In this document: one piece after another, positions 1 to 64,000 of the stretch
Position numbering within the stretch: position 1 is the stretch's first letter
Layout: each line of letters starts with the position of its first letter
IMG/VR virus record: IMGVR_UViG_3300025158_000005
From: a virus
Direction: 5' to 3' (one strand)
DNA length: 64,000 nucleotides
The notes under the pieces: model-generated
The model's input: the letters and a program-made list of their open reading frames with translations, nothing else
Databases searched by the model: none
What the model was told of the DNA's origin: nothing
Translations under genes and position numbers: made by a program

Positions 1-7
1 TCGATTT

Positions 8-202
8 ATGAAAGGAACTCGTTGTTTTGACTTGATTCCTAATGAACATTATCCGATGGTCGATCCAATTAAGGAACAAAATGCTACGGAAGTTGATGCT
101 GATCTGGTCAAGGTATTTGATCTTGATATCAACGAGTGGCGCGCTTTCCGTCTTTCTCGTCTAGTATCATGGTGCCCAGAAACGATTCCTCCGGGAATGT
201 AA
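8..202 (+). CDS. SH3/WYL-like phage protein, probably 5'-truncated by the window edge
   Basis: Motifs GTR and VFDLDINEWRAFR. Confidence 0.55.
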   Translation: MKGTRCFDLIPNEHYPMVDPIKEQNATEVDADLVKVFDLDINEWRAFRLSRLVSWCPETIPPGM

Positions 203-300
203 TATGATAGAGATTTTTATTGGATTTGGTGTTGGTGTTTTTGTGTGTTTCATGCTCAACATTTTGTGGGCATGTTATCGTAATACTCATGGAGAAAATA

Positions 301-573
301 ATGGCAACTGCTGAAATTGTACTACCCTCAAATCCCGCTGACCTGAAAGTTATTCAAGACGCAGTTAAGGAAGCAAACGATTCGATGATTCTAATTACTT
401 CTGAAAAAGAACTAATCAAGGATATCGTGGCTGATCTGGCTGAGAAATATGAAATTCCTAAGAAGTATTTCAATAAGATGATTCGCACATATTACAAGTC
501 GTCATTTGATAAGGAAATGGCAGAAAAGGACGATTTTTCGGAACTTTATATTGCGGTAACTGAGGCAAAGTAA
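301..573 (+). CDS. dsbA: T4 DsbA-like dsDNA-binding protein
   Basis: EKELIKDI...YEIPKKYFNKMIRTYYK pattern; GGAG RBS before ATG 301; near rnh as in T4-like phages. Confidence 0.75.
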   Translation: MATAEIVLPSNPADLKVIQDAVKEANDSMILITSEKELIKDIVADLAEKYEIPKKYFNKMIRTYYKSSFDKEMAEKDDFSELYIAVTEAK

Positions 574-578
574 ATAAA

Positions 579-1691
579 ATGACAACAGCTAAAGTTCGTG
601 AAAAGCGACATGCCTCAGTCAAACAAGGATGGGCGCATAGTGTGCCTAAGTTCAACATCATGGACTATCAACTGTCTATGATCAAAGTGTTATCATATTT
701 TGCCGCCGAGGTCGAGAACAAGGATAAGCAAGCAATTTCGATTTCGTATTGGAACAAGTCTGGTAAGAACGTCAAAGGTCTAGCACGATTGGCCGATGGT
801 TGGTTCGCTCAAGCTGGCCCGCTCGCATATCTACTTGACAACAACGTGCCGCTAGAGCAGCATCACGAAAAATACCTCGAAGATGTTTATCAAACCCTCA
901 TGGATAGAGTGTCCAAGAGCATCGAGGACGAAAAACGTGAGGTCAAGGTAGTCTCACCTGTCGCCGTAGTTCCTAAAGACAAAAACCTGATTTTGGCAAA
1001 AAAACTTGGCGCTGAGATTGATGGGCATATCGAGCAGGCCTTTACTCTCAAGGGAAAGTACACTTTCGAAGTGCGCGACTTTTTGGTAAAGTCGGGTGCT
1101 TCTGCTCCCGTTGTGAAAATAATACTCGGTTTCTACACTGGTCTGAACAAGGAAATGAAACTCGCCGGCGCCGACGGAGAATATCAAACGTCGGAAGCCT
1201 ATGCTTGGCTAGGTGTTCGTGGCATCAAGAGAATGCAGGATTGGATGCAAAATCTTGTAAATTCGTTGAATAACACAGCATTGGCAGTCAAGACTACTCG
1301 TAAACCGAGAAAGAGTAATGAAAAGCCCAAGAGTGAACTTGTGGCCAAGATTCAGTATCAGAAAGAAGAGGCCACGTTGAAACTTCGGTCAATTACTCCC
1401 GACAACCTTATCGGCGCAGGAATCGTTTGGATTTTCAATACACAATATCGTAAATTGTTCAAATATGTTGCTCAAGACGGTATGAAGATCACAGTCAAAG
1501 GTACCACATTGCAAAACTTCGATCCTGAAAAGAGTGGGGCAAAGACAATTCGAAAACCAGAAGCATATTTTCCAGAGTTGACAAATGCAACAAGTCGCCC
1601 ATGGTCAAAAGCATTTAATGGTGTAAGGAGTGTTATGTCAAAGGCAACTGGTCGACTAAATCAACAATCTATTATTTTGAAGGTGTTCTAA
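579..1691 (+). CDS. conserved T4-like hypothetical protein
   Basis: 370-aa ORF; C-terminal VWIFNTQYRKL...KGTTL...KTIRKP...GRLN pattern. Confidence 0.6.
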   Translation: MTTAKVREKRHASVKQGWAHSVPKFNIMDYQLSMIKVLSYFAAEVENKDKQAISISYWNKSGKNVKGLARLADGWFAQAGPLAYLLDNNVPLEQHHEKYLEDVYQTLMDRVSKSIEDEKREVKVVSPVAVVPKDKNLILAKKLGAEIDGHIEQAFTLKGKYTFEVRDFLVKSGASAPVVKIILGFYTGLNKEMKLAGADGEYQTSEAYAWLGVRGIKRMQDWMQNLVNSLNNTALAVKTTRKPRKSNEKPKSELVAKIQYQKEEATLKLRSITPDNLIGAGIVWIFNTQYRKLFKYVAQDGMKITVKGTTLQNFDPEKSGAKTIRKPEAYFPELTNATSRPWSKAFNGVRSVMSKATGRLNQQSIILKVF

Positions 1692-2060
1692 TGAATTACG
1701 ATAAACAGTTTTAATGGATGGATGTTCTTTATGTTCTCGTTTCACGTGTCAATGGCATTTTAAAGGAAGAAGGTCTAGACGGTACTGTAAAGGTACATCA
1801 AATCTTCATCAAGAATATGCAAATTTCAAAGGAACTACAAGAGCCTGCATTAAATACAGAACGAACTAAAAGCTAAGGACTACGAAGTGCAGCTTGCCGC
1901 ACTCGAAGCGAAACGTCTTACTGAACTTGCACAGAATCACGCAAACATTGATTATATGAATGCGAAGGCTACGATGAACATCTCCGAAGCTGTTCTTGAG
2001 GGTAAAGTAAACACCATCATTATGCCTTATGACTTCAAGGGCATGATCAACATCAAGTAA
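1691..2060 (+). pseudogene. remnant of an SPFH/band-7-like protein
   Basis: Broken frames translate to ...EAKRLTELAQNHANIDYMNAKA...KVNTIIMPYDFKGMINIK. Confidence 0.45.
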
Positions 2061-2069
2061 AGGAATTAT

Positions 2070-2339
2070 ATGACTGAAAATACTACTCCCGCAAAACGTA
2101 AGGGCAACCCCAACTTCGGTAAGCGTGACGAAAATGGAAATCTATTGATTTCTTCTGCGTCAAAAAAGAATGAAAACCATGTTGTTAGTGCATCAAAGGT
2201 ACGTGAGTCTCTTGGTGAAATCTGGGCAAGTTTCTATGCGGCTATCTTATCAACGTACAACACTACTGGTCCTGCTGTAGTCGCCGCGGCTGCCAAGACT
2301 GCCGACGATGCCTTAGTCGAATATAAGAAGCGTTTCTAA
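2070..2339 (+). CDS. hypothetical protein
   Basis: AAGGA RBS, 89-aa ORF. Confidence 0.6.
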   Translation: MTENTTPAKRKGNPNFGKRDENGNLLISSASKKNENHVVSASKVRESLGEIWASFYAAILSTYNTTGPAVVAAAAKTADDALVEYKKRF

Positions 2340-2340
2340 A

Positions 2341-3237
2341 ATGATCCTTTTGGATTTTTCACAAATCGTTATTTCTGGCATCCTAGCAAACTTAGGAAAA
2401 GATGCCAGAAGGGACAATCCCAATGCCAAGAGTCTGATAAAGCATATGGTTCTTACTTCTTTGTTAACATATTCAAAAAAGTACACGGAAACATATGGTG
2501 AATTGGTTCTAGCTGTTGATTCGAAGCACTATTGGCGCAAAGACGTTTTCCCAAACTACAAGGGCAATCGTAAGAAGATGCGGGAAAAGTCTCATATCGA
2601 CTGGGATTTTGTGTATGAAGTAATCAATGAAGTGAAAGACGACCTGCGTGAGAATTTTCGGTACAAAATGATTGAAGTTCAATGTGCGGAGGCGGATGAT
2701 GTTGTCGCGTGTATCGTCAAGTATCTGCAAACAAACGAACTTGAACAAACTGGGCTTTTTCATGATTCCCCACAAGATGTTTTGATCGTAAGTGCCGATG
2801 GGGACTTTGTACAGTTGCAAGAGTATCAGAACGTTCGTCAATGGTCTCCGATTCTCAAGAAATTTGTGACACCAAAAATGTCGATCAAGGAATATAAGAT
2901 CATTCATATCTGTACAGCAGGTGATGACGGCATTCCGAATATCTGTTCGCCCGATGACGTTTTCATGCGTGATGATCTGCGTCAAACTCCGTTCAAAAAA
3001 GCAAGACTCGAGGAATTTTTTGAAAAAGGGATCGATGCATGTAAGAACGACATGGAACGTCGAAACTTTCAGCGAAATAAGACTCTTATTGATTTTGATT
3101 GTATTCCCGATGATATATATCAGAAGATCATTGATGAATATACATCATATAAGATCAAAGGAAACAAGACGAAGGTGTACAACTATCTTGTAAAAAATCG
3201 AATGAAACTTCTGCTGGAAGATGCAGGTAAATTTTGA
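2341..3237 (+). CDS. rnh: T4-type RNase H (5'-3' exonuclease)
   Basis: MILLDFSQI, YWRKDVFPNYKGNR, EADD, SADGDFVQLQ, GDDGIPN. Confidence 0.95.
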   Translation: MILLDFSQIVISGILANLGKDARRDNPNAKSLIKHMVLTSLLTYSKKYTETYGELVLAVDSKHYWRKDVFPNYKGNRKKMREKSHIDWDFVYEVINEVKDDLRENFRYKMIEVQCAEADDVVACIVKYLQTNELEQTGLFHDSPQDVLIVSADGDFVQLQEYQNVRQWSPILKKFVTPKMSIKEYKIIHICTAGDDGIPNICSPDDVFMRDDLRQTPFKKARLEEFFEKGIDACKNDMERRNFQRNKTLIDFDCIPDDIYQKIIDEYTSYKIKGNKTKVYNYLVKNRMKLLLEDAGKF

Positions 3238-3247
3238 GGGAAAATAT

Positions 3248-3694
3248 ATGGCAATTGAATATGCTAATGAAATCTTGAAAAAGATTGACGATGCCGAAGG
3301 TGACACAAAGGTTCAGTTATTGAAGAAGTACGGAGCAATGACTCCATGGAATCTTCTGTTGAGTTTGAATTTTCATGATCAAATCAAGGTAAACGTGCCA
3401 GATGGAATGCCTCCATATAAGCGTGATGAATCTATCAATCCAGACTTTTTCAAGACGACACTAGGTAGAGAAATTCGACGTGTTGGTGCAATTCTCGTTG
3501 GTCGATCTGAACATATCGCAAAGCTGCAACGTGAGGCAATCTTCATTCAGATTCTTGAAGGTGTGCCACCTGGCGAGGCCGACGTCCTTTGTTTCGCCAA
3601 GGACAAAGCACTTGAAGAAATGTATCCAACGATCACGTATGATCTAGTCGCATCTGTTTTCCCGGATTATTGCCACAAAACAGAGACTAAATAA
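3248..3694 (+). CDS. conserved T4-like hypothetical protein
   Basis: PDGMPPYK and REAIFIQILEGV motifs; typical neighbour of rnh. Confidence 0.7.
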   Translation: MAIEYANEILKKIDDAEGDTKVQLLKKYGAMTPWNLLLSLNFHDQIKVNVPDGMPPYKRDESINPDFFKTTLGREIRRVGAILVGRSEHIAKLQREAIFIQILEGVPPGEADVLCFAKDKALEEMYPTITYDLVASVFPDYCHKTETK

Positions 3695-3695
3695 A

Positions 3696-3950
3696 ATGCC
3701 CTTGTATGAGTTTCAATGCACAAAATGTGGGCATGTTTTTGAAGAATTTTTGAGCGTCAGTAATCGTCATATGCCTGTATCCCAAGCATGCCCATCATGT
3801 GAGGAATCCGGAAATATAGTGTCAGTTTTAGGCACTCCACCAATTGCTGATCCAGTGCGTCTTGGAAGAATCAAAGCGCCAGAATCTTTTAGAGACTTGC
3901 TCCGTCACATAAAGAGCAGAAATGCCGGCAGCACACTTGATATAAACTAG
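3696..3950 (+). CDS. FmdB-family zinc-ribbon protein
   Basis: MPLYEFQCTKCGHVFE...CPSC. Confidence 0.85.
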   Translation: MPLYEFQCTKCGHVFEEFLSVSNRHMPVSQACPSCEESGNIVSVLGTPPIADPVRLGRIKAPESFRDLLRHIKSRNAGSTLDIN

Positions 3951-3958
3951 GAGAAACC

Positions 3959-4708
3959 TTGTATTCTACCGATGATGAAGCACACACAATCGACAAACTG
4001 CGTGATCGTCGCAAAAAGAAAGTTCCCGCTGCAAAGAAAAGTTCCAGTTTCGATAATTTGGCGTTGAAGCATGTCGAACCTCTTACCGAAGCACAACGAC
4101 AACTTTTCTTTTCTGTCAAGGAAGGTTATAACGTAATCGCCGATGGAGCAGCAGGCAGCGGAAAGACTTATGGAGCAACTTATCTTGCACTCGAAAAGTT
4201 GTTCAACAAAGAAATCGATAAGGTGGTATTTGTCAGAAGTGCAGTCAATATTAGATCACAGGGGCACTTGCCCGGCACGCAAGACGAAAAAGAAGCAGTT
4301 TATACGATTCCCTTCAAGGAAATTGTAAATGATATTTGTGAGAACGGTACTGCCTGGGACATTTTGTTCAAGAAAGATTTGATCAAGTTTCTTACGACAA
4401 CATATATTCGTGGTATCACTCTAAAGAATTGTGTCATTATTTTTGATGAGTTTCAAAATGCAGATTCCGGGGAATTGTTTGCTGTTTCGTCAAGACTTGG
4501 TGAAAATTCAACGATTATATTTTGTGGCGACACATTTCAAGGAGACTTGAATCGAAAGCGTGAAAAGTCCGGGCATGATTGGTTGCTAAAAGTATCTGAT
4601 AAGATGCCCGATTATTTTGATGTTGTCAACTTCACATATTCGGACATTGTAAGATCGGAATTTGTAAAACAGATGGTTATGGCTGTAGACGTACTAGGAT
4701 TAGACTGA
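3959..4708 (+). CDS. phoH: PhoH-family ATPase
   Basis: GAAGSGKT, GHLPG, YIRGITL, DEFQN, GDTFQ, DIVRS. Confidence 0.93.
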   Translation: MYSTDDEAHTIDKLRDRRKKKVPAAKKSSSFDNLALKHVEPLTEAQRQLFFSVKEGYNVIADGAAGSGKTYGATYLALEKLFNKEIDKVVFVRSAVNIRSQGHLPGTQDEKEAVYTIPFKEIVNDICENGTAWDILFKKDLIKFLTTTYIRGITLKNCVIIFDEFQNADSGELFAVSSRLGENSTIIFCGDTFQGDLNRKREKSGHDWLLKVSDKMPDYFDVVNFTYSDIVRSEFVKQMVMAVDVLGLD

Positions 4709-5151
4709 TGAATATTGGAGATACAGGACTAGCATTAATAAAGAAATGGGAAGGATTTAGCGCAGAGGCTTACTTAGATTCTGTCGGAATTCCAACAATC
4801 GGCTACGGTACGATACGTCTTCCTAATGGAACTAGGGTGACTCTTGGAATGACATGCACAAAGGAAGAGGCTGAAGAGTGGCTTGAACATCATATCAATA
4901 ATAAGGTTACTCCATGCATCACTGAGACAGTTAAAGTGGCTCTAACACAACCAGAAATTGACGCTATATACTCATTCATATACAACTTAGGTTGTGCAAA
5001 CTTCAAGAGATCAACACTTCTGAAGAAGATAAACTCGGAGGATTTTGAGGGAGCATCCTTGGAATTCTCAAAATGGAACAGAGCAGGGCGAAAGGTTATT
5101 GCCGGACTTACTGCGCGGAGACAAGATGAAGCTAAATTATTTATTTCTTAG
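4708..5151 (+). CDS. GH24 lysozyme (endolysin)
   Basis: EG-x8-D-x5-T pattern (WEGFSAEAYLDSVGIPTIGYG), FKRSTLLKKIN, GLTARR. Confidence 0.92.
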   Translation: MNIGDTGLALIKKWEGFSAEAYLDSVGIPTIGYGTIRLPNGTRVTLGMTCTKEEAEEWLEHHINNKVTPCITETVKVALTQPEIDAIYSFIYNLGCANFKRSTLLKKINSEDFEGASLEFSKWNRAGRKVIAGLTARRQDEAKLFIS

Positions 5152-5551
5152 TTGTTTGTTATGGTCGTCGGTGGCTAGTGCTGCCGATATGATTCTTCCA
5201 ATCAACAACATTCATGATGGTGATACGATTGAAACATCCCTTCCAAGTATTCCTACACCGTTGAATAAGGTTGGTATTCGACTATACGGCATTGACACAC
5301 CCGAACTTCACGGTTACGCATGTGAGGATGAACATCAACTTGCGATAAAAGCAAGAAGCCGGCTAATATCAATATTTGGAACAGATAAAGTCATGCAAGT
5401 AAAAGATATGAAGTGGGATAAGTATGGTGGTAGAATTGATGGAAAGGTTCTTACTCTAAGTGGAACTGATGTTGGGCAGACTCTTATAAGTGAAGGTTTA
5501 GCCCATCCTTATTTTGGTGCTAAGAAAACCCCGTGGTGTCCTGTAAAATGA
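5126..5551 (+). CDS. thermonuclease (SNase) family protein with signal peptide
   Basis: DGDT, IRLYGIDTPE, DKYGGR; hydrophobic N-terminus. Confidence 0.9.
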   Translation: MKLNYLFLSCLLWSSVASAADMILPINNIHDGDTIETSLPSIPTPLNKVGIRLYGIDTPELHGYACEDEHQLAIKARSRLISIFGTDKVMQVKDMKWDKYGGRIDGKVLTLSGTDVGQTLISEGLAHPYFGAKKTPWCPVK

Positions 5552-6609
5552 ATAACGCTCAAATACGTACTCTTTTTATCACAAAACAGTCTGAGATTGA
5601 ATCTCAGCAATATCATGGTTACTTTAGACAGTTTTCGGGTTTGTTCAATTCCGCTCGTCTTGTTTCTGAAATGTTGAACGATCAACCCGGCATCGATTCA
5701 AAATGCATCACGGTACAAGATAACAACGGAATTGATCGTGAAGTTACGTTATATAAGCCTACTCATGTGTTTATCGAAGCATTCTGGGTTGTTCCTGAGA
5801 AGTTTAAAATTCTTAAAAAGTTGCATCCTGGTGTAAAATGGATTATCAGAATTCATTCAGAAACTCCATTCTTGAGTACCGAAGGCATCTCGATGGATTG
5901 GGCAATGAAGTATATCACGCAAAAGAATGTATATCTGGCACCAAACGCACCTAGAATATATAATGAAATCAAACATCTAGTGGCTAGTGTTCATGGGCAT
6001 GAGTTGAAGAAGAAAGTTATTTATCTTCCAAACTTCTATTCTGTCGATAATGTCATGCCAGCGAAGACTAAGTTGGGCACACCGGGTGAAATTCATATTG
6101 CGTGTTTTGGTGCAATTCGTCAACTAAAGAATCAACTGATTCAAGCAATATCCGCAATAAAATTCGCTGATAAACACAGACTTAAATTGAAGTTCCATAT
6201 AAACGGTAATCGCGTTGATTATGGTGGTAACCCAATTCTCAAAAATATTGTTGATTTGTTTTCACATCATCCCGAACATGAATTAATCCAACATGATTGG
6301 ATGCCTCATGAAGAATTTCTTGCGCTGATCAAAACTCTCGATATCGGTATGCAGGTTTCATTTACAGAAACATTCAATATCGTTACGGCTGATATGGTTA
6401 TATGTGGAATTCCCGTCGTTGTTTCTGATGAAGTTCAATGGTCGAGTATATTCAGTAAAGTTAATCCAACAGACAGTGATAATATAACGGCGACGATGGA
6501 ATTTGTTTGGAACTGGCATCCGTTTGTTCATTGGAGAAATACCAAGGGGTTGAAGAAATATTCTGATACGTCGAGAATATTATGGACCGACTACCTATAC
6601 AATAACTAA
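5548..6609 (+). CDS. GT-B fold glycosyltransferase
   Basis: FGAIRQLKN and SFTETFNIVTAD...GIPVVVS (Glycos_transf_1-like). Confidence 0.75.
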   Translation: MNNAQIRTLFITKQSEIESQQYHGYFRQFSGLFNSARLVSEMLNDQPGIDSKCITVQDNNGIDREVTLYKPTHVFIEAFWVVPEKFKILKKLHPGVKWIIRIHSETPFLSTEGISMDWAMKYITQKNVYLAPNAPRIYNEIKHLVASVHGHELKKKVIYLPNFYSVDNVMPAKTKLGTPGEIHIACFGAIRQLKNQLIQAISAIKFADKHRLKLKFHINGNRVDYGGNPILKNIVDLFSHHPEHELIQHDWMPHEEFLALIKTLDIGMQVSFTETFNIVTADMVICGIPVVVSDEVQWSSIFSKVNPTDSDNITATMEFVWNWHPFVHWRNTKGLKKYSDTSRILWTDYLYNN

Positions 6610-6661
6610 ATTTGACTTAAAACCGTAAACATGATAACATAGTTATGTTGACTAATGAAAG

Positions 6662-7252
6662 GTGAGAATGCTTACAGAAATCGATGAAATTTGTTTTGGA
6701 AAAGATTATATACAAGCAACAGGCACTTCTACTTTTCTTTTGAATGGAGAAATCGAACAGCAAACTGCACAGAATGTTTCTGAATGGATACTTTCTTGTA
6801 ATTGCGCAGAAGATAATGAGGAAGAACGTCGACCAGAGTCATTGACTCTTTTCATAAACTCCGGTGGTGGTGATCTTCATGCCGCTTGGCAAATAATCGC
6901 AATGCTTCAAGGAAGTCATATTCCAGTAAGAACTGTCGCCGTTGGTCTATTGGCGAGTGCAAGTCTTCTGATATTCTTAGCAGGTCACAAGAAAATGCGA
7001 TTTATGACGGAGAACGTTACTGTCATGAGTCACCAATATTCTTGGAGCGCAGAGGGTAAGCACCATGAATTAATGGCGCAAGTTAAGGAATATGATCTTA
7101 CACATAAACGCCTTATTGCTTACTATAAAAAGGCGACAAATACAACAGAGAAAAAGGTACTTAAATATTTCATGCCTCCACAGGACATGTACTATTCCTC
7201 AAATGAAGCAGTTGAATTAGGTTTAGGTGACGCAATTATTTCTTTATCTTGA
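6662..7252 (+). CDS. clpP: ClpP-family protease
   Basis: LFINSGGG, GLLASAS, VMSHQ, EAVELGLGD. Confidence 0.88.
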   Translation: MRMLTEIDEICFGKDYIQATGTSTFLLNGEIEQQTAQNVSEWILSCNCAEDNEEERRPESLTLFINSGGGDLHAAWQIIAMLQGSHIPVRTVAVGLLASASLLIFLAGHKKMRFMTENVTVMSHQYSWSAEGKHHELMAQVKEYDLTHKRLIAYYKKATNTTEKKVLKYFMPPQDMYYSSNEAVELGLGDAIISLS

Positions 7253-7265
7253 AAGGTATTTTATT

Positions 7266-7526
7266 ATGAAAAAAGTAATAATTTATGAAAGTGATGCACA
7301 TCTTCATCGTGAAAAGGCATTTTCTAATGCCCGCGAATTGAATGGATGGAATGATTATGAAGCAATTCTATACGCCGCGCAACGGTCTCGAATGCTCGGC
7401 GTCAACGGCAAAGCCAGCCATATCAAACATCTAAATTATGACAAGCCTCTTGTCAAGTCAGAATATAAAAACAAGACCTCTGTAGTTCTTCAAGAAATGG
7501 CAGAAGGTAAATTCTTTAACGTGTGA
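7266..7526 (+). CDS. hypothetical protein
   Basis: ORF with AAGG RBS. Confidence 0.5.
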   Translation: MKKVIIYESDAHLHREKAFSNARELNGWNDYEAILYAAQRSRMLGVNGKASHIKHLNYDKPLVKSEYKNKTSVVLQEMAEGKFFNV

Positions 7527-7528
7527 TT

Positions 7529-7994
7529 ATGACTGCAAAAACTCTAGGTAACATCGGTGAGAACATAGTCAATATGTTTTTTGACAAGTCTAGAATATCG
7601 CGTAGAAATGAGTGATGATATTTTTGATATGGGGGAAAAAGACATGACTGCCGATGGGCTAAAAGACGAAGTTAAAACACAGACACCATGGTATAATCAA
7701 AAACTATTTTCATTTGACGAATCTCAGGAACTAAAAATGAGAAATGCCGGTAGATTGTTTATTGTTGGATATAACAGTGGAGATAGCGTTTCACAAGATT
7801 GGGCGAATTATATATGGCACGTTAATGAGAACTTCGCCGTCGATAGTAGATATGTTAAAAGTTATGGTAATAAGACTAAACGTATGTTTGCTATACATGT
7901 TAATAATAAAGCTATTCAACGGGTACATAAACTAACTTCGACGGAAATAATATCTCTAAAGAACCACACAACTTCTACGTGGAATAAACTATGA
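7529..7994 (+). pseudogene. PD-(D/E)xK-like nuclease, frameshifted
   Basis: MTAKTLGNIGENIV joins the downstream D...EVKTQ frame only if one T is removed from the T6 run at 7577-7582. Confidence 0.5.
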
Positions 7995-8506
7995 AACATG
8001 TAATGATTGACTTAGAAACATTATCGACAAGACCTAATGCGTCAATTCTAAGTATAGGTGCTTGTCGATTTGATGAAAATGGAATTGACACGGACGGATT
8101 TTACGTGAATATTGATCCTCATTCATCAAAAGAATATGGAACACACGTATCTAAATCTACGTTGAAATGGTGGTCGGAGCAAAGTAAAGAAGCAATCGCC
8201 CAACTTCAAGTTGACCAAAGACCCTTAACATATGCACTTGACTTATTCTTGGAATGGTATGGATCAAAGAGTATGAAGACATGGTCTAACGGCGCATCTT
8301 TCGATTTGCCCATTCTTTCTTACTCTTTGGATGCAACTAACAGAAATATTCCTTGGAAATACTATCACGGATTATGTGTCAGGACTATTACTGATCTAAC
8401 AGGGCAAAAGATCGATAGAACTGCCGGAACAGCACACAACGCACTTGATGACGCAATCAATCAAGCAAAATTTATGGTGGAATTTTTGAAGCAGGTGAAG
8501 GGATGA
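7991..8506 (+). CDS. DEDDh 3'-5' exonuclease (DexA/RNase AS-like)
   Basis: HVMIDLETL, WSNGASFD, HNALDDA. Confidence 0.9.
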   Translation: MKHVMIDLETLSTRPNASILSIGACRFDENGIDTDGFYVNIDPHSSKEYGTHVSKSTLKWWSEQSKEAIAQLQVDQRPLTYALDLFLEWYGSKSMKTWSNGASFDLPILSYSLDATNRNIPWKYYHGLCVRTITDLTGQKIDRTAGTAHNALDDAINQAKFMVEFLKQVKG

Positions 8507-8606
8507 CACAAGTAAAAGTTCAAGTATTCATGCTGGCATCCTTCCCGATGTTAGAGTTAGTGGGTGTTGGTGCACCGCGACTAACACCATTTATAAGGAA
8601 TAAAAG

Positions 8607-8876
8607 ATGAGTCAAATTAAAGTAACAATTTATATTTCAGTTGACGAACACGGCAATTATCAAGCGGTCGGTTCTTCTACGATCAACGGAGATATGCCAA
8701 GAAATACTGCAATCTCGCTGGTTGAGGATGGCATCGTTAGACCAGAGACTGGACATAAGACGCAATCATTCAACGTAATGGTCGATCTACCGGAGCCATA
8801 TATACATGATACGCCAGTAGAACCAGTAGAACCAGTCGAAGTTGTTGCAGAAGAACAACAAAGTGAAAATAGTTGA
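8607..8876 (+). CDS. hypothetical protein with short PVE repeats
   Basis: AAGGA RBS, 89-aa ORF. Confidence 0.55.
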   Translation: MSQIKVTIYISVDEHGNYQAVGSSTINGDMPRNTAISLVEDGIVRPETGHKTQSFNVMVDLPEPYIHDTPVEPVEPVEVVAEEQQSENS

Positions 8877-8948
8877 AAAATTTTCACGAAAACATGATAC
8901 TTTTCGTGAAAGGATGTATATATAAAAGATATGAAACAAGGAACTAAC

Positions 8949-9080
8949 ATGCTCAAAACGGTCAGAAATTTAGCGAAAGCCTGTGCAACAATGCATACCG
9001 GCTCACGCCTGCCCGTAAACTTTAGTTATGATACACCAAATACATCGATTAACGGGCAGTCAGAAGGTTGGAAGATGTAG
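8949..9080 (+). CDS. 43-aa putative leader peptide
   Basis: AAGGA RBS; MLKTVRNLAK...EGWKM-TAG; the stop abuts an antiterminator arm. Confidence 0.5.
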   Translation: MLKTVRNLAKACATMHTGSRLPVNFSYDTPNTSINGQSEGWKM

Positions 9081-9120
9081 GGTTCTAAGATCAAAAAGTT
9101 GTTTAGTTTCACACACTTAG

Positions 9121-9149
9121 AACCCAAGAACAAAATTCTTGGGTTTTTT
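9121..9149 (+). terminator. intrinsic terminator, possible attenuator
   Basis: AACCCAAGAA-CAAAA-TTCTTGGGTT followed by a T run. Confidence 0.8.
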
Positions 9150-9150
9150 G

Positions 9151-9179
9151 TTGACATAAATTAGTTCGATCTGTACAAT
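9151..9179 (+). promoter_or_regulatory. sigma70-like promoter
   Basis: TTGACA-17-TACAAT. Confidence 0.75.
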
Positions 9180-9212
9180 GGTTCACATGATGTAAAACAA
9201 AGCAGCAACCAG

Positions 9213-9370
9213 TTCTTTTAGTGGAGACAAGCAAGTAGTGTTAGTAGCCGGGTGCGCGACGAAGGGTCGGTAAGACCGAAAATGGGCAAACGTTCGAATA
9301 TCAAAAGGCAGTAGACGTACTGTGCAGAAGTGACTGTTCATCAAGTTCTGCCAAGTCTCCACTAAAAGAA
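9213..9370 (+). ncRNA. structured RNA, family B copy 1
   Basis: Perfect 16-bp terminal stem TTCTTTTAGTGGAGAC/GTCTCCACTAAAAGAA, with the core shared with 10548-10710. Confidence 0.6.
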
Positions 9371-9399
9371 TTGACAAGAAATGCGAAGTTGTGTAAGAT
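9371..9399 (+). promoter_or_regulatory. sigma70-like promoter
   Basis: TTGACA-17-TAAGAT with extended TG. Confidence 0.75.
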
Positions 9400-9423
9400 G
9401 ATTGAACAGTGCAGCAAACAGTT

Positions 9424-9554
9424 CTTTGAAATCTTGGTCTTCTCGTAGTAGTACAATGGCTAGTACGCAAGGGCCGACCTAGTGAAAACTAGATTGTCGG
9501 AATCGCCAGTGAAATATGGGTTCGAGTCTCTTCTGAGAAGAACAAGTTTTGAAA
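9424..9554 (+). ncRNA. tRNA-elbow-mimic RNA
   Basis: D-arm GTAC-AATGGCTA-GTAC and T-loop GGTTCGAGTC; a GAAA hairpin replaces the anticodon arm; long closing stem, no CCA. Confidence 0.55.
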
Positions 9555-9557
9555 GAG

Positions 9558-9586
9558 TTGACAATAAATGATGACTCATGTAAGAT
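9558..9586 (+). promoter_or_regulatory. sigma70-like promoter
   Basis: TTGACA-17-TAAGAT with extended TG. Confidence 0.75.
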
Positions 9587-9612
9587 GATTGAACTGAAAA
9601 CGAAAGTGAGAA

Positions 9613-9887
9613 CGAACAGAGAATGCGGCAACTAATACAGGGCTATACTTGACAAGTGCCCGACAAGAAGTTTCTCAACTGTGAGACTCGGTACGCAGTG
9701 AAGAAGATTACGGAGGCAATTCCGAGTAAGGTGCGAAAGTAACGCGGGCTATAAGCACTGGAAAAAGATAAAAGGGCGGCTGTTCGGATGAAAGTGTGGC
9801 GAGAACACATGAGTATAAATGACAGGTAGAGTGGTTGATGAAAATTTACGCTAGGCTTAATAAACTCATGTATTGTTTTCATCAGCC
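9613..9887 (+). ncRNA. unidentified structured RNA of about 275 nt
   Basis: CGAACAG/CTGTTCG stem, GNRA-like loops, 3' hairpin with a potential 8-bp pseudoknot; no credible ORF. Confidence 0.5.
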
Positions 9888-9964
9888 CTCATTTTGAATC
9901 ATTTGGCTGACTGACGGCATATAGAACGTGGCGTCGAATGATTCAAAATGAGAAATCTCAGAAT

Positions 9965-10034
9965 GCCCCTGTAGCCCAATCGGTAGGGGACTTAAAATCC
10001 CCAAGTGTCGGTTCGAATCCGACCGAGGGTACCA
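9965..10034 (+). pseudogene. tRNA-Leu(UAA) lacking the D-stem 3' strand
   Basis: GGGGA-CTTAAAA-TCCCC, T-arm and ACCA are intact; the usual AGGCA segment is missing. Confidence 0.7.
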
Positions 10035-10088
10035 AACAAACTGTTAATTTGCATATATAGAGTATATACTTTATATGTGCGGATTAAT

Positions 10089-10384
10089 ATGAATTACAAG
10101 AAAATTTACGATCAAATAATAGAAAAACGAAAGCACGATATTCCGAATGGTTATGTTGAAGTTCACCGCATTATACCTAGGACATTTGGTGGATCGAATG
10201 ATAAAGAAAATTTAGTGGCGATAACAGCTAGAGAGCATTTTATTTGTCATCTATTGCTGACGAAGTTGGATTCAATGAATTTGTGAATCAAACTGGTTAC
10301 AAGTACACCCAAGAAAACTTTGTTCAAATGTGTATAAAATACGTTGATAATTTTAACCCCCAGAATGGGGTGAAAAGAAGAAAA
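10089..10384 (+). pseudogene. decayed HNH homing endonuclease
   Basis: MNYKKIYDQII...EVHRIIPR...GGSND..NLV.ITAREHFICHLLL, then internal deletion or frameshift. Confidence 0.75.
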
Positions 10385-10462
10385 TCCGGGATGGCTGACA
10401 TGGTGTGAAGCGGCGGGCTGTTAATCCGTTTAAGGCAGGGTCGGTACCTGCTCCCGGAGCCA
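10385..10462 (+). tRNA. tRNA-Asn(GUU)
   Basis: Cloverleaf, loop CTGTTAA, GCCA end; atypical T-loop GTCGGTA. Confidence 0.85.
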
Positions 10463-10547
10463 AATATGGTAATCTGGTCCATAACTAAGAAAATGCCTGC
10501 TAGGTCGGCGTTGTTTTTGAAGTAAACAAAATCAGACTAAATGAGAG

Positions 10548-10710
10548 ATCATTTAGTGGAGACAAACAAGTGACGACGGCAATAGTTCAACGGCAGAACA
10601 CCATCGTTAAAAAGATGGAAACTAGGTTCAAATCCTAACTCGTCAACATCAATTGTACTGCTGATCACAGTGGGAAAATACTAGTTATCCCGAAGTCTCC
10701 ACTAAATGAT
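10548..10710 (+). ncRNA. structured RNA, family B copy 2, enclosing a tRNA-like domain
   Basis: 16-bp terminal stem; internal D-arm, hairpin with 8-nt loop, and T-arm GGTTCAAATCC. Confidence 0.65.
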
Positions 10711-10724
10711 TTCAAAAGTTATAT

Positions 10725-10818
10725 GGGTGTATTGGTGCTATGGCGTGTGCACCGGCGGACTGTAAATCCACTCCCTCGTTGGTAAACACTGTAAGTTCGA
10801 CTCTTACTGCACCCACCA
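10725..10818 (+). tRNA. tRNA-Tyr(GUA)
   Basis: Loop CTGTAAA, long variable arm, ACCA. Confidence 0.9.
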
Positions 10819-10893
10819 GTTTTGATTGAGCGACTTGCACGTTCGTCAAGCGTAAATAGGGGCGCCGATAAACCTTACCAATCAATCTTTTAT

Positions 10894-10969
10894 ACCTCAT
10901 TCGTCTAATGGTCAGGACGCCAGGTTTTCAACCTGGCGATGTAGGGTTCAATTCCCACATGGGGTACCA
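10894..10969 (+). tRNA. tRNA-Glu(UUC)
   Basis: CCAGG-TTTTCAA-CCTGG, ACCA. Confidence 0.93.
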
Positions 10970-10977
10970 GTTTCAAA

Positions 10978-11050
10978 TGCGGCTTCTCAAGGGAGACTCC
11001 AGGCTCATAACCTGAGATGGGAGAGTGTTCGATTCATTCGGCCGCAACCA
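10978..11050 (+). tRNA. tRNA-Met(CAU), initiator-like, reduced D-arm
   Basis: Loop CTCATAA, acceptor TGCGGCT/GGCCGCA, ACCA. Confidence 0.7.
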
Positions 11051-11055
11051 GTTTT

Positions 11056-11135
11056 AGGATAAGTACAGCAACCAAACTATAATTGAAAGTCAGTCGGCTG
11101 TCCTGGCATTAAACAAAGCGACCAAACTTATCCTG
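11056..11135 (+). ncRNA. CAGCA-stem RNA A1
   Basis: AGGATAAGT-ACAGCAA ... ACTTATCCT-G. Confidence 0.75.
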
Positions 11136-11237
11136 TATTACATTGTCTGAAGCCCTTCCAGCATCTCCGAAGAATTTGCGTAGGGCAACTCGCTGAAAGA
11201 CAAAATTCCACGTTTGCGAGTATCGTGGACCAATAAT

Positions 11238-11313
11238 GCTGCTGTAGCTGATGCGGTCATAGCGGGGGATTGAAGATCCCTTGAAAGAGGTTCGATTCCT
11301 CTCGGCAGCACCA
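11238..11313 (+). tRNA. tRNA-Phe(GAA)
   Basis: GGGGA-TTGAAGA-TCCCT, ACCA. Confidence 0.92.
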
Positions 11314-11320
11314 AAACAAT

Positions 11321-11358
11321 GGGCTTCTAGTGCTAACGGAAACACATCTGTCTCCACA
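11321..11358 (+). pseudogene. internally deleted tRNA remnant
   Basis: Acceptor and D-arm GGGCTTCTAGTGCTAACGGAAACAC fused directly to TCTCCACA. Confidence 0.5.
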
Positions 11359-11371
11359 AACGTAAACTTCT

Positions 11372-11379
11372 TATAAATA
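11372..11379 (+). promoter_or_regulatory. T4-type late promoter
   Basis: TATAAATA upstream of a GAGGAGG RBS. Confidence 0.7.
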
Positions 11380-11397
11380 CAAGTGAGGAGGTACTAT

Positions 11398-11762
11398 ATG
11401 CATTATTACTTGTATCAAATCACCAACAAGGTGAATGGGAAGATTTACGTAGGAGTTCATAAGACCCAAAATTTAGATGATGGGGTATATGGGTTCTGGA
11501 AAAGTTATTCGGGCTGCAATCGCAAAGCACGGCGCTCATAACTTCGAAAAAGTCATACTTGAGACTTTCGAGACTTCGGAAGCTATGTATGCGAGAGAAA
11601 ATAGGTTGTAACTGATGAATTTCTTCTGAGAGAAGACGTTTATAACCTCAGAAGAGGTGGTAGTGGTGGATTTGATTTTTTGAATAAAATCATGCCCATA
11701 TTGCGGAAAGACTGTCAGGGTGGCATAATGAAAAGATGGCATTTTGAAAAATGTAAATATAA
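11398..11762 (+). pseudogene. GIY-YIG (Seg-like) homing endonuclease, copy 1
   Basis: YYLYQITNKVNGKIYVGVH...YMGSG...YNLRRGG, broken by two frameshifts. Confidence 0.85.
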
Positions 11763-11841
11763 GGGGGATGGGACTGCTTGACGTGGTCACCGCACTTGCA
11801 ATGCGGACATCAGATCGGTTTGATGCCGATATCCTCCACCA
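11763..11841 (+). tRNA. tRNA-Ala(UGC)
   Basis: Loop CTTGCAA, G3:U70 pair, ACCA. Confidence 0.9.
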
Positions 11842-11848
11842 AAACAAT

Positions 11849-11925
11849 CCTTCTGTAGTTCAACTGGTTTAGAACAGGCGACCGATAATCGTCAGATTCA
11901 GGTTCAATCCCTGATGGAAGGACCA
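11849..11925 (+). tRNA. tRNA-Ile(GAU)
   Basis: Loop CCGATAA, ACCA. Confidence 0.88.
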
Positions 11926-11973
11926 AAATTTTGTAAGTTATAAACAGAATGTCTTATCTATAAGTAACTTACA

Positions 11974-12024
11974 ATGAATTACAAGAAAATTTACGTTCAA
12001 ATAATAGAAAACCGAAATAGTTAA
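11974..12024 (+). pseudogene. short remnant of an HNH gene 5' end
   Basis: Near-identical to the start at 10089 (ATGAATTACAAGAAAATTTACG...). Confidence 0.6.
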
Positions 12025-12025
12025 A

Positions 12026-12111
12026 GCTGGATTAGCCAAGCGGTCGACGGCAGCTGCCTTGTAAGCAGTCGGGGAAACCCCTCACAGGTTCGAATCCTGT
12101 GTCCAGCACCA
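12026..12111 (+). tRNA. tRNA-Thr(UGU) with long variable arm
   Basis: Loop CTTGTAA, variable arm GGGG-AAA-CCCC, ACCA. Confidence 0.85.
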
Positions 12112-12116
12112 ATTAT

Positions 12117-12194
12117 CCGTGATTCGCCTAGTCCGGTATGGCACTCCGTTTGGGGCGGAGAATAACGGGAGTTCAAATCTCTCATCACGGACCA
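12117..12194 (+). tRNA. tRNA-Pro(UGG)
   Basis: CTCCG-TTTGGGG-CGGAG, ACCA. Confidence 0.92.
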
Positions 12195-12381
12195 TACGCG
12201 GCAACTAATCATTGCCTAGTCGGCAGAGTGGTCGATAACTGCGACGAATGAAGTGGCGTGATTGCCATGAATAAACCGACCTAGGTATGCCATCTGGTGT
12301 GTATCGAATGAAAGACACGTCATGGGAATGAGTGGCCCTAGGGTCTCTGTGATACTCTGTTTGACAACCAGATCAAATTAT

Positions 12382-12456
12382 GGCTCGGTAGCATTAAGAT
12401 AATGCGCTCCCCTGTCTAGGGAGAACAAGAGGGTTTGATTCCCTTCCGAGTCGCCA
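12382..12456 (+). tRNA. tRNA-Asp(GUC)
   Basis: CTCCC-CTGTCTA-GGGAG, GCCA. Confidence 0.88.
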
Positions 12457-12460
12457 GTTT

Positions 12461-12582
12461 AGGATGACTACAGCAATTAAAATCTCCTTCTAAGAGAGTG
12501 GTCGGTGGTTCGAATCCACCTCGGCGGTGAGGTTAAACTCGTCGTTGGTAGCTCAGTGGTAGAGCACTTAACGTTCATCCTG
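12461..12582 (+). ncRNA. CAGCA-stem RNA A2 carrying a circularly permuted tRNA-Arg(UCU)
   Basis: Order is anticodon arm, T-arm, closed acceptor hairpin, D-arm, all inside an AGGATGA/TCATCCT stem. Confidence 0.85.
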
Positions 12583-12593
12583 TTATATAAAAT

Positions 12594-12667
12594 GCCCTCT
12601 GAAGTGTAATGAATGCACGATTCGCTACGGACGAATTAGAACGGTTTGATTCCGGCAGAGGGTGCCA
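12594..12667 (+). tRNA. tRNA-Arg(ACG)
   Basis: ATTCG-CTACGGA-CGAAT, GCCA. Confidence 0.85.
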
Positions 12668-12673
12668 ATCAAT

Positions 12674-12747
12674 GCAGCTAAGCTCATGGAGAGTCCCGCG
12701 CCTTCCAAGCGTTGGAGAGTGGATTTCGATCATCCCTAGCTGCTCCA
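12674..12747 (+). tRNA. tRNA-Gly(UCC), reduced D-arm
   Basis: Loop CTTCCAA, acceptor GCAGCTA/TAGCTGC, TCCA. Confidence 0.75.
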
Positions 12748-12753
12748 TTTAAT

Positions 12754-12827
12754 GCGTGTGTAGTATAGCCTGGTTATTATTCGGCGTTGCCAACGCCGAG
12801 ACCCCGGTTCGAATCCGGGCACCCGCA
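12754..12827 (+). tRNA. tRNA-Gly(GCC), CCA not encoded
   Basis: CGGCG-TTGCCAA-CGCCG; canonical T-arm. Confidence 0.85.
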
Positions 12828-12879
12828 CACAAAAGTAAACTTCTTACAAATACAAGTAATATGACAAACGGAGAAATCC

Positions 12880-13554
12880 TTGTTCTTTTACTTGTATCAA
12901 ATCACCAACAAGGTGAATGGGAAGATTTACGTAGGAGTTCATAAGACTCAAAATTTAGATGATGGGGTATACGGGCTCTGGAGCAATAATTCAACGAGCA
13001 ATTAAGAAATACGGCTTGGAGAATTTTGAAAAAGTCATACTTGAGACTTTCGAGACTTCGGAAGCTATGTATGCGAGAGAAAATAGGTTGTAACTGATGA
13101 ATTTCTTCTGAGAGAAGATGTTTATAACCTCAGAAGAGGTGGTCAGGGTGGGATTATATAAATTCTGACACTGAATCATTAAGGTTGAGAAATAAACAAA
13201 ATCGAAAAACACCAACCAAAAATTGTTTGAACGATACGGAGAAAATTGGTCGAGTATTGTTGGTAAACTTGGCGAAGTGGCCACTCAACTAGCGAATCCT
13301 GGTTTAGCTAGTAGCACAGCAAAGCGAGGACACTTAGAAGGATGGATTAGCTTTAAAGGAAAAATTCATTCAGAAGATACCAAAAAGTTAATGTCATTGA
13401 AAGCAAAAGAAAGACTAAAAATACCATCAAACAATTCTCAATTCGGAACATGTTGGATCTGGCACGAATTGATAGGAAATAAAAAATGTAAAAAGACGAT
13501 CTTTCTTTGTATCTCGAACAAGGATGGTATAAGGGAAGACGTATTAAGTTTTAG
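12880..13554 (+). pseudogene. GIY-YIG homing endonuclease, copy 2
   Basis: N-terminal region nearly identical to copy 1 with the same frameshifts; C-terminal FKGKIHSEDTKKLMS (NUMOD3-like). Confidence 0.85.
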
Positions 13555-13612
13555 GATGATTACAGCAACCAAAACAAAATCAAACTTTTCCTTTGACGAG
13601 AAAATCATCCTG
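13553..13612 (+). ncRNA. CAGCA-stem RNA A3 with a Gln(UUG)-like anticodon hairpin
   Basis: AGGATGATT-ACAGCAA ... TTTTC-CTTTGAC-GAGAA ... AATCATCCT-G. Confidence 0.75.
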
Positions 13613-13670
13613 TAATACATCGGTATACTCATCAACAAATATTTATATGAGTATACCGATAGAATAAAAA

Positions 13671-13748
13671 GCCTGGTTGACGGGAATTGGCATACCTAGC
13701 TCGCTTAGAACGAGTTGCTTCTCGGTTCGAGTCCGAGGCCAGGCACCA
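13671..13748 (+). tRNA. tRNA-Leu(UAG)
   Basis: GCTCG-CTTAGAA-CGAGT, ACCA. Confidence 0.9.
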
Positions 13749-13757
13749 AGTTTCAAT

Positions 13758-13848
13758 ACCCATGTAGTTTAACGGTAAAACAGCGGATTTATATCCCGTA
13801 GCCACAGATAATGGGTCAATGAGAGTTCGACTCTCTCCGTGGGTACCA
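13758..13848 (+). tRNA. tRNA-Ile(UAU) with long variable region
   Basis: Loop TTTATAT, T-arm GAGAG-TTCGACT-CTCTC, ACCA. Confidence 0.75.
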
Positions 13849-13855
13849 AGTTTAT

Positions 13856-13947
13856 GGAAGTGTGGCAGAGCATGGTTTAATGCAGCGGATTTGAAATCCG
13901 CCGACCCAGTGATGGGTCCGTGGGTTCAAATCCTACCACTTCCGCCA
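13856..13947 (+). tRNA. tRNA-Ser(UGA)
   Basis: GCGGA-TTTGAAA-TCCGC, long variable arm, GCCA. Confidence 0.93.
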
Positions 13948-13953
13948 TTTAAT

Positions 13954-14042
13954 GGGAAAATCGCTCAACGGTAGAGCAAGCATTTTGACAAAAATGTTTA
14001 CGACAAAATACATATTTGTTTCGATTCCAAAGTTTCCCACCA
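13954..14042 (+). tRNA. aberrant tRNA-Val(GAC)-like gene
   Basis: Intact D-arm and ACCA; anticodon arm with an even-sized loop around GAC; weak T-arm. Confidence 0.5.
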
Positions 14043-14058
14043 ATTTTATAAGTTCAAT

Positions 14059-14133
14059 GGTGACGGTAGCTTAATGTAAAGCCTCTGACTGTGAATCAGA
14101 GAGTTGTCAGGTCATAACTGATGCGCCACCCCA
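14059..14133 (+). tRNA. tRNA-His(GUG)
   Basis: TCTGA-CTGTGAA-TCAGA, G-1/C73, CCA. Confidence 0.85.
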
Positions 14134-14139
14134 AATTAT

Positions 14140-14214
14140 ACTCTCGTAGCTCAATGCCAGAGTAGATGCCTCTAAAACATCTTGTTGTCGGTTCGAGCCC
14201 GACTGAGAGTACCA
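14140..14214 (+). tRNA. amber suppressor tRNA (CUA)
   Basis: GATGC-CTCTAAA-ACATC; canonical T-arm; ACCA. Confidence 0.85.
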
Positions 14215-14325
14215 ATATTATCAATCAACAGGAGCATGAATCATGTTGTAGGTTCTAAATCACGGTCCTCCATAAATGTAAGTTTAATTTTAGTAGTTAA
14301 ACCATTTACATTTTAGAAGATAGAC

Positions 14326-14553
14326 ATGAACAAGATTTTGGCAAAAGAACAATATTTGATCATTAAACACCAATGGAATAACAATGCCCGCGGGCATTCA
14401 GCCTCGATGCATTTGATGTATAACCTTCTTAGATCATATGCACCAGATCGTGGATTTTGCGCGATTACAAGCACTAGAAAGTTAAACGCCCACAATAATG
14501 ATGCGTGGTTGTCATATATGCTTCAACGATATCGATCATCATATGTTCTTTGA
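14326..14553 (+). CDS. hypothetical protein (possibly truncated)
   Basis: 75-aa ORF downstream of the amber mini-ORF. Confidence 0.5.
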   Translation: MNKILAKEQYLIIKHQWNNNARGHSASMHLMYNLLRSYAPDRGFCAITSTRKLNAHNNDAWLSYMLQRYRSSYVL

Positions 14554-14650
14554 ACCTGACTGTAATTCGTGCACAGCAATAGCAACACATCCTTTGAAAG
14601 GTTCTGAGCGAAAGTCGATCAAGATGTTTCAAACGATGAAGTAACAAATT

Positions 14651-14727
14651 GCCCCGATAGCTTAACGGAATAGAGCTAAGGTCTTCTACACCTTTAGATG
14701 GGAGTTCGAATCTCTCTCGGGGCGCCA
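14651..14727 (+). tRNA. tRNA-Arg(UCU)
   Basis: AAGGT-CTTCTAC-ACCTT, GCCA. Confidence 0.92.
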
Positions 14728-14733
14728 AGTTTT

Positions 14734-14786
14734 AGGATAATTCCAGCAATCAAAATTCTTTCATATAGAAACCAAAAATTATCCTG
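14734..14786 (+). ncRNA. CAGCA-stem RNA A4 with a Met(CAU)-like anticodon hairpin
   Basis: AGGATAATT-CCAGCAA ... TTCT-TTCATAT-AGAA ... AATTATCCT-G. Confidence 0.75.
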
Positions 14787-15027
14787 TTTTATTCGCCCAA
14801 TGGAAAGTTTATTACGATAGAATATTTTATGTCTGTATCTCCGTCTGATCCCAATCCAAAGGGGATAATGTTCTATACGTTAGAAGCAGCGACTAAACAT
14901 AAGTCGGAGATGGATGCAATGATTGATTCATATAACGATCCTTCTTCAGGAGTATGGAACAAGGATTACTGGAAAGAGCTTCCTCAAAAGTGGAAGATTT
15001 TTCGTTGAAAGTTGATAAAGAAATATC

Positions 15028-15104
15028 GCCCGTCTAGCCCAATAGGTAGAGGCAGCAGTTTCAAAAACTGTACAGCCCGAGTTCGAATCTCGGGATGGGC
15101 ACCA
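15028..15104 (+). tRNA. tRNA-Leu(CAA)
   Basis: GCAGT-TTCAAAA-ACTGT, ACCA. Confidence 0.92.
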
Positions 15105-15329
15105 ATAAATAATCAATCACAACGAATGGAGTATATAATGAGTTTGCCTAATTGGATTGAAGCAACATTACAAAACGAGATTACTAACTTGAAGTCTTAG
15201 GCCGCTGATCTATACAAGCATATTGCGATTCATAATGAGACAATTTTGAATACTGATCATTCGATAATCATGCCAAAAGTTTCAAAGATGGAAGCAGATT
15301 TGGAAGAACTAAAAGCGAAGTTATAAAGA

Positions 15330-15690
15330 ATTCGATGAAGGCTAGGAAAGATGCTGCGGACAGGGGTTCGACTCCCCTCTGCTCCACCAGAAAGAAATCT
15401 AAATGCATATGCATACTACCGAAAGGCTGGGCTAACATGGCGGTTAGTTTAGATTTCTTCCTAATGGGGCAGTCCCGGTTTCGACGTGGTAGACGAGTAC
15501 AATGCTGGAGGATCGGCAAATGTTGGAAGCCGTTAGGATTGGGATTTCCCGGTCTAAGAAGACACAAGCAGAAATGCAAACATGGAAGCGTCTAACGATG
15601 CAACTTACGAGGTTCGTCTGGCTGCTTAATTGCAGACTGATCTAGACTCAGAGTTTCGCCGATTGTACTTGGTAACAGAAACAGTCGGCA
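15330..15690 (+). ncRNA. ssrA: two-piece (circularly permuted) tmRNA; outer ends approximate
   Basis: Acceptor piece GGACAGGGGTTCGACTCCCCTCTGCTCCACCA (ends 15389) precedes the 5' piece GGGGCAG...TTCGAC (starts 15466); tag frame ...ASNDATYEVRLAA-TAA ends 15629. Confidence 0.92.
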
Positions 15691-15698
15691 CTAACAAA

Positions 15699-15786
15699 TG
15701 CGGAGTAGAGTGTAGCCTGGTAGCGTGTTGGGCTCATAATCCAACGTCTTTTGACCCCGTTGGTTCGAATCCATCCTCCGCATCCA
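15699..15786 (+). tRNA. tRNA-Met(CAU) with extended variable region
   Basis: TTGGG-CTCATAA-TCCAA, T-loop TTCGAAT, TCCA. Confidence 0.8.
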
Positions 15787-16023
15787 TTTTATATATTCAG
15801 ATGCGTCTTTGGTTGTATATTTTCTATCCTCGAAAACTATACATCTCCAACCCGATTTAATTATCTCTTGTATTTTTATCTTATAAATAGTTGCGAGTCT
15901 GACAGCATCAAGTCTCCATGATGTTGATTTCTTGCTCTAACAGGAAATCTACGGACTCATTGTTATTTATATAACAAAGTATCTTGATAAATAAATGATC
16001 AACAACTAATTTTAGGGGTAAAT

Positions 16024-17763
16024 ATGCAAAACTTCAAAGATTTCCTGAACAACAAAGCGCGGAACGACTTCCGTGAAGAACAATTTTTCGCGCATTCGTT
16101 TAGTCGCGCTTTGACGGAATCTGAATGGATGCATCCAGAAGAATTGACAGAAGACTTGAAGGTATTCAAATCGGGCGGAAAGATCGAACATCGTTCGAAT
16201 CATCCATTCTATGACAAGGAACAAGCATTTCGTCATTATGGGACACCTTCAGAAGATAAAGAATCAACAAACAAGAACATCGAAAAATATAAAACGGAAC
16301 ATGGTAAGCAACCAGCAAAGTCTATTGTAAACACCCACTTGAAGGTGTTTGTTCATGATACTAATCCAAAAACTGCTGGCGGCGTCACTGGTATTATTCG
16401 TAATCACGGGCTGCCAGATAAAGAGCCTCCTACGGATGAAGAACGCAAAGCAGAAGCAGAACGCAACTTTGATTCGTTCTCGTCATTGAAAAAATCTAAT
16501 CCTACTGCATACGCTAAAAAGGTCAAGGAAGCCAAGGCACGTTATAAGGACGCGAAAGCATCTGAACCTCTTCGTGATACCACAAAAGGCGACACGATCA
16601 CGAATCTAAAGGGCGACAACGATTCTGAAAAGAACGGACACGTTTCTCTTGGATTTTCTGGTTCTCCTGATGTTCGTAAGCATACTGTAAATGCCGATGG
16701 AGATTACGTTCAAACGAATGCATGTCACGGCAAGGGAAATTGTGTTCACGATTGTCTAGCAAAAGGTGGATGCGGAAAGTTCGCATCAACCAAGGGGCAC
16801 CGCGGATCGTATGACCAGATGGATTCTCATAACGCGAGTTCGCGTCATGATGTTGATTTGATGATGTATCATCAACTTCATGGTATTGCAGCAAAGGCAA
16901 AGAAGGAAGGTAAAGGCGCGATTGTTCGCCCAGACACCACAACTGGTCACCAAGCGTTTACTCATTCTGATGCGATCAAGAAGCACTTTGGTGCGGATAG
17001 TGAAAACTATAAGAGCGGTAAAGGTCAGAAGATCAAGGTGAATACATACGGTAAGACGTATGGCTCAAAGTATGATACACATGACATGCGCGGAAACGAC
17101 ACAAATATTACGTTGTCGGATCAAGGTATTCCTACTCACAAGAAGGCTATTGAAGCGCATGAAGCACTAACGAAAGCCATGCGCGAACGCGGCACTCCTG
17201 GCGAAGGCAAGCACGGAAGCAGAATTGCTTTTACTGTTCTACAGACTCGTCATCCAAACACTCCAGGGGGAATGAGTGACGAAGATTATGTAAAATATGC
17301 AAAGCACGCCAATCGCGCTGATCAAGAAGATTATGAGAAAGCCAAGGGAGTTGAACGTGTTCGCCGTTATGACTTGAAGCATTCAGAACCTGAACATGGG
17401 GAATCATCGGAGTATCATGACGAAAAGAATAGGGTTGGTCGTGTTACTCATGAAGGAAAATCATACAAATATAGTGACCATGATGTTCCTCGTGCAATGG
17501 ATACCGTAGACGGAAAGAGTTCACCAACGTACATGCATGACAATCGCGGTGGAGAACTTTCTCGTCATCATAGAGAGAATCCTAACGGTCACGGCATCAA
17601 TGCAATCGCAATGGCAACATCGTCTACCAACATCAAGCATACAGAAGTTGGCAAGTCAATCTTCCATCCGATTCGTAACATTGATAAGAATCATGTTCTT
17701 CATGTGATGCATCCCGCATCTCCAGAAGCTGAACATGCACGTAAAGTCATGTCGGAAAAATGA
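16024..17763 (+). CDS. large His/Lys-rich protein with a Cys cluster, possible internal head protein
   Basis: 579 aa; MQNFKDFL N-terminus; CHGKGNCVHDCL motif. Confidence 0.7.
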   Translation: MQNFKDFLNNKARNDFREEQFFAHSFSRALTESEWMHPEELTEDLKVFKSGGKIEHRSNHPFYDKEQAFRHYGTPSEDKESTNKNIEKYKTEHGKQPAKSIVNTHLKVFVHDTNPKTAGGVTGIIRNHGLPDKEPPTDEERKAEAERNFDSFSSLKKSNPTAYAKKVKEAKARYKDAKASEPLRDTTKGDTITNLKGDNDSEKNGHVSLGFSGSPDVRKHTVNADGDYVQTNACHGKGNCVHDCLAKGGCGKFASTKGHRGSYDQMDSHNASSRHDVDLMMYHQLHGIAAKAKKEGKGAIVRPDTTTGHQAFTHSDAIKKHFGADSENYKSGKGQKIKVNTYGKTYGSKYDTHDMRGNDTNITLSDQGIPTHKKAIEAHEALTKAMRERGTPGEGKHGSRIAFTVLQTRHPNTPGGMSDEDYVKYAKHANRADQEDYEKAKGVERVRRYDLKHSEPEHGESSEYHDEKNRVGRVTHEGKSYKYSDHDVPRAMDTVDGKSSPTYMHDNRGGELSRHHRENPNGHGINAIAMATSSTNIKHTEVGKSIFHPIRNIDKNHVLHVMHPASPEAEHARKVMSEK

Positions 17764-17789
17764 TTCATTAATGAGTCATAAGTATCATC

Positions 17790-17819
17790 AAGGGAGCATA
17801 GATGCTCCCTTTTGTTTTA
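17790..17819 (+). terminator. intrinsic terminator
   Basis: AAGGGAGCAT-AG-ATGCTCCCTT followed by a T-rich tail. Confidence 0.8.
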
Positions 17820-17820
17820 T

Positions 17821-17894
17821 ATCTCACAAGTGTTTCGGTAGCACGGCGATCTCCAAAATCGCAGGGTGGAGTTCAACTCTCTAGTGAGATGCCA
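17821..17894 (+). tRNA. tRNA-Trp(CCA)
   Basis: GCGAT-CTCCAAA-ATCGC, GCCA. Confidence 0.88.
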
Positions 17895-17901
17895 AATTAA
17901 T

Positions 17902-17976
17902 GCCCGATTAACTCAGCGGTAGAGTAGCTCCCTTACAAGGAGAAGGTCGGCAGTTCAATCCTGTCATCGGGCACCA
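17902..17976 (+). tRNA. tRNA-Val(UAC)
   Basis: Loop CTTACAA, ACCA. Confidence 0.93.
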
Positions 17977-17999
17977 TTTTATTAACATGAGGAAAACGT

Positions 18000-18266
18000 A
18001 TGTCAATCAAACCAACCAAAACCAATGTTCTCGTCGCGGAAGTCAAGCGCACCACAACCACCTCTTCTGGCATCATCATTGAAGGTGCAAGAAGCGTTGG
18101 AGACACAACGTTGGCAAAGGTACTCGCTGTTGGATCAGAAGTGACTGATGTTGTCGTAGGGGATAAGGTCCTTGTCACGTGGAACAAAGCACAGGTGATG
18201 CATGTTGATAACGAACAATGTGTGCTCATGAAGCATGAGGATATCATCGGAGTTGTTGAGGAATAA
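18000..18266 (+). CDS. groES: GroES-like co-chaperonin
   Basis: IKPTKTNVLV, TTSSGIII, VLAVG, VVVGDKVL, EDIIGVV. Confidence 0.9.
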   Translation: MSIKPTKTNVLVAEVKRTTTTSSGIIIEGARSVGDTTLAKVLAVGSEVTDVVVGDKVLVTWNKAQVMHVDNEQCVLMKHEDIIGVVEE

Positions 18267-18385
18267 GACTTTATGCAACTTCACAATGTTACTCTCTACA
18301 AAATTTGGGGATATAGCTTGATTTTTATTCTCTCGCCAGTTTGCATGATTGTCAGAACATACGAATTTGTGATGGAGAAGATGAA

Positions 18386-18805
18386 ATGATTGATACTAAG
18401 ATTGGCAGAAACCGGTTGCACAACGTAATGAATGAATATCAAGGCAAGGCCTTGCGTGTGCTTTGTGTATGCTCTGCGGGCATCTTGCGTAGCCCAACGA
18501 TTGCCCGTGTTTTGTGCCGTGACTACGAAAACATCAACCCACGTGCGGTTGGTACGAGTTCCGAGTATGCATTGATTCCTCTGGATGCTGCGTTGCTTGA
18601 ATGGGCACAACTCATTATTTGTGCTAATCATGACCATGATGAATTTGTCAAGATGTCATTGAATTATGCTGGTATTGAACGTCCTCAAGCGTGTTTGGGT
18701 ATTCCAGATGATTTTGAGTTTGGCGATCCTACTCTGGAAAAGATGATCAGAAATCGCATTGAGTCTCTTGGTCTGTTTTCTAGTGAACCAAAGGCAATGA
18801 AATGA
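18386..18805 (+). CDS. low-molecular-weight phosphotyrosine phosphatase-like protein
   Basis: VLCVCSAGILRSPT (CX5R) and LGIPDDF. Confidence 0.85.
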   Translation: MIDTKIGRNRLHNVMNEYQGKALRVLCVCSAGILRSPTIARVLCRDYENINPRAVGTSSEYALIPLDAALLEWAQLIICANHDHDEFVKMSLNYAGIERPQACLGIPDDFEFGDPTLEKMIRNRIESLGLFSSEPKAMK

Positions 18806-19027
18806 AAGCGCATTATCGAAAGTATAATGATCATAGTCATAACTCTAGCACGTATCATAAGAAGGACGGTACTCCAATTCGTGATATTTTGAAATAACAG
18901 CTAAGAAAGGAACTTAAATGAAACCTCGCAACAAAGACGTGCCTGCAATGATGACACGAAAATGCGGAGCGCATGGGAAAAAGTAAGAAGGCCATGCTTG
19001 GGCACGAAACAATGCAACACAATAAAA

Positions 19028-19102
19028 CCCTTGCAAGTGTAACAGGTGACACACCAGATTCTTACTCTGGGGAACGCAGTTCAAGCCTGCGGCAAGGGAC
19101 CA
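19028..19102 (+). tRNA. tRNA-Lys(CUU)
   Basis: CCAGA-TTCTTAC-TCTGG, ACCA. Confidence 0.88.
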
Positions 19103-19107
19103 CATGT

Positions 19108-19183
19108 GGGGGTGTCATATAATGGCGCATTATCTTCGGCTTTTACCCGAATGATCAGAGTTCGATTCTCTGCGCCCCCACCA
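19108..19183 (+). tRNA. tRNA-Lys(UUU)
   Basis: TTCGG-CTTTTAC-CCGAA, ACCA. Confidence 0.9.
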
Positions 19184-19220
19184 TTAGCAAATGATTTTCT
19201 GACAAGAGTTATTCGCTAAT

Positions 19221-19296
19221 GGACAACGATGGAGCTAGTGAACCACGCAGTCTGCAAAACTGTTGTTGCTCGGAGCGCAACCGAGGTTGTCTTCCA
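19221..19296 (+). tRNA. tRNA-Cys(GCA)
   Basis: GCAGT-CTGCAAA-ACTGT, U73; atypical T-loop AGCGCAA. Confidence 0.8.
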
Positions 19297-19309
19297 TATA
19301 AAGGTTAAT

Positions 19310-19387
19310 TGGGGATTCGCCTAGTCTGGTCTAAGGCACGGGTCTTTGAAATCCGCATCACTGGTCCAAATCCAGTATCCCCTGCCA
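19310..19387 (+). tRNA. tRNA-Gln(UUG)
   Basis: Loop CTTTGAA, GCCA. Confidence 0.9.
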
Positions 19388-19393
19388 AATAAT

Positions 19394-19467
19394 GCTCTCA
19401 TAGTATAGTGATATTACACTCCCTTGGTACGGGAGTAACCGGTGTTTGACTCACCGTGAGAGCACCA
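19394..19467 (+). tRNA. tRNA-Thr(GGU)
   Basis: CTCCC-TTGGTAC-GGGAG, ACCA. Confidence 0.88.
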
Positions 19468-19477
19468 ATCAAAGAAG

Positions 19478-19525
19478 TTGGCAATAATTCGCCAAGTCTG
19501 TAAGATGTAGTCATTGAGTTAGGAG
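19478..19525 (+). repeat. early promoter plus RBS cassette
   Basis: 42 nt identical to 20254-20295; TTGGCA-17-TAAGAT...AGGAG. Confidence 0.85.
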
Positions 19526-19531
19526 AACAAC

Positions 19532-19840
19532 ATGAAACTGTTTATTGACGATGAACGCAATCCTGTTACGAACGACTGGATCATTGCCAGGAGTTCTTTT
19601 GATGCGTCGCGTATTGTTACCATTCACGGAATTCCAGAAGAAATCGCATTCGATCATGACCTTGGTGGTGCTGATACAACAAAGAAATTTCTTTTTTGGT
19701 TGAATGAATTTATGTTGGACCATAATGAGAAGTTTCCGAAAGATTTCAAGTTTTCGGTACACTCGCAAAATCCTGTTGGCGCGAAGTTCATCAATGACTA
19801 TATGACGAGTTTAATCAATTATCATGGAGTTGAAGAATGA
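19532..19840 (+). CDS. cyclic-phosphate-processing receiver-like domain protein
   Basis: LFIDDER, FDHDLG, VHSQNPVGA. Confidence 0.8.
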   Translation: MKLFIDDERNPVTNDWIIARSSFDASRIVTIHGIPEEIAFDHDLGGADTTKKFLFWLNEFMLDHNEKFPKDFKFSVHSQNPVGAKFINDYMTSLINYHGVEE

Positions 19841-20244
19841 GACTGTATACATTCGTAAATTATTATCTGTCGAGCATTCAACAAGGCATTCAGACTGCTC
19901 ATATTGTATCTGAAATGAGCAACTACAGCGAAAACTTTCCAGATTATTTTGAATGGGCAAGTTGCCATAAAACCATTATAGTGTTGAATGGAGGCAACAA
20001 TAAAAATATTAATGAGATCATTAACTTTCTAAGTACATATGATGAATATCTTTCCGTGTTTTTTGATGAAGATCAGGAATCATTGGGAGGACTGACAACA
20101 TCAGTTGGAATCATTGTTCCAGAGAAAATTTGGTCTGCGATTGATTCATGTCGCACCGAGGAAGACCAGAGTTGGAAGTCTAATCTACTCTCACGCGATA
20201 TCAAACTCGTTGAATTCATTGCATTTTTTAGCCTTGCGCGATAA
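19837..20244 (+). CDS. PTH2-like peptidyl-tRNA hydrolase fold protein
   Basis: GIQTAH, W...KTIIVL, TSVGI pattern. Confidence 0.6.
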   Translation: MRLYTFVNYYLSSIQQGIQTAHIVSEMSNYSENFPDYFEWASCHKTIIVLNGGNNKNINEIINFLSTYDEYLSVFFDEDQESLGGLTTSVGIIVPEKIWSAIDSCRTEEDQSWKSNLLSRDIKLVEFIAFFSLAR

Positions 20245-20247
20245 TTG

Positions 20248-20295
20248 TTGACGATAATTCGCCAAGTCTGTAAGATGTAGTCATTGAGTTAGGAG
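20248..20295 (+). repeat. early promoter plus RBS cassette
   Basis: TTGACG-17-TAAGAT; duplicate of 19478-19525. Confidence 0.85.
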
Positions 20296-20302
20296 TTAAA
20301 TC

Positions 20303-20611
20303 ATGAACGCCTCTTTTTCGCGTAGACTAGCAGTTGATGAGTTGACTGAAACCTTGAAGTTTGGTGGTCTAGATGATGCATATGGCATTCAAGAAACAAA
20401 GCAAACTGACGCAAAGGGAAAATCATACTACAACGTCTTGTTTTGCAAGACAAAAGTTCTTGACGGTGCAATCAATGTGTACTCTGATCGTTTTATTCTG
20501 GTCAAGTGGATGACTCAGTTCCGTGATATGCCACAAAAGGGTCAGGAAGTTTTCAAGTCGGTAGCATCGGCTAAAAAGTTCATTCAAGATAAAGTTGATG
20601 GAGTCTTATGA
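20303..20611 (+). CDS. hypothetical early protein
   Basis: Follows the promoter/RBS cassette. Confidence 0.7.
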   Translation: MNASFSRRLAVDELTETLKFGGLDDAYGIQETKQTDAKGKSYYNVLFCKTKVLDGAINVYSDRFILVKWMTQFRDMPQKGQEVFKSVASAKKFIQDKVDGVL

Positions 20612-20999
20612 TCATCTGGAAATTGCTGGTCATTATTGGTCGACCTCCAAAGTGTTCATGGACTCGTTTGATAAAAGTTGGTATGTCGATGCATACCGCC
20701 GGGATTACACCAGTACTAGCAATAAGATTCAGATTACTTAGAGAATTCCGAATCATCTACAACCACAGACGATTGTAAATGATTCTTTGTGTGGATTCAA
20801 AATTGAAGATTTCACCGGCACGAAGCATACGAAATGGTGGCATGTCGAGGATCCGCGTGGTTTCTACTCGTCAATTTCGTCCGAGTGTTTGTTTAATCTC
20901 TTGATGACGTGTACAATTGTCAATGGATGTATTCAGGACGAATTGGCTTGGCTTACAAAAACGCAGTTAGTGAAAGTATAAAAAAGAAAGGAAAGTATT

Positions 21000-21503
21000 A
21001 TGCATGCACCGGAAAATATTGATCTAGCAGAAGTTATTTCCTACGCGGAATCTGTTGGACCCGAATCACGTATTTACATCGGTTGCGACTCCGAAAAGTT
21101 GAAGATCGATGGTGAATGGTATGCAGATTATTGTGTTGCTGTTGTTGTTCATATCAACAACTGTAACGGTGGTAAGGTGTTCGGCGCCATCACTCGGGAA
21201 CGAGTATACGACAAGAATCCAAAGCGCCCATCGTTGCGTTTGATGCGCGAAGTACAATTGATTGCCGATTTGTATCTACAATTAGCACCAGAAGTTTTAA
21301 ACGATATCGAGATTCACTTGGATATCAATCCTAACGAGATTCATGGGTCATCTTGTGTTATCAGTGAAGCAACAGGATACATTCGTGGAATGTGTCAGGT
21401 TGAACCAAAGGTGAAGCCAGAAGGTTGGGCCGCATCATACACCGCAGACTTGTTGAAGCGTATCATGAACTATAAGTTGGGCGAACCCGCAGTATTTTCT
21501 TGA
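21000..21503 (+). CDS. RNase H-like YkuK (DUF458) family protein
   Basis: IYIGCDS, RLMREV, EIHLDIN, KPEGWAASYTAD. Confidence 0.85.
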   Translation: MHAPENIDLAEVISYAESVGPESRIYIGCDSEKLKIDGEWYADYCVAVVVHINNCNGGKVFGAITRERVYDKNPKRPSLRLMREVQLIADLYLQLAPEVLNDIEIHLDINPNEIHGSSCVISEATGYIRGMCQVEPKVKPEGWAASYTADLLKRIMNYKLGEPAVFS

Positions 21504-21832
21504 GGTGTTATTATGGGTATAGGAATTTCACCAATTTCAAACGGTTATTCGTTTACGTTCGATTCGAGAAATCCAGATCCGGCAAAGTTCATTATACAAC
21601 ATGCAGCACAAGACGGGAGATTTTTAGTTGCATAGATTAAGTATCTCGGTTGTACGAATTATGGGGGTCGAAAGATAATTGTCTTCAAGGACATGGCGTT
21701 GGTAGAATTACAATCAATGTCATGGATAGACCCTCATTTTTCAGAAGATTCAAAAGTATTTGTAAGATTCTCTCCAACAAAAGCCGGTTGGGACGCGGCA
21801 TGACAATTGATTGCTGCACTAAAGTAATAAAT

Positions 21833-21912
21833 GGCTAGTTGGCTGACTGATGTTAAGCGGGTTCCTCATAAGGACTGTCAACAGGAAAGTTTGATTCTTT
21901 CACTAGCCACCA
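21833..21912 (+). tRNA. tRNA-Met(CAU), elongator-like (Ile2 not excluded)
   Basis: Acceptor GGCTAGT/ACTAGCC, loop CTCATAA, ACCA. Confidence 0.8.
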
Positions 21913-21942
21913 TCAATCGGAGTACAATGTACTCCTCAAACT

Positions 21943-22033
21943 GGAGGGTAAAGCAGTCGGGGACTGCGGCAACCTGCTAAGTTGTGCGTCCCGTGAAGAA
22001 CGGGATTCGGATCGAGACCGATGCCCTCCTCCA
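21943..22033 (+). tRNA. tRNA-Ser(GCU)
   Basis: GCAAC-CTGCTAA-GTTGT, long variable arm, CCA. Confidence 0.88.
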
Positions 22034-22098
22034 TCTATTTTTGACATCCCCTAACTATTACTGTTATAATATTACAACAAAAGTTAAAGTAAACTCAC

Positions 22099-23259
22099 AT
22101 GGCAACAAAGAAAAAAGTAAATACGTTATTCGGCGATCTTGTTTGGGATGACCCAAAGTTGGCTAATCGTGATCATCCTCTAGATCACTGGCTAGGTATG
22201 CCAGAATTTGAACCAAAATCATCAGAGGCTTGGCATACTGTTCGCTTTGAATTTGACTCGCAAAAAGATGTTGATTCATTTGAAGAACTTATTGACCAAA
22301 AAATATCTGACGGAACTAAGTCTTTGTGGCATCCTAGACTAATTTCTGATGATTATACAAGCATAAGATATGTTTCCGATCGATCAGAACAGCATCAACC
22401 AAAGTATCCAATCTATATTCCTTCTAAGGGCAGATGGGACATTCGATTAACATCTGACACGTTAATTCGGATGGGATGTAAGCATTATATGATTGTCGAA
22501 GAATCACAATATGAAAATTACAAGGAGCATGTTGATCCTGAATGGGTAACTCTCCTGATTCTTCCGCAAAAGTATCTTGACGAATATGATACATGTGACG
22601 ATCTTGGTGCAACTAGATCGAAGGGACCTGGGGCTGCACGGAACTTTGCTTGGGACCATTCTACTGCATTAGGATACAAACGTCATTGGGTATCTGATGA
22701 TAACATTAATCACTTCTATAGACTGAACGGAAATAAGCGTGTGATTGTTTCTGATGGTGCAATTTTCAGAGCAATGGAAGATCATGCTGACCAGTACACT
22801 AATGTCTACATGAGTGGCCCACATTATAGATTCTTTGCTGTGCCTTCTGATCATCTGGTACCCTTTGCTATGAACACTAGAATCTACTCCACCAACTTGA
22901 TTCTAAACGATATTCCGTTTAGATGGCGCGGGAGATATAACGAGGACACAATCTTGTCTCTTGATATTCTAAAGGCGGGCGGGGTAACAATTCAGTATTA
23001 TGCATTCCTTACCGGCAAGGCAGTAACTCAAGCAATCAAGGGAGGAAACACCGCAGAGTTTTACTCAAAAGAGGGAACGTTGCCCAAGTCACAGATGTTG
23101 GAGAACGTATATCCAAAGTATGCCCGAGTGAAGTGGCAGTATGGTCGTTGGCACCATTACGTTGACTATAATTCGTTTAAGACGAACAGATTGGTTAGGA
23201 CTGATGATGTTGTGTTCAAGGGTCTTAATGAGTATGGTATGGAACTAAAAACACTATAG
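22099..23259 (+). CDS. GREB1/TET-associated glycosyltransferase-like protein
   Basis: YPIYIPSKGR, GPGAARNFAWDHS, HWVSDDNI, YNEDT. Confidence 0.75.
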   Translation: MATKKKVNTLFGDLVWDDPKLANRDHPLDHWLGMPEFEPKSSEAWHTVRFEFDSQKDVDSFEELIDQKISDGTKSLWHPRLISDDYTSIRYVSDRSEQHQPKYPIYIPSKGRWDIRLTSDTLIRMGCKHYMIVEESQYENYKEHVDPEWVTLLILPQKYLDEYDTCDDLGATRSKGPGAARNFAWDHSTALGYKRHWVSDDNINHFYRLNGNKRVIVSDGAIFRAMEDHADQYTNVYMSGPHYRFFAVPSDHLVPFAMNTRIYSTNLILNDIPFRWRGRYNEDTILSLDILKAGGVTIQYYAFLTGKAVTQAIKGGNTAEFYSKEGTLPKSQMLENVYPKYARVKWQYGRWHHYVDYNSFKTNRLVRTDDVVFKGLNEYGMELKTL

Positions 23260-23268
23260 GAGAATGAC

Positions 23269-23478
23269 ATGGCAGTAGGGCACTACTCTAATCCAGATGG
23301 TATTCCAGATGAAGCAAAAAAGAAAGGTGAATGTAGATCAATCAACATGAGATTCGCATCAGAACAGGACATGATTGACTTCGTTGCTAAAACAGGCATC
23401 AAAATCAATGAAAAAACAAATACTTACAAGTTCACAAAGACTAATCTTGATGAATTTTTCAGTAAATACAGTATTTAA
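23269..23478 (+). CDS. small protein resembling the N-terminal module of the upstream gene
   Basis: MRFASEQDMIDFVAKTGIKINEKT resembles FEFDSQKDVDSFEELIDQKISDGT. Confidence 0.55.
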   Translation: MAVGHYSNPDGIPDEAKKKGECRSINMRFASEQDMIDFVAKTGIKINEKTNTYKFTKTNLDEFFSKYSI

Positions 23479-23742
23479 ATCAGTAAACTACATAGGTGCA
23501 TTTATTTTCTTTTAAAAAATCTTGGTCTATAGTTGATTCACGATGATTAATAGTGGTCTTTGTACTAAACCACCAATGAGTTTTATCATGAAAAACGTTG
23601 AAATCAAATCACGCACCTTCAAGAACGAAGTGGAGTCTGGCCGGGAAGTCAGTGGTGCCAACGACTTCTCAAGCATCTTGACAATAATTCGTTGGTTGTG
23701 TAACATGAAGTCATTGAAACAGTGACTGAAGAAGGAAACAAC

Positions 23743-24141
23743 ATGGCATATATGTCTCAAGAGAAAAAATCCAAACTGTCACCCGATATCAAAGCAGTCA
23801 TGAAAAAGTATGGCTTGAAGGGTTCGATTGCTGTCCGCAATCACTCAACATTGGTTGTCAACATCAAGAGTGGTTCGATTGACTTCATCGGAAATTTTAA
23901 CGAAGTCAACGAACACTTTCGCCCAAATTTTCAGAAGGCTACGGTTAGTCTGTCCCCTAACCCTTACGGGTATTCTGAGCATTTCAGCGGCAAAGCTAAG
24001 GAGTGTTTGGCTGAACTGTTTACCGCCATGAATATCGGCAATCATGATAACTCTGACATTCAAGCCGATTATTTTGATGTGGGTTGGTACGTTGATGTTA
24101 ATGTTGGACAATGGGTTAAGCCTTACATTCTGGAGAAGTAA
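23743..24141 (+). CDS. conserved phage early protein
   Basis: MAYMSQEKK...DNSDIQADYFDVGWY; promoter near 23678. Confidence 0.75.
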   Translation: MAYMSQEKKSKLSPDIKAVMKKYGLKGSIAVRNHSTLVVNIKSGSIDFIGNFNEVNEHFRPNFQKATVSLSPNPYGYSEHFSGKAKECLAELFTAMNIGNHDNSDIQADYFDVGWYVDVNVGQWVKPYILEK

Positions 24142-24142
24142 G

Positions 24143-24340
24143 ATGAAACCAACAGTAACCGCATACTTATCTGATCGTCTTGTGGTTGAGTGTGATGAGA
24201 ATTATGAACACCACCTCCCTGATCCGATACATAGAATTGATTATCAAACTGGGGTTGTTAGATTAGAGTTTCCAATTGATGATTCTTCACTGGTGGCACT
24301 TAGAGTGTCTGGAGTTGAATTAAAATATATACGGGGTTAA
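24143..24340 (+). CDS. hypothetical protein
   Basis: Coupled ORF. Confidence 0.45.
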   Translation: MKPTVTAYLSDRLVVECDENYEHHLPDPIHRIDYQTGVVRLEFPIDDSSLVALRVSGVELKYIRG

Positions 24341-24637
24341 CATGACGTACTTAACTGCAACAGATGCTAGAAATATTGCTAGACAACCCTATGACAGATA
24401 TTATGATGAAGCATTCAGATTGAGAATGCCGCAAGGCTAGGTAAATTTTCTACAGAACTTCGGGGTCAATTTTGGCAAAATAAAGATTCTGATCATTTTA
24501 GACGAGTAGTGATTAAACTAGAAAACTGTGGTTTCGATGTACGGTTTATGTCTGGAAAAGGTCTTATTGTTCCGATACCATACACCGTCGTTGAGCGGTA
24601 AGTTAATTTTATTAATGAGAAATTGATAGATGTTGAC

Positions 24638-24689
24638 TTGACAATAATTCGACACTCATGTAAGATGTAGTCATAGTCACTTAGGAGCA
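24638..24689 (+). repeat. early promoter plus RBS cassette
   Basis: 52 nt with 2 mismatches to 32229-32280. Confidence 0.85.
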
Positions 24690-24694
24690 ACAAA

Positions 24695-24925
24695 ATGTCT
24701 GTCAAGCAAAACTGGTTCAACACATTGAACGAATCCCTTGAATCGGAAGGTTTGGTTGAGATGTGGCCACCTGGGCTGAACGTCAACTACGACCAAACAC
24801 AACGTTGCATCATTAAAACTGGCGAACTAAAAGGCAAACAACAGGTTCCTCGCACAATGCTGATTTCCATCTATCGTAACGAACGTGGTATGTTCGAACG
24901 CCCGCTTCATTACTACACGAATTGA
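24695..24925 (+). CDS. hypothetical early protein
   Basis: Follows the promoter cassette. Confidence 0.65.
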   Translation: MSVKQNWFNTLNESLESEGLVEMWPPGLNVNYDQTQRCIIKTGELKGKQQVPRTMLISIYRNERGMFERPLHYYTN

Positions 24926-24928
24926 CAG

Positions 24929-25153
24929 GTGAATAAAATGACAATGTACACGAACATCAATTTTCAACCCAAGAAGGCATTAAAAGAAGCAGTCGCCGAT
25001 GGTAAGAAGATCAGTTATTATCAACCCGGCCCATGCGGCGGTAATGAAATTCAGAACGGAAATATTACCGCCGAAGGACCACATTATCCTCAACCACACA
25101 AGTGGTGGGCAGAGTGTAAGGTTGAAAATGGGTATATCGTGAAGGTGAAGTAA
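24929..25153 (+). CDS. conserved phage hypothetical protein
   Basis: KKALKEAV...EGPHYPQPHKW. Confidence 0.65.
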   Translation: MNKMTMYTNINFQPKKALKEAVADGKKISYYQPGPCGGNEIQNGNITAEGPHYPQPHKWWAECKVENGYIVKVK

Positions 25154-25356
25154 TGGAACATTATGTTCTAGTTTTTATGATCATAACCGGAAGGCCGACC
25201 GATAACATACATAATTTCATCGAAGCGTCTTCCTACGAACAATGCCAAGCTGGCATTACTGAACTTGAACGACTGCGAAAACTTGACGTTCGGCATGGTA
25301 AAAATGTCAAACTAAATGCGCTTTGTGTTTCTAGGAAAGTACTAAAGGAAACATGA
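25153..25356 (+). CDS. hypothetical protein
   Basis: Coupled ORF. Confidence 0.5.
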   Translation: MEHYVLVFMIITGRPTDNIHNFIEASSYEQCQAGITELERLRKLDVRHGKNVKLNALCVSRKVLKET

Positions 25357-25700
25357 TGAAGTTTAGAATTCCCATCTATGACAGTGTGTTACATTACGTC
25401 AAGACATGCGAAGAGTTTGATCAGATTTGTGAAGACTGTGATATCGATGAACATGCGGAAGACTTCCAGGTTGGATTGTTTGCGCAGGGTCATGCCGAGG
25501 ATGGTTCGATGGTCTATATTATCGGGCATTTCGATGGTTGCACTGGGACGTTGATCCACGAACTGTCACACCTCTGTTTAGATATCATCAAATATCGAGG
25601 ATTCTCTGCCCATGCCGGCAACGGCGAACCTTTCGCGCATCTAATGGACTGGTTGTACCGCGTACTAACAAAAGAAGTGGTCATTGAATACCGTGAATGA
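25353..25700 (+). CDS. HExxH zincin-like protein
   Basis: TLIHELSH...EPFAHL. Confidence 0.65.
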   Translation: MMKFRIPIYDSVLHYVKTCEEFDQICEDCDIDEHAEDFQVGLFAQGHAEDGSMVYIIGHFDGCTGTLIHELSHLCLDIIKYRGFSAHAGNGEPFAHLMDWLYRVLTKEVVIEYRE

Positions 25701-26125
25701 AGGAAACAAAATGAAAAAGGTTGTTATTAGACTCGATGGAACTGGCAAACACGATGGACGAGCATTAAAAGAAACTAAAACTAACTAAAGGAAATATTAT
25801 ATGCAAAAAGTATCACTTCCGGGGCAATACAAGCGTGTGGCTGCATTGATCGATGACAAGAATCTTCGTCGTGCGTATATCAAGGCGATGATTGATGCAG
25901 AATCAACATACCAGTATCAAAAGAAGCGGACTGGTAAGGAACGACAGGAAGATCGACGCGAATCAAACTAAGCAATATTTCGATCCACAGTCTGGCATCA
26001 TATATTGAAACTATGATTGAAGAATGTGGTTTCGATGAATGGGTCATGCCAGACATCGTGATTATTATCACTTGAATAACCGACTTGGTGTGTAAACAAA
26101 TTACGTTATAATGACTAAATACTAG

Positions 26126-26362
26126 ATGTACTCTAATCTAGAAACACAATTTCCTCACGCGCCAGTAAAGCTGACACTGTTGTGGGGTTTATCCGAATGC
26201 ACGGGCTGTCTCGATGAATTGTTGTATGATTCGCATCGAGTAGGAAGGGCAGGGTTTCCTTTGTCTTGTGCGGAGGAAATCATGTTGTTACATTACATTC
26301 ATAATGAAGTATTTCCAGTAACCACCGATATTTGGACAACTGGATCGTTCAAGCATATCTAG
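26126..26362 (+). CDS. small conserved protein
   Basis: FPH...LLWG...GRAGFP motif. Confidence 0.6.
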   Translation: MYSNLETQFPHAPVKLTLLWGLSECTGCLDELLYDSHRVGRAGFPLSCAEEIMLLHYIHNEVFPVTTDIWTTGSFKHI

Positions 26363-26372
26363 GAGAATTACC

Positions 26373-26792
26373 GTGGCGATCTTCACGCCCATCTTAATGA
26401 CTCTGTTGTTTGCAACACCGCATATTCAATCAGACTTAAAATGTATTGCTAGTGCTGTATATCATGAATCCAGAGGAGAACCACTAGAAGGGCAATATCT
26501 AGTTGGTAAAGTAATCTTGAACAGAGCGCGAAGTAAACACTACCCGGCTGATATATGTGCCGTAGTTTATCAGAAAGCACAATTCTCTGGGCTACACGGA
26601 ATCTACTATGACAACCGAAGTATGACGGTGGCCAAGATGGTGTATGCTGGAACGTCTATTTCGTTACCACATAAGTATAAAACAGCGGTGTCTTATCATA
26701 CAACGGCAGTTCATCCCGGATGGGCTGACTGGTCTAAATTGAGAAAGATTGGAACAATCGGGCACCACACATTTTATGCGAGGAACGATTAA
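26373..26792 (+). CDS. SleB-like cell wall hydrolase
   Basis: CIASAVYHESRGE, VILNR, VVYQKAQFS, IGHHTFY. Confidence 0.9.
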   Translation: MAIFTPILMTLLFATPHIQSDLKCIASAVYHESRGEPLEGQYLVGKVILNRARSKHYPADICAVVYQKAQFSGLHGIYYDNRSMTVAKMVYAGTSISLPHKYKTAVSYHTTAVHPGWADWSKLRKIGTIGHHTFYARND

Positions 26793-27700
26793 TGGGGTTT
26801 CAATCAACATACGAAGCATTTCTAAATAATGCCATCGATGGTGTAGGAAGTGCATCAACAATATCTGGATTATGGAATGACCCGTCAAATTCAAATAAAG
26901 AGTTCGAAAAGAATTCACGTCAGGCGATTGCTGACGTGATAAATCTGGTGAATAGCACTCTTGCTGCGAATCCAGACATGACAAGTGTTCCTGCAGAAGT
27001 GTTTGATTCGATAACTACATCACTAGGAAATATTCAAGGTCATTTTGATTCGATGAATCTAGCATCGATTCAAGCATCAACTGGCATGAAGACCTCGTTA
27101 TCTGGCAGCAATATTCTTGCTGCTATTCATGGAACAAATCCTTCGATCATTCCCAATAGCCAGGGTCTTCAATCTGTCACAAAACAGACATTTGATAAGG
27201 ATTCTGTGACGGGGAAATGGAAGGTTGGAATGACAGACGTTTCAAACATCTCCACCAATACACTTTCTACGATGAACGTTTCCGACATGATCAACGGAAT
27301 CACAGCAGAAAGAGACAATCTAAAGACGTTGTTGGCGCCATATGGTGGTAAGACTGTTGATCCGTTATCCGATGAAAGTAGTGATATCCCTGGTGCACCG
27401 ATTGAACCTATCGTTGCTCATATCGAATTGCTTAACATGAGTGGTCAAGAGGGTCATAGACTCGTTATCGACAAGCATGTAAACGACATTCAAAGTCAGT
27501 ATTTTTATATAAACGACCAACAAGAACCTGCTAATTATGTGAACGGATGGTACTGGGTGGGCATTTCATATGATCCTAACTTTATAGAGATTGCAAAGGT
27601 TACCGCTGTTATAACAGACGTAAAGGGCAACGTTCTGACAATCGGAGAGAACGGTAGTATTATCTCCAAAAGTTGGGATACGACTTGGGGACCAACGTGA
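26792..27700 (+). CDS. hypothetical, probably virion-associated protein
   Basis: 302-aa ORF between the hydrolase and PAAR genes. Confidence 0.6.
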   Translation: MGFQSTYEAFLNNAIDGVGSASTISGLWNDPSNSNKEFEKNSRQAIADVINLVNSTLAANPDMTSVPAEVFDSITTSLGNIQGHFDSMNLASIQASTGMKTSLSGSNILAAIHGTNPSIIPNSQGLQSVTKQTFDKDSVTGKWKVGMTDVSNISTNTLSTMNVSDMINGITAERDNLKTLLAPYGGKTVDPLSDESSDIPGAPIEPIVAHIELLNMSGQEGHRLVIDKHVNDIQSQYFYINDQQEPANYVNGWYWVGISYDPNFIEIAKVTAVITDVKGNVLTIGENGSIISKSWDTTWGPT

Positions 27701-27984
27701 TCGGTATTGCTCGATTAGGTGATAAGACGGTTGGAACTTGTAAAGTTCACGGTAAACAGAATGGTAAAATCATTCAAGCGTCACATGACACAATGACAGA
27801 TTCAATCGGCACAGCACGCCTGGGAGACATGATCTTGGCTGATTGCGGGCATACTGCTAAGATAGTCACAGCATCATCTGCAACGATTGTTGACAGTCTT
27901 GGAGTGGCACGTCTGGGTGACAGAGGTGACGGAACGTATCAATGTACGATTGTGACAGCAAGTTCGGACGATCTAACCACTTGA
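27697..27984 (+). CDS. PAAR-like spike-tip protein (gp5.4-like)
   Basis: Three ARLGD repeats with Cys/His residues. Confidence 0.85.
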   Translation: MIGIARLGDKTVGTCKVHGKQNGKIIQASHDTMTDSIGTARLGDMILADCGHTAKIVTASSATIVDSLGVARLGDRGDGTYQCTIVTASSDDLTT

Positions 27985-28417
27985 CTTAATTTCGTCAGTA
28001 TGGGATACTAAATACACTAAGAAGAAGCAAAGAGCTTCCTCTATCAAACGTTCTAAGGAGTTTAGAATGACTACAGAAATATCAAAATATCAAAGTACCA
28101 AAAATACATGCAGGGTCGCGGGAGAAACTTACTCCAAATAGGTCTGCATATGAAAGGTGTTTGGTTAGTTACGGGCGAAGATGACCCTCCAGACTTCGAC
28201 GGCACTCACTATGAATCGACTTTGGGGTACTTTGAAGGAACGCTGAAAGAAGTTGTCGAATACGCGGTAACTTTGAAACGCTTCTGGACTTGACGAGGCG
28301 GCGGATCGATAAAGAAAATCGAGATACAAAAAGGACCTTTCATTGATCAAACTAAATTGATCGAAGAGCGTGTTCAACTCAAAAAAAACGACTTGAAGAA
28401 ATTGAAAAGGAAATCAA

Positions 28418-28910
28418 ATGAGTAATACATTAACTATGGTTCAAGTGGCCGCCAAGGCAGTAGATAAGGTTGGTGATTTTGTTGCCGACACTGTTCAATC
28501 GTCGGGTAACATGTTCGAAGCAGCCCAACATATTGTAACAGACGCAATCACGAAATACGGGCAGCAAGCGACGGATGCGATTTTGCGGATCGTTCGAATT
28601 AACGCAATTCAAACGCTGATAACGGGTCTAATAACGGGTATTGCAGTCATTTTCGTTCTGGCTCTGGATTTACACTGGTTTCAAGAAACGCAATTAGTCA
28701 AAAGAATTGGATAAGATGGCAAATGAAAGTCTGTCGGTCTTACTCTTTGTTGCAATATGTGTCTCATTATTTCCTGCTGCAATGTCATATAATCGTTTGA
28801 CAGACGTTTGGAATTATGTTGCAGTTGTCAAACCTGAATTGTACCTGGTGAAGCAGGTGGGTGATGTAGTAAAAGAAAAGGCGAACACCACAAGTTCATG
28901 TAACAAGTAA
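28418..28910 (+). pseudogene. membrane protein split by a frameshift
   Basis: Two overlapping ORFs read as halves of one protein. Confidence 0.45.
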
Positions 28911-28962
28911 ACTAGAATCGCGTCTTTTGCGATTCTATCAACAATGACATAGGAATTATGTT

Positions 28963-29964
28963 ATGACTAAAAAATACGACAATATCATTTTCATCGGCAG
29001 ATTTTCGCCATGGCACAACGGTCACCAAGCTGTCGCTGATTATGCTCTGACTCTGTCAGACAATCTTGTGATTCTGATTGGTTCAACCAACGTTGCGCGA
29101 AACATCAAGAATCCGTTCACGTCCGAAGAGCGTCACAAAATTATTCTGAAAGCGAATCCGTCATGGGATCGCCGGCGAGTTCTTGTTCGTGACATTGAAG
29201 ATAGCCCGTATAATGATAACTTGTGGGTTCAGTCCGTACAAAACGCAACGCAAGACCTGATCGGTAAAACTGCACTGATTGGGTACCACAAGGATGCTTC
29301 CTCGTTCTATCTTGACATGTTTCCCCAATGGGATTTCATCGAAGCAAAAGAGTGCAACGGAACAAACGCAACAGACATTCGACGTGACTGGTACTCTGGG
29401 CATGATTATTCTGGTCGTGTTTCACCGAGTACATATGAGTTTATGCGCAATTTCAACTCTACGGAAACCTTTGCACAACTGAAACGCGAATGGAAGTTCA
29501 TCAAAGAATATAAGCGCAAGTGGGAAACTGCGCCATATGCTCCCACTTTTGTGACTGTTGATTCGGTATTTGTTCATTCTGGGCATGTTCTTTTGGTTAA
29601 GCGTGGAGCAGAGCCGGGAAAGGGTCTCTGGGCACTTCCGGGAGGATTTCTGGACCAGAATGAAACTCTGGAAGAAGGAAGTATTCGGGAACTGCGTGAA
29701 GAAACTCGACTGAAACTTCCAGAAAAGGTAATCAAGGGAAGTCAGAAAGGATTCAAAGTATTCGATCATCCGCACCGAAGTCTCCGTGGTCGGACGATTA
29801 CGAATGCATTCTACTATGAGATTCAGACGGGAGAACTTCCGAAGGTTAAGGGCGATGATGATGCTGCTGATGCTCAATGGGTTTCTCTTGGAAAACTGAA
29901 AGACATGCAGAATCAGTTCTTTGAAGATCATTCATTTATTTTGAGTTTTTTTCTAAAGTTTTAA
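28963..29964 (+). CDS. bifunctional NMN adenylyltransferase / Nudix hydrolase (NadM-Nudix, NatV-like)
   Basis: GRFSPWHNGH; Nudix box GG...EEGSIRELREET. Confidence 0.95.
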   Translation: MTKKYDNIIFIGRFSPWHNGHQAVADYALTLSDNLVILIGSTNVARNIKNPFTSEERHKIILKANPSWDRRRVLVRDIEDSPYNDNLWVQSVQNATQDLIGKTALIGYHKDASSFYLDMFPQWDFIEAKECNGTNATDIRRDWYSGHDYSGRVSPSTYEFMRNFNSTETFAQLKREWKFIKEYKRKWETAPYAPTFVTVDSVFVHSGHVLLVKRGAEPGKGLWALPGGFLDQNETLEEGSIRELREETRLKLPEKVIKGSQKGFKVFDHPHRSLRGRTITNAFYYEIQTGELPKVKGDDDAADAQWVSLGKLKDMQNQFFEDHSFILSFFLKF

Positions 29965-30355
29965 GCCATTTGATACGGAAGGTCAACATGACAATCAAGA
30001 CCAGTGAAGTGAAAGTTATTCGGCGTGATGACCTCGACAACATAGTTACGAAAGTTTATGGTCGCCGTTACAATTTTCAGCAACAAGATGGTTGTAAAAG
30101 TCGGGGAGGTTGAATACTTTACTGTACCAAATCCGTATCCCTATGACTACGAGAGAGAGATACAGTACCCGAGGTGGTCAATCACTCAGATATGGGAGTA
30201 AGTTTCAATGCACAGCTAGAGCGAGACCCGAAGCAAGAACTGACATATGGTGATGTATAGATGGCACTTTGATAAATGTAAGGAAAAATCCTAGAATATT
30301 TCTAGGTGTGGCAATGAAAAGATCAATGTCACTCAATTTTGAAAGGAGTTTTCAA

Positions 30356-31738
30356 ATGAAATACAAAGACAACATTCTACTTAATACTGATAGTTATAAA
30401 AATTCACACTTTCTCGGTTACCCAGACGGAACCGAATACGTTTATTCGTATATTGAGTCCCGAGGCGGAAAGTTCGACAAGACTCTGTTTTTCGGTCTGC
30501 AAGCCTTTATGAAGGAGTACATGGAGACTCCTATTACCAAGGCAATGATCGATCAAGCAGAAATGTTCTATGCCAACCACGGTGAACCGTTCAATCGCGC
30601 TGGCTGGGAATACATTCTAAACGCGCACAAAGGCAAACTGCCACTACAAATCTATGCGGTGCCAGAAGGCACCATGGTTCCGACGGGGGTTCCTCTTGTC
30701 ACTGTGCTCAACAGTGACCCAGAATGTGCTTGGCTGACTTCATTTGTTGAAACGATGCTGCTGCGTGGCGTGTGGTATCCGACCACGGTTGCAACCCAGT
30801 CAAAGTACATCAAGAAGATGATTTCTTACTATCTTGAAAAGACTGGGGATAGTTCTCTGATCAACTTCAAACTGCACGACTTTGGCGCCCGTGGTGTATC
30901 AAGCCAAGAATCTGCTGCCATTGGCGGCATGGCTCACCTCGTCAACTTCATGGGCACTGACACTGTTTCTGGCATTCTGGCTGCACAAGAATATTACGGT
31001 CCGTCTGATCAAATGATGGGATATTCGATTCCTGCCGCGGAACACAGCACAATGACGATTCTCGGGAAAGAGGGCGAAGTCAAGCAGATGCAACGTATGA
31101 TTGATCAATTCGCAAAGCCGGGAGCACTGTTCGCTGTCGTATCTGATTCATATGATATTGCCAAGGCATGTAAAACTTGGGGAACTACGTTCAAGCAACA
31201 ACTAATCGACTCTGGCGCAACTCTGGTGGTTCGCCCCGACTCTGGCGATCCTGTTGAAACTTCGCTGAAAGTTGTGAAGATTCTGAACAACTACTTTGGT
31301 TCCGTAATGAATTCGAAGGGGTATCGTGTGCTTAATACTGTTCGCGTGATTTATGGCGACGGTATCAACTACGAATCAATCAAGGAGATTCTGGAAACGT
31401 TCAAGATCAACGGATATTCTGCTGACAGCATTGCATTCGGTATGGGCGGTGCTCTGCTGCAAGGCATCAATCGTGACACGCAAAAGTTTGCCATGAAAGC
31501 AAGTGCCGCACGAGTCAATGGGAAGTGGATTGACGTGTATAAAGAGGCTCCCGGTAAGAACAGCAAGAAGGGTCGCGTCATGGCGTACAAGTCTCGACTG
31601 ACTGGCGAATGGTGTTCAATTGGCTACTCAAAGGGAGTTGCTGATGAATGGATACCTCAGATGGAGATGGTCTATCTCAATGGCAAGGTCGTGCGTGAAC
31701 AGACGTTTGACGAAGTTCGATCAATCTCTAATCAGTAA
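30356..31738 (+). CDS. nadV: nicotinamide phosphoribosyltransferase
   Basis: TDSYK, LHDFGARG, AAEHS, VSDSYD, VRPDSGDP, FGMGGALLQ. Confidence 0.95.
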   Translation: MKYKDNILLNTDSYKNSHFLGYPDGTEYVYSYIESRGGKFDKTLFFGLQAFMKEYMETPITKAMIDQAEMFYANHGEPFNRAGWEYILNAHKGKLPLQIYAVPEGTMVPTGVPLVTVLNSDPECAWLTSFVETMLLRGVWYPTTVATQSKYIKKMISYYLEKTGDSSLINFKLHDFGARGVSSQESAAIGGMAHLVNFMGTDTVSGILAAQEYYGPSDQMMGYSIPAAEHSTMTILGKEGEVKQMQRMIDQFAKPGALFAVVSDSYDIAKACKTWGTTFKQQLIDSGATLVVRPDSGDPVETSLKVVKILNNYFGSVMNSKGYRVLNTVRVIYGDGINYESIKEILETFKINGYSADSIAFGMGGALLQGINRDTQKFAMKASAARVNGKWIDVYKEAPGKNSKKGRVMAYKSRLTGEWCSIGYSKGVADEWIPQMEMVYLNGKVVREQTFDEVRSISNQ

Positions 31739-31832
31739 GTGATTGAAAACTAAAGGGAATTACAATTTACTTGAATATAATTCCCTTTTTCTATATGATG
31801 TAATCGTTGATAGCGAGTTTACGAGAACCGAA

Positions 31833-32228
31833 ATGGCACAAATGTTAGTTTTGATCGGCGGCGCGCCCGGCGCTGGCAAGTCAACTCTCGCCAAGAAGAT
31901 GTTAACCGATGGTGATGTTAATTGTATGTTTGAAGCAGATATGTTCTTCACAATTACAGCATCGCCGACCGGTTACAAGTTCAATGCACAGTTGTTGCCT
32001 ATGGCACATAAATGGTGCCAAAATGAAGCACGCGGTGCTCTTGAAGCTGGCAAGACAGTTGCCGTATCCAACACGTTCACCAAGCGGTGGGAACGTACTG
32101 AGTATTACAAAATGGCAGCGGAATTCGGTGTTGATGTTATTCTGATTCATTGTACGGGCGAATTCGAGAACGTACATGGTGTTCCTGCTGAAAAGGTTCA
32201 ACAAATGCGCGATCGTTGGGAAGATTGA
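31833..32228 (+). CDS. AAA_33 P-loop kinase (polynucleotide-kinase-like)
   Basis: GAPGAGKST, EADMFF, AHKWCQ, VSNTF, NVHGVP. Confidence 0.85.
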   Translation: MAQMLVLIGGAPGAGKSTLAKKMLTDGDVNCMFEADMFFTITASPTGYKFNAQLLPMAHKWCQNEARGALEAGKTVAVSNTFTKRWERTEYYKMAAEFGVDVILIHCTGEFENVHGVPAEKVQQMRDRWED

Positions 32229-32280
32229 TTGACAATAATTCGGCACTCATGTATGATGTAGTCATAGTCACTTAGGAGCA
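32229..32280 (+). repeat. early promoter plus RBS cassette with no intact downstream gene
   Basis: Copy of 24638-24689; no ATG follows the AGGAG. Confidence 0.8.
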
Positions 32281-33049
32281 GAAAAAGGCGAGTCCCTCTC
32301 GATTTACAAAGCCATGCTCGCCGCTGCGCCGCGATCGGGATCGGGGTCGGGGTCGCGGTCTAGCTAGTAGATGGGGTGAAGTGAACGAAATGAGAGCCTG
32401 GGCAGACTAACCGTTTAAGTGGCTAGGAGACATCGAGGGTTAAGAAGCGTCTGCTAGAGAAATCCAAGGGGTGTCTTACGATGATAACAAATAATGCTGA
32501 TCAGTGGTTAACTGCTGTACTGATGGGAAGACAATTGTTGAACGAGATGGTTGGTCTTAAATTGGTTGTTGATATCGTACCGAAAAGAGACTCAACATGA
32601 AACTATGTAAGGATTGTAAACATATTGAAGTTCATCATTAACCGAATGCTCCTATTAGATATGAATATGCGGGTTGCATGATTGGTAATATAAACCCAGT
32701 TGACGGACGCCACAGGTGCTTTGTAGTTTTGAATGAAAATATGGAAGCGAGTGCGGTCCAGCAGGCAACATGTTTGAACTTGATGATCGAATACTTGAAC
32801 TGAAAGCTGATAAAAAAGATAAACGTTTTTTAAGGTGGTTTTGTAAATGATACGATTGTACATGTACGAATATGATGCCGGTCTTGGTCCTGATATTACA
32901 AACAACTTGACTGGGCGATGGAAAATAATGCGCGACGAAAACAAGTGCGCGGTGTATGTTGAAGTAAGATTTTCTATATTTCGCAGAAAGTGGTTAAGCG
33001 AGAGAGAAGTTTACGAACGAAACGTATACATTAATAAGTGCGGAAGAAA

Positions 33050-33823
33050 ATGAGAACAAGTTATTGGTCGCATAGTAGACTTGCTTTATACCTGAAAAGA
33101 CGAGCAGGATTTTCCATTCCAACAGCATTGTCATGGAAAGACTGGGACTTGCACGACGAACAATGTAAGCAGAAATCGCCGTTCATCTTTTGGTTGACAG
33201 ATGAATTTTTCAATGACATTCAAAGTTTCGTTTATTGGCCATATGATAAGATTAGAAATCTTACCTATTACTTCAAAAATAGATTCGTAACGAAAAGTCA
33301 TATGGTCGTCACAACACTGAAACCGGGGAAATGGCATGAATCTGACGATTTAATGTTGCATTCCATGATGGCGATTATGAATGATTTTGTTCGAAATCAG
33401 AAAGCATGGATGCGGTATATCTGGCATAATAGTGAGAAATTTGATCTTCCTTTTTGGAAAACAAAGTGGCCATTTCGACATTTCTGTGAATTTGATAATG
33501 AAAAACTTGGATTGGAGTATCTTCGCTGGGAAAAGACGCTGACATATGATAACGTATTTGACGGTGTTGATCTTGCTGGAAAGCCGACGGGTCAACCGTC
33601 GGGTCAAGCGATTGCCGCGAAGGAGCTATATACAATCTATCATTGGTGGAATTACGTTCGCCCGGATCGTACCGACGTTTATGGTGAAGATTTGGAGGAA
33701 ATCAAGACAAAGTACGGTAAAGATTACGCAAAACGAATCTTCGAAATCGAAGCAGAATTTGATGCAGAGGATGAAGAAATGATGGTTCGACTTATTAAGA
33801 TTCGTGGGCATCTATGGACATGA
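33050..33823 (+). CDS. conserved Trp-rich phage protein
   Basis: KPGKWHE...EDEEMMVRLIKIRGHLWT. Confidence 0.7.
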   Translation: MRTSYWSHSRLALYLKRRAGFSIPTALSWKDWDLHDEQCKQKSPFIFWLTDEFFNDIQSFVYWPYDKIRNLTYYFKNRFVTKSHMVVTTLKPGKWHESDDLMLHSMMAIMNDFVRNQKAWMRYIWHNSEKFDLPFWKTKWPFRHFCEFDNEKLGLEYLRWEKTLTYDNVFDGVDLAGKPTGQPSGQAIAAKELYTIYHWWNYVRPDRTDVYGEDLEEIKTKYGKDYAKRIFEIEAEFDAEDEEMMVRLIKIRGHLWT

Positions 33824-34004
33824 AATATTTGTATATGTTTTCTGGTAGAACAACATATTCCGATAAAGTTCGAGGTATTGATATCGGTGACGATGATATG
33901 CAAGCAATTATATCAAGTAAATCTGACGATCCTCGAAAACGATGTACTCTGGATGAAGCAGTTTTTATGAGTATGAGATTATTGAATGAAGATTGGCAAA
34001 CAAA

Positions 34005-34184
34005 ATGAACTATGACGAGTACCGAAAAGACTATAAGACGTTCCTAGCGGTTCAGACTGGAATTCTGATGCACGAGCAGACAAAGGACGTTGATAAAGTG
34101 AAGGATTTTTGGAAGCAATATAATGTTCCAGAGGATGTGGCCATCAGGGTTTTGACTTCCCCCAACAAAAGACGTTGGCAATAA
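34005..34184 (+). CDS. small hypothetical protein
   Basis: VPEDVAIRVL..P..RR motif. Confidence 0.5.
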   Translation: MNYDEYRKDYKTFLAVQTGILMHEQTKDVDKVKDFWKQYNVPEDVAIRVLTSPNKRRWQ

Positions 34185-34233
34185 ATCAACGTGTCTGTAT
34201 GATGTAGCCATATTGAGGTTAGGAGATTTTATT

Positions 34234-34779
34234 ATGAACATCTGGTTTACAAGTGACAATCATCATTATCATAAGAACATTTTGAAGTTCTGCCCTAGAA
34301 CCCGCAAGGGTAAGGATCATATCGAAATGACCGAACTGATGATTGCAAAGTGGAACGAACAAGTTTCACTGGGCGACACAGTTTACTGTCTGGGCGACTT
34401 CTCGTTTACCACGTCAGAAAAGACGAGTGAAATTCTGCGGCGACTGAACGGTGCCATTTATCTGATCAAGGGTAACCACGACAACTGGCTAAATGCGGAA
34501 ACCGCAAAACGATTTGAGCGTGTATCTGATTACATGGAACATAAGATCGATGGCGTTGATGTTTGTCTTTTCCATTACCCGATTATGGAATGGAACAAGA
34601 TGCATCGAGACAGTTTCATGCTTTATGGTCACGTCCATGGTAAGGATATGGGTATCATAGGCAAAGCCATGGACGTTGGTATCGATGCTCGTCCGCAGAG
34701 GGATATGGGGCTTTTTTCTTGGGATGAAGTTCGCAAATACATGAAGAATCGTCCTATCATGACACATCACGGAGACTAA
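34234..34779 (+). CDS. calcineurin-like metallophosphoesterase
   Basis: FTSDNH, LGDF, GNHD, HYP, GHVH, DVGID. Confidence 0.92.
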   Translation: MNIWFTSDNHHYHKNILKFCPRTRKGKDHIEMTELMIAKWNEQVSLGDTVYCLGDFSFTTSEKTSEILRRLNGAIYLIKGNHDNWLNAETAKRFERVSDYMEHKIDGVDVCLFHYPIMEWNKMHRDSFMLYGHVHGKDMGIIGKAMDVGIDARPQRDMGLFSWDEVRKYMKNRPIMTHHGD

Positions 34780-35004
34780 AATGAGTATTTCGGTTGAAAT
34801 TGTTGGAATTTCTGAAAAAATACGAAGAAATAAAGAATAACGATAAAGATATAATTGCCTCGTATGTTGTGAAAATCATATCTGGTACTGATGAAGTGAG
34901 AATTACACATATGCTTGATTCTGCATATGTTTTATCGTTGAGTAAGTTATTGGCTTCTGCTTCGGTTGAAGTAAATCATTTAAATCTTATTATTGATGAA
35001 CGAA

Positions 35005-35281
35005 ATGATCAAAACAATTAAAGGTGACGTTTTCGCAAATCTTGATCCTGAAAGGGACACTGTCATTGCTCACGGTTGTAATACGGAAGGTGTCATGGGT
35101 GCTGGTATTGCTCTATATATATATATATATCAAGACCAAATATCCAAAGGCATACGAGGATTATAAACGACATCATACGTTGTATGGGCTGAATCTGTGC
35201 GGAGGGGATCCAGAAGTTCTCATGGAAATTTTTGAATTTGCTTTCCGTGTTGTTGACGCATCACTTTATATAAAGGATTAA
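35005..35281 (+). pseudogene. macrodomain protein broken by a TA expansion and a probable deletion
   Basis: IKGDVF...HGCNTEGVMGAGIA, TA run, KYPKAY...GGD. Confidence 0.8.
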
Positions 35282-35283
35282 AT

Positions 35284-35628
35284 ATGAAAAAGTTTATTGT
35301 TGCTGGTATTTTGTTGTCGCTGATCGGTTGTATGAAGACATCCTCAGCGGATGAATATCATCGATATTATAACTCAGAGCATCGAGTCTATGATACGTAC
35401 CATCGTAATTTCATTACTCATATGAAATATGTTCGTCATAATGATCATTGTCGTGACGGATACCGAATGAACAATCTTGCAGGTATTGCTGCTGGTATGA
35501 TTATCATCGGGGTGACTGCGGATATTATTCGTCGTGAACCGAAACCTCGTGTTATCTACGTTGAACCTCCACAAGAACAACCAAACGTCACAATCAACAA
35601 CAACAACTACTACTACTACGGCGAATAA
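35284..35628 (+). CDS. hypothetical secreted or membrane protein
   Basis: Signal-peptide-like N-terminus. Confidence 0.55.
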   Translation: MKKFIVAGILLSLIGCMKTSSADEYHRYYNSEHRVYDTYHRNFITHMKYVRHNDHCRDGYRMNNLAGIAAGMIIIGVTADIIRREPKPRVIYVEPPQEQPNVTINNNNYYYYGE

Positions 35629-35630
35629 AG

Positions 35631-35819
35631 ATGCCTCTGTATGCTTATAAATGCCCCGCTTGTGGAAATGAAGTCGATATGATGATTCGCTCGGAAGACG
35701 CGAGTAAGACTGTTCCAGTTTGTTCTAAGTGTGGTACGGTGTTACATAAACAATTTTCAGCGCCGTCTTTTGCATTCAAGGGGTCTGGCTTTTATGCTAC
35801 GGAATACAAAGGAAAATAA
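35631..35819 (+). CDS. FmdB-family zinc-ribbon protein
   Basis: MPLYAYKCPACG...CSKCG...FKGSGFYAT. Confidence 0.9.
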   Translation: MPLYAYKCPACGNEVDMMIRSEDASKTVPVCSKCGTVLHKQFSAPSFAFKGSGFYATEYKGK

Positions 35820-35984
35820 TGACACCTCTACTTTTTCTTTGGAGTTGCTTTCTTTTTGTTTTTGGTGGCAGTATTTTATTAGCAGGTCTAGAAGTTCATG
35901 ATGGTAAGCAGAATTGGGTTTCTTGCTTGGGAATCTTTTAATGAGTCTTCCCATGATCAAACTTATTTTGTGGTACATCGTACA

Positions 35985-36248
35985 ATGAGCATACCCGATC
36001 TGATCAATGGCTCGTTTGAACTGTTAGGTGGTGCATTTATTCTTGATCATTGCCGGCATGTTCTTAAAGATAAAGCGGTTGCTGGTGTGAGTATCGTAAG
36101 CACTATATTCTTCACTGGCTGGGGAATCTGGAACTTATATTTTTACCCGCATCTGGGGCAATGGATTAGTTTCGTTGGCGGCTTGTTTATCATGACTTCA
36201 AACATTTTTTGGATTTATCTACTACTAAAATATAGGAAAGCAACATGA
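35985..36248 (+). CDS. PQ-loop/SemiSWEET-like membrane protein
   Basis: Three hydrophobic helices; KDKAVAGVS motif. Confidence 0.55.
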   Translation: MSIPDLINGSFELLGGAFILDHCRHVLKDKAVAGVSIVSTIFFTGWGIWNLYFYPHLGQWISFVGGLFIMTSNIFWIYLLLKYRKAT

Positions 36249-36845
36249 AAGATGAATTGCGCGTATGGGTTTCGTACCTCTGTATGAATATGACCCTCCA
36301 TTGAAGTCGTATAAGATTGTGTTCGATAATCAAGAGGATAAAGATACGTGCATCAGCGAAGAAGCTTAATTTTGTCGAAAGGAAACGATAAAATATCGTC
36401 GGGCTTGGTCTAAATCTGAACGTAAAGAAGCATTCGCCGACATGTATCATCGTCAATTTGCGGTCATAGTGCAATGGAAGTCTCGTAAAACAAACGTAGA
36501 GAAGGAACTAGCATGATTTGGAAGCCGTTAACCCTTATTATGTGGATCATGGGTATAGTGTATGCTCAAGGATTCTTGAGTACGCTGTTCGCATTTCTAT
36601 TCCCTCTGTGGGCATGGTACTTGACGATTGAGCATGTAATGAAACTTTGGGGTCTGCTATGAAGATGCGTTTGGTTATGTGGATTGGAGCGGTTGTTCTT
36701 TTTGGACTGACAGCATGGGCTCAATGTGTACTATTCGCAGTCGGTGGTGTTGTTCTTGGCGTAGGATCTTTTTTGATGAAAGGCGTTGACAATAAATATA
36801 CCTTCATGTAACATGTAATCATCGTAAAACGAAAGACAACACAAA

Positions 36846-37277
36846 ATGGCAACTCGCTCAACAGTGGCATTCGAATGCGGAGATGGCTCAATCGAACAGA
36901 TTTACGTTCACTGGGATGGTTACATTTCTTGGAATGGTAAGATTTTGTTCAATCATTATCAAGACCCGAAAAAGATTCGTGATCTGATTTCATGCGGCGC
37001 CTGCTCTGTCTTGGCAGAGGAAATTGGGCGTAAGCACGAGTTTGATAAGTCTCATGATGGTATCTGCAAGTTTTATCATCGTGACCGCGGGGATGAATTG
37101 CAAGTGCATCGTCATCCGTCTTTCGAACACTATCAAAATCATGGCAACTTCGAAGAATACGACTACATTTATCGAAAAGGCGAATGGTTGGTTAGCGCAG
37201 ATTCTGCCAAAACTTTCGCGCGTCTGGAAGATGCTTTGAAACTCGAACAAGAAGAAAACGTTTTCCCTTATCTCTGA
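36846..37277 (+). CDS. conserved phage early protein
   Basis: MATRS...YVHWDGY...EEYDYI; promoter near 36787. Confidence 0.75.
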   Translation: MATRSTVAFECGDGSIEQIYVHWDGYISWNGKILFNHYQDPKKIRDLISCGACSVLAEEIGRKHEFDKSHDGICKFYHRDRGDELQVHRHPSFEHYQNHGNFEEYDYIYRKGEWLVSADSAKTFARLEDALKLEQEENVFPYL

Positions 37278-37508
37278 ACAAAGGAATTTTATATTACGGA
37301 TCTCTTGACTAAATTCTCTCTCTTACCGTATTGATCATGCTCGTAATTGGGCTGATGGTTTCTCTGCCTGTGATGCGGCTTTGGAACTTCTGCTTGGTGC
37401 AGGCTGTTATAGGTCTTGTGACAATTGGTTGGCTGCAAGCATGGGGCATTACCGCTCTCTGTGGCATTCTGTTCAAGACCGACGTGACTGTAAAAACATC
37501 ATAAAAGT

Positions 37509-37566
37509 TTGACGAAAAATAAGTTTTACTATATAATAGATGTATAAGTTATAAACTGCTCTTTAA
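37509..37566 (+). promoter_or_regulatory. sigma70 promoter followed by boxA
   Basis: TTGACG-17-TATAAT (37509-37537); TGCTCTTTAA (37557-37566). Confidence 0.75.
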
Positions 37567-37575
37567 TGATATATT

Positions 37576-37775
37576 AGGATAGATACAGCAACAAATTTTA
37601 AAAGACCTACTAAGATTGCCCTAACTTGTGTGAAAGGCTGACTACCGGGAAAGACGGTGACAACTTGGAAAGACACGTTAGAGCCAACGTCGAATCAGTT
37701 GGTGATGTTCAAGGAAATTACTTGATGACACTTGAAAAGACAAGTGCTAAGGGGAAAGCCATGATCTCTATCCTG
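37576..37775 (+). ncRNA. CAGCA-stem RNA A5 (long, multi-hairpin)
   Basis: AGGATAGAT-ACAGCAA ... TCTATCCT-G. Confidence 0.75.
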
Positions 37776-37792
37776 TTAAAGTTGTAAAATTT

Positions 37793-37896
37793 AGGATGAC
37801 TACAGCATACACTTAAAATATCGCTAATGCCTAGAAGTTATAAGGGTCCGGCGCCGAGTATATACGGACGTGGGACCTAGGGCTTCTGTTATCCTG
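37793..37896 (+). ncRNA. CAGCA-stem RNA A6
   Basis: AGGATGACT-ACAGCAT ... GTTATCCT-G. Confidence 0.75.
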
Positions 37897-37914
37897 TCAA
37901 AATGAAGTAGTTTT

Positions 37915-37983
37915 AGAATGTTTGCAGCAAACACTATCTGCAAAGCGATTCCGAGGGACTTATAAATCCCCTCAAACATTCTG
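37915..37983 (+). ncRNA. CAGCA-stem RNA A7
   Basis: AGAATGTTT-GCAGCAA ... AAACATTCT-G (compensatory G-C to A-T change). Confidence 0.75.
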
Positions 37984-38003
37984 TTAATTATTGGAGTAAT
38001 ACA

Positions 38004-38492
38004 ATGAACACTTTTGCACAAGCAGTAAACGCTCCCGCAGTTACCTCAACCACCAACGGCATGAAGGCTTTTACCAACACTGGCAAGTCTATTGTCGACC
38101 TGTTTTATTCGATCGGCTCGTCACGTAATGCACAACCTAAGATTGCTGCTGAATTCTCTCGCGCATTCGCCGAGGACAAGACCCTAGCGGCTCGTACCCT
38201 ATTTTGGGCACGTGATATTCGTGGCGGCGCGGGCGAACGTTTGACGTTCCGTAATCTGATGTTACAGTTGGAAAAGACTGACGTGAACGCATGTAAGCGG
38301 CTAATTCCGTTGATCCCCGAATATGGTCGTTGGGATGATCTGTTGATCTTCACCGCGGCTGATACCAAGGAAGTTGCATATAAAATTATATCAAAAACTC
38401 TCAAAAATGGGATAAAATCCCGTCACATATTGGAAATAATTGAATCGTTGTCTGAAGATGATTGTAAAGAATTGTTGGAGCATTTTGAATAA
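38004..38492 (+). CDS. DUF2828 (TROVE/Ro60-like) protein, N-terminal half
   Basis: TTNG, VDLF, LFWARDIRGGAGER, IPEYGRWDDL. Confidence 0.85.
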   Translation: MNTFAQAVNAPAVTSTTNGMKAFTNTGKSIVDLFYSIGSSRNAQPKIAAEFSRAFAEDKTLAARTLFWARDIRGGAGERLTFRNLMLQLEKTDVNACKRLIPLIPEYGRWDDLLIFTAADTKEVAYKIISKTLKNGIKSRHILEIIESLSEDDCKELLEHFE

Positions 38493-39232
38493 TGTCTAAC
38501 GATGTTTGCATTATCAATTTCTTTTTTGCATATCATACAGCAGCACAATAATGGTTTAACTCTACATTTACTCATCTCACCAGTAAAATGTGGGCAATTA
38601 TTAAAATGATGTTGTTTCATTGCACCGTAATTGGTTCCAATTTTGCCGCAATGTGGACAAGTAAATTCTCCAACTAACGGTTTAGGTTTTGAATATGTAT
38701 TATTCTCAATCAGTTTCATAATATTCAATTTCGCGGCATCTGATCTATTTTTGATATGTTCTTGATCTACGGCTGGATTAAATTTACAATTATCACCATG
38801 AAATCTAATATAATTTCCAGGATCAGTTTCTCGATTACAATGTGGGCACAATTTCTTTTGAGTGTGTTTTCTAGCTTGACTTATATTAAATCGTCTCTCG
38901 TCAGAACATGGTTTATGTTTAAACGGCAACATTATTTTAATCTCAAATGGAGTTAAAGATTGTCTTTTTGTAAAAAATGTCATAGCGTGTTCCATTTTGT
39001 ATTTGTCTGATCCACTGGTCATTTTAGTCAGCAACCAATGACAAACAAAATGTTCTTTAATGCTAAGATAAACAAGTTGATTATTTTTAATAATAGATTT
39101 AGGATAAATGTGATGACCTTCTACTTCTCCTAGCATTAATTTAGCATCTTTTCTTGTTTTCGCCCGGGCAATAGCTTTATCTATTATTTGAAAATACCAC
39201 TTAGTGTATTTGTTGTCTATAAAATGAATCAT
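38423..39232 (-). mobile_element. HNH homing endonuclease inserted antisense within the DUF2828 gene
   Basis: NKYTKWY, EGHHIYPKS, EHFVCHWLL; repeated CPHC...H..NC modules; AT-rich. Confidence 0.88.
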
Positions 39233-39241
39233 TATTTGTCA

Positions 39242-39270
39242 TTGACTTAAATTATTAATTGATATATTAT
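39242..39270 (+). promoter_or_regulatory. sigma70-like promoter for the C-terminal half
   Basis: TTGACT-17-TATTAT. Confidence 0.55.
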
Positions 39271-39299
39271 ATATAAATGGATACCTTGAAAGGGTTAAA

Positions 39300-40331
39300 A
39301 TGTCTTACAAAACACAATTAGAATCAATCTGTCGTCAAAATTTGTCTAGCGCGCAGTTGTGCGCTAAGTGGCAAGATCGTAAAGGGCTGGCAGCAGTCGA
39401 ATTGCGTAAGTTCATGAAGATGACGCCAAAGCAGTATCGCAAGACTTTGGTTTCAATGACTAACGTCGTTGAACAGTCAATGTGTGCCCAAGAATGGGAT
39501 AAGATCGAATTTGACAAGTTGCCTTCTGTTGCGTCAAAGATTTACATGAAGGCATTCACCAAGAATGCGACCGCGCAATATATGAAGTACAAGGAAGCCT
39601 TGACGAAGGGCGAAGCGAAGATCAATGCATCGGCGATCTTCCCGTACCAAGTTATTCAAGGTATGCGCCGTGGTGACGCAACCGTTGGTATGGCGCAATG
39701 GGGCGCACTGCCTAACTATTTGGGCGATGATAAGATTCTGACTATGGTAGACGTGTCGGGGTCAATGAACTGCCCTGCTGGCAGCAACGTGAGTTGTATG
39801 GATATTGCAGTGTCTCTTGGTCTGTATATTGCAGATAAGCAACAAGGCGCATTCAACGGCATGTTCTTGACGTTCTCGGAGAAGCCTCAATTGGTGCAGT
39901 TGACCGGTAACATTCAACAAAAGATGTCGCAAATGCAACGCTCCGACTGGGGTATGAACACCAACATCACCGCGGCATTCGATGAAGTATTGGAGGTGGC
40001 AACTCGTAACAAGGTTGAAGTATCTGAAATGCCCAAGTTCATCTTGATCATGTCAGATATGCAGTTTGATAGATGCTCCAACATGTCTGGGCTGGAAATG
40101 ATTCGTACAAAGTATGAAGCGGCAGGGTACGAAGTTCCGAAGATTGTTTTCTGGAACTTGAATGCAATACACGCAAACGCGCCGACGACGGTCCGTACAG
40201 ATGGTGTTGCATTGATTTCAGGATTCTCGCCTGCAATCATGAAGTCCGTGTTGAAAGCAGAAAACTTTGATCCATTGTCGATTGTTATGCAAACGATTAA
40301 CGGTCCTCGTTATCAGATGATTGAACTGTAA
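39300..40331 (+). CDS. DUF2828 protein, C-terminal half with vWA domain
   Basis: CAKW, YRKTL, MIDAS motif DVSGSM, TFS, WGMNTN, SDMQFD, VFWNL, SGFSP. Confidence 0.9.
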   Translation: MSYKTQLESICRQNLSSAQLCAKWQDRKGLAAVELRKFMKMTPKQYRKTLVSMTNVVEQSMCAQEWDKIEFDKLPSVASKIYMKAFTKNATAQYMKYKEALTKGEAKINASAIFPYQVIQGMRRGDATVGMAQWGALPNYLGDDKILTMVDVSGSMNCPAGSNVSCMDIAVSLGLYIADKQQGAFNGMFLTFSEKPQLVQLTGNIQQKMSQMQRSDWGMNTNITAAFDEVLEVATRNKVEVSEMPKFILIMSDMQFDRCSNMSGLEMIRTKYEAAGYEVPKIVFWNLNAIHANAPTTVRTDGVALISGFSPAIMKSVLKAENFDPLSIVMQTINGPRYQMIEL

Positions 40332-40522
40332 TTTATTGACAATAAATGCCACGTATGCGACAATGTATACGTGTCGTTTTTACATCATGAAGAATGAAAT
40401 GAATTGTCAAGAAAAACCAAAGAACACACTCTGTCCGAATCAGGGGCACACTAATTGATCCTCCTGTTTCAGCAACGAGACAAAAGGATTTCTATGACAA
40501 TCAACCCAGCGGAGAAATCTAA

Positions 40523-40831
40523 ATGCAAGTAGTAATTAACAAACTGTCAACCTATGACGAAATTATCGGTCAAGTATGCGGTGGTTTTCTGCCAGCAACT
40601 ACTAATATGGAGGGTATATGGTTGTACCAGCCTTGCGCCTTGTGGATGATGCAAACTCAGCAAGGTACTGGTGCATCATTCGAGACCCCGTTGCTCCTAG
40701 CTGACGATGATCACCCAGCTTTCTTCCCGTACCACGCAATCAATATGTACACCGAGAGCGTAACCGAGTACGAAAAGCGTTATCTTGAATCGGTCTCTGG
40801 AATTTCTCTAGCAACATCACTGAACGGGTAA
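40523..40831 (+). CDS. Sm-like T4-family hypothetical protein
   Basis: KLSTYDEIIG...Y...SGI pattern. Confidence 0.55.
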   Translation: MQVVINKLSTYDEIIGQVCGGFLPATTNMEGIWLYQPCALWMMQTQQGTGASFETPLLLADDDHPAFFPYHAINMYTESVTEYEKRYLESVSGISLATSLNG

Positions 40832-40835
40832 TAAA

Positions 40836-41195
40836 ATGTTTCGGATTCCTACGTCCCTTCTTTCTCATGGTGTATCTGTTGTGACAACGGACACACCTAA
40901 CACCACATTGAAACTGAAAACTCTTGAAGGAGTAAATCTGTTTCAAAAACGTTGTAAGTTGTTGGACTACGCAAAAAAGAACGGCAATGAGGAAACTTAC
41001 ATGAATTATATGCGCCAGGAATTCAATGATGTGAGACAAGAAATGTCAAACTTTATCAACGATCAAGATACAGCACGAAAGTACAAGATGGACGAAAGTG
41101 ATCCGTACGGATGGGCAATCTATTATGAACTTCTGGATCGGTGGGTCGTTGCTGACTGGTTTGCGAATAAAATTCCTTTGATGAAAGGTGCATAA
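40836..41195 (+). CDS. hypothetical protein
   Basis: 119-aa ORF in operon. Confidence 0.55.
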   Translation: MFRIPTSLLSHGVSVVTTDTPNTTLKLKTLEGVNLFQKRCKLLDYAKKNGNEETYMNYMRQEFNDVRQEMSNFINDQDTARKYKMDESDPYGWAIYYELLDRWVVADWFANKIPLMKGA

Positions 41196-41196
41196 C

Positions 41197-41400
41197 ATGA
41201 CCGAATTTCGTGCATTGAGTAAGGGTGATCAAATTGAACTTCAAGTAAAAGTGCGTCGATTGGAAGAAGAAATTGCTTACATGAAACGTCAACTTATTGA
41301 ACTTGCATATGAACGTGACGGTATTGTCGAAGAAATTATCGACATTCAAATGAAGGAAATGGAACGCGAAATGGAGGCACAACTTCATGAAGGAACATGA
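41197..41400 (+). CDS. coiled-coil hypothetical protein
   Basis: ORF overlapping the gp33 start. Confidence 0.5.
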   Translation: MTEFRALSKGDQIELQVKVRRLEEEIAYMKRQLIELAYERDGIVEEIIDIQMKEMEREMEAQLHEGT

Positions 41401-41617
41401 TCTATTTTTGACTCCCGAGGCATTCTTGAGTATAATTCAAGATCGAATGATAGAAAAGCGTATCAACATGATCGATGCAGTTCTCGATTATTGCACAGAG
41501 TATTGTATTGACGTTGATGATGTTGTGCCTCTGATTACTCGTCCCATGAAAGAACTGATCAAGAATGATGCAATGGAAACGGGTCTTATAATGAAGGAAG
41601 CGAGTCTGCCCGTATGA
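41387..41617 (+). CDS. gp33: late-promoter transcription coactivator
   Basis: F...I...IDAVLDYC....IDVDDV..LI...KE.I..DA; synteny with gp59 and gp32. Confidence 0.85.
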   Translation: MKEHDLFLTPEAFLSIIQDRMIEKRINMIDAVLDYCTEYCIDVDDVVPLITRPMKELIKNDAMETGLIMKEASLPV

Positions 41618-42138
41618 ATATGAGAACTGTATATAACATTTTGTAGCCGATGAACGTCATTGTCGGAATCTTATCGGCAATGACTGACAACGTGTGGTCC
41701 GCGGTGTTCGTCTTTGTGCTGCGATTGCGATATATTATATTTTGGAGTATAATCTAGTATGATTATCTTTCGGTATCTTTCCATGATTAGTATCGGGCTT
41801 GGAATAGGAATGTCTATTGGTGATCTTATTCGCGGAATACAAATAATCGATGGTGCATTGCTTATCATCATCGGTCTTATTATTCAAATCATTTGTATGT
41901 TGAGAATCAAGCAAGTGGAATATTAGTGCAAAGCGCATTATCCAATGCTGAAAATTAACAAGTTTACCGGTCTATGTTATATTGATAACACCTATGATAA
42001 TCCTAGATTAAAAATTCAATGTATCATAACAAAAGCCAAACCAAGGTGGAATTTGGGATTGGGCAGTCATACTGTATCTTACTATACGGAATGGATTAAA
42101 GATATTGATGTTGTTGAGGTTAACTTTTGTGGTGAATA

Positions 42139-42756
42139 ATGTTATCAGGTTGGACTTTTTTCAAGATTCACAAGGCGATTGACTTTCATTTCAACGTAGC
42201 ATCATATGACGTGATAAAGTATTCGGGCAAGATAAAGGTTTCACCAGAAAAATACGGAGTTAGAAGTGACAGACACAGATTCGAATATTACGGTGGTAAG
42301 TTCTTTAACCGCGAAAAAGCGGCTCAGTTCTGCATTGCTAACTTTATTCGTGGCAATCGGGACTTTATCTACAACAGTTATGAGGACGCTGAATCTGAAT
42401 ATCTACAGTGGCGCAAGATCCAAGATTCAATCACAAAAGTATTCCAAGACGATCTTAATAAAATAGAATCACGTGCAAAAGGAGTTGATATCTTTTCGGT
42501 AACTCCGAGTGGAAATCAGCCTCCTTTGTTGCAAATGATCAAGGCAAGTTTTATTACTGTCGAAAGTGCTGTTTTGCTATATAATGAAGGCACCAACAAA
42601 TTTTTTGACACGTGGGCAGAAGTATGTAATAATGATCCATATGCAAAAACTTTGGTAATGCGTTGTATGAAGTATCGACCTTTTGTCAAATACCAAAAAG
42701 ACAAGATTCAAACAATAATCAAGGAGCATAAGTTTCAAAATGGGCAAGTCAGTTAA
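42139..42756 (+). CDS. gp59: helicase loader
   Basis: HF..SYDVIKYSGK...RSDR..F...KYRPF; upstream of gp32. Confidence 0.85.
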   Translation: MLSGWTFFKIHKAIDFHFNVASYDVIKYSGKIKVSPEKYGVRSDRHRFEYYGGKFFNREKAAQFCIANFIRGNRDFIYNSYEDAESEYLQWRKIQDSITKVFQDDLNKIESRAKGVDIFSVTPSGNQPPLLQMIKASFITVESAVLLYNEGTNKFFDTWAEVCNNDPYAKTLVMRCMKYRPFVKYQKDKIQTIIKEHKFQNGQVS

Positions 42757-42937
42757 GCGGTACGCCAAGTCATTTTATGATGATGACAAGGAAGATAAGC
42801 GTAACAAAAGCAGTCATTATAAGCATTCCACAGCAAGCATAATTAGTAACGTGGATGAATATGATTTTGATGATGACCAAACAGAATTGGCATTAGAACT
42901 AGAATATCATCTGCGAAGAAATAACCGTCGTTTATAA
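42740..42937 (+). CDS. small acidic hypothetical protein
   Basis: 65-aa ORF. Confidence 0.45.
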   Translation: MGKSVKRYAKSFYDDDKEDKRNKSSHYKHSTASIISNVDEYDFDDDQTELALELEYHLRRNNRRL

Positions 42938-42996
42938 TCGTGTAGTACCAAAAGCGTTTACATTTCGTTTACAATCGTGTATATAGGAGATACAAT

Positions 42997-43965
42997 ATGG
43001 CAATTAATCCTGCCCTACTAGCCGCCGTTCAAAAGTTACAAGCGGGCGGCTATTCAAACCAAGATGATAATAAGGAAGATTTCTGGCGGTGTGAAACAGA
43101 CAGTGCTGGTAATGGTTTCGCTGTCATTCGTTTTCTTCCAGCAAAGTCCGACGATCAACTTCCATTCACCAAAATATTCGACCATGGTTTCCAAGGTCCG
43201 GGCGGCTGGTTCATCGAGAAGTGCCCAACCACAATCGATAAAGAATGCCCGGTATGTGAAGCAAATGGTCCTCTTTGGAATTCGGGTTTGGAATCCGACA
43301 AGGGAGTCGTTCGCAAGCGCAAGCGTCGTACATCATTCATTTCCAACATCAAAGTCATTTCCGATCCAAAGAATCCTCAGAACGAAGGTAAGATTTTCAA
43401 GTTCAAGTATGGCAAGAAAATCTTTGATATGATTGCAACCGCGATGCAGCCTCCGCTGGTTGAACTCGATGCCGGTGAAGCAGTAGCAATCGATCCGTTC
43501 AGTTTAACGGAAGGTGCTAACTTCAAGTTGAAGATTCGCAGGGTTGAAAAATACGCAAACTTTGAGAAGTCGAGTTTCGATAATGTCTCTACATGTGATA
43601 TTGATTGGAAAAAGTTGTTCGATCTTTCCGTCTATAACGACGAGAAGATGTTCAAGAGTTACGAAGACCTGAAAAAGCGTTTCCTAAAGGTAACTGCTGG
43701 TGGGACTGCAAAGCCAACTCAAATGAGCACGTCAACCTCCGATATGACAGAGGAAGATGACAACCCTAAGGTAACTGCTGGTGGGACTGCAAAGCCAACT
43801 CAAATGAGCACGTCAACCTCCGATATGACAGAGGAAGATGACAACCCTTTTGATAACGCGGTAAAGATGAACCAGCCCGTAACAACGGCATCCAAACCCG
43901 CAGTAACCAGTGATGATGACGATGATGATATGTCGTTCTTTCGTAGTCTTGCAGCAGATGACTAA
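42997..43965 (+). CDS. gp32: single-stranded DNA-binding protein
   Basis: GNGFAVIRFLP, HGFQGPGGWFIEKCPTT..CPVCE, YGKKIFD, GANFKLK, acidic tail. Confidence 0.97.
   Translation: MAINPALLAAVQKLQAGGYSNQDDNKEDFWRCETDSAGNGFAVIRFLPAKSDDQLPFTKIFDHGFQGPGGWFIEKCPTTIDKECPVCEANGPLWNSGLESDKGVVRKRKRRTSFISNIKVISDPKNPQNEGKIFKFKYGKKIFDMIATAMQPPLVELDAGEAVAIDPFSLTEGANFKLKIRRVEKYANFEKSSFDNVSTCDIDWKKLFDLSVYNDEKMFKSYEDLKKRFLKVTAGGTAKPTQMSTSTSDMTEEDDNPKVTAGGTAKPTQMSTSTSDMTEEDDNPFDNAVKMNQPVTTASKPAVTSDDDDDDMSFFRSLAADD
43687..43848 (+). repeat. perfect 81-bp tandem duplication in the gp32 tail
   Basis: KVTAGGTAKPTQMSTSTSDMTEEDDNP twice. Confidence 0.95.
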
Positions 43966-43985
43966 TCAGTAAAGATAGTCAAAAT

Positions 43986-44012
43986 AAAAAGGGAGCCTTA
44001 GGCTCCCTTTTA
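43986..44012. terminator. bidirectional intrinsic terminator
   Basis: AAAAA-GGGAGCC-TTA-GGCTCCC-TTTT between convergent genes. Confidence 0.9.
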
Positions 44013-44084
44013 TTGTGCTACGACTAGCAAAACGTCAATTTTGTAAATTAGATGCGCTGGAAGCGTCTGGCTCCAATGCTTAGA

Positions 44085-46643
44085 TTAATTTATCTGATTT
44101 AAACCATGTGTAGTTTTCCCACCGTTAAAAGTGATCAACATCTTGCGTTGAGTCGGTAATGCGGGATTAAATGACACGTGAATCCATACCGACTTTCCAC
44201 GCACTTCATATATCAATTGGTCGAACGGAACAAGATTCTTTATTTCTTGAGCACGTTTGAATAACTCAGCACGTTTACCATAAATCGAAGTAAACGTCAG
44301 ATCCGCTGCCATTCCTAGTTCATGTTGAGAAGTCTTACCTGTTTCTGTTTTAGAATACCTGTTACCAGAAGGTCTCCAACCAGAATTCAATTTCATGTCA
44401 GGATAAGCGGCCAGAATTGGCTCAAGACAATTCACGGCTAGAGCATACATGTTACATGCTTGTTGTGCTACCGTTAGCCCATGTTGAGGCAGAATCATTC
44501 CGCCGACCGCCCTGGCCTCTTCGCCAGAGCACAGTTTACCGATAGTGAAGTTAGGTGTAAGTCTAGTACTCTTAGTTAGTGTTGCGGGTAGTTGTGAACA
44601 CGAAACAATCCGGGCTGGCGGAGGATTCGTCGGAGTCGTATCTGGATCGCCAGGTGTGCCGCCGGCGAATTCTGGATTAGTAGGATCGATTCCTACCGCA
44701 ATCATTTCATCGGTAGTCATTTCTTCAATCTGCATGTTCGCGTTATTTTCTGCTGACGGGGTATGCAACAATATGAACTCTGGTGAATTAGAATCAAACT
44801 GTAACGCTGGTACCAACGGCGCAGCAGATTTTGCAACACCCGACATGTTGATTACCTTGGTTCCATCAAACGCAATAATTCCAGATGATCGACCAGAAAT
44901 AGTTGAACCTAGAAGATTCATATCTGACCCGGATTTTATCTGTGTCTTGCCAGTTGACGCTACGTTGAACGTGTCGCACTTCAACTTGAAGTCTGTACAT
45001 TCAATTTCCAGAGAATCATCACATTGAAACGAAATCTGACCCTCAGAATGAAGATTCGTGGTTCCTGCTGCGTGGACGTTTATGTCGCCTTGAACGTCTA
45101 GATGACAGTCAGCAGCAACGAAGATAGAACAATTTCCGGTTACCGAAACTGTTGCTTGCCCGCCGATTGAGATATAACCATCGCTATCGATGATCGTATA
45201 TCCGTTGCCCACAATCTTGTTGACTTGCGTACCATTACAATCAATCTCAGTGAACGTTCCCGTCTTATGATACAAGTGAATACGTTCTGCGCCGGCTGTA
45301 TCATCAAACTCTAGAAGATGCCCAGACTCAGATTGATACACATGATTATATGGATATTGAGATGCATACGGTACCGTTGGTTGATCCCATGCACCACCGC
45401 CGTTAGCGACAACGTTGCCTGTAGTTCTTCCGTCACGCTTATCTGATACTACGGTTTGGTCAATCTTTTCGTTACGAGCAAGACGATTACAATCTGCCTC
45501 ATTCAAGAAATCCGATTGAGGATATTTTCCGTTAGGATCAACGAATCCCATGTTAGGTGAAACTGCAACTGGCGGATTTGACGGGGCGGGCGTTGATGAA
45601 CTTGTTGGATCGACAATAATAGGAGTCGCTGGAGCAGGAGTCGAAGGAGGAGCAGTAGAAGCAACGGCAGCACTGTGAAGATTTTCTCTTGTTGGTATCT
45701 CGTTAGTTGAAGTGCCCGCGATTGCTGCATATCCAGCCTTATAATACGTTGAACAATTCGTACCGTACTTGTCAGATTTTGTTGGTCCACCCGCCAGCCA
45801 TTTATTGACTGGACCTGCTCCCACAAGATGACATGCAGCGAGTACACCAGCAGTCTTCTCAGGCGGAACACCAGAGTCAAGTTTCGCGTAGCGATATTCT
45901 TTTCCGAGAAGAATATTCATGGCATTTTCTTGAGCAGCAGGTGAGTTGAACCATGCTTGTTTAGACGTTACTCCGTCTTTACCTGTCCAGTTCGCTGGGT
46001 TTCCAGTGATCGGAGCAAGTTTCTTTCCCCTCCATGGCATGTTCTTGATGTAACCAGTGTCAATTAATGCGCCCACACCAAACTGATACTTGCCAATATA
46101 ACCGATACTGTTCTCAACAGAATACGGATTTGGTTTACCACCAGATTCATATTTCGCAATCTCTGCTTTCAGTTTGCATACCTGAGCGCCAGATAAAGAC
46201 CCCAAAGAAAACGAACAATCGCTTGGATTCGATGGCGCTGGCGCAGTAGGATTCACTCCAGGAGGTGGAGCAACTGATGATGGTAAATCTGATGATGTTG
46301 TTGGGCTAGCTGGCGGAACAATTGATCCGGCTGTAACCGATTGTACATTGCCTGGAGTTGACATGGGCCAGCCCGGAAAAGTACCCATCATCACAGGTTT
46401 TTGTTTATCATTACCATCAAGGAAAAATACTGCAACATACGTTCCTTCAACAACACCAGTTGGGGATTCACCGATACCGTTCATGCTTGCAGAGGTAATC
46501 GGAGTCATAGGCATCGCCCATGGAAGATCATCCGTAGGAAGAATAACACGATCCGGGCAATGAACCCCGATTACCCGCACCTTACAACGCCCCATCTTTA
46601 GCGGATCTTTACGTGATTCAACTACTCCAAAATATAATTCCAT
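44085..46643 (-). CDS. gp5: baseplate hub/spike with lysozyme-like and peptidase M15 domains
   Basis: FGVVESRKDPLKMGRCKVR, YPYNHVYQSESGH..EFDDT, KYESGG...GKYQFG, SGWR...SQH..G.AAD...WIHVS. Confidence 0.93.
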   Translation of the reverse strand: MELYFGVVESRKDPLKMGRCKVRVIGVHCPDRVILPTDDLPWAMPMTPITSASMNGIGESPTGVVEGTYVAVFFLDGNDKQKPVMMGTFPGWPMSTPGNVQSVTAGSIVPPASPTTSSDLPSSVAPPPGVNPTAPAPSNPSDCSFSLGSLSGAQVCKLKAEIAKYESGGKPNPYSVENSIGYIGKYQFGVGALIDTGYIKNMPWRGKKLAPITGNPANWTGKDGVTSKQAWFNSPAAQENAMNILLGKEYRYAKLDSGVPPEKTAGVLAACHLVGAGPVNKWLAGGPTKSDKYGTNCSTYYKAGYAAIAGTSTNEIPTRENLHSAAVASTAPPSTPAPATPIIVDPTSSSTPAPSNPPVAVSPNMGFVDPNGKYPQSDFLNEADCNRLARNEKIDQTVVSDKRDGRTTGNVVANGGGAWDQPTVPYASQYPYNHVYQSESGHLLEFDDTAGAERIHLYHKTGTFTEIDCNGTQVNKIVGNGYTIIDSDGYISIGGQATVSVTGNCSIFVAADCHLDVQGDINVHAAGTTNLHSEGQISFQCDDSLEIECTDFKLKCDTFNVASTGKTQIKSGSDMNLLGSTISGRSSGIIAFDGTKVINMSGVAKSAAPLVPALQFDSNSPEFILLHTPSAENNANMQIEEMTTDEMIAVGIDPTNPEFAGGTPGDPDTTPTNPPPARIVSCSQLPATLTKSTRLTPNFTIGKLCSGEEARAVGGMILPQHGLTVAQQACNMYALAVNCLEPILAAYPDMKLNSGWRPSGNRYSKTETGKTSQHELGMAADLTFTSIYGKRAELFKRAQEIKNLVPFDQLIYEVRGKSVWIHVSFNPALPTQRKMLITFNGGKTTHGLNQIN

Positions 46644-46649
46644 CTTGTT

Positions 46650-46686
46650 TGTAACATCCTGTAACAAGTTGTAACATTTTGTTACA
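46650..46686. repeat. TGTAACA x3 plus one inverted copy, 10-bp period
   Basis: Copies at 46650, 46660, 46670; TGTTACA at 46680. Confidence 0.8.
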
Positions 46687-47501
46687 ATTGAGAAATAATT
46701 TGTACCAAAATAAATTTGACATCCGTACAAAAAAGAGTACGATAGAGTAACGGTTAGATGATTGCATTTTGAAGGAGATCAATCAGCAAGGACATTGCAT
46801 CCCTGTCCCGTTACGAAACTATTTATGCAGTAATTTGAATGACGCGAAAGCCTGGGCCATGCGGTACAATCCCCGATGGATCATAAAAATTGCTGAAGGC
46901 ATGAATAGTTGCTTCCGACTTAAATCCGTTTACAAATTCGTTTACCGACGTGCATCACCAAAATTACATAGCCACAAGCCGATAGATCGGTGTGAGAGAA
47001 AGTGAATTATCGGATGTTCCGATAGTTTATTCGTTGACAACTCCGCATATATGCGAGGGGGACCACGGCAAAACGTAAAATATAAAAGAGAGCGACAGTT
47101 CTCATGAGGTGGGGAGGTGCCACCAAATCATATAGCGTTATGTGTTCCAAAGACTAGCTATATGGTTCCGCCGGGATTAAATTCCGACTACATGTGTAAA
47201 AGCCTACAGGACGACCAGGGCTTACCTTATTATACAAGGTTTCATTCTTTGGATGCCAGTTGCGATGTCATGCATCGCCAGGTATAGCCCCTGGAATGGG
47301 AAACTATGCCTGTGCTCCATCGTGCATCAATTATCTAATTTATAGATTAAAACTAAACAAATAACATCACTCTTACGAAGTAAGAGGGATAATGCGAAGC
47401 ATTAGATAGTAACTGTATGATGCGTGGGAAATATTCATTCTTGACTTTTATTTGACACTCATACATATAATAATCATACTGCACTTATTATGGTTCATTC
47501 T

Positions 47502-48950
47502 ATGTTTATTCCATCAGACCAACAAGTTGCATTCTTCGACTGGATTAAGACTGGTAAGTGATCGTGTGTTCTTGAAGCTGTTGCAGTAGCAGGCAAAACA
47601 ACTACGCTTGTTAAAGCGTTACATCTAATGGAAGGTAATGTTTTGTTTGGTGCTTATAATAAAGCAATTGTTGAAGATATTAAATCTAAAGCTCCCAAGA
47701 GTAAGAATATAACAATTTCAACGTTACATACGGTAGGTATTGTCGCATGTTACAAGATTACTCCTTCGCTTAAAGTGGATTCGTATAAATGTTCGAATAT
47801 TTTAGAAATATGATTCCTAAAAAATATGCATTGGCCGAACTAGAATCTGATGTGCTGAAGTTAGTATCATGGGCAAAACAGTTTGGTGTGGGGTATCACT
47901 ACCTCATTTGAAGATTCTCACTGGAATGATATTTTGGTTCACATCGGAGGTGTTGACGATGATACTATCGTTATTAACCTAGCGCGGGACGTTTTGCTTG
48001 AATCAAATAAGATTCTTGTTATTGTTGACTTTGTTGTCATGATTTATCTGCCCTTGTTATTTAACTGCAATCTTAAAAAAAATATGATTGGTTGCTTATT
48101 GATGAAGCTCGGGATACGAATGGCATTCGTAGAATGATTTCGTTAAAGTCGTTGAAAGATGACGGAAGACTTGTCGCAGTTGGTGATAAACATCAAGCTA
48201 TTTACGGATTTACTGGAGCAAATTCCAATGCGCTGGATTTAATTGCGGCCGAATGCGGCGCTGTTAGACTTGGGTTGGCAACAACGTATCGTTGCCCAAA
48301 GAGTGTAGTTGCTTATGCACAGTCGTTTGTGAGTCATATTAGACCTGCTGATGCCGCGAAAGAAGGAACAGTAGAATTCATTTCTCATGATGATGTTACA
48401 AAATCGAAGCTGGGTGACGTTATTTTGTGCAGATTTAATGCTCCTCTTGTTAATCTCGCCTACAAATTTATAAACGCTGGAGTATCTGCTAAGGTAGAAG
48501 GTTGCGACATTGGAGTTGGGCTGGAATCTATCGTGAAGAAGATGGGTACGGTACATGATCTTGATGAGTTGCTACTGAGACTTGAGAAATTTCGAACCAA
48601 ATATGTTGCAAAATACACAAAATTAGAGAGAATGTCTGACGTTGCGAGTATTAATGAACAGGTTGATTAATATAATTATTCGCCGGGTCAAATACAAAGG
48701 AGGCCGATCCGTTGATTCTCTATTGGCCGAAATAAACAGAATGTTCGGAAGTAAGCTGGACAGTAGATATGCCATTCTTTCGTCTATCCACAAGGCTAAG
48801 GGTCGGGAGTGGAAGACTGACTACTGGCAAAAGTTAACGAAAATTACGCTTCCCGCGATTGGGAACTGGATCAAGAGAATAATTTATGTTACGTCGCGGT
48901 GACCAGAACATTGAGCAGACTCGTGGTAGTTGATGCTCCCATAAAAAGAA
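47502..48950 (+). pseudogene. UvrD/Rep superfamily 1 helicase, multiply disrupted
   Basis: EAVAVAGKTT, DEARD, VGDKHQAIYGF, YRCP, SIHKAKGRE, YVAVTR spread across stops and frameshifts. Confidence 0.9.
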
Positions 48951-48954
48951 AAAC

Positions 48955-50400
48955 CTAGGAAGCAACCAACGGCGTTACGGCTTGTTCAGTCGAATTTCTA
49001 ACGCATTGAACGGTCATCTTATGTTGGTTAGGTGACAATCTATGATGAATGGCTGTTACTAACCAGTTACCACTTGTCTTTGTATCATCCACATTCAATG
49101 ATTGCCCGGTGGCGGGATCAACGTCTTGAGTATAATTACCTTGATTTATATTGATCATGTCACCAACTTCTAGCCAACTTCTTCCCCATATGTCGATATC
49201 AATCTGATTCATTTCTAGGAAATTGAATGCGGGAATTCGACTCAAGGTGGAATATTTTTCATAATCATCTGGTAGATCATGAGTCAATCGATTCATGTCC
49301 GTGACGGCAATGTTCGCATCTGGAGCGATGTTGTATAGTTGTGGATTTGACGGGTCTGCTAGTGACTTTGGATATTCAGGAAGAATTGAGGTGCTACTAT
49401 CAGAAGTTGCCCCAAAGTTGTAAGTATACGTATCATGATATGACCAGACGGAGGTATTCAATGTCTTCAAGAACATGTCATTATTGAAAGAGGTCTGCCC
49501 GTATGCTCTGTTCAAGAATGCTGTCAGATTGTCAACGATCTTTCGGTGTCTTAGATCGATTATTTTGATCATCATTTCTTGTGGGACGCCATTCGATTGT
49601 GAGTGATCCCAGTTGAAGTAATCGACAGGATCATCACGGAATAGTTCACCGAATGCTTGAAAGTAGTATGCTTGACTTGATTCATAGAATACGTAGTCTG
49701 CCACAGGAAATTGGGTATTACCATCGTCTCTAACTGCCATTTTTTCACACCACTTGATGCACTCGAAGGTGGACCATTGCGGGGATACGAATTTGACCTG
49801 GTTCAATTGATCTGTTTCGATTGTTGCTCCGTCTTCGGTTGTACCCTGATTCCAATACGTTGCTCCTGGACCGTTAGTATTTCCTTGAGAAGACGAATTC
49901 ATAGGAACAGTCTTATCGTAGGCATCCCAGTTTTGTGCGATTGTCAGAATCTGGGCGATGATCTGCCCTGGTGTTCCCTTGAATGCTCCATTGATCGAAT
50001 TTCTCACGTCTGCATATGCATCATTGGAAATGAAGTGTAGTTTGTACGTTTGCTTATTACCTGTGATCGTTCTGTCAGAGACTTTGAAGACCTTGAACAC
50101 TTTTTCGACTGTATTGGTTACACCGGGGGTTCTGAAACCTAGAAAAAGAGTTTCCATTCCGATGATGGGCAATCTCGAAATCAAGTTATGTGTGTCTACG
50201 ATAACCATGTTGCCGTACATCGTCGGGCTCATGATATCTTCATAGAGATTTATTTCTGGAGACAAACCCAGAAGATCGACCGTATACGCAGGATCAATCG
50301 GCACTGAACCGAAGTTGGTCAGACTGCAATATAACCAAGTAACGTCACCTCCAGCAGTTAATGTGCCAGCGGATCCCGTCGAATCATAACTGGGGGTCAT
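48955..50400 (-). CDS. baseplate hub/tail protein (gp27-like)
   Basis: INLYEDI, LPIIGME, YVFYES, SGNWLVTAIHH; next to gp53. Confidence 0.7.
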   Translation of the reverse strand: MTPSYDSTGSAGTLTAGGDVTWLYCSLTNFGSVPIDPAYTVDLLGLSPEINLYEDIMSPTMYGNMVIVDTHNLISRLPIIGMETLFLGFRTPGVTNTVEKVFKVFKVSDRTITGNKQTYKLHFISNDAYADVRNSINGAFKGTPGQIIAQILTIAQNWDAYDKTVPMNSSSQGNTNGPGATYWNQGTTEDGATIETDQLNQVKFVSPQWSTFECIKWCEKMAVRDDGNTQFPVADYVFYESSQAYYFQAFGELFRDDPVDYFNWDHSQSNGVPQEMMIKIIDLRHRKIVDNLTAFLNRAYGQTSFNNDMFLKTLNTSVWSYHDTYTYNFGATSDSSTSILPEYPKSLADPSNPQLYNIAPDANIAVTDMNRLTHDLPDDYEKYSTLSRIPAFNFLEMNQIDIDIWGRSWLEVGDMININQGNYTQDVDPATGQSLNVDDTKTSGNWLVTAIHHRLSPNQHKMTVQCVRNSTEQAVTPLVAS

Positions 50401-50933
50401 ATAGCGGAACTCATTTTCTTCAAGTACATATTGACAAAGGTTGCCAGATATGATGGTTGCAGGACTCTAATGACTCGCTTCTTTTCGTTAAGAATACTTT
50501 CCCATTGAAAGTTTGAGACTGCGGTAACTGGTCCAGAATATGTCGTTGCGGTACTTACATCATTAATTCCATAAGGTGCAACAATATTATTATAATCGTC
50601 AATGAGATAAACCAATGCATTTATTGAATCTCCGTATATGTCGGTACAATAATCGACTAATTCATTTTGAGAAAGACACCAATCAGAATATACATCATAT
50701 ATGTTATTGATAATTAGAATAACCCAGAAATAGTGTGGATTTCCATAAAGTTTATTGGAAATGTCTTCGGGTGCCTCACCGTCGAGAATGGTGTATGGAC
50801 TTGTAACCGAAATGAGGTCTTTGTCCGACATGTTGAGTAGGACACGTGCTGTAATATCTCTGACGCTGAACGGAACTGTGGTGTTGCCGTCAAGCAATGG
50901 AAATATGATAGGATTGAGTGTGTCTAGGTACAT
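50397..50933 (-). CDS. gp53: baseplate wedge subunit
   Basis: YTILDGEAPEDIS.KLYG..YFWVILIINNI, NEKKR.I. Confidence 0.88.
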   Translation of the reverse strand: MYLDTLNPIIFPLLDGNTTVPFSVRDITARVLLNMSDKDLISVTSPYTILDGEAPEDISNKLYGNPHYFWVILIINNIYDVYSDWCLSQNELVDYCTDIYGDSINALVYLIDDYNNIVAPYGINDVSTATTYSGPVTAVSNFQWESILNEKKRVIRVLQPSYLATFVNMYLKKMSSAI

Positions 50934-51039
50934 ATCTGATTGATTCTTATGATGTTCTGATATTTATTGGCAATAAATGTGTTGATGTGTAAAATGAACA
51001 CACTACTTGAATGCATGAAGAATGCGTTGAATATTCTAA

Positions 51040-51462
51040 ATGACCAGAATCAATCTAGTACCTCCATCTGAACTTTACGATCAGCATTTGTTCGCGGAAT
51101 TTCGTGAAATCAAGATGGTGCCGAAAGCGCTGTCAAGAAGAATAAATGCACATGGATTCCATGGCGTACTTTCTCGAATTCCAAAAGAATTCACCCTAGG
51201 CAAGGGCCATGTCATGTTCTTCTATGATAAGGGCAGGTATCTTAAATTTAGATATCAAAGTATTAGGGAGGAGTTAGACCGTCGCGGTATTTGTTTCAAC
51301 AGAGAGTCCAGATTGGATCCTGACTTGATATTTGAAAATCCGTTGTTCAATAAAGGATATACTCCAACAAATGGAGCACTTGATCTTATTCAAGCAAAGA
51401 ACAGAGAAAAGATCGCACTCAAACCGGATTGGTACAGAATGGCAAACGGAAGATTCTTATGA
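51040..51462 (+). CDS. denV: pyrimidine-dimer DNA glycosylase (endonuclease V)
   Basis: MTRINLV, DQHLFAEFREI, FTLGKGHVMFFYDK, KPDWY. Confidence 0.95.
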   Translation: MTRINLVPPSELYDQHLFAEFREIKMVPKALSRRINAHGFHGVLSRIPKEFTLGKGHVMFFYDKGRYLKFRYQSIREELDRRGICFNRESRLDPDLIFENPLFNKGYTPTNGALDLIQAKNREKIALKPDWYRMANGRFL

Positions 51463-51523
51463 CAATATTATTTGTGATAATTATTATCTTGTTTATCGTA
51501 AGTCTTTATTACGATTTTCTAGA

Positions 51524-52597
51524 TTAAAATCCTCGCGCCACGTCGTTTTTGAGCAATGGCTGGGTTTCTGAGATGGTCAGAGCCAAATCAATTTGTGCAG
51601 GTGCACCGCTATTCGCCAAGAACGAATATTGGTTATTAGGTGAATAATCCGTGTCCACACTCAGAATAACGCAGGTTGATATCTTAGGCAGCCATGCATT
51701 CTGAGTATAATTATTTCCGTTTTTGGTATACCATTCAACGTCAATATGCCCTGGGAATGTCAAGTACGTGCCTTGTGCGCCAACATCATCATATGATGGA
51801 GACGCATGGAAGCGCATCAGACGAATGATAAGATCAATCGAATATAACTCTGTCATATTTCGAGGAACGAGCGTCCAAGAGAACTGGAACTTTCTTCGTT
51901 GCATGTTATTGAACGTCATGTCGTTATAGGTATTCTGAACAGACTTTGTTATCGCGTTTCCAAGACCAGTTCCTTTACTTGTCGCATTCAAACCAGCAAT
52001 TGCGCCCTCTCGGGCTAACGTGCTAGTCATATTGCCAATACCAAGACCACCTTCGGAAGACTGCGTACCAAGCAGACCAATCGCGTTTGGTTCAGAATTC
52101 AACTCCGCCCAGTTTGCACCAGTATCGTACTTGATTGAGTTTGGATAGAGCATCCAGATTCCAGATGATGTACGTTCATAATTCTTTACTCCAGACTGCA
52201 AATAATCGGAGATGGTCGATCCTTTTTGACCTACCAGTTTATTCATTAACGCACCCATTTGTGCCTGTTGCAACATGTCTTGATACGCCATGTTGCCGGG
52301 CGGTACTGGTCCGCTATCTCCACCAAGCATGGACAGATAATTAACGTTCATCGAACCGCTGTTCGACTGCTGGAATACATTCGTCACTTCATCAAAGTAA
52401 ATCATCATCATATTTGTCAGAGAATCTCCTTGAGGATACTGATATATGCCGTCCAGATCGGGATTTAGGTATGGGATCGTATAGTTCGCGGGATTAATCG
52501 AACTATTATACTCAACCGTAGGAGTATTTCCCTTGCCGTCAGCAGTAGGAACAGTAACAGAAGCGTTGCTGGTCCATTTGGGTTGAAGTAGTGCCAT
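51524..52597 (-). CDS. gp48: baseplate tail-tube cap
   Basis: RKFQFSWTLVPRN..E, CVILSVDTDYSP, L.ISE. Confidence 0.8.
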   Translation of the reverse strand: MALLQPKWTSNASVTVPTADGKGNTPTVEYNSSINPANYTIPYLNPDLDGIYQYPQGDSLTNMMMIYFDEVTNVFQQSNSGSMNVNYLSMLGGDSGPVPPGNMAYQDMLQQAQMGALMNKLVGQKGSTISDYLQSGVKNYERTSSGIWMLYPNSIKYDTGANWAELNSEPNAIGLLGTQSSEGGLGIGNMTSTLAREGAIAGLNATSKGTGLGNAITKSVQNTYNDMTFNNMQRRKFQFSWTLVPRNMTELYSIDLIIRLMRFHASPSYDDVGAQGTYLTFPGHIDVEWYTKNGNNYTQNAWLPKISTCVILSVDTDYSPNNQYSFLANSGAPAQIDLALTISETQPLLKNDVARGF

Positions 52598-52643
52598 TCC
52601 GCGAATACCTTGATAAATAGTAAGATGATTGTATGGAGTATTT

Positions 52644-53108
52644 ATGAGTAAGTTTCTACAAGGCAAGTTCAATCCTAAGCATCCTGAAAAGTATGTCGGA
52701 GACCCTAAGAATATTCAGATTAGATCGTCATATGAACTCCGAGCAATGATGTGGTTAGATGATAATCCGGCAGTCATAAAATGGGGTAGCGAAGAATTTC
52801 ATATTCCCTATGTGAAACCAACTGACGGGAAAATTCACCGGTACTTCCCAGACATTGTTTTCCAATATAAAGCAGCAGACGGTTCGATTAGAAAAGTCTT
52901 GGTGGAGATAAAGCCGGAGGTTCAGACAAGACCTCCTAAACTTGCGACAACCAAGACGGGTAAAGCGAGTAGACGGTATTTGAATGAAGCAATGACATAT
53001 GCCACTAACATGGCAAAATGGGAAGCGGCTCAATCGTGGTGCAAGAAGAACGGTTTTGAGTGGATGATTTGGGATGAATACGCACTAGGAATAAAGACGA
53101 GAAAATGA
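52644..53108 (+). CDS. gp4: head completion nuclease
   Basis: PKHPEKYVGD, RSSYE, WGSEE, HRYFPD, VEIKP, NMAKWEAA. Confidence 0.92.
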   Translation: MSKFLQGKFNPKHPEKYVGDPKNIQIRSSYELRAMMWLDDNPAVIKWGSEEFHIPYVKPTDGKIHRYFPDIVFQYKAADGSIRKVLVEIKPEVQTRPPKLATTKTGKASRRYLNEAMTYATNMAKWEAAQSWCKKNGFEWMIWDEYALGIKTRK

Positions 53109-53800
53109 GTGACAACCAACTATTTGATAGAATAAAGAAGGATCCTAACTACACCAACAGAAATTCGTGGATGTGGTTTCGTGGCAAGGTGCAGACTCTC
53201 TTGGGAGGCGGCAAGATATCGTCTATGCAAATGCTTTCCATGAGTCAAGATCAACTGACTGCGCAAATTCTACCAGGAAAAATGTACGCATTTGTTTATG
53301 ACCCTAAGTACAAGGAAACGCTGCCATACTACGATAACTTTCCGTTAGTACTTCCGTTTCACATGGACGCGAAACACGTATGGGCGTTGAATCTGCATTA
53401 TCTACCCTATCAACATCGTCTTATTCTCTTGAATAAATTGATGCAGTTCGCGGTGCATTACAAGGAAGGCACTACGCTAAGACCTAACCCTAACAGAAAG
53501 ACGAATCAAGAGGGAAGCGTGATCAGACCTAAACCTGCTAGAACAGCCACACCAACGGTAGGACCAGAGAACGTTGCACAATTAAAATTCTCGTGGAATC
53601 TAATCAGCAACTACGCAAAGTTCCCTGAGGTACAATCTGCTGTCAAGTGTTATTTGAAAGGTCGCGTAAAGTCCAGATTCATCTTGATTCCTCCTGATGA
53701 CTGGGCAATCGCAGCCATGATGCCAATGGCTAACTTCAAAAAGCAATCGGAAGCAAACGTCTGGAAAGCAACGATGGATATTATCAAGGGTAGAGAATGA
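53105..53800 (+). CDS. gp2: DNA end protector
   Basis: PGKMYAFVYDPKYKETLPYYDNFPLV, LNLHYLP. Confidence 0.93.
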   Translation: MSDNQLFDRIKKDPNYTNRNSWMWFRGKVQTLLGGGKISSMQMLSMSQDQLTAQILPGKMYAFVYDPKYKETLPYYDNFPLVLPFHMDAKHVWALNLHYLPYQHRLILLNKLMQFAVHYKEGTTLRPNPNRKTNQEGSVIRPKPARTATPTVGPENVAQLKFSWNLISNYAKFPEVQSAVKCYLKGRVKSRFILIPPDDWAIAAMMPMANFKKQSEANVWKATMDIIKGRE

Positions 53801-54384
53801 GCAGTTATAACGCATTTCATAATCTGATCAACAAGTTCAATCTTGCACGAGCGAATCAGTATATGGTCTTTATTGAACCTCCCTCTGCACTTGGTGCGAC
53901 CTCTGATCAACTCGACCTAACAAAACTATTTTGTGAGTCCGCATCGATTCCTCCAAAGAATATGATGACTTCTCCGGTGAGAATCGAACATGCGCATTTT
54001 GAAGTTCCATACGGTATTTCTTATGACCCAGTTATCTTGAATTTCTATCTGGACGAAAAGTTCTTGATCAGAGACTTTTTCGTGAGATGGCACGATCTAG
54101 TCTATTCTGACGGTGATCATTCTCTAGGATTTTATGATAATTACGTGGGTAACGTCACGATTGCCGCGAAGGATAAATTACAACTGGGAACAATCTCCAG
54201 CGGTAATCCTGATTCGGGTTCGAACGTGGAATCATTCAACCAAAACGATAGTAATTATAGATCAATGTTGATCCAAGCATATCCAAAAACTGTTGGATCT
54301 GTTCAGTTTTCCGCAACTGGACAAGGAGAAGTCGCAACCATGCAAGTCGAATTCGTTTATCAAGAATTGGTAGAAATGCAATGA
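53797..54384 (+). CDS. gp54: baseplate tail-tube initiator (gp54-like)
   Basis: LARANQY, CESASIP, FF..W, AYPKTV. Confidence 0.7.
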   Translation: MSSYNAFHNLINKFNLARANQYMVFIEPPSALGATSDQLDLTKLFCESASIPPKNMMTSPVRIEHAHFEVPYGISYDPVILNFYLDEKFLIRDFFVRWHDLVYSDGDHSLGFYDNYVGNVTIAAKDKLQLGTISSGNPDSGSNVESFNQNDSNYRSMLIQAYPKTVGSVQFSATGQGEVATMQVEFVYQELVEMQ

Positions 54385-54559
54385 CTACACTAGAACAACA
54401 AGCACCACAGACGCTTCCGGGAATTCCCACTATCGCTGGCATCTATAACACAGAAGATCCAGAATTGACTCCTCTTACCCAGGAGCAGATTCTGAACTTA
54501 ATACGTAAGCAACAAGCAGACATAAACGACACATTCAACAAAGAAAAGTGAGTATAAAC

Positions 54560-55237
54560 ATGAGCATTCCAGTTCCAGTAGTTCCAAAATATGACGTAGT
54601 TCTTCCCGTTTCCAAGAAGAAAGTACAGTATCGTCCATTTCTAGTCCGTGAGGAGAAAATTCTTCTCATGGCATCCGGCAACATTCAAGAAATGGAACTT
54701 GCTGTCAAGCAGGTCCTTGAGAATTGCACGTTCAACGCAATTGACGTTGGTTCGCTGCCGATGGCAGACGTTGAGCTACTTTTCATTAAGATTCGCGCAC
54801 GTAGCATTGCCGAAACGATTGATTCTACTGTCGAATGCAACAAGTGTAAAACCAAGATTGGATACACGATTGAACTTGACAAGACCGCCGTTGTCAATAA
54901 CGTCACCACAAATGACGTAAAGATCGATGATAATATCATCGTGACAATGGGATATCCTACGCTTGATATGTCAATGGGGTCCGTGGGTGAACCGTTGATC
55001 GTAACCGCTGAGTTGATCCAGATGATTACCATGGGTGAAAACGTATTCGAAGGTAGAGATTTCACGACCGATCAACGGGTTGAATGGTTGAACAATCTAA
55101 CAAAACACCAACTTGATAAATTGACAGAATATCTGAATACGCTTCCTAAGTTGGTGTATGATGATCATATCAAGTGCACATGCGGTAATCCCATTCATGT
55201 CCATATGGAGGGCATATCCGATTTTTTCGGACTATAG
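54560..55237 (+). CDS. gp26: baseplate hub assembly protein (gp26-like as annotated in T4-like phages)
   Basis: YRPFLVREEKILLMA, LFIKIRARS, two Cys pairs, EGISDFF. Confidence 0.85.
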   Translation: MSIPVPVVPKYDVVLPVSKKKVQYRPFLVREEKILLMASGNIQEMELAVKQVLENCTFNAIDVGSLPMADVELLFIKIRARSIAETIDSTVECNKCKTKIGYTIELDKTAVVNNVTTNDVKIDDNIIVTMGYPTLDMSMGSVGEPLIVTAELIQMITMGENVFEGRDFTTDQRVEWLNNLTKHQLDKLTEYLNTLPKLVYDDHIKCTCGNPIHVHMEGISDFFGL

Positions 55238-55398
55238 TGGACAGCCACAATGACTTAGAAAACTACATCAAGACGGTATTCAACATGCAGTATTTTCATC
55301 GTTGGTCCGTCACAGAAATCGAAAACCTAATTCCTTTTGAGTTGGACGTTTATATCGCATTACTACAGCAGCAAAAAGAAAAAGAGAAGAAGAAATGA
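55237..55398 (+). CDS. small hub assembly catalyst (gp51-like), below the ORF-track cutoff
   Basis: LENYIKTVFNMQYFHRWSVTEIENLIPFELDVYIALL. Confidence 0.8.
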   Translation: MDSHNDLENYIKTVFNMQYFHRWSVTEIENLIPFELDVYIALLQQQKEKEKKK

Positions 55399-57860
55399 CA
55401 CCCCAGCAAAATACCGTTGATGAACTGAATTTTTTAGAAGCACTCAACGAACCAAAGTTTCAGATCACGACTCCTGAGGAGATCGGGCGTCTGTTGGATA
55501 TCATTTTTGACGATAGACTAAACAAGGAAATTCTTGCTATCGCCTCAATGCTTGTTTCTGCTAAGTTGGATGAATTCAAGGGATTGAAAAGGGGAAATGC
55601 TGCGGCCGCTGGCTTCATCAAAGACAAAGTGAAGGAAGCATGGAAGAAATCCGAAGAACGTTCTGGGCTACTAGGTAGATTCGTATTCGTAAAGAAGCAT
55701 CCGGATCAACGATCAGAGTTTATCAAAAACGTGATTGGTAAGTACGGATTCGACCCATTAGAATTCGCTGAGGACACATTCATTCATGGTGTTATCGATG
55801 AAGATTCTGACCCAGAGACTGATGCACAACGTGACGCGGTTCTGACTAGAATTCCGTCTCCTGCTAATGATTCTGATGAAAAAGCAAAAGCGAAGGGTAA
55901 GATAGGAAGACGCAAGAGTGGTACTCCACAACCAGGCGACCCAGATTATTGTGCCAAGGATGATCACGTATGTAAGAGAAGAAGATATGCATCCAAGTTT
56001 GGTAAGAATGCGTTATCTGGTGTTGGGGGTTCAATTGCGGCTGTTGCATTGGGTCATGGTGGATTGATTGGTGGTGTAGCATCGTCAATTATTGCTCTCA
56101 AGAAATTGCGTGATTGGTCAACCACTAAGGATTCATATGATGAAGAAACTACTCCAGAAGCAACCGCTGAGAAGATTCAAGCACCCGCTGAAACTCCTGC
56201 AACAACCAATGATCAACCTGCTCCAGAGAAACCGAAGTCACTATGGCAGAAGACTAAAGATTATCTAAAGAGCCAACATGAAGACTACAAGACTGCACTG
56301 GCTAAGACCTCAGAGCAGCGGGAGAGACAGATTGAGCAGCAACTAAACACCACGACAAATAGTGCATCAAATCAATCAGTTACGAACAACGACAACTCCA
56401 GTAACGACAACTCCAGTTCCTTTTCGAATACGGTTTCGCCTATCGTAACGAACAACAATCTTCAGGTTGCATCTGAGCAAGCAAGGGAAGATCGCGTCGC
56501 ACCTGCACCCATTGAGAATGCAGAGAAGAAAGTTATTCCAGAAGGAAAGGTTCTTCAGCACGTTTCTGGACACACGAGAAAGAGCGGAACCGAAGTCGAT
56601 GGTTATGATCGATATGTGAAGCCAAAAAAGGCCGAGACAGAAGAAGAACGTCTGAATGAAATGGAAAACGCGGAACGTATGCATGAAACGCATACCGCAA
56701 AAGAAAATGAGCCCAACGCATTTAAAAATATAGTCGCCCCTGATACGGGTTCAGAAATCAGTCGAGAAGAAGCGATTGAAGAAAAATCCGACGAGCAAAA
56801 AAAGATGCTTGGTGTATTGACTAAGATCGAGGAAAACACTCGCAAAGACAGCAAGGGATCGTTCGGATCATCCAGTGATAAGTCTTCTGATAAAGAATCA
56901 ACTGCGTCCAAAGCGGGTTCCTTGGCCAAGGAATTCGGTGAAGACATTCTAGAATATCTTGGCATGAAGAAACTGGTTGGCAAGTTCAAGGGAGCAAAGA
57001 AGACATTCGATAAAGTCAAGGGCAGATTCACTAAGCCGAAGATCAATCCTATGGAAGCAGCGAAGATTCCGAAGGGTTTGCCAGCGCGCGCGGTCGGTGG
57101 ATTAGCTGCTGGCGGTGAAGCTGCCGCCGGCGCAGGAGTACTAGGTTTACTAGGTACCGCAGTTGGATCAGTAGGTGCGGGCACACTTGCTCTTGGAGTA
57201 GCGGGCGCTGGGTTGATTGGTTACGGCATTGGGGGATTGATCAACGATAATATGGATAAGGGACCCGGCAGTACGTATGATAAAATAATTAGGTCTCTCG
57301 TATCGGAAGATGATGCTAAGAAAGCGACGGCACCGGTATCAAAGAAAGAAATGGAAGCGTATCGAAACTCGCCTGAGGGCAAGGCCAAGATTGCTGCTAG
57401 AAATGCTGCAAAGACAAGCCCTGCGACTGATGTAGTAAAACCACAACCTGCTCCAACTGCTAAAACTGATCGCAGTAAAATGACGCATGTTGAGTTAGCG
57501 GATGATATTGATAAGAACAACGACGAAACCGATACGGTAACTGTAAATGGTAAAAAGGTCTCCTTGAGTTCGCCAGAAGCCGTTGCTGCTAGAAATAAAC
57601 TACAAAGTCAACTATCTCAACAGACTACCCCTGCACCTAATGCCTTGGGTAATATCAGATCATCTATGTCCGACGGAACGAAGTATATCTCCAATGTAGG
57701 AGGAACTACTGGCAATACCACGATTATCAATCAAGCACCTCCAGCAGCAACCACCGGTTCGAAAGAAACGACCACGACTGATTATCCAAAATCAAGTGAT
57801 TCGTCATTCATGAGATACCTTGACCGTCGTTCCAACTTTGTACCCAATGGTTCATTCTAG
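55395..57860 (+). CDS. tape-measure-like tail length protein (gp29-like)
   Basis: 821 aa, low complexity, Gly/Ala hydrophobic segments; position between hub and wedge genes. Confidence 0.6.
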   Translation: MTPQQNTVDELNFLEALNEPKFQITTPEEIGRLLDIIFDDRLNKEILAIASMLVSAKLDEFKGLKRGNAAAAGFIKDKVKEAWKKSEERSGLLGRFVFVKKHPDQRSEFIKNVIGKYGFDPLEFAEDTFIHGVIDEDSDPETDAQRDAVLTRIPSPANDSDEKAKAKGKIGRRKSGTPQPGDPDYCAKDDHVCKRRRYASKFGKNALSGVGGSIAAVALGHGGLIGGVASSIIALKKLRDWSTTKDSYDEETTPEATAEKIQAPAETPATTNDQPAPEKPKSLWQKTKDYLKSQHEDYKTALAKTSEQRERQIEQQLNTTTNSASNQSVTNNDNSSNDNSSSFSNTVSPIVTNNNLQVASEQAREDRVAPAPIENAEKKVIPEGKVLQHVSGHTRKSGTEVDGYDRYVKPKKAETEEERLNEMENAERMHETHTAKENEPNAFKNIVAPDTGSEISREEAIEEKSDEQKKMLGVLTKIEENTRKDSKGSFGSSSDKSSDKESTASKAGSLAKEFGEDILEYLGMKKLVGKFKGAKKTFDKVKGRFTKPKINPMEAAKIPKGLPARAVGGLAAGGEAAAGAGVLGLLGTAVGSVGAGTLALGVAGAGLIGYGIGGLINDNMDKGPGSTYDKIIRSLVSEDDAKKATAPVSKKEMEAYRNSPEGKAKIAARNAAKTSPATDVVKPQPAPTAKTDRSKMTHVELADDIDKNNDETDTVTVNGKKVSLSSPEAVAARNKLQSQLSQQTTPAPNALGNIRSSMSDGTKYISNVGGTTGNTTIINQAPPAATTGSKETTTTDYPKSSDSSFMRYLDRRSNFVPNGSF

Positions 57861-57876
57861 CAGATAAATATCTAAT

Positions 57877-58257
57877 ATGGCATATTATCAAGATATAAAT
57901 CAGAGCATTCTCCGTAATCCCGGGTCGCATGATATCGTCAAAAAATTTGATGTTGAGTCGGTGAAACAGTCCATTAGAAACATTCTGCTAACCGCCCCGG
58001 GCGAGAAGTTATTCAATCCGCAATTCGGCGTCAATCTGAATGCCCTCTTGTTTGAATTGATGACGCCGGCGACCAAGATACTCGCTCAGAGACAAATTAT
58101 TCAAGCGATTCAGTTATGGGAACCTAGAGTGAATGTTGTCTCATGTGTGGTCGATACGACTGAGACTACATTGACCGTTGACCTAGAATTTTACGTTGTT
58201 GCTGTACCAATGACTACACCAGCAACGGTTACTATCTCCATGAATAGAGTTCGTTGA
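57877..58257 (+). CDS. gp25: baseplate wedge subunit
   Basis: SVKQSIRNILLT.PGEKLFNPQFG, WEPRV. Confidence 0.93.
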   Translation: MAYYQDINQSILRNPGSHDIVKKFDVESVKQSIRNILLTAPGEKLFNPQFGVNLNALLFELMTPATKILAQRQIIQAIQLWEPRVNVVSCVVDTTETTLTVDLEFYVVAVPMTTPATVTISMNRVR

Positions 58258-58258
58258 A

Positions 58259-60040
58259 ATGACACAAATACAAGTTACCTCGTTAGATTTCCCTACGATC
58301 AAGGCGAATCTTATTGCCTTCATGAAGCAGAATCCAACGTTTTCGGATTATGACTTTACAGCATCTGGCCTGAATTTCCTCACAGATGTCCTTGCGTACA
58401 ACACCTCATATAATGCCGTTCTTGCTAACTTTGTGGCTAACGAATCATTTTTGGACTCTGCTGTAAAACGTTCCTCTGTTATCTCTCATGCTCTAGCCCT
58501 TGGATATCATTCTAAGGGACACGTTGGTGCTCGTGCAAAGATCAATATCACCATCAGTACAGTAAACGGCGCTTCCCTAAACAATTTCATCATTCGACGT
58601 GGTGCTCAGTTCACTTGTAATATCAATGGGCAGCCATATTCATTTGTTACCGTGAAAGACGAAACGGCTGCATTGATCGACGGCAAGTATAGTTTCTATA
58701 ACGTCGAAATCGTAGAAGGCACGTATAATACGTTCTCGTGGTATGCAGGTGCGACTGGTTCATTCTATACGATTCCTAATCCAAAGGTTGACACCAGCAC
58801 GATTATGGTTCAAACGTATGCTACTACTAACTCTGTGCTACCAACGAATTGGCAATTATCGACCACTTTATACGATCTAACTTCCACATCCAAGGCTTTC
58901 TTTACCCAAGAGCAAGCGGGTTACACTACCCAGATTTACTTCGGTAACGGTACGATTGGCGCGACACCTGATTCCGGTTCTGTTATCAGAATTGAATATG
59001 TAACGTGTAATGGTTCTGCTGGCAACGGCGCGAATACGTTTACACCTGTTGGAAGCATACTGAATAACAGTGACCCTAACGTGTATGCTGTAGGGTATAG
59101 TATAAGCACTGTCATTGGTTCCATGGGTGGTGTTGATCCAGAATCTGTTGACTCTATCAAGTATAACGCATCTAAACATTTCACGGTACAAAATCGTGCT
59201 GTCACCGCTTATGATTATGCATCGATTATTCGTGAGGGATTCAATAACGTTGGTGCGATCAAGGTCTGGGGCGGAGAAGATAACGTACCTCCACAATATA
59301 ACTCTGTGATGATCTGCATCAAGCCAAGCACACCTTACCAAAACGTGTTGACAATCGCCGAAAAGAACGAAATCGCGTCCTCACTCAAGGGCACCAGTAT
59401 CATGAATATTCGACCAGTCTTCGTTGATCCAGAATATGTGAACGTGTTGGTCAATACTAGCGTAACATATAATCCGTCTGCACTACCACAGGGGGCTAAT
59501 CTAACCTCTTCGATTGTCCAAGCAATTACGAATTATTCGACTACCCAACTTGAACAGTTCAATAATACTCTAGCCTATTCTACCTTGGTTGGTGTTATCA
59601 ATAATGCATCATCAGCTATCACTAGTAACCTAACGAGTATATCACTGTATAAGACAATCGCGCCTCAATTGGGTAAGAGTATGACATATCAAATCAGTTT
59701 CATGAACGGATTATTAAATACCGACGGATACATTTCGTCTAGCTCATTCACTGTTATCGGTGTTCAGAATCTGGTTACGCTTGAGAATCGCGGTTCTGAT
59801 ATGGTTCTAGTCTCCGTGGATTATGTTGGCAAGAAGACTGTAATGAGTACCGTTGGAACGATTGATTACGTCAACGGATTCATTACGTTGAATGCAATCA
59901 ACATTACATCGTTCACTAACGTCAACGGCGGAATTCAAATCAATGCAACTCCGTTGGTCAATGACGTTCAATCACAACAAAATAACGTAATTAGAATCAA
60001 CACACAAGACGTAAACGTTTCACTTATCTCCGGAAACTAA
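58259..60040 (+). CDS. gp6: baseplate wedge subunit
   Basis: LDFPTIKANL, FSDYDF..SGL..L.DVLAYNT, QNRAVTAYDY, VWGGEDN. Confidence 0.95.
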   Translation: MTQIQVTSLDFPTIKANLIAFMKQNPTFSDYDFTASGLNFLTDVLAYNTSYNAVLANFVANESFLDSAVKRSSVISHALALGYHSKGHVGARAKINITISTVNGASLNNFIIRRGAQFTCNINGQPYSFVTVKDETAALIDGKYSFYNVEIVEGTYNTFSWYAGATGSFYTIPNPKVDTSTIMVQTYATTNSVLPTNWQLSTTLYDLTSTSKAFFTQEQAGYTTQIYFGNGTIGATPDSGSVIRIEYVTCNGSAGNGANTFTPVGSILNNSDPNVYAVGYSISTVIGSMGGVDPESVDSIKYNASKHFTVQNRAVTAYDYASIIREGFNNVGAIKVWGGEDNVPPQYNSVMICIKPSTPYQNVLTIAEKNEIASSLKGTSIMNIRPVFVDPEYVNVLVNTSVTYNPSALPQGANLTSSIVQAITNYSTTQLEQFNNTLAYSTLVGVINNASSAITSNLTSISLYKTIAPQLGKSMTYQISFMNGLLNTDGYISSSSFTVIGVQNLVTLENRGSDMVLVSVDYVGKKTVMSTVGTIDYVNGFITLNAINITSFTNVNGGIQINATPLVNDVQSQQNNVIRINTQDVNVSLISGN

Positions 60041-60045
60041 TTCCC

Positions 60046-63000
60046 ATGACGCTATCCGTAAGACCAAAAGTTTCTACGCTTGTCAAATATCAAGTTCCTG
60101 AGGCATTCAGAGACAATAATCCGAACTTTGCCGAGTTCCTAGAACAGTATTATCGGTTTATGGATCAGAATACTGGAGCAGAGAGTTTCATTAGAGGTCT
60201 GCCTAATGAATTCGATCCAGACTCCGCGGATGAACAGTTTATTGCTATGATGAAGAAGCACGTATTCCCATACGTGTTGAATAACGTTTCGCCTATTATC
60301 TCCGATGCTGAGCTGATTAAGTTCATCCGTGAGTTATACTTGATGAAGGGCACAGAGCCATCGTTCAAATACGTATTCGAGGTTCTATTCAACACCAAGG
60401 CGGAACTTGATTATGGTAGAAAATACGTTTTTAGATCATCAGACAACGACTACAATAATCTGTCATATATCATTCTGAATGATCCGAACAATAACAGTAT
60501 TTTGTTCTCCTTGTTGGGTAAGACGCTTGAGCAGAGTCAATCATCCGCGGTTGTCGAAGACGTTCAACTGTATAATACAGGTATCACTGCCGGAAACTAT
60601 ACGGGCAATTTCGTAGAAGGAACCAATGTCATTTACAATGCGACCTCTGATGAATATACTATAGATGGTTACATTGATTCTGGATTCTCGATTGGTACGC
60701 TAAATGTCTCCGTGGGTGATATTGTTATCGCCCCTACTTGGTTGATTCCTGCTGACACTATCGTTATTGCCGTTCAGGGTAATACGATCACACTATCAAA
60801 TACTGTGCTAATGACACCCTCATCTAGGGTATCGTTTAGCACGTCAAAGTCGTATTACAAATGCATTCTGAACACAGAATCCATCATCAATACGTTCGAT
60901 GATAGGCTGCCAATTTATGCTTCATTCTTGGGTGTTCCGACCGCATTCAACATCATATCGTTAATCACAAATACCGTGGTGACTGATTCTGGTGCGTTGT
61001 ACTCACCTGGTCAGAAACTGAGTATAATTGGTGGTTCAGGAACAAACCTTGATCTAGAGGTGCATCAAGTATCTGCTGGATCGATTGATGGTGTCAACAT
61101 TGCGGTAACAGGTTCCGGATATAGCGTCGGAGACAAGATCACGTTCACCCCCTCTGTTGACGAATTAGTGGTGCCTGCCGAGGCGACTGTTACCGCTGTT
61201 GATGGATTCGGATGTGAAGTGTCCACGCTAATGAATATTGACACAATCACGATTAGTGATCCTGGTTGGAACTATCAGCTCGGCGATCACGTTAACCTTG
61301 ATATCTACGATCATACTGGGCTACCAGTGACTGCTACCGTTGCGTCTGTTTCTTCCGGGCAATTGACCAACGTTAGAGTAACTTCCGGGGGTCATGGATA
61401 CCAATACGCCCGCGCCTTATTCTATATCGATTCGACACATTATTACACCACGTCTTGCGTATTGGACGGCACGGCCATAAAGTCTGTAGCAATACCAAGC
61501 ACTTCGATTACCGCGACTCCAACGCTTTACATCAATGGCTCCGGTGCATCAGGAAACATGACTGTTTCTGGATCAACAATTACGTGGAGCATTACCTCTG
61601 GTGGATTCAATTACGCTGATCCCGTTCTATCCTTGTCTGTTACCGGAGTAACTCCACAATTTAACTTCACGTCGAATGCCAAGGGAACGATTACCGATAT
61701 CACTACGTCCGGAGCATTCTCTATTCCTAACGGAACCTATCCGTTCACAGTAGTAGAACGATATGGCTCGGGTGCAGATGTTATCCCTGAAATGGGTGGA
61801 AGATTGACGGGAATAACCGTAACAGGTACTCCGCTACTGAGTTCCGGCAAACAAACATCATATCTAACATCAACTTCCGGTGTTGGTGTTCAGGGTGCGT
61901 TGAATATGACGTATAAGTTCCATTCTGTTGGTGTTACCTCACCTGGGCGTGGATATGATACACCAACGCTGTCCGTCGTTGGTGGCACTGGCTCTGGATT
62001 GAAACTGCGTTTTGCTGTTGATGTTACAGGAGCAATCACTGGAGTCTATGTCGATAACTCGGGTTCTGGATATCCGCAATCATCAACGATCACGCTTACT
62101 GATCCAGCAGGGTCAAGCGGCAGTCTATCGCTAAACATAAACGATTATGGGCAAGTCACTTCCGTGAATGTTGCCGCATCCGGCACAGGATACTCCGAAA
62201 ACAGTTCATTCTCTGTGACCACTGGGCAACTACCTCTGGTTGCAACCGTCAATTCTCTTAATGGTTCGATTACATCTATATCAATATCAAACAATGGCGA
62301 TTATTATACTAGCGTTCCTACTGTCTCTGTTGTGGACGATACTCCTGGTTCATATCTCGTAAACAACTGTCAACTAGCACAGGGTTCTACGTTAGTGTCC
62401 ACAACCAACTCGTTCTCAATGGTAAAGCCTGGGCATGAGGTATTCTATATCTCTGGAGGCAGTGTCCTGTTTTATGCTACGGTTGTTTCTGTTACCGATA
62501 GTCAGAATATCGTTATTGATACACCCGCGTATGATAACGCTTGGTCTAACGTACAACTAGAATTCACTGTTCAACGTGGCAAGATTTCACAGGTGACTGT
62601 GACGAATCCTGGGCTTGGATATCATTATCTACCTCTTGTAACTGCGCCCGCTATTCCGTCAACAAGCGTTGCGGGTACACCGACGTATCGCAGACAAGCG
62701 AAATTGACTGCGTTGAGTTCAAGCATCGGCGGTATCCTATCGGTAAAGATCGTTGATTCTGGCGTGAACTATGAAGAAACTCCTATACTTGCGACTCCTA
62801 TATCAGGTATAACAAATGAACTTGCTCAACAATTTCAACTGGGTGAACTGGTTTTTGATAGTAACTGGTCTTATACTGATACAACTAACTACTCTGACGG
62901 TCCTCATGCTCGTGTATATGCATTTGACGGAGCTAAAAATCTTCTTCAACTGGATAATGCAACGGATCAGTTCGATCTTTTCACAGAAAACAACATCGAA

Positions 63001-63999
63001 ATAGTAGCTGAGGACGGTTCACTGATTATCCATGAACAGAGTTTCCCATTTGATACGAATACGATAATGAATGGGCAAAACTCTAACGCAACTGGAATGT
63101 TCCTGGTTATTCAACGCGGCAGCACCATCGCTCAAGCGGATGCTGTATGCTTCTCCAAGGAAGACTTCCAAAATAACTCAGGTATGTTGAGTGATCCAGC
63201 GATCAAACTGCATGATGGTAAGCGTATTCAGGATTATTCATATTACGTAAAGACATTCGAACAGATTGTGAACGGTCAAAAGAACGGCATGCAACTGCGC
63301 GACTATAAGGGCACGTTGACACAAATCGTTCACCCCGCTGGTTATAAGATGTGCGGTGACGTAATGTTGGAAGACTTCCAGAAGATCATATTCAACCTAT
63401 TCCGGAAATACGATAAGAACGGTAACGCTGTTGGTACTGGTATCATTCTGTCATTTGTGTTGGATACGATGATGATGTTTACTGCAACTAACTATAACGC
63501 ATTGAATTCAAACGGCAATCTGCTGCGTAGACAATTTGAAATCATTCTGGAGCATTACGTTTCTGTTATCAATTCTGTTGATATGAACGAAGTTGGTGTA
63601 TATGGGCAATTTAAGCGACATATGATCGAATTGATGAGGTCTATGGCAGTCACGTTCGCTCCAACGCGATCAACGACACACGGCACTGGAATAAACATCT
63701 ATCTTGATATTCTGTATCCGTTTGGGTTTAAACCAAGTGAACTAGAACGTGCCAAGTACAAGTTTAAACCTTATGCTGGTATGGCTGAACAGATGGATGT
63801 TCTTTCTCTGTGGACTGGATTCTCTTACGTGAACGATATCAATTATTATGGCGCAAACTCAACGTATTGGAACTATCCAAACACAACGATTGGTAATTTC
63901 AAGTACGTAACGATTAATGAGATAATAAATAATCACTGGGCCAATCATAATAATCAAGCATACGTTCTTGACTCATACATGACAATCGCCAAACTATAA
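60046..63999 (+). CDS. large baseplate wedge protein (gp7-like) with GxGY beta repeats
   Basis: QVPE...F..FLEQYY, KGTEPSFK, many GSGY-type repeats, QDYSY...HPAG. Confidence 0.8.
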   Translation: MTLSVRPKVSTLVKYQVPEAFRDNNPNFAEFLEQYYRFMDQNTGAESFIRGLPNEFDPDSADEQFIAMMKKHVFPYVLNNVSPIISDAELIKFIRELYLMKGTEPSFKYVFEVLFNTKAELDYGRKYVFRSSDNDYNNLSYIILNDPNNNSILFSLLGKTLEQSQSSAVVEDVQLYNTGITAGNYTGNFVEGTNVIYNATSDEYTIDGYIDSGFSIGTLNVSVGDIVIAPTWLIPADTIVIAVQGNTITLSNTVLMTPSSRVSFSTSKSYYKCILNTESIINTFDDRLPIYASFLGVPTAFNIISLITNTVVTDSGALYSPGQKLSIIGGSGTNLDLEVHQVSAGSIDGVNIAVTGSGYSVGDKITFTPSVDELVVPAEATVTAVDGFGCEVSTLMNIDTITISDPGWNYQLGDHVNLDIYDHTGLPVTATVASVSSGQLTNVRVTSGGHGYQYARALFYIDSTHYYTTSCVLDGTAIKSVAIPSTSITATPTLYINGSGASGNMTVSGSTITWSITSGGFNYADPVLSLSVTGVTPQFNFTSNAKGTITDITTSGAFSIPNGTYPFTVVERYGSGADVIPEMGGRLTGITVTGTPLLSSGKQTSYLTSTSGVGVQGALNMTYKFHSVGVTSPGRGYDTPTLSVVGGTGSGLKLRFAVDVTGAITGVYVDNSGSGYPQSSTITLTDPAGSSGSLSLNINDYGQVTSVNVAASGTGYSENSSFSVTTGQLPLVATVNSLNGSITSISISNNGDYYTSVPTVSVVDDTPGSYLVNNCQLAQGSTLVSTTNSFSMVKPGHEVFYISGGSVLFYATVVSVTDSQNIVIDTPAYDNAWSNVQLEFTVQRGKISQVTVTNPGLGYHYLPLVTAPAIPSTSVAGTPTYRRQAKLTALSSSIGGILSVKIVDSGVNYEETPILATPISGITNELAQQFQLGELVFDSNWSYTDTTNYSDGPHARVYAFDGAKNLLQLDNATDQFDLFTENNIEIVAEDGSLIIHEQSFPFDTNTIMNGQNSNATGMFLVIQRGSTIAQADAVCFSKEDFQNNSGMLSDPAIKLHDGKRIQDYSYYVKTFEQIVNGQKNGMQLRDYKGTLTQIVHPAGYKMCGDVMLEDFQKIIFNLFRKYDKNGNAVGTGIILSFVLDTMMMFTATNYNALNSNGNLLRRQFEIILEHYVSVINSVDMNEVGVYGQFKRHMIELMRSMAVTFAPTRSTTHGTGINIYLDILYPFGFKPSELERAKYKFKPYAGMAEQMDVLSLWTGFSYVNDINYYGANSTYWNYPNTTIGNFKYVTINEIINNHWANHNNQAYVLDSYMTIAKL

Positions 64000-64000
64000 G

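What the first reader, a model, noticed from the sequence alone, without database searches (positions are those of the whole stretch)
12461..12582. Circularly permuted tRNA-Arg(UCU) mounted on the CAGCA stem
Seen, 5' to 3': anticodon arm TCTC-CTTCTAA-GAGA (12483-12497), variable GTGGTC, perfect T-arm GGTGG-TTCGAAT-CCACC (12504-12520), an acceptor-like helix closed by a loop (12521-12548, rich in G-U pairs, no CCA), then TA and D-arm GCTC-AGTGGTA-GAGC (12551-12565). The chain is opened between the D-arm and the anticodon arm. Established: YrlA Y RNAs have the same T / closed acceptor / D order, but their Ro-binding stem replaces the anticodon arm. Here the anticodon arm is retained. A normal tRNA-Arg(UCU) exists at 14651. 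Inference: this is a non-chargeable tRNA mimic (decoy or tether), or less likely a permuted pre-tRNA.
Basis: partly seen in the sequence, partly recalled or inferred. Interest (0 to 1): 0.87.

Follow-up and report, generated by a model that had tools for sequence, protein, structure and literature searches.

The report
Permuted tRNA mimic on Ro-like handle
This 121-base stretch in a T4-like phage's tRNA cluster is a small RNA that displays a complete but rewired copy of tRNA-Arg on a conserved "handle"; the same handle sits in front of a Ro60-like protein gene in many phages, so it is most likely that protein's partner RNA and belongs to a family I found in no paper or RNA catalogue.

Summary
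Positions 12461-12581 hold a terminal stem, an unpaired ACAGCAAUUAAAA motif, an anticodon-like hairpin (loop CUUCUAA), a 5-nt variable region, a T arm, a closed 7-bp acceptor helix and a D arm. After re-permutation in silico, ARAGORN calls it tRNA-Arg(UCU).

It is not a one-off. A covariance model built only from other phages' elements finds it end to end (91.4 bits, E 9e-19), and the helices covary.

The "CAGCA" handle defines a large phage RNA family. Short members display only an anticodon-like hairpin. Long members add a tRNA body.

The window, 16 of 16 near-complete element-bearing phage genomes, and cultured phages such as E. coli Felixounavirus momo all encode a DUF2828+vWA protein. Its predicted fold matches Ro60. 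In loci chosen by the protein alone, handle RNAs lie just upstream of the gene on the same strand.

Best reading: a Y-RNA analogue of YrlA type that keeps the anticodon arm. Binding and function are untested.

The handle also resembles the Class I RNAs of Dictyostelium.

This scan has reported the same protein-RNA pairing before on other DNA (28 notes). A 2024 preprint reported a Ro60-like gp130 in Felix-O1-type phage Bas63 and guessed at Y RNAs without identifying them.

The parts
12457..12460 (+). 5' spacer GUUU between the CCA end of tRNA-Asp (ends 12456) and the element
   Evidence: The spacer GUUUU / GUUU is conserved in front of family members.
12461..12467 (+). Outer (terminal) stem, 5' strand AGGAUGA; pairs with 12575-12581
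   Evidence: 101 of 105 pattern matches in viral contigs have an exact complement of 7 nt or more downstream. The stem covaries.
12470..12482 (+). Unpaired handle motif ACAGCAAUUAAAA (CAGCAA at 12471-12476)
   Evidence: CAGCAA and AAA are invariant in alignments A1, A3 and A5. The motif aligns with CAGCAAUuaAAa in the Rfam Class I RNA consensus.
12483..12497 (+). Anticodon-arm mimic: stem UCUC/GAGA, 7-nt loop CUUCUAA (triplet UCU)
   Evidence: In short family members the best hairpin is usually 5 bp, and 44 of the 90 with a stem of 4 bp or more have a 7-nt loop. In those 44 loops, position 33 is U in 38 and position 37 is A in 38.
12498..12503 (+). G43 equivalent (12498, can pair with C12567) and 5-nt variable region UGGUC (12499-12503; C48 partner of G15)
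   Evidence: and the sequence itself.
12504..12520 (+). T arm GGUGG-UUCGAAU-CCACC
   Evidence: The three T-stem pairs not fixed by the search pattern average 2.95 of 3 paired within a sequence against 1.58 across sequences.
12521..12548 (+). Closed acceptor-like helix: 12521-12527 pairs with 12542-12548 (7 bp), extended by 12528-12531 with 12538-12541; loop 12532-12537; no CCA
   Evidence: With the 5' strand defined by its anchor (the 7 nt before U8), the acceptor averages 6.43 of 7 pairs within a sequence against 3.10 across sequences, with 5 or 6 standard pair types at every position.
12549..12565 (+). U8, A9 and D arm GCUC-AGUGGUA-GAGC (A14, G15, G18, G19 present)
12566..12574 (+). A26 and C27 equivalents, then 3' linker UUAACGU back to the outer stem
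12575..12583 (+). Outer stem 3' strand UCAUCCU, followed by the conserved GU
   Evidence: The ending ...CCU-GU is shared across the family.
11056..11134 (+). Sibling handle RNA (79 nt) after a tRNA
   Evidence: families D6 and D12; R1 37.5 bits.
13553..13611 (+). Sibling short handle RNA displaying the hairpin UCAAA-CUUUUCC-UUUGA
   Evidence: R1 47.1 bits.
14734..14785 (+). Sibling short handle RNA (loop UUCAUAU) directly after tRNA-Arg(UCU)
   Evidence: R1 54 bits. Rfam Dicty_Class_I_RNA 26.4 bits, full length.
37576..37982 (+). Three handle RNAs (37576-37774, 37793-37895, 37915-37982) in the leader of the Ro60-like gene, downstream of a promoter-like site near 37509
   Evidence: R1 hit at 37915-37982, 22.3 bits.
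38004..38492 (+). N-terminal piece of the Ro60-like (DUF2828) protein gene
   Evidence: Pfam PF11443. Aligns to residues 3-138 of an intact homologue.
39300..40331 (+). C-terminal piece of the Ro60-like protein gene (DUF2828 + DUF7788/vWA)
   Evidence: Pfam. Aligns to residues 135-474 of an intact homologue. The fold of the intact homologue matches Ro60.

Best explanation
The element is a small non-coding RNA made of two modules.

Module 1 is a handle: a covarying terminal stem, the unpaired motif yCAGCAAyyAAA next to its 5' strand, and a 3' end ...CCU-GU. Module 2 is a display. Here it is a whole tRNA-Arg(UCU) look-alike whose acceptor end is closed by a loop and whose chain is opened at 27/28 in the anticodon stem.

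I read it as the phage counterpart of a bacterial YrlA-type Y RNA. In this reading the handle is bound by the phage's Ro60-like ring protein (DUF2828 + vWA, encoded 25 kb downstream with three more handle RNAs in its leader). The display then offers a tRNA or anticodon-loop shape to some tRNA-recognising factor, either to tether it to the ring or to titrate it.

The RNA is probably cut out of the polycistronic tRNA transcript.

Shown:
- the structure
- membership in the family
- covariation of the helices
- genomic linkage of the family to the gene
- the Ro60-like predicted fold of the protein

Inferred:
- physical binding of the handle by the protein
- excision from the transcript
- the tether or decoy role
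For: Structure and family:
- Cloverleaf after re-permutation.
- R2, built without the window, scores it 91.4 bits, E 8.8e-19, full length.
- Covariation in all five helices.
- The Rfam YrlA model matches the T / acceptor / D core, and matches other long members up to 41.2 bits; one match is full length, 1-114.
- Four handle copies lie in the tRNA array and three in the leader of the DUF2828 gene.

Protein:
- PF11443 + PF25043.
- An AlphaFold2 model of an intact homologue (pLDDT 79.6) has Ro60 / TROVE entries as the top 12 listed hits in the PDB, all aligned over the full length and all with E of 3.4e-5 or better. The best is phage phiLo Ro60, E 5.5e-10.

Linkage between RNA and gene:
- PF11443 is found in 27 of 34 element-bearing viral records, in 16 of 16 that are at least 90% complete, and in 0 of 14 control cellular genomes.
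- tblastn with an intact homologue matches only 710 of 50,697 isolate phage records.
- In 80 loci picked by the protein alone, all 61 R1 hits and all 23 R2 hits lie on the gene's strand and upstream of it. About 30 of them end 25-35 nt before the start codon.
- Whole-genome R1 scan: T4 has 0 hits; four DUF2828-bearing isolates have at least 1 each.
- Units flank the gene in Synechococcus phage BUCT-ZZ01 and E. coli phage momo.

Precedent:
- Y RNAs lie next to rsr on the same strand and mimic tRNA (PMC4201824).
- Phage phiLo Ro60 binds two RNAs encoded upstream of its gene (PMC12135203).
Against: - No binding, expression or end-mapping data exist for any member.
- This element lies 25 kb from the protein gene, not beside it.
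- The canonical Ro-binding motif GNCGAAN0-1G is absent, the Rfam YrlA score is below threshold (31.7 against 69), and the protein misses Pfam TROVE (0 of 5 genomes). The parallel with Ro and Y RNA therefore rests on predicted fold and gene order.
- The partner gene in this window is in two pieces, separated by an antisense ORF. Both pieces look intact, but activity is unknown.
- In the PhageMaP preprint, Bas63 gp130 alone, expressed from a plasmid, rescued T7 on the Ppl defence. T7 has none of these RNAs, so at least that activity does not need them.
- Handle RNAs often follow tRNA CCA ends, which would also fit a processing role.
Confidence: 0.72

Rival explanations
1. Permuted pre-tRNA. The transcript is matured into a working tRNA-Arg(UCU): the outer module is removed, positions 27 and 28 are joined, the acceptor loop is opened by RNase P and 3' trimming, and CCA is added.
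For: - The re-permuted sequence gives a flawless cloverleaf with all the tertiary-pair nucleotides.
- The acceptor helix is exactly 7 bp in many members.
- M. smegmatis YrlA is cut by RNase P and receives CCA (PMC4201824).
Against: - Most family members are 50-65 nt and carry only the hairpin, so they cannot give a tRNA.
- Some long members lack the hairpin altogether.
- Close relatives with an invariant stem differ only in the triplet: GUA, GGA, UAG, GCA, GAA.
- A normal tRNA-Arg(UCU) is already present.
- From general knowledge, no bacterial or phage enzyme is known that would excise and join at this site.
- The handle is conserved where no tRNA body exists.
Confidence: 0.05
2. Processing punctuation. 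The handle hairpins are cleavage or protection signals that separate and stabilise tRNAs in the long array, and the tRNA-like insert is a by-product. The link to the DUF2828 gene would only reflect shared neighbourhood.
For: - Many units start 4-5 nt after a tRNA CCA end with GUUUU and are followed by GU.
- No terminator-like site on the + strand separates the units from the tRNAs.
Against: - Units sit directly in front of the DUF2828 start codon in loci chosen by the protein.
- A 12-nt single-stranded motif is conserved across unrelated phage groups.
- T4, which also has a tRNA array, has no unit.
- The displayed hairpins have the anticodon-loop signature.
Confidence: 0.12
3. Chance, or a scar: the T arm of one decayed tRNA next to the D arm of another. 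Chen et al. warned that such tRNA dimers give false positives with YrlA models.
For: - The element lies in a dense tRNA array.
- R2 does give weak hits on true tRNA dimers, for example 36.3 bits on T4.
Against: - The two acceptor strands pair with each other and are joined by a loop.
- No 5' acceptor strand or D arm precedes the element, and no anticodon arm follows it.
- It scores 91.4 bits over the full length, handle included.
- The family covaries.
Confidence: 0.02

Closest known systems
YrlA-type bacterial and phage Y RNAs with Ro60/Rsr (Rfam RF02553; Chen et al. 2014, PMC4201824)
   Same: - The 5' and 3' ends form a stem next to a short conserved motif.
- The effector module has the order T arm, closed acceptor, D arm, with tRNA tertiary nucleotides.
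- Several different RNAs occur per genome, encoded on the same strand next to a ring-protein gene with a vWA domain.
- Short companions without the tRNA body exist (compare YrlB).
   Different: - The handle motif is CAGCAAyyAAA, not GNCGAAN0-1G.
- The partner is a DUF2828 protein that Pfam TROVE does not detect.
- Many members, this one included, keep an anticodon-like stem-loop.
- Many copies are scattered through tRNA arrays.
- The Rfam score is below threshold.
Class I RNAs of Dictyostelium (Rfam RF01414; Kjellin et al. 2021, PMC7919456)
   Same: - About 55-60 nt, with a short covarying terminal stem.
- An unpaired conserved motif lies next to the 5' strand; the Rfam consensus ..UUACAGCAAUuaAAa aligns with the phage motif.
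- The interior is variable and the 3' end is CUG(U).
- The Rfam model aligns full length to phage short units at 26-35 bits.
   Different: - All scores are below the gathering score of 41.5.
- Class I RNAs are eukaryotic, have their own upstream promoter element, and have a known binder, Rnp1A.
- No tRNA-like versions are described.
- The long element studied here was not itself matched by RF01414.
Thermus phage phiLo Ro60 with Yrl1 and Yrl2 (PMC12135203)
   Same: A phage-encoded Ro60 ring with two small RNAs encoded just upstream. Binding has been shown in vitro, and this protein is the top structural match to the DUF2828 model.
   Different: A canonical TROVE protein. Its RNAs carry the CGAA motif and no tRNA body.
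Bas63 gp130, a Ro60-like counter-defence protein against Ppl (PhageMaP preprint, 10.1101/2024.10.10.617714)
   Same: A Ro60-like protein encoded directly upstream of the tRNA stretch of a Felix-O1-type phage. The authors suggested that some of the annotated 'tRNAs' may be Y RNAs.
   Different: No partner RNA was identified. I did not verify by sequence that gp130 is the DUF2828 orthologue; I infer it from its position and fold and from the fact that the momo gene matched 251 phage records, nearly all Felix-O1-type.
Circularly permuted tRNA genes of the red alga Cyanidioschyzon merolae (general knowledge)
   Same: The 3' part of the tRNA is encoded before the 5' part, and the acceptor ends are joined by a short intervening loop.
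   Different: Those genes are matured through a bulge-helix-bulge motif and a circular intermediate into working tRNAs. Here there is no such motif, no known machinery, and most relatives lack a tRNA body.

Membership tests
YrlA (Rfam RF02553) | Score at or above the curated gathering score (69 bits) | tested here: not met
   31.7 bits; local match to model positions 22-89 of 114 only.
YrlA (Rfam RF02553) | tRNA-like module in the order T arm, closed acceptor-like helix, D arm | tested here: met
   covariation.
YrlA (Rfam RF02553) | GNCGAAN0-1G motif near the 5' end (the putative Ro-binding site; PMC4201824) | tested here: not met
   Absent from 12461-12503. ACAGCAAUUAAAA occupies the equivalent place.
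YrlA (Rfam RF02553) | Encoded within about 4 kb of a TROVE-domain Ro60 gene, on the same strand | tested here: not met
   This copy lies 25 kb from the gene, and the gene is DUF2828, not Pfam TROVE. Sibling units and long units of other phages do meet the adjacency rule with respect to DUF2828.
Y RNA in the broad sense (RNA subunit of a Ro60 particle) | Bound by a Ro60-type protein | not testable with these tools
   Only the genomic linkage and the predicted Ro60-like fold of the partner are available.
Handle-RNA family defined here (models R1 and R2) | Covarying terminal stem + yCAGCAAyyAAA + displayed module + ...CCU-GU end | tested here: met
   R2, built without the window: 91.4 bits, E 8.8e-19, positions 1-132 of 132.
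tRNA (Rfam RF00005 / ARAGORN) | Contiguous cloverleaf with free acceptor ends | tested here: not met
   Not called in the native order by ARAGORN or Rfam. Called tRNA-Arg(tct) only after re-permutation with CCA appended.
Dictyostelium Class I RNA (Rfam RF01414) | Score at or above the gathering score (41.5 bits) | tested here: not met
   Sibling short unit 14735-14786 scores 26.4 bits. The best phage unit scores 35.3 bits. The element itself gave no RF01414 match.
Dictyostelium Class I RNA (Rfam RF01414) | Short terminal stem, unpaired conserved motif next to the 5' strand, CUGU end, about 60 nt (PMC7919456) | tested here: inconclusive
   All these features are present in the short phage units. 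Common descent was not tested, and I could not check whether Dictyostelium has a DUF2828 gene.
Ro60 / TROVE + vWA (partner protein) | Pfam TROVE (PF05731) match | tested here: not met
   0 of 5 element-bearing phage genomes. The window's protein hits PF11443, PF25043 and a weak vWA instead.
Ro60 / TROVE + vWA (partner protein) | Helical-repeat ring followed by a vWA domain (the fold) | tested here: met
   The top 12 listed Foldseek PDB hits are all Ro60 entries, aligned over the full length, with TM about 0.53-0.59 for the best ones. This is a predicted model of a homologue that is 42-48% identical to the window's two pieces.
Permuted tRNA gene (matured to a working tRNA) | Processing signal at the outer junction and a mature joined product | not testable with these tools
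   No RNA data are available. The family's composition argues against it.

The most novel reading that the evidence does not exclude
The CAGCAA handle RNAs and the Class I RNAs of Dictyostelium are one family. If so, the orphan amoebal RNAs would be Y-RNA-like partners of a Ro60-like (DUF2828-type) protein. The phage versions would be programmable displays: an interchangeable anticodon loop or a whole tRNA body presented on a Ro-like ring, used to capture or mislead host factors that read anticodon loops, such as tRNA-cutting defence nucleases.
Probability: 0.25. Interest if true: 0.92.

Novelty: new variant of a known kind. Interest (0 to 1): 0.78.

Why it matters
Ro60 and its Y RNAs are a classic RNA-surveillance particle, yet what the tRNA-like part of bacterial Y RNAs is for remains open.

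This work finds a second, much larger branch in phages. The protein family is different (thousands of homologues). The handle is different. The displays range from a bare anticodon loop to a complete rewired tRNA.

The family occurs in Felix-O1-type phages of E. coli K-12. A preprint reports that the Ro60-like gp130 of one such phage, Bas63, counters the Ppl defence system; I did not confirm by sequence that gp130 is the DUF2828 orthologue. The question is therefore directly testable at the bench.

It also offers a candidate explanation for the Class I RNAs of social amoebae. Those RNAs were reported from no other organism (PMC7919456).

Practically, these RNAs are unannotated and lie in tRNA arrays, where gene callers either miss them or could mistake them for tRNAs.

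Tried and rejected
- **Close relatives by DNA.** blastn of 11800-13200 against isolate phages found only homing-endonuclease and tRNA fragments.
- **A canonical Ro60 gene.** Pfam TROVE gave 0 of 5 genomes.
- **T4's stable RNAs.** rnaC and rnaD in the T4 tRNA cluster lack the handle by eye and get no R1 hit.
- **Known RNA families.** Rfam at permissive thresholds finds nothing over its curated cut-off for the handle units.
- **Protein by sequence against the PDB.** Nothing. Only the comparison of folds worked.
- **Closer homologues of the Arg(UCU) display.** A specific pattern found only one, L018 389-510. The anticodon hairpin of this exact subtype could therefore not be tested for covariation by itself; in L018 it is weaker (2 contiguous pairs).
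- **Origin from the phage's own tRNA-Arg(UCU).** Not supported: that tRNA is not among the eight most similar tRNAs in the window (all 64-72% identical).
- **First MAFFT alignment of long units (A1).** The 3' stem was misaligned. Adding short flanks fixed this (A4, A5).
- **Hairpin register in A5.** The hairpin is one column out of register between sequences with 4-nt and 5-nt variable regions, which lowers its measured pairing to 75%.
- **Literature on DUF2828 in phages.** Nothing found.
- **DUF2828 in Dictyostelium.** No tool here holds eukaryotic genomes, so this could not be checked.
Full report
**1. What is in the sequence**

The window is part of a T4-like phage. It encodes gp5, gp6, gp53, gp32, gp59, RNase H and NAMPT homologues. 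Between 9965 and 22033 it holds a large tRNA array: ARAGORN finds 27 genes there, 26 tRNAs and a permuted tmRNA.

The finding lies 4 nt after the CCA end of tRNA-Asp. Read 5' to 3', it contains:
- outer stem, 5' strand AGGAUGA (12461-12467)
- CU, then ACAGCAAUUAAAA (12470-12482)
- hairpin UCUC-CUUCUAA-GAGA (12483-12497)
- G, then UGGUC
- T arm (12504-12520)
- a helix closed by a loop (12521-12548); its first 7 bp stack on the T arm as an acceptor stem would
- U and A
- D arm (12551-12565)
- ACUUAACGU
- outer stem, 3' strand UCAUCCU (12575-12581), followed by GU

The nucleotides behind tRNA tertiary contacts are all in place: U8, A14, G15 with C48, G18, G19, and the T-loop UUCGAAU. Neither ARAGORN nor Rfam calls a tRNA here in the native order.

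When the pieces are rejoined in silico (12542-12567 followed by 12483-12528, with CCA appended), ARAGORN returns a canonical tRNA-Arg(tct). Joins at 27/28 and at 28/29 give the same sequence, because the CU after the D arm repeats the start of the hairpin. The break is therefore best placed inside the 5' strand of the anticodon stem.

Folding the single sequence is not significant on its own (z = -1.89).

**2. It belongs to a large family**

Inside the window the 5' part (GUUUUAGGAUnnnnyCAGCAAyyAAA) and the closing strand (nnnnAUCCUGU) recur four times, at 11056, 12461, 13553 and 14734. The stems covary.

A pattern holding only the 5' strand and the motif found 97 viral contigs. In 101 of the 105 matches, an exact complement of 7 nt or more to the first bases follows downstream, mostly 52-62 nt away, where about 2% would be expected by chance. 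A second pattern that requires a T-loop after the motif found 64 distinct closed elements, 56 of them 104-146 nt long.

*Short units.* These hold the handle plus one hairpin. The best hairpin is usually 5 bp (54 of 91 units). Among the 90 with a stem of 4 bp or more, 44 have a 7-nt loop, against about 11% of shuffled controls. In those 44 loops position 32 is C in 27, 33 is U in 38, 37 is A in 38 and 38 is A in 34. The middle triplet takes 20 different values. This is the signature of an anticodon loop.

*Long units.* These add a variable region, T arm, closed acceptor and D arm. They form a series:
- some have a full 5-bp hairpin and are opened at 26/27
- some share the five pairs between the hairpin and a short helix made by the bases after the D arm; the window's element is of this kind (a 4-bp hairpin plus the C12567-G12498 pair)
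- some have no hairpin and close the tRNA body with a 5-bp helix, as YrlA does

In one subgroup the hairpin stem is invariant while the triplet reads GUA, GGA, UAG, GCA or GAA.

**3. Statistics**

With the acceptor 5' strand defined only by its anchor (the 7 nt before U8), the acceptor averages 6.43 of 7 pairs within a sequence against 3.10 between sequences. Every position shows 5 or 6 standard pair types.

On alignment A5 (31 long units, none from the window), 92.5% of cells pair. Shuffles give 64.7% (0 of 500 reach the observed value) and sliding the partners gives 35-49%. 26 of 30 pairs change on both sides.

It also finds long units in Escherichia phage momo (75.5 bits) and Synechococcus phage BUCT-ZZ01 (52.3 bits).

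R2 gives weak hits on genuine tRNA dimers, for example 36 bits in T4. Chen et al. warned of this kind of false positive. The element is not a dimer: its two acceptor strands pair with each other, and the handle is part of the match.

**4. The partner**

My first search for a Ro60 gene (Pfam TROVE) was negative in five element-bearing phage genomes. I tested that lead.

*In the window.* ORFs 38004-38492 and 39300-40331 carry PF11443, PF25043 (DUF7788) and a weak vWA match. They align to residues 3-138 and 135-474 of an intact homologue. The gene is thus cut cleanly in two by an antisense ORF, with nothing lost. Its leader, after a promoter-like site near 37509, holds three more handle units.

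*Fold.* An AlphaFold2 model of an intact homologue (L218, 474 aa, pLDDT 79.6) was searched against the PDB. The top 12 listed hits are all Ro60 entries aligned over the full length: phage phiLo, Xenopus, Deinococcus Rsr and human. E-values run from 5.5e-10 to 3.4e-5, and only isolated vWA domains follow. Sequence search against the PDB found nothing.

*Linkage.*
- PF11443 is present in 27 of 34 element-bearing viral records and in 16 of 16 that are at least 90% complete. The seven without it are 35-83% complete. It is absent from 14 control cellular genomes.
- tblastn with the intact homologue matches only 710 of 50,697 isolate phage records.
- In 80 viral loci picked by protein similarity alone, all 61 R1 hits at E of 0.01 or less and all 23 R2 hits at E of 1e-5 or less lie on the gene's strand and upstream of it. 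None lies in the 3 kb downstream. About 30 loci have a unit ending 25-35 nt before the start codon. In at least seven of them this unit is a long, tRNA-like one.
- In phage momo four units sit in the tRNA array that begins right after the gene. In BUCT-ZZ01 three sit in the leader and one long unit follows the gene.
- A whole-genome R1 scan gave 0 hits in T4 and at least 1 in each of four DUF2828-bearing isolates. The numbers are small.

**5. Comparison with what is known**

*YrlA and Ro60.* YrlA RNAs are encoded next to rsr on the same strand. They carry a GNCGAAN0-1G motif near the 5' end and a T arm / closed acceptor / D arm module. M. smegmatis YrlA, which has a 7-bp acceptor, is cut by RNase P and receives CCA (PMC4201824). 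That survey covered only genomes with an annotated TROVE protein.

The present element shares the module order and the logic of the locus. It fails the Rfam threshold (31.7 against 69), lacks the motif, and has a partner outside Pfam TROVE. I therefore file it as working like a YrlA-type Y RNA, not as a member of YrlA.

*Other phage Ro60 systems.* Phage phiLo Ro60 binds two RNAs encoded upstream of its gene (PMC12135203). A review of jumbo phages notes TROVE proteins in a few of them (PMC7824862).

*Bas63 gp130.* The PhageMaP preprint reports that Bas63 gp130 is Ro60-like, lies directly upstream of the tRNA stretch, and counters the Ppl defence. It suggests that some annotated tRNAs may be Y RNAs, but names none. 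gp130 alone rescued T7, so that activity does not require these RNAs. I did not verify by sequence that gp130 is the DUF2828 orthologue. The momo gene matched 251 phage records, nearly all Felix-O1-type.

*Literature and catalogues.* A full-text search for DUF2828 found no paper on its role in phages. Rfam 15 has no family for the handle.

**6. An unexpected resemblance**

The only Rfam model that repeatedly aligns full length to the short units is Dicty_Class_I_RNA. Scores are 35.3, 32.2, 31.9, 31.5, 30.8, 30.8 and 26.7 bits on units of other phages, and 26.4 bits on the window's unit at 14735-14786. All are below the gathering score of 41.5.

The consensus G-stem-UUACAGCAAUuaAAa ... A-rich ... 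stem-CUG matches the phage handle nearly base for base. Kjellin et al. describe Class I RNAs as follows (PMC7919456):
- 42-65 nt long
- a 6-bp covarying terminal stem
- an unpaired 11-nt motif beside the 5' strand
- a CUGU end
- a variable interior
- not found outside dictyostelids

I reached this resemblance before reading the earlier notes of this scan, which report the same thing on other genomes. Whether it reflects common descent, and whether amoebae have a DUF2828 partner, could not be tested here.

**7. Mechanism and rivals**

Most likely (about 0.7), the RNA is cut from the tRNA transcript. Promoter-like sites lie at 9.1-9.6 kb and no terminator-like site on the + strand intervenes (consensus matches only). 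The handle is then held by the Ro60-like protein, and the tRNA-Arg look-alike is presented to a factor that recognises tRNA shape or the anticodon loop.

Two observations fit a decoy or adaptor aimed at readers of anticodon loops, but neither proves it:
- The loop frame (32, 33, 37, 38) is conserved while the triplet varies freely.
- The phage's real tRNA-Arg(UCU) has loop CUUCUAC, while the mimic has CUUCUAA.

Rivals:
- A true permuted pre-tRNA (0.05). The short and hairpin-less relatives, and the tRNA-Arg(UCU) already present, speak against it.
- Processing punctuation for the tRNA array (0.12). The conserved single-stranded motif, the units in front of the DUF2828 start codon, and their absence from T4 speak against it.
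- A chance tRNA-dimer scar (0.02). Contradicted.

**8. Verdict**

The element is one member, with an unusually complete tRNA display, of a widespread phage RNA family that I found in no paper or RNA catalogue and that is tied to a Ro60-like protein. Only one other Arg(UCU)-type copy exists in the viral collection.

It is a new variant of a known kind, the Ro60 / Y RNA particle. This scan has met the same protein-RNA pairing before on other DNA. All functional statements remain inference.

Noticed in passing
window 38004-40331: The Ro60-like DUF2828 gene is split cleanly at about residue 134/135 into two intact ORFs by an 807-nt ORF on the opposite strand (38423-39232, no Pfam hit). The halves align to residues 3-138 and 135-474 of an intact homologue.
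   Followed up: partly
window 12595-12666 and about 12676-12750: Two further tRNA-like genes that ARAGORN missed. The first is a tRNA-Arg(ACG)-like gene with a weak T stem (Rfam tRNA 30.9 bits). The second is a tRNA-Gly(UCC)-like gene ending in CCA, seen by eye only. Similar unlisted tRNA-like stretches end near 11049 and 11843.
   Followed up: partly
window 11355-11669 and 12828-13151: A repeat of about 300 nt (89-93% identical, 1.48 kb apart) brackets the segment that holds the finding. It covers homing-endonuclease-like ORF fragments, and a NUMOD3 ORF lies at 13223-13615. This may be a trace of module shuffling in the tRNA array.
   Followed up: no
window 15331-15629: A permuted (two-piece) tmRNA inside the phage tRNA array (Rfam tmRNA_permuted 78.4 bits; ARAGORN tag ANMEASNDATYEVRLAA).
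   Followed up: no
window 14140-14214: A tRNA with anticodon CUA (amber suppressor type; ARAGORN labels it tRNA-Pyl).
   Followed up: no
window 7991-8506: A 3'-5' exoribonuclease gene (Rv2179c-like / RNase T family, E 1.8e-43) just upstream of the tRNA region. Ro60 particles in bacteria work with 3'-5' exoribonucleases, so it may be worth asking whether this enzyme is related to the system.
   Followed up: no
L225 (Escherichia phage momo, MN850580) 4216-4986: Four unannotated handle RNAs lie between the annotated tRNA genes right after the 'vWFA protein' gene. The last one (4857-4993) is a long tRNA-like unit (R2 75.5 bits). This phage group grows on E. coli K-12.
   Followed up: partly
L209 (phage T4) 4909-5172, minus strand: T4 rnaC ends in a T arm followed by an acceptor-like 3' strand, but neither rnaC nor rnaD carries the CAGCAA handle. 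T4 has no R1 hit in its whole genome.
   Followed up: yes
I did not examine it.
   Followed up: no

What the first reader, a model, noticed from the sequence alone, without database searches (positions are those of the whole stretch)
13553..14786. Minimal family members display lone anticodon stem-loops with different anticodons
Seen: A3 carries only TTTTC-CTTTGAC-GAGAA (7-nt loop, UUG, Gln) and A4 only TTCT-TTCATAT-AGAA (7-nt loop, CAU, Met). A2 has CTTCTAA (UCU, Arg). All fit the Y-U-NNN-A-N anticodon-loop pattern. Similar heptamers follow CAGCA in A1 (TTGAAAG, Phe), A6 (CTTAAAA, Leu) and A7 (CTGCAAA, Cys), but their stems are poor and such heptamers arise easily in AT-rich DNA. Established: hosts use anticodon nucleases such as PrrC, RloC, VapC and PARIS AriB against phage. 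Inference: these are a panel of anticodon decoys, or specificity modules, on a common protein handle.
Basis: partly seen in the sequence, partly recalled or inferred. Interest (0 to 1): 0.8.

Follow-up and report, generated by a model that had tools for sequence, protein, structure and literature searches.

The report
Anticodon-arm RNAs on a Ro60-like handle
Two tiny RNA genes in this phage's tRNA cluster are the smallest members of a large, undescribed phage RNA family: a conserved "handle" that travels with a Ro60-shaped protein, carrying in many members only a tRNA-like anticodon hairpin, perhaps as bait for proteins that read or cut tRNA anticodon loops.

Summary
A4 (14734-14787) carries UUCU-UUCAUAU-AGAA as described, and A2 carries CUUCUAA. 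All of these stems are thermodynamically marginal.

The pattern is strong across the family. I collected 247 unique elements from 170 loci, against 3 hits in a reversed-sequence control. All share a covarying 7-bp end stem, UNCAGCAA and a 3' GU. Of 66 non-redundant minimal members, 28 have a 7-nt loop (2.5 expected from shuffles) and 17 read CU-NNN-AA (0.06 expected). Positions 32, 33, 37 and 38 are conserved while 34-35 vary; 17 triplets occur across 76 such arms of all sizes.

The handle sits directly upstream of a DUF2828+vWA gene whose predicted fold matches Ro60. The family also occurs in the cultured phages RSP15, S13, BUCT-ZZ01, Bas63 and LeBron.

My reading is that these are Y-RNA-like partner RNAs with tRNA-derived modules. 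A decoy role against anticodon nucleases is plausible but untested.

No Rfam family reaches threshold. The nearest are YrlA and, for the handle, the Dictyostelium Class I RNAs.

This scan has already reported the same family on this window and on at least eight other genomes, including the anticodon-arm-only members and the Class I resemblance. My results reproduce those reports independently.

The parts
13553..13613 (+). A3, a minimal handle RNA. It consists of a 5' strand AGGAUGAUU, then ACAGCAA, a 34-nt interior, a 3' strand AAUCAUCCU, and GU.
13580..13596 (+). A3 hairpin in register with the family: UCAAA-CUUUUCC-UUUGA (triplet UUU, positions 37-38 = CC).
   Evidence: Alignment A2. It adds -0.1 kcal/mol to the handle.
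13586..13602 (+). It overlaps the one above and the two exclude each other.
   Evidence: adds -1.0 kcal/mol; pair probability 5% or less
14734..14787 (+). A4, a minimal handle RNA lying 6 nt after the end of tRNA-Arg(UCU).
   Evidence: Rfam RF01414 scores 26.4 bits over the full model.
14756..14770 (+). A4 hairpin UUCU-UUCAUAU-AGAA (triplet CAU). Homologs carry UUUAUAU (L070) and UGCAUAU (L030). The phage's own tRNA-Ile(UAU) has the loop UUUAUAU.
12461..12583 (+). A2: the handle carrying an anticodon arm (12483-12497, CUUCUAA), a T arm, an acceptor-like hairpin and a D arm, i.e. a permuted tRNA-like body.
   Evidence: YrlA RF02553 scores 31.7 bits, below threshold.
11056..11136 (+). A1, a handle RNA with no anticodon-like arm. 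It follows a tRNA-like gene at about 10975-11050.
37576..37776 (+). A5, a 201-nt handle RNA in the leader of the Ro-like gene.
37793..37897 (+). A6, a 105-nt handle RNA in the same leader.
37915..37984 (+). A7, a 70-nt handle RNA (AGAAU variant) ending 20 nt before the start codon.
37509..37537 (+). Promoter-like site TTGACG-17-TATAAT upstream of A5-A7. No terminator-like site lies between it and the gene.
38004..38492 (+). N-terminal half of the DUF2828 (Ro60-fold) gene.
39300..40331 (+). C-terminal half of the same gene (end of DUF2828, plus the DUF7788/vWA domain with a DxSGS MIDAS motif).
38423..39232 (-). Antisense homing-endonuclease ORF that splits the Ro-like gene.
   Evidence: phrog_655
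14651..14727 (+). tRNA-Arg(UCU) directly upstream of A4. The junction reads CCA-AGUUUU-AGGAU.

Best explanation
A3 and A4 are the smallest members of a phage small-RNA family defined by a terminal handle. The handle is a 7-bp stem joining the two ends (AG... paired with ...CU), a non-paired position, then U-N-CAGCAA on the 5' side and GU after the 3' strand. I infer that these RNAs are cut out of tRNA-array transcripts and bind, through the handle, the phage's Ro60-fold DUF2828+vWA protein, as Y RNAs bind Ro60.

The interior is a tRNA-derived module. In some members it is a whole permuted or unpermuted tRNA body. In others it is the T, acceptor and D arms, as in YrlA. In the minimal members of this clade it is a single A/U-rich hairpin of 5 bp with a 7-nt loop. 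That hairpin is homologous to the anticodon arm of the larger members. It keeps the anticodon-loop frame (C32, U33, A37, A38) while positions 34-35 vary.

The most likely job of this arm is to be recognised by a protein that reads anticodon loops. The RNP would then act as a bait or adaptor in the conflict over tRNA, involving host tRNA-cutting nucleases or tRNA repair or modification enzymes.

What is shown: the RNA structure, the family, the genomic linkage and the protein fold. What is inferred: binding to the protein, processing from tRNA transcripts, and the bait function.

My odds for each step: a structured RNA family, 0.95. The anticodon-arm frame is under selection in about 45% of minimal members, 0.75. 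Partner of the Ro-like protein, 0.7. Decoy for anticodon nucleases specifically, 0.2-0.25.
For: Family and structure.
- The 14-base 5' motif fetched 120 viral loci. In 90 of 132 motif matches the complementary 3' strand plus G lies within 400 nt.
- A relaxed scan of 1.88 Mb found 268 elements, against 3 in reversed sequence.
- The handle pairs at alignment columns 10-63 and 11-62 show all four Watson-Crick pair types, and columns 13-60 alternate between U-A and U-G. Columns 12-61 are unpaired in 37 of 50 sequences. All five pairs of the inner helix show compensatory changes.
- In the protein-seeded loci every element lies on the gene's strand.

Link to tRNA transcripts.
- 39% of elements have CCA within 10 nt upstream, against 11% of random positions.

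Anticodon-like loops.
- Enrichment over shuffles and per-position information content: position 33, 1.56 bits; position 37, 1.05; position 35, 0.28.
- 55 of 124 unique minimal elements are strictly CU-NNN-AA.
- A34 occurs once in 76, and a single stem carries up to five different triplets.
- The loops match those of the phage's own tRNAs.
- The same arm, UUUGA-CUUCUAA-UCAAA, occurs both in minimal members and in full tRNA-like members.
- The arm is not a copy of the neighbouring tRNA: 0 of 25 share its anticodon.

Link to the protein.
- 98 unique elements lie 0-900 nt upstream of a DUF2828 start codon on the same strand.
- The AlphaFold model (pLDDT 77) has Ro60 structures as its top full-length matches: phage phiLo 9l5y/9kop at E = 2e-9 and TM 0.56, then Xenopus, Deinococcus and human Ro60.
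- phiLo Ro60 binds Y-like RNAs encoded upstream of its own gene (PMC12135203).

RNA-repair and defence context.
- An RNA-ligase-like gene lies in 16 of the 49 protein-seeded loci (18 loci in all) and directly upstream of the homolog in phage GAP32.
- Bas63 gp130 is a homolog at 39% identity with four handle RNAs in the tRNA array beside it. A preprint reports that it counters the Ppl defence system (10.1101/2024.10.10.617714).
Against: - No expression or binding data exist for any member.
- The hairpins in A3 and A4 are barely stable, and A3 has lost A37/A38.
- Fewer than half of the minimal members have an anticodon-like loop.
- In RSP15, BUCT-ZZ01 and Bas63, position 33 is often C or A.
- 93% of the triplets end in U or A. 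This could partly reflect A/T-rich composition rather than tRNA identity, and my CU...AA filter favours it.
- The displayed triplet shows no association with whether the locus has a true tRNA of that anticodon: 37 of 49 observed, 34.8 expected.
- The elements are related to one another, so shuffle statistics overstate independence.
- The anticodon-type minimal members lie in tRNA arrays rather than beside the protein gene: only 4 of 27 gene-proximal minimal members are of this type. Their link to the protein therefore rests on the shared handle alone.
Confidence: 0.55

Rival explanations
1. The RNAs are free-standing decoys. They work without the Ro-like protein, as pseudo-substrates that soak up host anticodon nucleases such as PrrC, RloC, AriB, Cas13 or colicin-like enzymes. 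The handle only gives stability and defined ends.
For: The anticodon-type minimal members sit in tRNA arrays rather than by the protein gene. The displayed triplets include those of known nuclease targets (Lys UUU, Asn, Tyr, Asp, Arg, Met). The list of nuclease targets is from my own knowledge.
Against: The same invariant CAGCAA handle marks the gene-proximal RNAs in about 95 loci. Conservation of an unpaired motif suggests a specific binder. Nuclease recognition usually also needs tRNA modifications or the tRNA body (general knowledge, not tested here).
Confidence: 0.15
2. The hairpin is a vestige. Minimal members descend from tRNA-like members by loss of arms, and the remaining hairpin is only a spacer or stabiliser. 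The functional part is the handle, which might titrate or regulate the Ro-like protein. The anticodon look then has no present meaning.
For: The same arm occurs in full and minimal members. A3 has a degenerate loop and all stems are weak. More than half of minimal members have other loops. The displayed triplet shows no link to the locus's tRNA set.
Against: The stem covaries at all five pairs. Positions 32, 33, 37 and 38 stay fixed while 34-35 turn over on identical stems. A34 is avoided.
Confidence: 0.2
3. The elements are punctuation for processing tRNA-array transcripts, such as sites or clamps for RNase E, P or Z, or cis-acting leaders. They are not trans-acting RNAs.
For: They directly follow tRNA 3' ends with a conserved GUUUU spacer. 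A5-A7 lie in the mRNA leader between a promoter-like site and the gene.
Against: This does not explain the invariant CAGCAA, the tRNA-like bodies, the size classes, or the tight linkage to one protein family across unrelated phages.
Confidence: 0.07
4. Chance: heptamers of the form Y-U-NNN-R-N with short flanking complements simply arise easily in A/T-rich DNA.
For: Each window hairpin alone is marginal: shuffles produce one 0.5-5% of the time, and the energy gain is near zero.
Against: Family-level counts are 17-28 observed against 0.06-2.5 expected, and the stems covary.
Confidence: 0.02

Closest known systems
Ro60/Rsr with Y RNAs, especially bacterial and phage YrlA (Rfam RF02553; Chen et al. 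2014, PMC4201824), and phage phiLo Ro60 with Yrl1/Yrl2 (PMC12135203)
   Same: The RNA ends pair into a stem next to a short conserved unpaired motif. The RNA genes lie beside the gene for a ring-shaped HEAT+vWA protein. The variable part mimics tRNA. The medium-sized family members hit the YrlA model below threshold (25.9-48.9 bits).
   Different: The protein belongs to the DUF2828/DUF7788 family, not Pfam TROVE. Its sequence match to TROVE is marginal (E = 0.04). The motif is UNCAGCAA rather than GNCGAA(N)G. YrlA has no anticodon arm, since the Ro-binding stem occupies that place. Here many members carry only an anticodon-like arm. There are many copies per genome, scattered through tRNA arrays.
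Class I RNAs of dictyostelid social amoebas (Rfam RF01414; Kjellin et al. 2021, PMC7919456)
   Same: A terminal stem of 6-7 bp with compensatory changes. A conserved ...U(U)ACAGCAA motif directly after the 5' strand. Conserved ends (A)AG... and ...CUGU. A length near 60 nt with a variable interior, plus a few longer members with inserts. RF01414 is the only non-tRNA, non-YrlA Rfam model that repeatedly hits the minimal elements: nine hits, all on the elements, all over the full model, at 21.9-29.1 bits.
   Different: All scores fall below the Rfam gathering score of 41.5. Class I RNAs are eukaryotic, have a DUSE promoter, and are reported to be unique to Dictyostelia. Their only known direct binder is the RRM protein Rnp1A. 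They show no anticodon-like arm. I could not test whether dictyostelids encode a DUF2828 protein.
Phage-encoded tRNAs that neutralise tRNA-targeting defences, e.g. the T5 tRNA against PARIS (PMC11464382)
   Same: Phage RNA genes in tRNA arrays whose anticodon loops matter in the conflict with host nucleases.
   Different: Those are complete, chargeable tRNAs that replace cleaved host tRNAs. The minimal handle RNAs have no D arm, T arm, acceptor end or CCA, so they cannot act in translation.

Membership tests
YrlA / bacterial Y RNA (RF02553) | Reaches the Rfam gathering score (69 bits) | tested here: not met
   A3 and A4 give no hit. A2 scores 31.7 bits. The best relative, L028:3655-3779, scores 48.9 bits.
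YrlA / bacterial Y RNA (RF02553) | tRNA-like domain with a T arm, an acceptor-like stem and a D arm | tested here: not met
   Absent from the minimal members A3 and A4 (0 of 124 have a T arm). Present in A2 and in 37 of 41 array-located elements of 75-135 nt.
YrlA / bacterial Y RNA (RF02553) | 5' motif GNCGAA(N)G, thought to contact Ro60 | tested here: not met
   The conserved motif here is U-N-CAGCAA.
YrlA / bacterial Y RNA (RF02553) | Encoded next to a Ro60 (TROVE+vWA) gene | tested here: inconclusive
   The family lies next to a DUF2828+vWA gene with a Ro60 fold (Foldseek E = 2e-9, TM 0.56), but Pfam TROVE is not matched. A3 and A4 themselves are 23-24 kb from the gene.
Dictyostelium Class I RNA (RF01414) | Short stem joining the 5' and 3' ends, kept by compensatory changes | tested here: met
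Dictyostelium Class I RNA (RF01414) | Conserved 11-nt motif (CCUUACAGCAA) next to the 5' strand of the stem | tested here: inconclusive
   U-N-CAGCAA is shared, so 7-8 of the 11 positions match. It sits one nucleotide closer to the stem.
Dictyostelium Class I RNA (RF01414) | Conserved termini AAG... and ...CUGU; length 42-65 nt | tested here: met
   The phage elements read UAG...CUGU, and the minimal members are 52-74 nt.
Dictyostelium Class I RNA (RF01414) | Reaches the Rfam gathering score (41.5 bits); DUSE promoter; dictyostelid host | tested here: not met
   Scores are 21.9-29.1 bits. The DNA is from a phage, and DUSE does not apply.
tRNA (RF00005) | Cloverleaf recognised by ARAGORN or the Rfam tRNA model | tested here: not met
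   Neither tool calls A3 or A4.
Anticodon-nuclease decoy (a functional class, not a sequence family) | Bound or cleaved by a tRNA-targeting nuclease, and protects the phage | not testable with these tools

The most novel reading that the evidence does not exclude
The CAGCAA-handle RNAs form one cross-kingdom family that includes the 20-year-old orphan Class I RNAs of Dictyostelium. All are RNA subunits of DUF2828-type Ro60-like proteins. In phages the anticodon-arm-only members serve as exchangeable specificity modules. Through them one protein scaffold engages, or protects against, factors that read particular anticodon loops.
Probability: 0.22. Interest if true: 0.9.

Novelty: new variant of a known kind. 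Interest (0 to 1): 0.75.

Why it matters
Ro60-Y RNA particles are known to mimic tRNA, but only through the elbow region (the T and D arms). Here a second Ro60-like protein family, present in more than 700 sequenced phage genomes, comes with its own RNA handle. It also comes with a graded series of cargoes, from a whole tRNA body down to a bare anticodon arm whose triplet varies.

This makes three things testable:
- what phage Ro-like proteins do. The Bas63 homolog is reported to counter a defence system.
- whether phages bait or recruit anticodon-reading enzymes.
- whether the unexplained Class I RNAs of social amoebas belong to the same kind of particle.

Cultured phages that carry the family are available for these experiments: E. 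coli phage Bas63, Ralstonia phage RSP15, Cronobacter phage S13, Synechococcus phage BUCT-ZZ01 and mycobacteriophage LeBron.

Tried and rejected
- Rfam at gathering thresholds on the whole window found only tRNAs and a permuted tmRNA. E-value scans gave only sub-threshold YrlA and Class I hits. One scan was swamped by tRNA hits and told me nothing about the minimal elements.
- KVP40-like phage ValKK3 and Rak2-like phage GAP32 encode the protein but show only chance-level matches to the AGRAT...CAGCA pattern.
- No whole genome is held for this window, so I could not count members outside it.
- I could not establish whether dictyostelids encode DUF2828. The proteome files in the paper's supplement are truncated, and motif look-ups there found nothing relevant. 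The protein atlas returned only viral clusters. Avesson et al. 2011, which lists the four Class I-binding proteins, is not held.
- DNA-level readings (inverted-repeat mobile element, endonuclease site) are rejected because of the G-U pairs, the strict strand bias and the co-orientation with tRNAs and the gene.
- An intrinsic terminator is rejected: there is no G+C-rich stem or U tract.
- A pseudogene copy of the neighbouring tRNA is rejected: 0 of 25 share its anticodon.
- The idea that the displayed triplets mirror or complement the locus's own tRNA set is not supported.
- The heptamers in A1, A6 and A7 are not counted as anticodon arms because they have no stems.
Full report
SETTING. The window is A/T-rich DNA (about 41% G+C) from a large phage. 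It holds 26 tRNA genes between 9965 and 22033, including a CUA suppressor, plus a permuted tmRNA. The finding concerns a repeat family whose 5' motif, AGGATRATTMCAGCAA, occurs 11 times with up to 3 mismatches, against 2.25 expected. Seven of these are complete elements, all on the + strand: A1 11056-11136, A2 12461-12583, A3 13553-13613, A4 14734-14787, A5 37576-37776, A6 37793-37897 and A7 37915-37984. Each begins AGGAU (A7: AGAAU) plus 2-4 variable bases. Next comes U-N-CAGCA(A). Each ends with the complement of the first bases, followed by GU. The closing stems differ between copies by compensatory changes, and all fold as expected.

THE OBSERVATION IN THE WINDOW.

It also contains an overlapping alternative, UCAAA-CUUUUCC-UUUGA (13580-13596). 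In a 50-sequence alignment of minimal members the alternative is the one in register with the family hairpin. It matches L016:1200-1265 (UCAAA-CUUGUAA-UUUGA) in its whole stem and in four of seven loop positions. The A3 triplet is therefore more likely UUU, with C at positions 37 and 38.

All of these hairpins are marginal. They add between -0.1 and -1.0 kcal/mol to the handle, with pair probabilities of 5% or less for A3 and about 30% for A4. Shuffled interiors produce a stem of at least 4 bp around Y-U-NNN-R-N in 0.5-5% (A3) and 0.5-1.2% (A4) of trials.

THE FAMILY. In 90 of 132 motif occurrences the matching 3' strand, ending ATCCT, lies within 400 nt. A protein-seeded search added 49 more loci.

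A relaxed scan of all 170 sources (1.88 Mb, both strands) found 268 elements, against 3 in reversed sequence. Of these, 247 are unique. Sizes fall into four groups: 52-74, about 90-135, about 155-200 and about 210-260 nt.

On the 50-sequence alignment, two handle pairs show all four Watson-Crick pair types. One handle position is unpaired in 37 of 50 sequences. The next pair alternates between U-A and U-G. All five pairs of the inner hairpin carry compensatory changes. Overall 91.8% of cells are paired, against 39-47% when the partner columns are slid. That alignment was selected for pairing, so the unselected counts are the fairer evidence.

The G-U pairs and the strict strand bias show that the structure exists at the RNA level. 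CCA lies within 10 nt upstream of 39% of elements, against 11% of random positions. This points to co-transcription with tRNAs.

Of 124 unique minimal elements, 66 remain after removing interiors that are 80% or more identical.
- 28 of the 66 have a 7-nt hairpin loop on a stem of at least 4 bp; dinucleotide shuffles give 2.5 +/- 1.5, with a maximum of 7.
- 20 fit YU...R. (0.2 expected).
- 17 fit CU...AA (0.06 expected).
- Information content per loop position is 0.94, 1.56, 0.57, 0.28, 0.84, 1.05 and 0.86 bits for positions 32 to 38.

By motif search, 55 of 124 are strictly CU-NNN-AA, 22 carry UGG-type loops reminiscent of D loops, 6 fit loosely (A3 and A4 among them), and 41 are other kinds.

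Across all sizes, 76 elements show 17 different triplets, the commonest being UGU, UUU, UCU, UGA, GUA and GUU. A34 occurs once. One and the same stem carries up to five triplets. No two such elements in one locus share a triplet: 0 of 27 pairs, against 2.95 expected, P = 0.037.

The loops are those of real tRNAs in this phage, such as CUGUUAA, CUGUAAA, CUUGUAA and CUGCUAA. A4's UUCAUAU resembles the UUUAUAU loop of the phage's tRNA-Ile(UAU). The stems, however, are A/U-rich, unlike those of the tRNAs.

The arm UUUGA-CUUCUAA-UCAAA occurs both in minimal members and in members that also have D and T arms. The minimal members are therefore reduced tRNA-like members, or the reverse.

Some caveats apply.
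- None of the 25 elements that directly follow a tRNA shares its anticodon.
- The displayed triplet is unrelated to whether the locus has a true tRNA of that anticodon: 37 of 49 observed, 34.8 expected.
- 93% of triplets end in U or A, against 58% in the true tRNAs. My filter and the base composition both contribute to this.
- In more distant phages the 7-nt loops often have C or A at position 33.

THE PROTEIN. A5-A7 lie between a promoter-like site (37509-37537) and a gene that starts at 38004, with no terminator-like site in between. An antisense homing-endonuclease ORF splits that gene into 38004-38492 and 39300-40331. The halves match DUF2828 and DUF7788/vWA.

Among the fetched loci, 95 hold the start of a homologous gene, and 98 unique elements lie 0-900 nt upstream of it on the same strand. 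The large size classes are almost all gene-proximal. The anticodon-type minimal members are mostly elsewhere, in tRNA arrays: 46 of 97 there, against 4 of 27 near the gene.

A model of an intact homolog (pLDDT 77) matches Ro60 structures over its full length: phage phiLo at E = 2e-9 and TM 0.56, then Xenopus, Deinococcus and human Ro60. The sequence-level match to TROVE is marginal (E = 0.04).

Homologs occur in 704 phage records. In cultured phages the gene sits in or beside tRNA arrays. An RNA-ligase-like gene lies in 16 of the 49 protein-seeded loci, and directly upstream of the homolog in GAP32.

CULTURED PHAGES. Canonical elements occur in Ralstonia phage RSP15 (5), Cronobacter phage S13 (3) and Synechococcus phage BUCT-ZZ01 (3).

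With other stem sequences but the same architecture (stem, 2-4 nt, CAGCAA ... stem, then G plus U or G), there are four in the tRNA array beside E. coli phage Bas63 gene 130 and three directly after the Ro-like gene of mycobacteriophage LeBron. One element in each phage carries a YrlA-like tRNA body.

A preprint reports that Bas63 gp130 resembles Ro60, counters the Ppl defence system, and may use Y RNAs hidden among the tRNA genes. Phage phiLo Ro60 binds two Y-like RNAs encoded upstream of its gene and forms a complex with host PNPase.

COMPARISON WITH WHAT IS KNOWN. YrlA RNAs pair their ends, carry GNCGAA(N)G near the 5' end, and mimic the T, D and acceptor parts of tRNA. The Ro-binding stem takes the place of the anticodon arm. 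The present family has a different motif and a different protein family, and it includes members that are only an anticodon-like arm. No member reaches the YrlA threshold.

The handle itself resembles the Class I RNAs of dictyostelids. Those have a 6-bp end stem with compensatory changes and CCUUACAGCAA after the 5' strand. They start AAG, end CUGU, and are about 60 nt long with a variable interior. They are published as unique to Dictyostelia.

The Rfam Class I model hits nine of my independently defined minimal elements over its full length, at 21.9-29.1 bits. This is below its threshold of 41.5. For A4 alone, E = 0.002 when only that 121-nt stretch is searched. I rate shared ancestry or a shared protein partner at roughly 35-40%. 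Whether dictyostelids have a DUF2828 protein could not be tested.

MECHANISM. The structure, the family, the genomic linkage and the protein fold are shown. Three things are inferred: excision from tRNA transcripts, binding of the handle to the Ro-like ring, and recognition of the anticodon-like arm by a protein that reads anticodon loops. A decoy role against anticodon nucleases fits the context, but nothing here favours it over recruitment of repair or modification enzymes, or over a vestigial hairpin.

EARLIER NOTES OF THIS SCAN. The same family was already noted on this window (e1-5826829, e1-5826830, e1-5826841, e1-5826833) and on at least eight other genomes. Those notes include anticodon-arm-only RNAs (e1-5788546) and the Class I resemblance (e1-5706510, e1-5365677, e1-5820258). 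I had formed the Y-RNA-like reading before my first look-up of these notes. I had reached the Class I and family-wide results before the look-up that listed the reports from other genomes. The notes agree with my results.

Noticed in passing
window 14735-14786 and 13554-13612; L028:4536-4591, L028:5934-5987, L056:456-510 and others: The Rfam model of the Dictyostelium Class I RNAs (RF01414) hits the minimal handle RNAs over its full length at 21.9-29.1 bits (threshold 41.5). Class I RNAs share the end stem, ...UACAGCAA, the AG start and the CUGU end. They are published as unique to dictyostelids.
   Followed up: partly
L195 (E. coli phage Bas63, MZ501086) 4713-4786, 4881-4944, 5336-5409, 5423-5554: Four RNAs of the form AGACC...CAGCAA...GGUCUGG lie in the tRNA array just after gene 130, the Ro60-like counter-defence gene of the PhageMaP preprint. 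The last one is a permuted tRNA-like body and overlaps two small annotated reverse ORFs.
   Followed up: partly
L196 (mycobacteriophage LeBron) 3959-4016, 4026-4158, 4161-4211: Three tandem RNAs of the form GUG-stem...CAGCAA...stem-GU follow the Ro-like gene gp53. The middle one hits YrlA at 39.8 bits.
   Followed up: partly
L170 (Vibrio phage ValKK3) 3478-3518: The leader of the DUF2828 gene has GACAUU-UU-ACAGCAA, and the complementary AAUGUC overlaps the start codon. This looks like a handle that could sequester the start codon, hinting at autoregulation.
   Followed up: no
minimal elements in many loci, e.g. L112:7432 region, L011:950, L028:5933: A second class of minimal members (22 of 124) has hairpin loops containing UUGG or UGG, such as AUUGGUA, which resemble tRNA D loops.
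   Followed up: partly
window 10975-11050: A tRNA-like gene with a CUCAUAA loop, a T arm and a CCA end was missed by both ARAGORN and Rfam. It lies directly upstream of A1.
   Followed up: no
window 11355-11850 and 12828-13615: Two copies of a GIY-YIG/NUMOD3 homing-endonuclease cassette lie right after tRNA genes (repeats of 89-93% identity). The second looks broken, and its last ORF (13223-13615) reads through A3.
   Followed up: no
window 14140-14214 and 15331-15629: An amber-suppressor-type tRNA (anticodon CUA) and a permuted, two-piece tmRNA lie in the same array.
   Followed up: no
L060, L003, L147, L160 and 14 other loci; L171 1614-2879: An RNA-ligase-like gene recurs in the fetched loci with the DUF2828 gene: 18 loci in all, 16 of them among the 49 protein-seeded loci. 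It lies directly upstream of the homolog in GAP32 and about 300 nt downstream of it in L060 and L003.
   Followed up: partly
L175 (Cronobacter phage S13) 4396-4790: The record annotates a 121-nt tRNA-Ser and a 113-nt tRNA-OTHER just before a 137-nt handle RNA that carries a permuted tRNA-like body. These oversized tRNA annotations may be misread family members.
   Followed up: no

What the first reader, a model, noticed from the sequence alone, without database searches (positions are those of the whole stretch)
38004..40331. DUF2828 gene split in two by an antisense HNH endonuclease, with new tails on both halves
Seen: the N-half follows family motifs to ...KIISKTLKNG and then adds IKSRHILEIIESLSEDDCKELLEHFE-stop, overlapping the HNH 3' end. 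The C-half starts MSYKTQLESICRQNLSSAQ before resuming at LCAKW, with its own promoter-like site. Both halves are otherwise free of lesions, although many neighbouring accessory genes are decayed. No intein or group I intron signature is visible. Established: Aeromonas phage Aeh1 nrdA is split by the HNH gene mobE and still functions as two polypeptides. Inference: this is a splicing-free insertion tolerated because the halves reassemble, perhaps through the amphipathic tails supplied by the element acting as a docking pair.
Basis: partly seen in the sequence, partly recalled or inferred. Interest (0 to 1): 0.75.

Follow-up and report, generated by a model that had tools for sequence, protein, structure and literature searches.

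The report
Endonuclease-split phage Ro60 gene with adaptor tails
A phage's Ro60-like RNA-binding protein gene is cut into two genes by a selfish endonuclease cassette that also supplies short conserved peptides on both broken ends; the same cassette recurs in dozens of uncultured phages, giving wide comparative support for a splicing-free repair known from one laboratory case.

Summary
A Ro60-like gene (DUF2828 plus a vWA-type DUF7788 domain) is broken between two helices. A 945-bp AT-rich insert (38412-39356) carries an antisense Mob-like HNH endonuclease. The N-half gains a 26-residue tail and the C-half a 19-residue head.

- **No splicing signal:** no intron or intein signature was found.
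- **Not a one-off:** the tail occurs in at least 39 protein clusters (50% identity), all 154-212 aa long. None of 75 full-length homologues has it.
- **Tail independent of the nuclease:** in 11 other split loci the same tail and head flank four kinds of nuclease, sense or antisense. Often the nuclease ORF barely overlaps the tail.
- **Protein-level constraint:** tail and head diverge in a codon-periodic pattern.
- **Mobility:** split alleles are scattered over the host-gene tree (AU test p = 1e-5). One has a divergent tract around the insert.

So the cassette (tail, nuclease, head) moves between alleles and its peptides are under selection. They most likely help the two polypeptides assemble, as shown experimentally for phage Aeh1 NrdA (Crona 2011). 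Direct tail-head binding is not shown.

This scan has noted similar docking tails in other genes on other DNA. I class it as a new variant of a known kind.

The parts
37509..37537 (+). Promoter-like site of the transcription unit that holds the leader and the N-half
   Evidence: 11 of 12 matches to the sigma-70 consensus. RNA-library contigs cover 37586-38050.
38004..38411 (+). N-half core of the Ro60-like protein (residues 1-136; helical TROVE-like part)
   Evidence: PHROG 850 positions 1-137, E 1e-30. Pfam DUF2828. Alignment with intact homologues. AF2 model mean pLDDT 86.7.
38412..38492 (+). Tail: 26 added residues plus the stop codon. Predicted as a continuation of the last core helix, a turn, then a second acidic helix starting at an S-E-[ED]-[ED]-C cap.
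   Evidence: Absent from all intact homologues. Conserved in 34 aligned split N-halves, with L143 invariant and E151 and L158 at 90% or more. Helices 119-148 and 151-161, pLDDT about 90. Net charge -5.
38409..38421 (-). Terminator-like hairpin directly after the endonuclease stop codon, exactly at the left junction of the insert
   Evidence: Pattern scan only.
38423..39232 (-). Antisense free-standing Mob-like HNH homing endonuclease: N-terminal HNH motif (EGHHIxP...N...H) and three CxxC...H...C zinc fingers. Its last 23 codons and stop codon (70 nt) overlap the tail.
   Evidence: PHROG 655 'homing endonuclease', E 1e-22. tblastn to MobE-like genes of T4-like phages, 28-30% identity, E 1e-14. 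Alignment A4 with invariant C192, C195, H209 and C213.
38412..39356 (.). The whole insert (945 bp, a multiple of 3; GC about 30-33%): tail, endonuclease gene, divergent control region, head
   Evidence: Composition profile. Boundaries from protein alignment, uncertain by about 3 codons on either side.
39242..39299 (+). Promoter-like site (39242-39270) and AAGGG ribosome-binding-like site in front of the C-half, inside the insert
   Evidence: 10 of 12 consensus matches. Sequence read directly.
39300..39356 (+). Head: 19 added residues, a basic amphipathic helix (pattern M-[ST]-x-K-x-x-L-x-x-x-[LIC]-x-x-x-L)
   Evidence: Conserved in 10 split loci. No similarity to the intact-family profile. Helix 3-13 with low pLDDT (50-56) when folded alone. 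Codon-periodic divergence.
39357..40331 (+). C-half core: rest of the TROVE-like helices plus the vWA/DUF7788 domain with a D-x-S-x-S MIDAS motif
   Evidence: PHROG 850 positions 138-475, E 3e-107. DUF7788, E 9e-50. Foldseek matches to Ro60/TROVE structures 9kop, 1yvr, 2nvo and 9l5y. Invariant residues kept.

Best explanation
A mobile homing-endonuclease cassette has entered a phage Ro60-like (TROVE-like + vWA) gene. The entry point is the turn just before its most conserved motif.

The cassette is more than the nuclease gene. On its left edge it carries a short coding segment: a 26-residue helix-turn-helix tail plus a stop codon. On its right edge it carries a promoter or ribosome-binding site, a start codon and a 19-residue basic helix.

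The gene is therefore expressed as two polypeptides. These reassemble without RNA or protein splicing through the native helix-packing interface of the broken alpha-solenoid. The tail and head are adaptor peptides kept by selection. Most probably they stabilise or complete that assembly, either by packing together as a small helical bundle at the break or by restoring a higher-order contact.

The cassette spreads between alleles by homing, dragging flanking exon sequence with it. Its nuclease module is replaceable.

**Shown here:**
- the anatomy of the split;
- the restriction of the tail to split forms;
- conservation of the tail independent of the nuclease;
- protein-type constraint on tail and head;
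- polyphyly of split alleles.

**Inferred:**
- that both polypeptides are made and associate;
- that the tails act in assembly (about 0.5 for direct tail-head docking);
- that the window's HNH enzyme is active.
For: 1. **Clean break.** Intact homologues are the rule.
2. **Tail limited to split forms.** With a profile of 34 N-halves, 39 of the best 150 representative clusters match through the tail, and all are 154-212 aa. All 75 proteins of 430-541 aa stop at profile positions 131-139. An independent word-based search gave about 30 short N-halves with the same tail, some on contigs of up to 379 kb.
3. **Same tail and head, different nucleases.**
   - Antisense HNH: window, L053, L117, L159, L180.
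   - Antisense SegE-like GIY-YIG: L124, L187, L175.
   - Another GIY-YIG-like type: antisense in L127, sense in L118.
   - A truncated HNH remnant: L152.
   - In five of these loci the nuclease ORF overlaps the tail by only 8-24 nt.
4. **Codon-periodic divergence.** For the tail outside the search pattern, in non-overlapping loci, divergence at codon positions 1/2/3 is 0.53/0.37/0.63. For the head it is 0.53/0.41/0.63. Tail pairwise identity is 0.44, against 0.50 for the N-core.
5. **Novel sequence.** Tail and head show no similarity to the intact-family HMM or to Pfam.
6. **Polyphyly.** Split alleles are scattered on the tree of core sequences: 8 changes are needed, at least 5 of them forced by well-supported branches. 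Monophyly is rejected (AU p = 1.15e-5, delta lnL 360).
7. **Divergent tract around the insert.** Split L127 is about 90% identical to intact L005 far from the insert but 50-70% identical within about 40 aa upstream and 120 aa downstream. The two intact sisters are 82-89% identical in the downstream part of that tract and 76% in the 40 aa upstream.
8. **Charge complementarity.** Tails average -2.6 net charge and heads +1.9, echoing the oppositely charged Aeh1 tails (PMC3045599).
9. **Fold.** The tail is modelled confidently as a helical hairpin extending the last core helix. The head is a helix of low confidence on its own.
10. **Precedent.** Aeh1 NrdA-a/NrdA-b tails derived from the mobE insertion are essential for activity (PMC3045599).
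Against: - No direct evidence exists that the two polypeptides are made or associate.
- In the Aeh1 precedent the tails were not needed for the two halves to bind each other, so 'docking pair' may be the wrong picture of their role.
- The exact insert boundaries are uncertain by about 3 codons, because the window has no close intact allele (best 54% identity).
- Loci L115-L202 were found with a pattern built from the tail motif, which biases their tails towards that motif. The unbiased sets and the non-pattern codons were used to offset this.
- The tail's S-E-E-E-C helix cap is a common motif in unrelated proteins.
- Polyphyly could also arise from repeated replacement of split alleles by intact ones.
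Confidence: 0.72

Rival explanations
1. The tails are selected, but not as a tail-to-head docking pair. They may cap or solubilise the exposed helix ends in cis. They may restore an oligomer contact. Or they may serve the element, for example through translational coupling or control of nuclease expression.
For: - In Aeh1 the tails were dispensable for the NrdA-a/NrdA-b heterodimer but needed for the dimer of heterodimers (PMC3045599).
- A phage Ro60 crystallised as a dimer (9l5y).
- The tail hairpin is modelled with high confidence on the N-half alone.
Against: - Tail and head leave the protein at the same surface point, so contact is the simplest expectation.
- Their net charges are complementary.
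- The head alone is modelled with low confidence, as expected for a segment that needs a partner.
- The codon-periodic constraint argues for a protein role and against a DNA or RNA regulatory role.
Confidence: 0.2
2. The split is old and vertically inherited. The scattered distribution reflects repeated loss of the insert (replacement by intact alleles) and nuclease turnover in place, not spread of a tail-bearing cassette.
For: - The root and direction of change cannot be read from the tree.
- A truncated nuclease remnant (L152) and a nuclease-free split (L203) show that nucleases decay in place.
Against: - Monophyly of split forms is rejected.
- Split L127 sits inside a clade of close intact sisters and has a locally divergent tract centred on the insert. 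That is the expected mark of co-conversion during acquisition.
- Intact forms greatly outnumber split forms.
- Active-looking homing nucleases are present.
Confidence: 0.1
3. The tail and head are accidental. The tail is read-through into the insert up to the first stop codon and the head follows a fortuitous start codon. The halves reassemble through the native interface alone.
For: - A 26-codon open run in AT-rich DNA is not rare by chance.
- The tail lies antisense to the endonuclease C-terminus in the window. The two frames share third codon positions, so conservation could leak from one strand to the other.
Against: - The same tail is kept in loci where the nuclease ORF overlaps it by only 8-24 nt, whatever the nuclease type or orientation.
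- Its conservation equals that of the core over 34 sequences.
- It occurs in 39 clusters.
Confidence: 0.05
4. A contiguous product is restored by RNA splicing (a group I or other intron with an antisense ORF), by ribosomal bypass or by protein splicing.
For: - Different nucleases between conserved flanks is the pattern seen for introns and inteins.
- The base before the first core codon of the C-half is G, as at a group I 3' splice site.
Against: - No Rfam family matched, including group I and II introns, at E <= 1.
- The non-ORF flanks (about 80 + 120 nt) are too short for a ribozyme core.
- The flanks diverge like coding sequence.
- The tail (26 aa) and head (19 aa) are far below intein size and have no Pfam intein hit.
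- There is no Cys, Ser or Thr nucleophile at tail position 1, and the +1 residue is Leu/Thr/Met.
- No joint across the insert was seen in three RNA libraries, though cover was too thin to count.
Confidence: 0.04

Closest known systems
Aeromonas phage Aeh1 nrdA-a / mobE / nrdA-b (Friedrich et al. 2007; Crona et al. 2011, PMC3045599)
   Same: - A free-standing Mob-type HNH endonuclease splits a conserved phage gene beside a conserved motif.
- There is no intron or intein.
- AT-rich unique tails on both broken ends come from the insertion.
- The tails carry opposite net charge.
- The downstream half has its own start inside the insert.
   Different: - The host gene is a Ro60-like RNA-binding protein, not an enzyme of DNA metabolism.
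- The nuclease is antisense and overprints the tail.
- The Aeh1 tails had no database relatives. This tail and head form a conserved family (at least 39 clusters) that recurs with HNH and GIY-YIG nucleases in either orientation and on unrelated alleles.
- The charge polarity is reversed (acidic C-tail, basic N-head).
- No biochemistry has been done here.
'Fractured genes' (Dassa et al. 2009, PMC2677866)
   Same: [quoted passage not shown]
- The element supplies the stop codon of the upstream piece and the start codon of the downstream piece.
- Different nuclease families sit at equivalent sites.
- One locus lacks a nuclease.
   Different: - Those pieces carry split-intein halves that ligate the protein.
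- Here the added peptides are 26 and 19 residues with no intein blocks or nucleophiles.
- In that study all three genes lay on one strand. Here the nuclease is mostly antisense.
T4 gene 39 / mobA / gene 60 cassette (PMC2988022; bioRxiv 10.1101/2022.08.31.505936)
   Same: A mobile HNH cassette splits a gene and carries extra sequence that limits the damage. gp39 and gp60 have tail-like extensions, as noted by Crona et al.
   Different: That cassette's known device is a 50-nt translational bypass. Nothing of that kind is seen here.
Ro60 / Rsr / phage Ro60 (TROVE + vWA; PDB 1yvr, 2nvo, 9l5y, 9kop)
   Same: The fold of the C-half model matches these structures (Foldseek probability 1.0, TM 0.44-0.55). 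It has a helical repeat part followed by a vWA domain with a MIDAS motif. A non-coding leader lies just upstream.
   Different: - Sequence identity is only 13-16%.
- By sequence it belongs to Pfam DUF2828/DUF7788, not TROVE.
- It is encoded as two polypeptides.
- An RNA partner has not been shown.

Membership tests
Ro60-like protein (DUF2828 + DUF7788/vWA; PHROG 850) | Sequence match of both halves to the family profile, collinear and complete | tested here: met
   PHROG 850 positions 1-137 (N-half) and 138-475 (C-half). Pfam DUF2828 on both halves and DUF7788 at E 9e-50.
Ro60-like protein (DUF2828 + DUF7788/vWA; PHROG 850) | TROVE-like helical repeats followed by a vWA fold with a MIDAS D-x-S-x-S motif | tested here: met
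   Foldseek hits to 9kop, 1yvr, 2nvo and 9l5y. D151, S153 and S155 are invariant in alignment A3.
Ro60-like protein (DUF2828 + DUF7788/vWA; PHROG 850) | Binds a Y-RNA-like or misfolded RNA partner | not tested
   Only the presence of a transcribed-looking leader at 37586-38003 was noted. No Rfam match.
Endonuclease-fragmented gene assembled through element-derived tails (Aeh1 NrdA type) | Contiguous homologues exist and the break loses no core residues | tested here: met
Endonuclease-fragmented gene assembled through element-derived tails (Aeh1 NrdA type) | A free-standing homing endonuclease gene lies between the pieces, inside an insert of foreign composition | tested here: met
   PHROG 655. 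MobE-like tblastn hits. GC dip.
Endonuclease-fragmented gene assembled through element-derived tails (Aeh1 NrdA type) | Unique tails on both broken ends that are absent from intact homologues | tested here: met
Endonuclease-fragmented gene assembled through element-derived tails (Aeh1 NrdA type) | No RNA or protein splicing; two mature polypeptides that keep their tails | tested here: inconclusive
   No intron or intein signature in silico. RNA-library contigs do not cover the junctions. No proteomics available.
Endonuclease-fragmented gene assembled through element-derived tails (Aeh1 NrdA type) | Tails required for assembly or activity | not testable with these tools
   Only evolutionary constraint was shown.
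Fractured gene with split intein (Dassa 2009) | N- and C-intein halves with splicing blocks and nucleophiles (Cys/Ser at position 1, His-Asn then Cys/Ser/Thr at +1) | tested here: not met
   Tail 26 aa and head 19 aa. First tail residue is variable (I, A, V, S, K, Q, L) and the +1 residue is L, T or M. No Pfam hit.
Group I/II intron carrying a homing endonuclease ORF | Ribozyme core recognisable in the insert | tested here: not met
   No Rfam match at E <= 1 over 37500-40800 on either strand. The flanks evolve as coding sequence.
Mob-like HNH homing endonuclease (PHROG 655) | HNH catalytic motif and homology to Mob-type enzymes of T4-like phages | tested here: met
   The EGHHIxP...N...H motif is conserved with four relatives. 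PHROG 655 at E 1e-22. tblastn at E 1e-14 to annotated MobE-like genes.
Mob-like HNH homing endonuclease (PHROG 655) | Cleaves the insert-free allele near the insertion site | not testable with these tools
   Indirect evidence only: the site is the best-conserved stretch of the family, the DNA-binding module is shared across nuclease classes at this site, and a co-conversion-like tract is present.

The most novel reading that the evidence does not exclude
The tail and head are a portable, self-sufficient heterodimerising adaptor. It belongs to the mobile cassette, not to any one nuclease. It lets the cassette enter a protein-coding gene without an intron or intein and remain harmless for long evolutionary times. 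That would be a third, widespread route to 'phenotypically silent' homing, and a natural split-protein reassembly tag that could be moved to other proteins.
Probability: 0.4. Interest if true: 0.8.

Novelty: new variant of a known kind. Interest (0 to 1): 0.6.

Why it matters
Crona et al. (2011) showed in a single phage that tails created by an endonuclease insertion rescue a fragmented enzyme. They proposed this as a general mechanism but could find no relatives of those tails.

This case supplies what was missing: a whole family of homologous tails and heads.
- It spans at least 39 clusters and 12 sequenced loci.
- It is bound to one insertion site in a different kind of gene.
- It is kept under protein-level constraint.
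- It is carried with interchangeable HNH and GIY-YIG nucleases that share a zinc-finger DNA-binding module.
- It is spread over unrelated alleles.

The hypothesis therefore becomes testable by comparison and by simple biochemistry. The data also document nuclease-module swapping at a fixed homing site. They show that a phage Ro60-like RNA-binding protein is valuable enough to be kept working in two pieces.

Tried and rejected
**Searches and predictions that gave nothing usable**
- Complex prediction on the tail (N-half 129-162) against the head (C-half 1-32): ipSAE 0.17, mark 0.32. No verdict, and not evidence either way.
- Metatranscriptome contigs (three runs) lie on the N-half, the insert and the C-half. 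None bridges a junction and no joint was seen. Cover is too thin, and DNA carry-over cannot be excluded, so this neither proves expression nor excludes splicing.
- Protein search with the head region alone: self only.
- Genome-collection scan for the closest split relative, P0002: nothing.
- Viral scan for the window-type tail: nothing.
- Megablast against GenBank phages: no match.
The contexts of the about 60 database N-halves could therefore not be read.

**Ideas tested and dropped**
- The head as a diverged duplicate of the helix before the break. MAFFT and local HMM extension suggested it. The heads alone score no better than shuffled sequences and at no consistent place. Rejected.
- Tail conservation as a by-product of the antisense HNH frame. 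Rejected.
- The tail motif as a marker of other split genes. The other 72 motif-bearing loci are unrelated proteins in which the S/T-E-E-E-C helix cap sits internally. No other split gene was found, and there is no second copy in the window.
- Intein-remnant origin of the tails, as earlier scan notes found elsewhere. No Pfam match.

**Not tested**
- The claim that neighbouring genes are decayed.
Full report
**What is in the window**

- 38004-38492 (+, 162 aa)
- 38423-39232 (-, 269 aa)
- 39300-40331 (+, 343 aa)

The two plus-strand ORFs are the two parts of one protein family. On PHROG 850 the first covers profile positions 1-137 and the second covers 138-475. Pfam finds DUF2828 on both, and DUF7788/vWA on the second. 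An AlphaFold2 model of the second ORF matches Ro60/TROVE structures, including a phage Ro60 (9kop, 1yvr, 2nvo, 9l5y; Foldseek probability 1.0, TM 0.44-0.55). The gene therefore encodes a Ro60-like RNA-binding protein.

The minus-strand ORF matches PHROG 655 'homing endonuclease' and genes annotated as MobE-like HNH endonucleases in T4-like phages. It keeps the HNH motif and carries CxxC...H...C zinc fingers.

**Where the break lies**

Alignment with three cultured-phage homologues and 46 viral-contig homologues, all uninterrupted, places the break at the NG turn. This turn sits between two helices, just before LxAKW-PRKG, the best-conserved stretch of the family.
- Nothing of the core is missing.
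- The N-half gains 26 residues (38412-38489).
- The C-half gains 19 residues (39300-39356).

The insert is 945 bp. Its GC is about 30-33%, against 45-50% in the gene. It contains a promoter-like site and a ribosome-binding-like site for the C-half. A terminator-like hairpin for the endonuclease lies exactly at the left junction.

No Rfam family matches. Neither added peptide matches any Pfam family.

**The split is not a one-off**

The nearest relative of the endonuclease (L053/L054, 58% identity) lies in the same arrangement in another phage contig.

A search of 5.8 billion proteins with the N-half, limited to short proteins, returned 69 hits. About 30 of these, roughly 160 aa long and some on contigs of up to 379 kb, carry a homologous tail.

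An exhaustive profile search of 1.84 billion representatives gave a sharper result. Among the best 150 hits:
- 39 clusters, all 154-212 aa, match through the tail;
- all 75 proteins of 430-541 aa stop at profile positions 131-139.

The tail therefore exists only on split N-halves. Among the best 40 of 650 GenBank phage records that match, none from a cultured phage has it.

**The tail does not depend on the nuclease**

In the window the tail is encoded antisense to the last 23 codons and the stop codon of the HNH gene. The two frames share third codon positions, so conservation could have come from either strand.

DNA scans with the tail motif settled this. They fetched further split loci from viral and metagenome contigs. 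The same tail and head flank several kinds of nuclease:

| Nuclease between tail and head | Loci |
|---|---|
| Antisense HNH | window, L053, L117, L159, L180, L146 |
| Antisense SegE-like GIY-YIG | L124, L187, L175 |
| Another GIY-YIG-like enzyme, antisense | L127 |
| The same enzyme type, sense | L118 |
| N-terminally truncated HNH remnant | L152 |

In L124, L127, L118, L187 and L152 the nuclease ORF overlaps the tail by only 8-24 nt.

The HNH and SegE-like enzymes share a module of about 110 residues with two zinc fingers, presumably for DNA binding. The third type shares the last finger. Different catalytic domains have thus been exchanged on a common targeting module at one site.

**Constraint on the added peptides**

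| Region | Mean pairwise identity over eight complete loci |
|---|---|
| N-core | 0.50 |
| Tail | 0.44 |
| Head | 0.34 |
| C-core | 0.54 |

In 34 aligned N-halves the tail has one invariant residue and two residues conserved at 90% or more.

DNA divergence is codon-periodic in the reading frame of the halves:
- Tail: 0.53/0.37/0.63 at codon positions 1/2/3. This uses only codons outside the search pattern and only loci without nuclease overlap.
- Head: 0.53/0.41/0.63.

This is the signature of protein-level selection, not of neutral DNA or an RNA structure. Neither peptide resembles any part of the intact family. My passing idea that the head is a duplicated helix is therefore rejected.

**Shape and charge**

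The N-half model (mean pLDDT 86.7) runs the last core helix straight through the break (helix 119-148), turns, and adds a second helix (151-161). Confidence there is about 90. The head is a helix of low confidence when the C-half is folded alone.

Tails are acidic (mean net charge -2.6, mostly in the second helix). Heads are basic (+1.9). Both leave the protein at the same point. A small three-helix bundle is a natural guess, but it is only a guess: the single complex prediction allowed gave no verdict.

**Mobility**

I built a tree from core sequences with tails and heads removed, using 8 split and 49 intact rows.
- The split state needs 8 changes, at least 5 of them forced by well-supported branches.
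- L127 is sister to intact L005 and L007. L053 is sister to intact L009. Both pairings have 100% support.
- Holding the split forms together costs 360 log-likelihood units (AU p = 1.15e-5).

L127 is 87-92% identical to L005 in the N-terminal 95 residues and 72-90% in the distal C-terminal part. It is only 68% identical in the last 40 residues before the insert, and 69, 50 and 70% in the three 40-residue segments after it. In those three downstream segments the two intact sisters are 82-89% identical to each other, and in the 40 residues before the insert 76%.

In L053 the whole N-half is less like its sister than the C-half is.

These are the marks expected of acquisition by homing with co-conversion of flanking exon sequence. 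They also fit nuclease genes sitting at recombination boundaries (compare PMC10448857, seen in the search listing only). Repeated loss cannot be excluded as a contributor.

**Comparison with what is known**

- **Gene in pieces.** The review PMC2988022 lists Aeh1 nrdA/mobE, T4 39/mobA/60 and gene 43/seg as endonuclease-split genes. It calls their assembly an open question.
- **Function of the tails.** They showed that the AT-rich, oppositely charged tails created by the mobE insertion are present on the mature proteins and are essential for activity. Without the tails activity drops about 2000-fold. The tails are needed for the dimer of heterodimers, not for the heterodimer itself. The authors found no relatives of those tails and proposed the device as a general mechanism.
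- **Signals supplied by the element.** Dassa et al. 2009 (PMC2677866) described 'fractured genes', in which the added pieces are split inteins, and argued that the invading element supplies the stop and start signals.

The present case is of the Aeh1 kind, not the intein kind. It differs in the host gene, in the antisense overprinted nuclease, and above all in having a conserved, widespread adaptor family that is independent of the nuclease.

This scan has already noted comparable docking tails in NrdD, UvsW and DnaE on other DNA. The phenomenon is recurrent, and this report should not be read as its first sighting.

**Expression data**

The stretch is held by 21 aquifer or groundwater DNA runs and, in part, by three aquifer metatranscriptome runs. 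RNA-library contigs lie on the leader (the deepest cover), the N-half, the insert and the C-half. None bridges a junction and no joint was seen. This settles nothing.

**Verdict**

The best-supported account is a mobile cassette made of tail, nuclease and head. It splits a Ro60-like gene and keeps it working as two polypeptides without splicing. The role of the tails in assembly is inferred from strong evolutionary constraint and from the Aeh1 precedent.

Confidence is 0.72 for the whole account and about 0.5 for direct tail-head docking.

This limited the census of contexts.

Noticed in passing
window 37586-38003: The non-coding leader between the promoter-like site (37509-37537) and the N-half has the deepest RNA-library contig of the region (depth 16.5). 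An Illumina adapter abuts position 37586, which suggests a fragment end there. Other first-stage notes read this leader as an array of small RNAs for the Ro60-like protein. No Rfam match.
   Followed up: partly
window 40353-40573: One short DNA contig of a groundwater run joins 40352 to 40574. It skips 221 nt just downstream of the C-half, around a terminator-like hairpin. This may be a population variant.
   Followed up: no
L203 3001-4552 (LR756508.1, 484-kb uncultured phage): The same family is split at about the same place with no nuclease between the halves. The N-half stop and the C-half start overlap by 17 nt. The tail is shorter and different but keeps an E-D-C-x-K-L element. This is either a nuclease-free descendant or an independent split.
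   Followed up: partly
L152 1749-2273 (and L182): The antisense HNH gene lacks its N-terminal catalytic part, while the tail of the N-half is intact. The nuclease appears to be decaying while the adaptor persists.
   Followed up: partly
L004 (IMGVR_UViG_3300004108_000074): A 4.5-kb contig 100% identical to the window ends 16 codons into the HNH gene. The assembly break inside the insert might reflect population heterogeneity.
   Followed up: no
window 38426-38590 (HNH residues about 214-269): The window's HNH enzyme has a third zinc finger that its closest relatives lack. The last Cys of that finger is encoded within the overlap with the tail.
   Followed up: partly
proteins P0034, P0043, P0036, P0044: Some short family members end at other places: shortly after the LxAKW motif, or with an unrelated tail. 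There may be other breakpoints or frameshifts in this gene family.
   Followed up: no
L127 and L118, first residues after the KW motif of the C-half: Two split alleles from distant parts of the tree carry the same GIY-YIG-like nuclease type. They also share a 4-residue insertion right after the break (PREKSxK). The window, L053 and L175 share KWQxRKG instead of the usual KW[MT]PRKG. These may be co-converted donor sequence or changes that protect the target site.
   Followed up: partly
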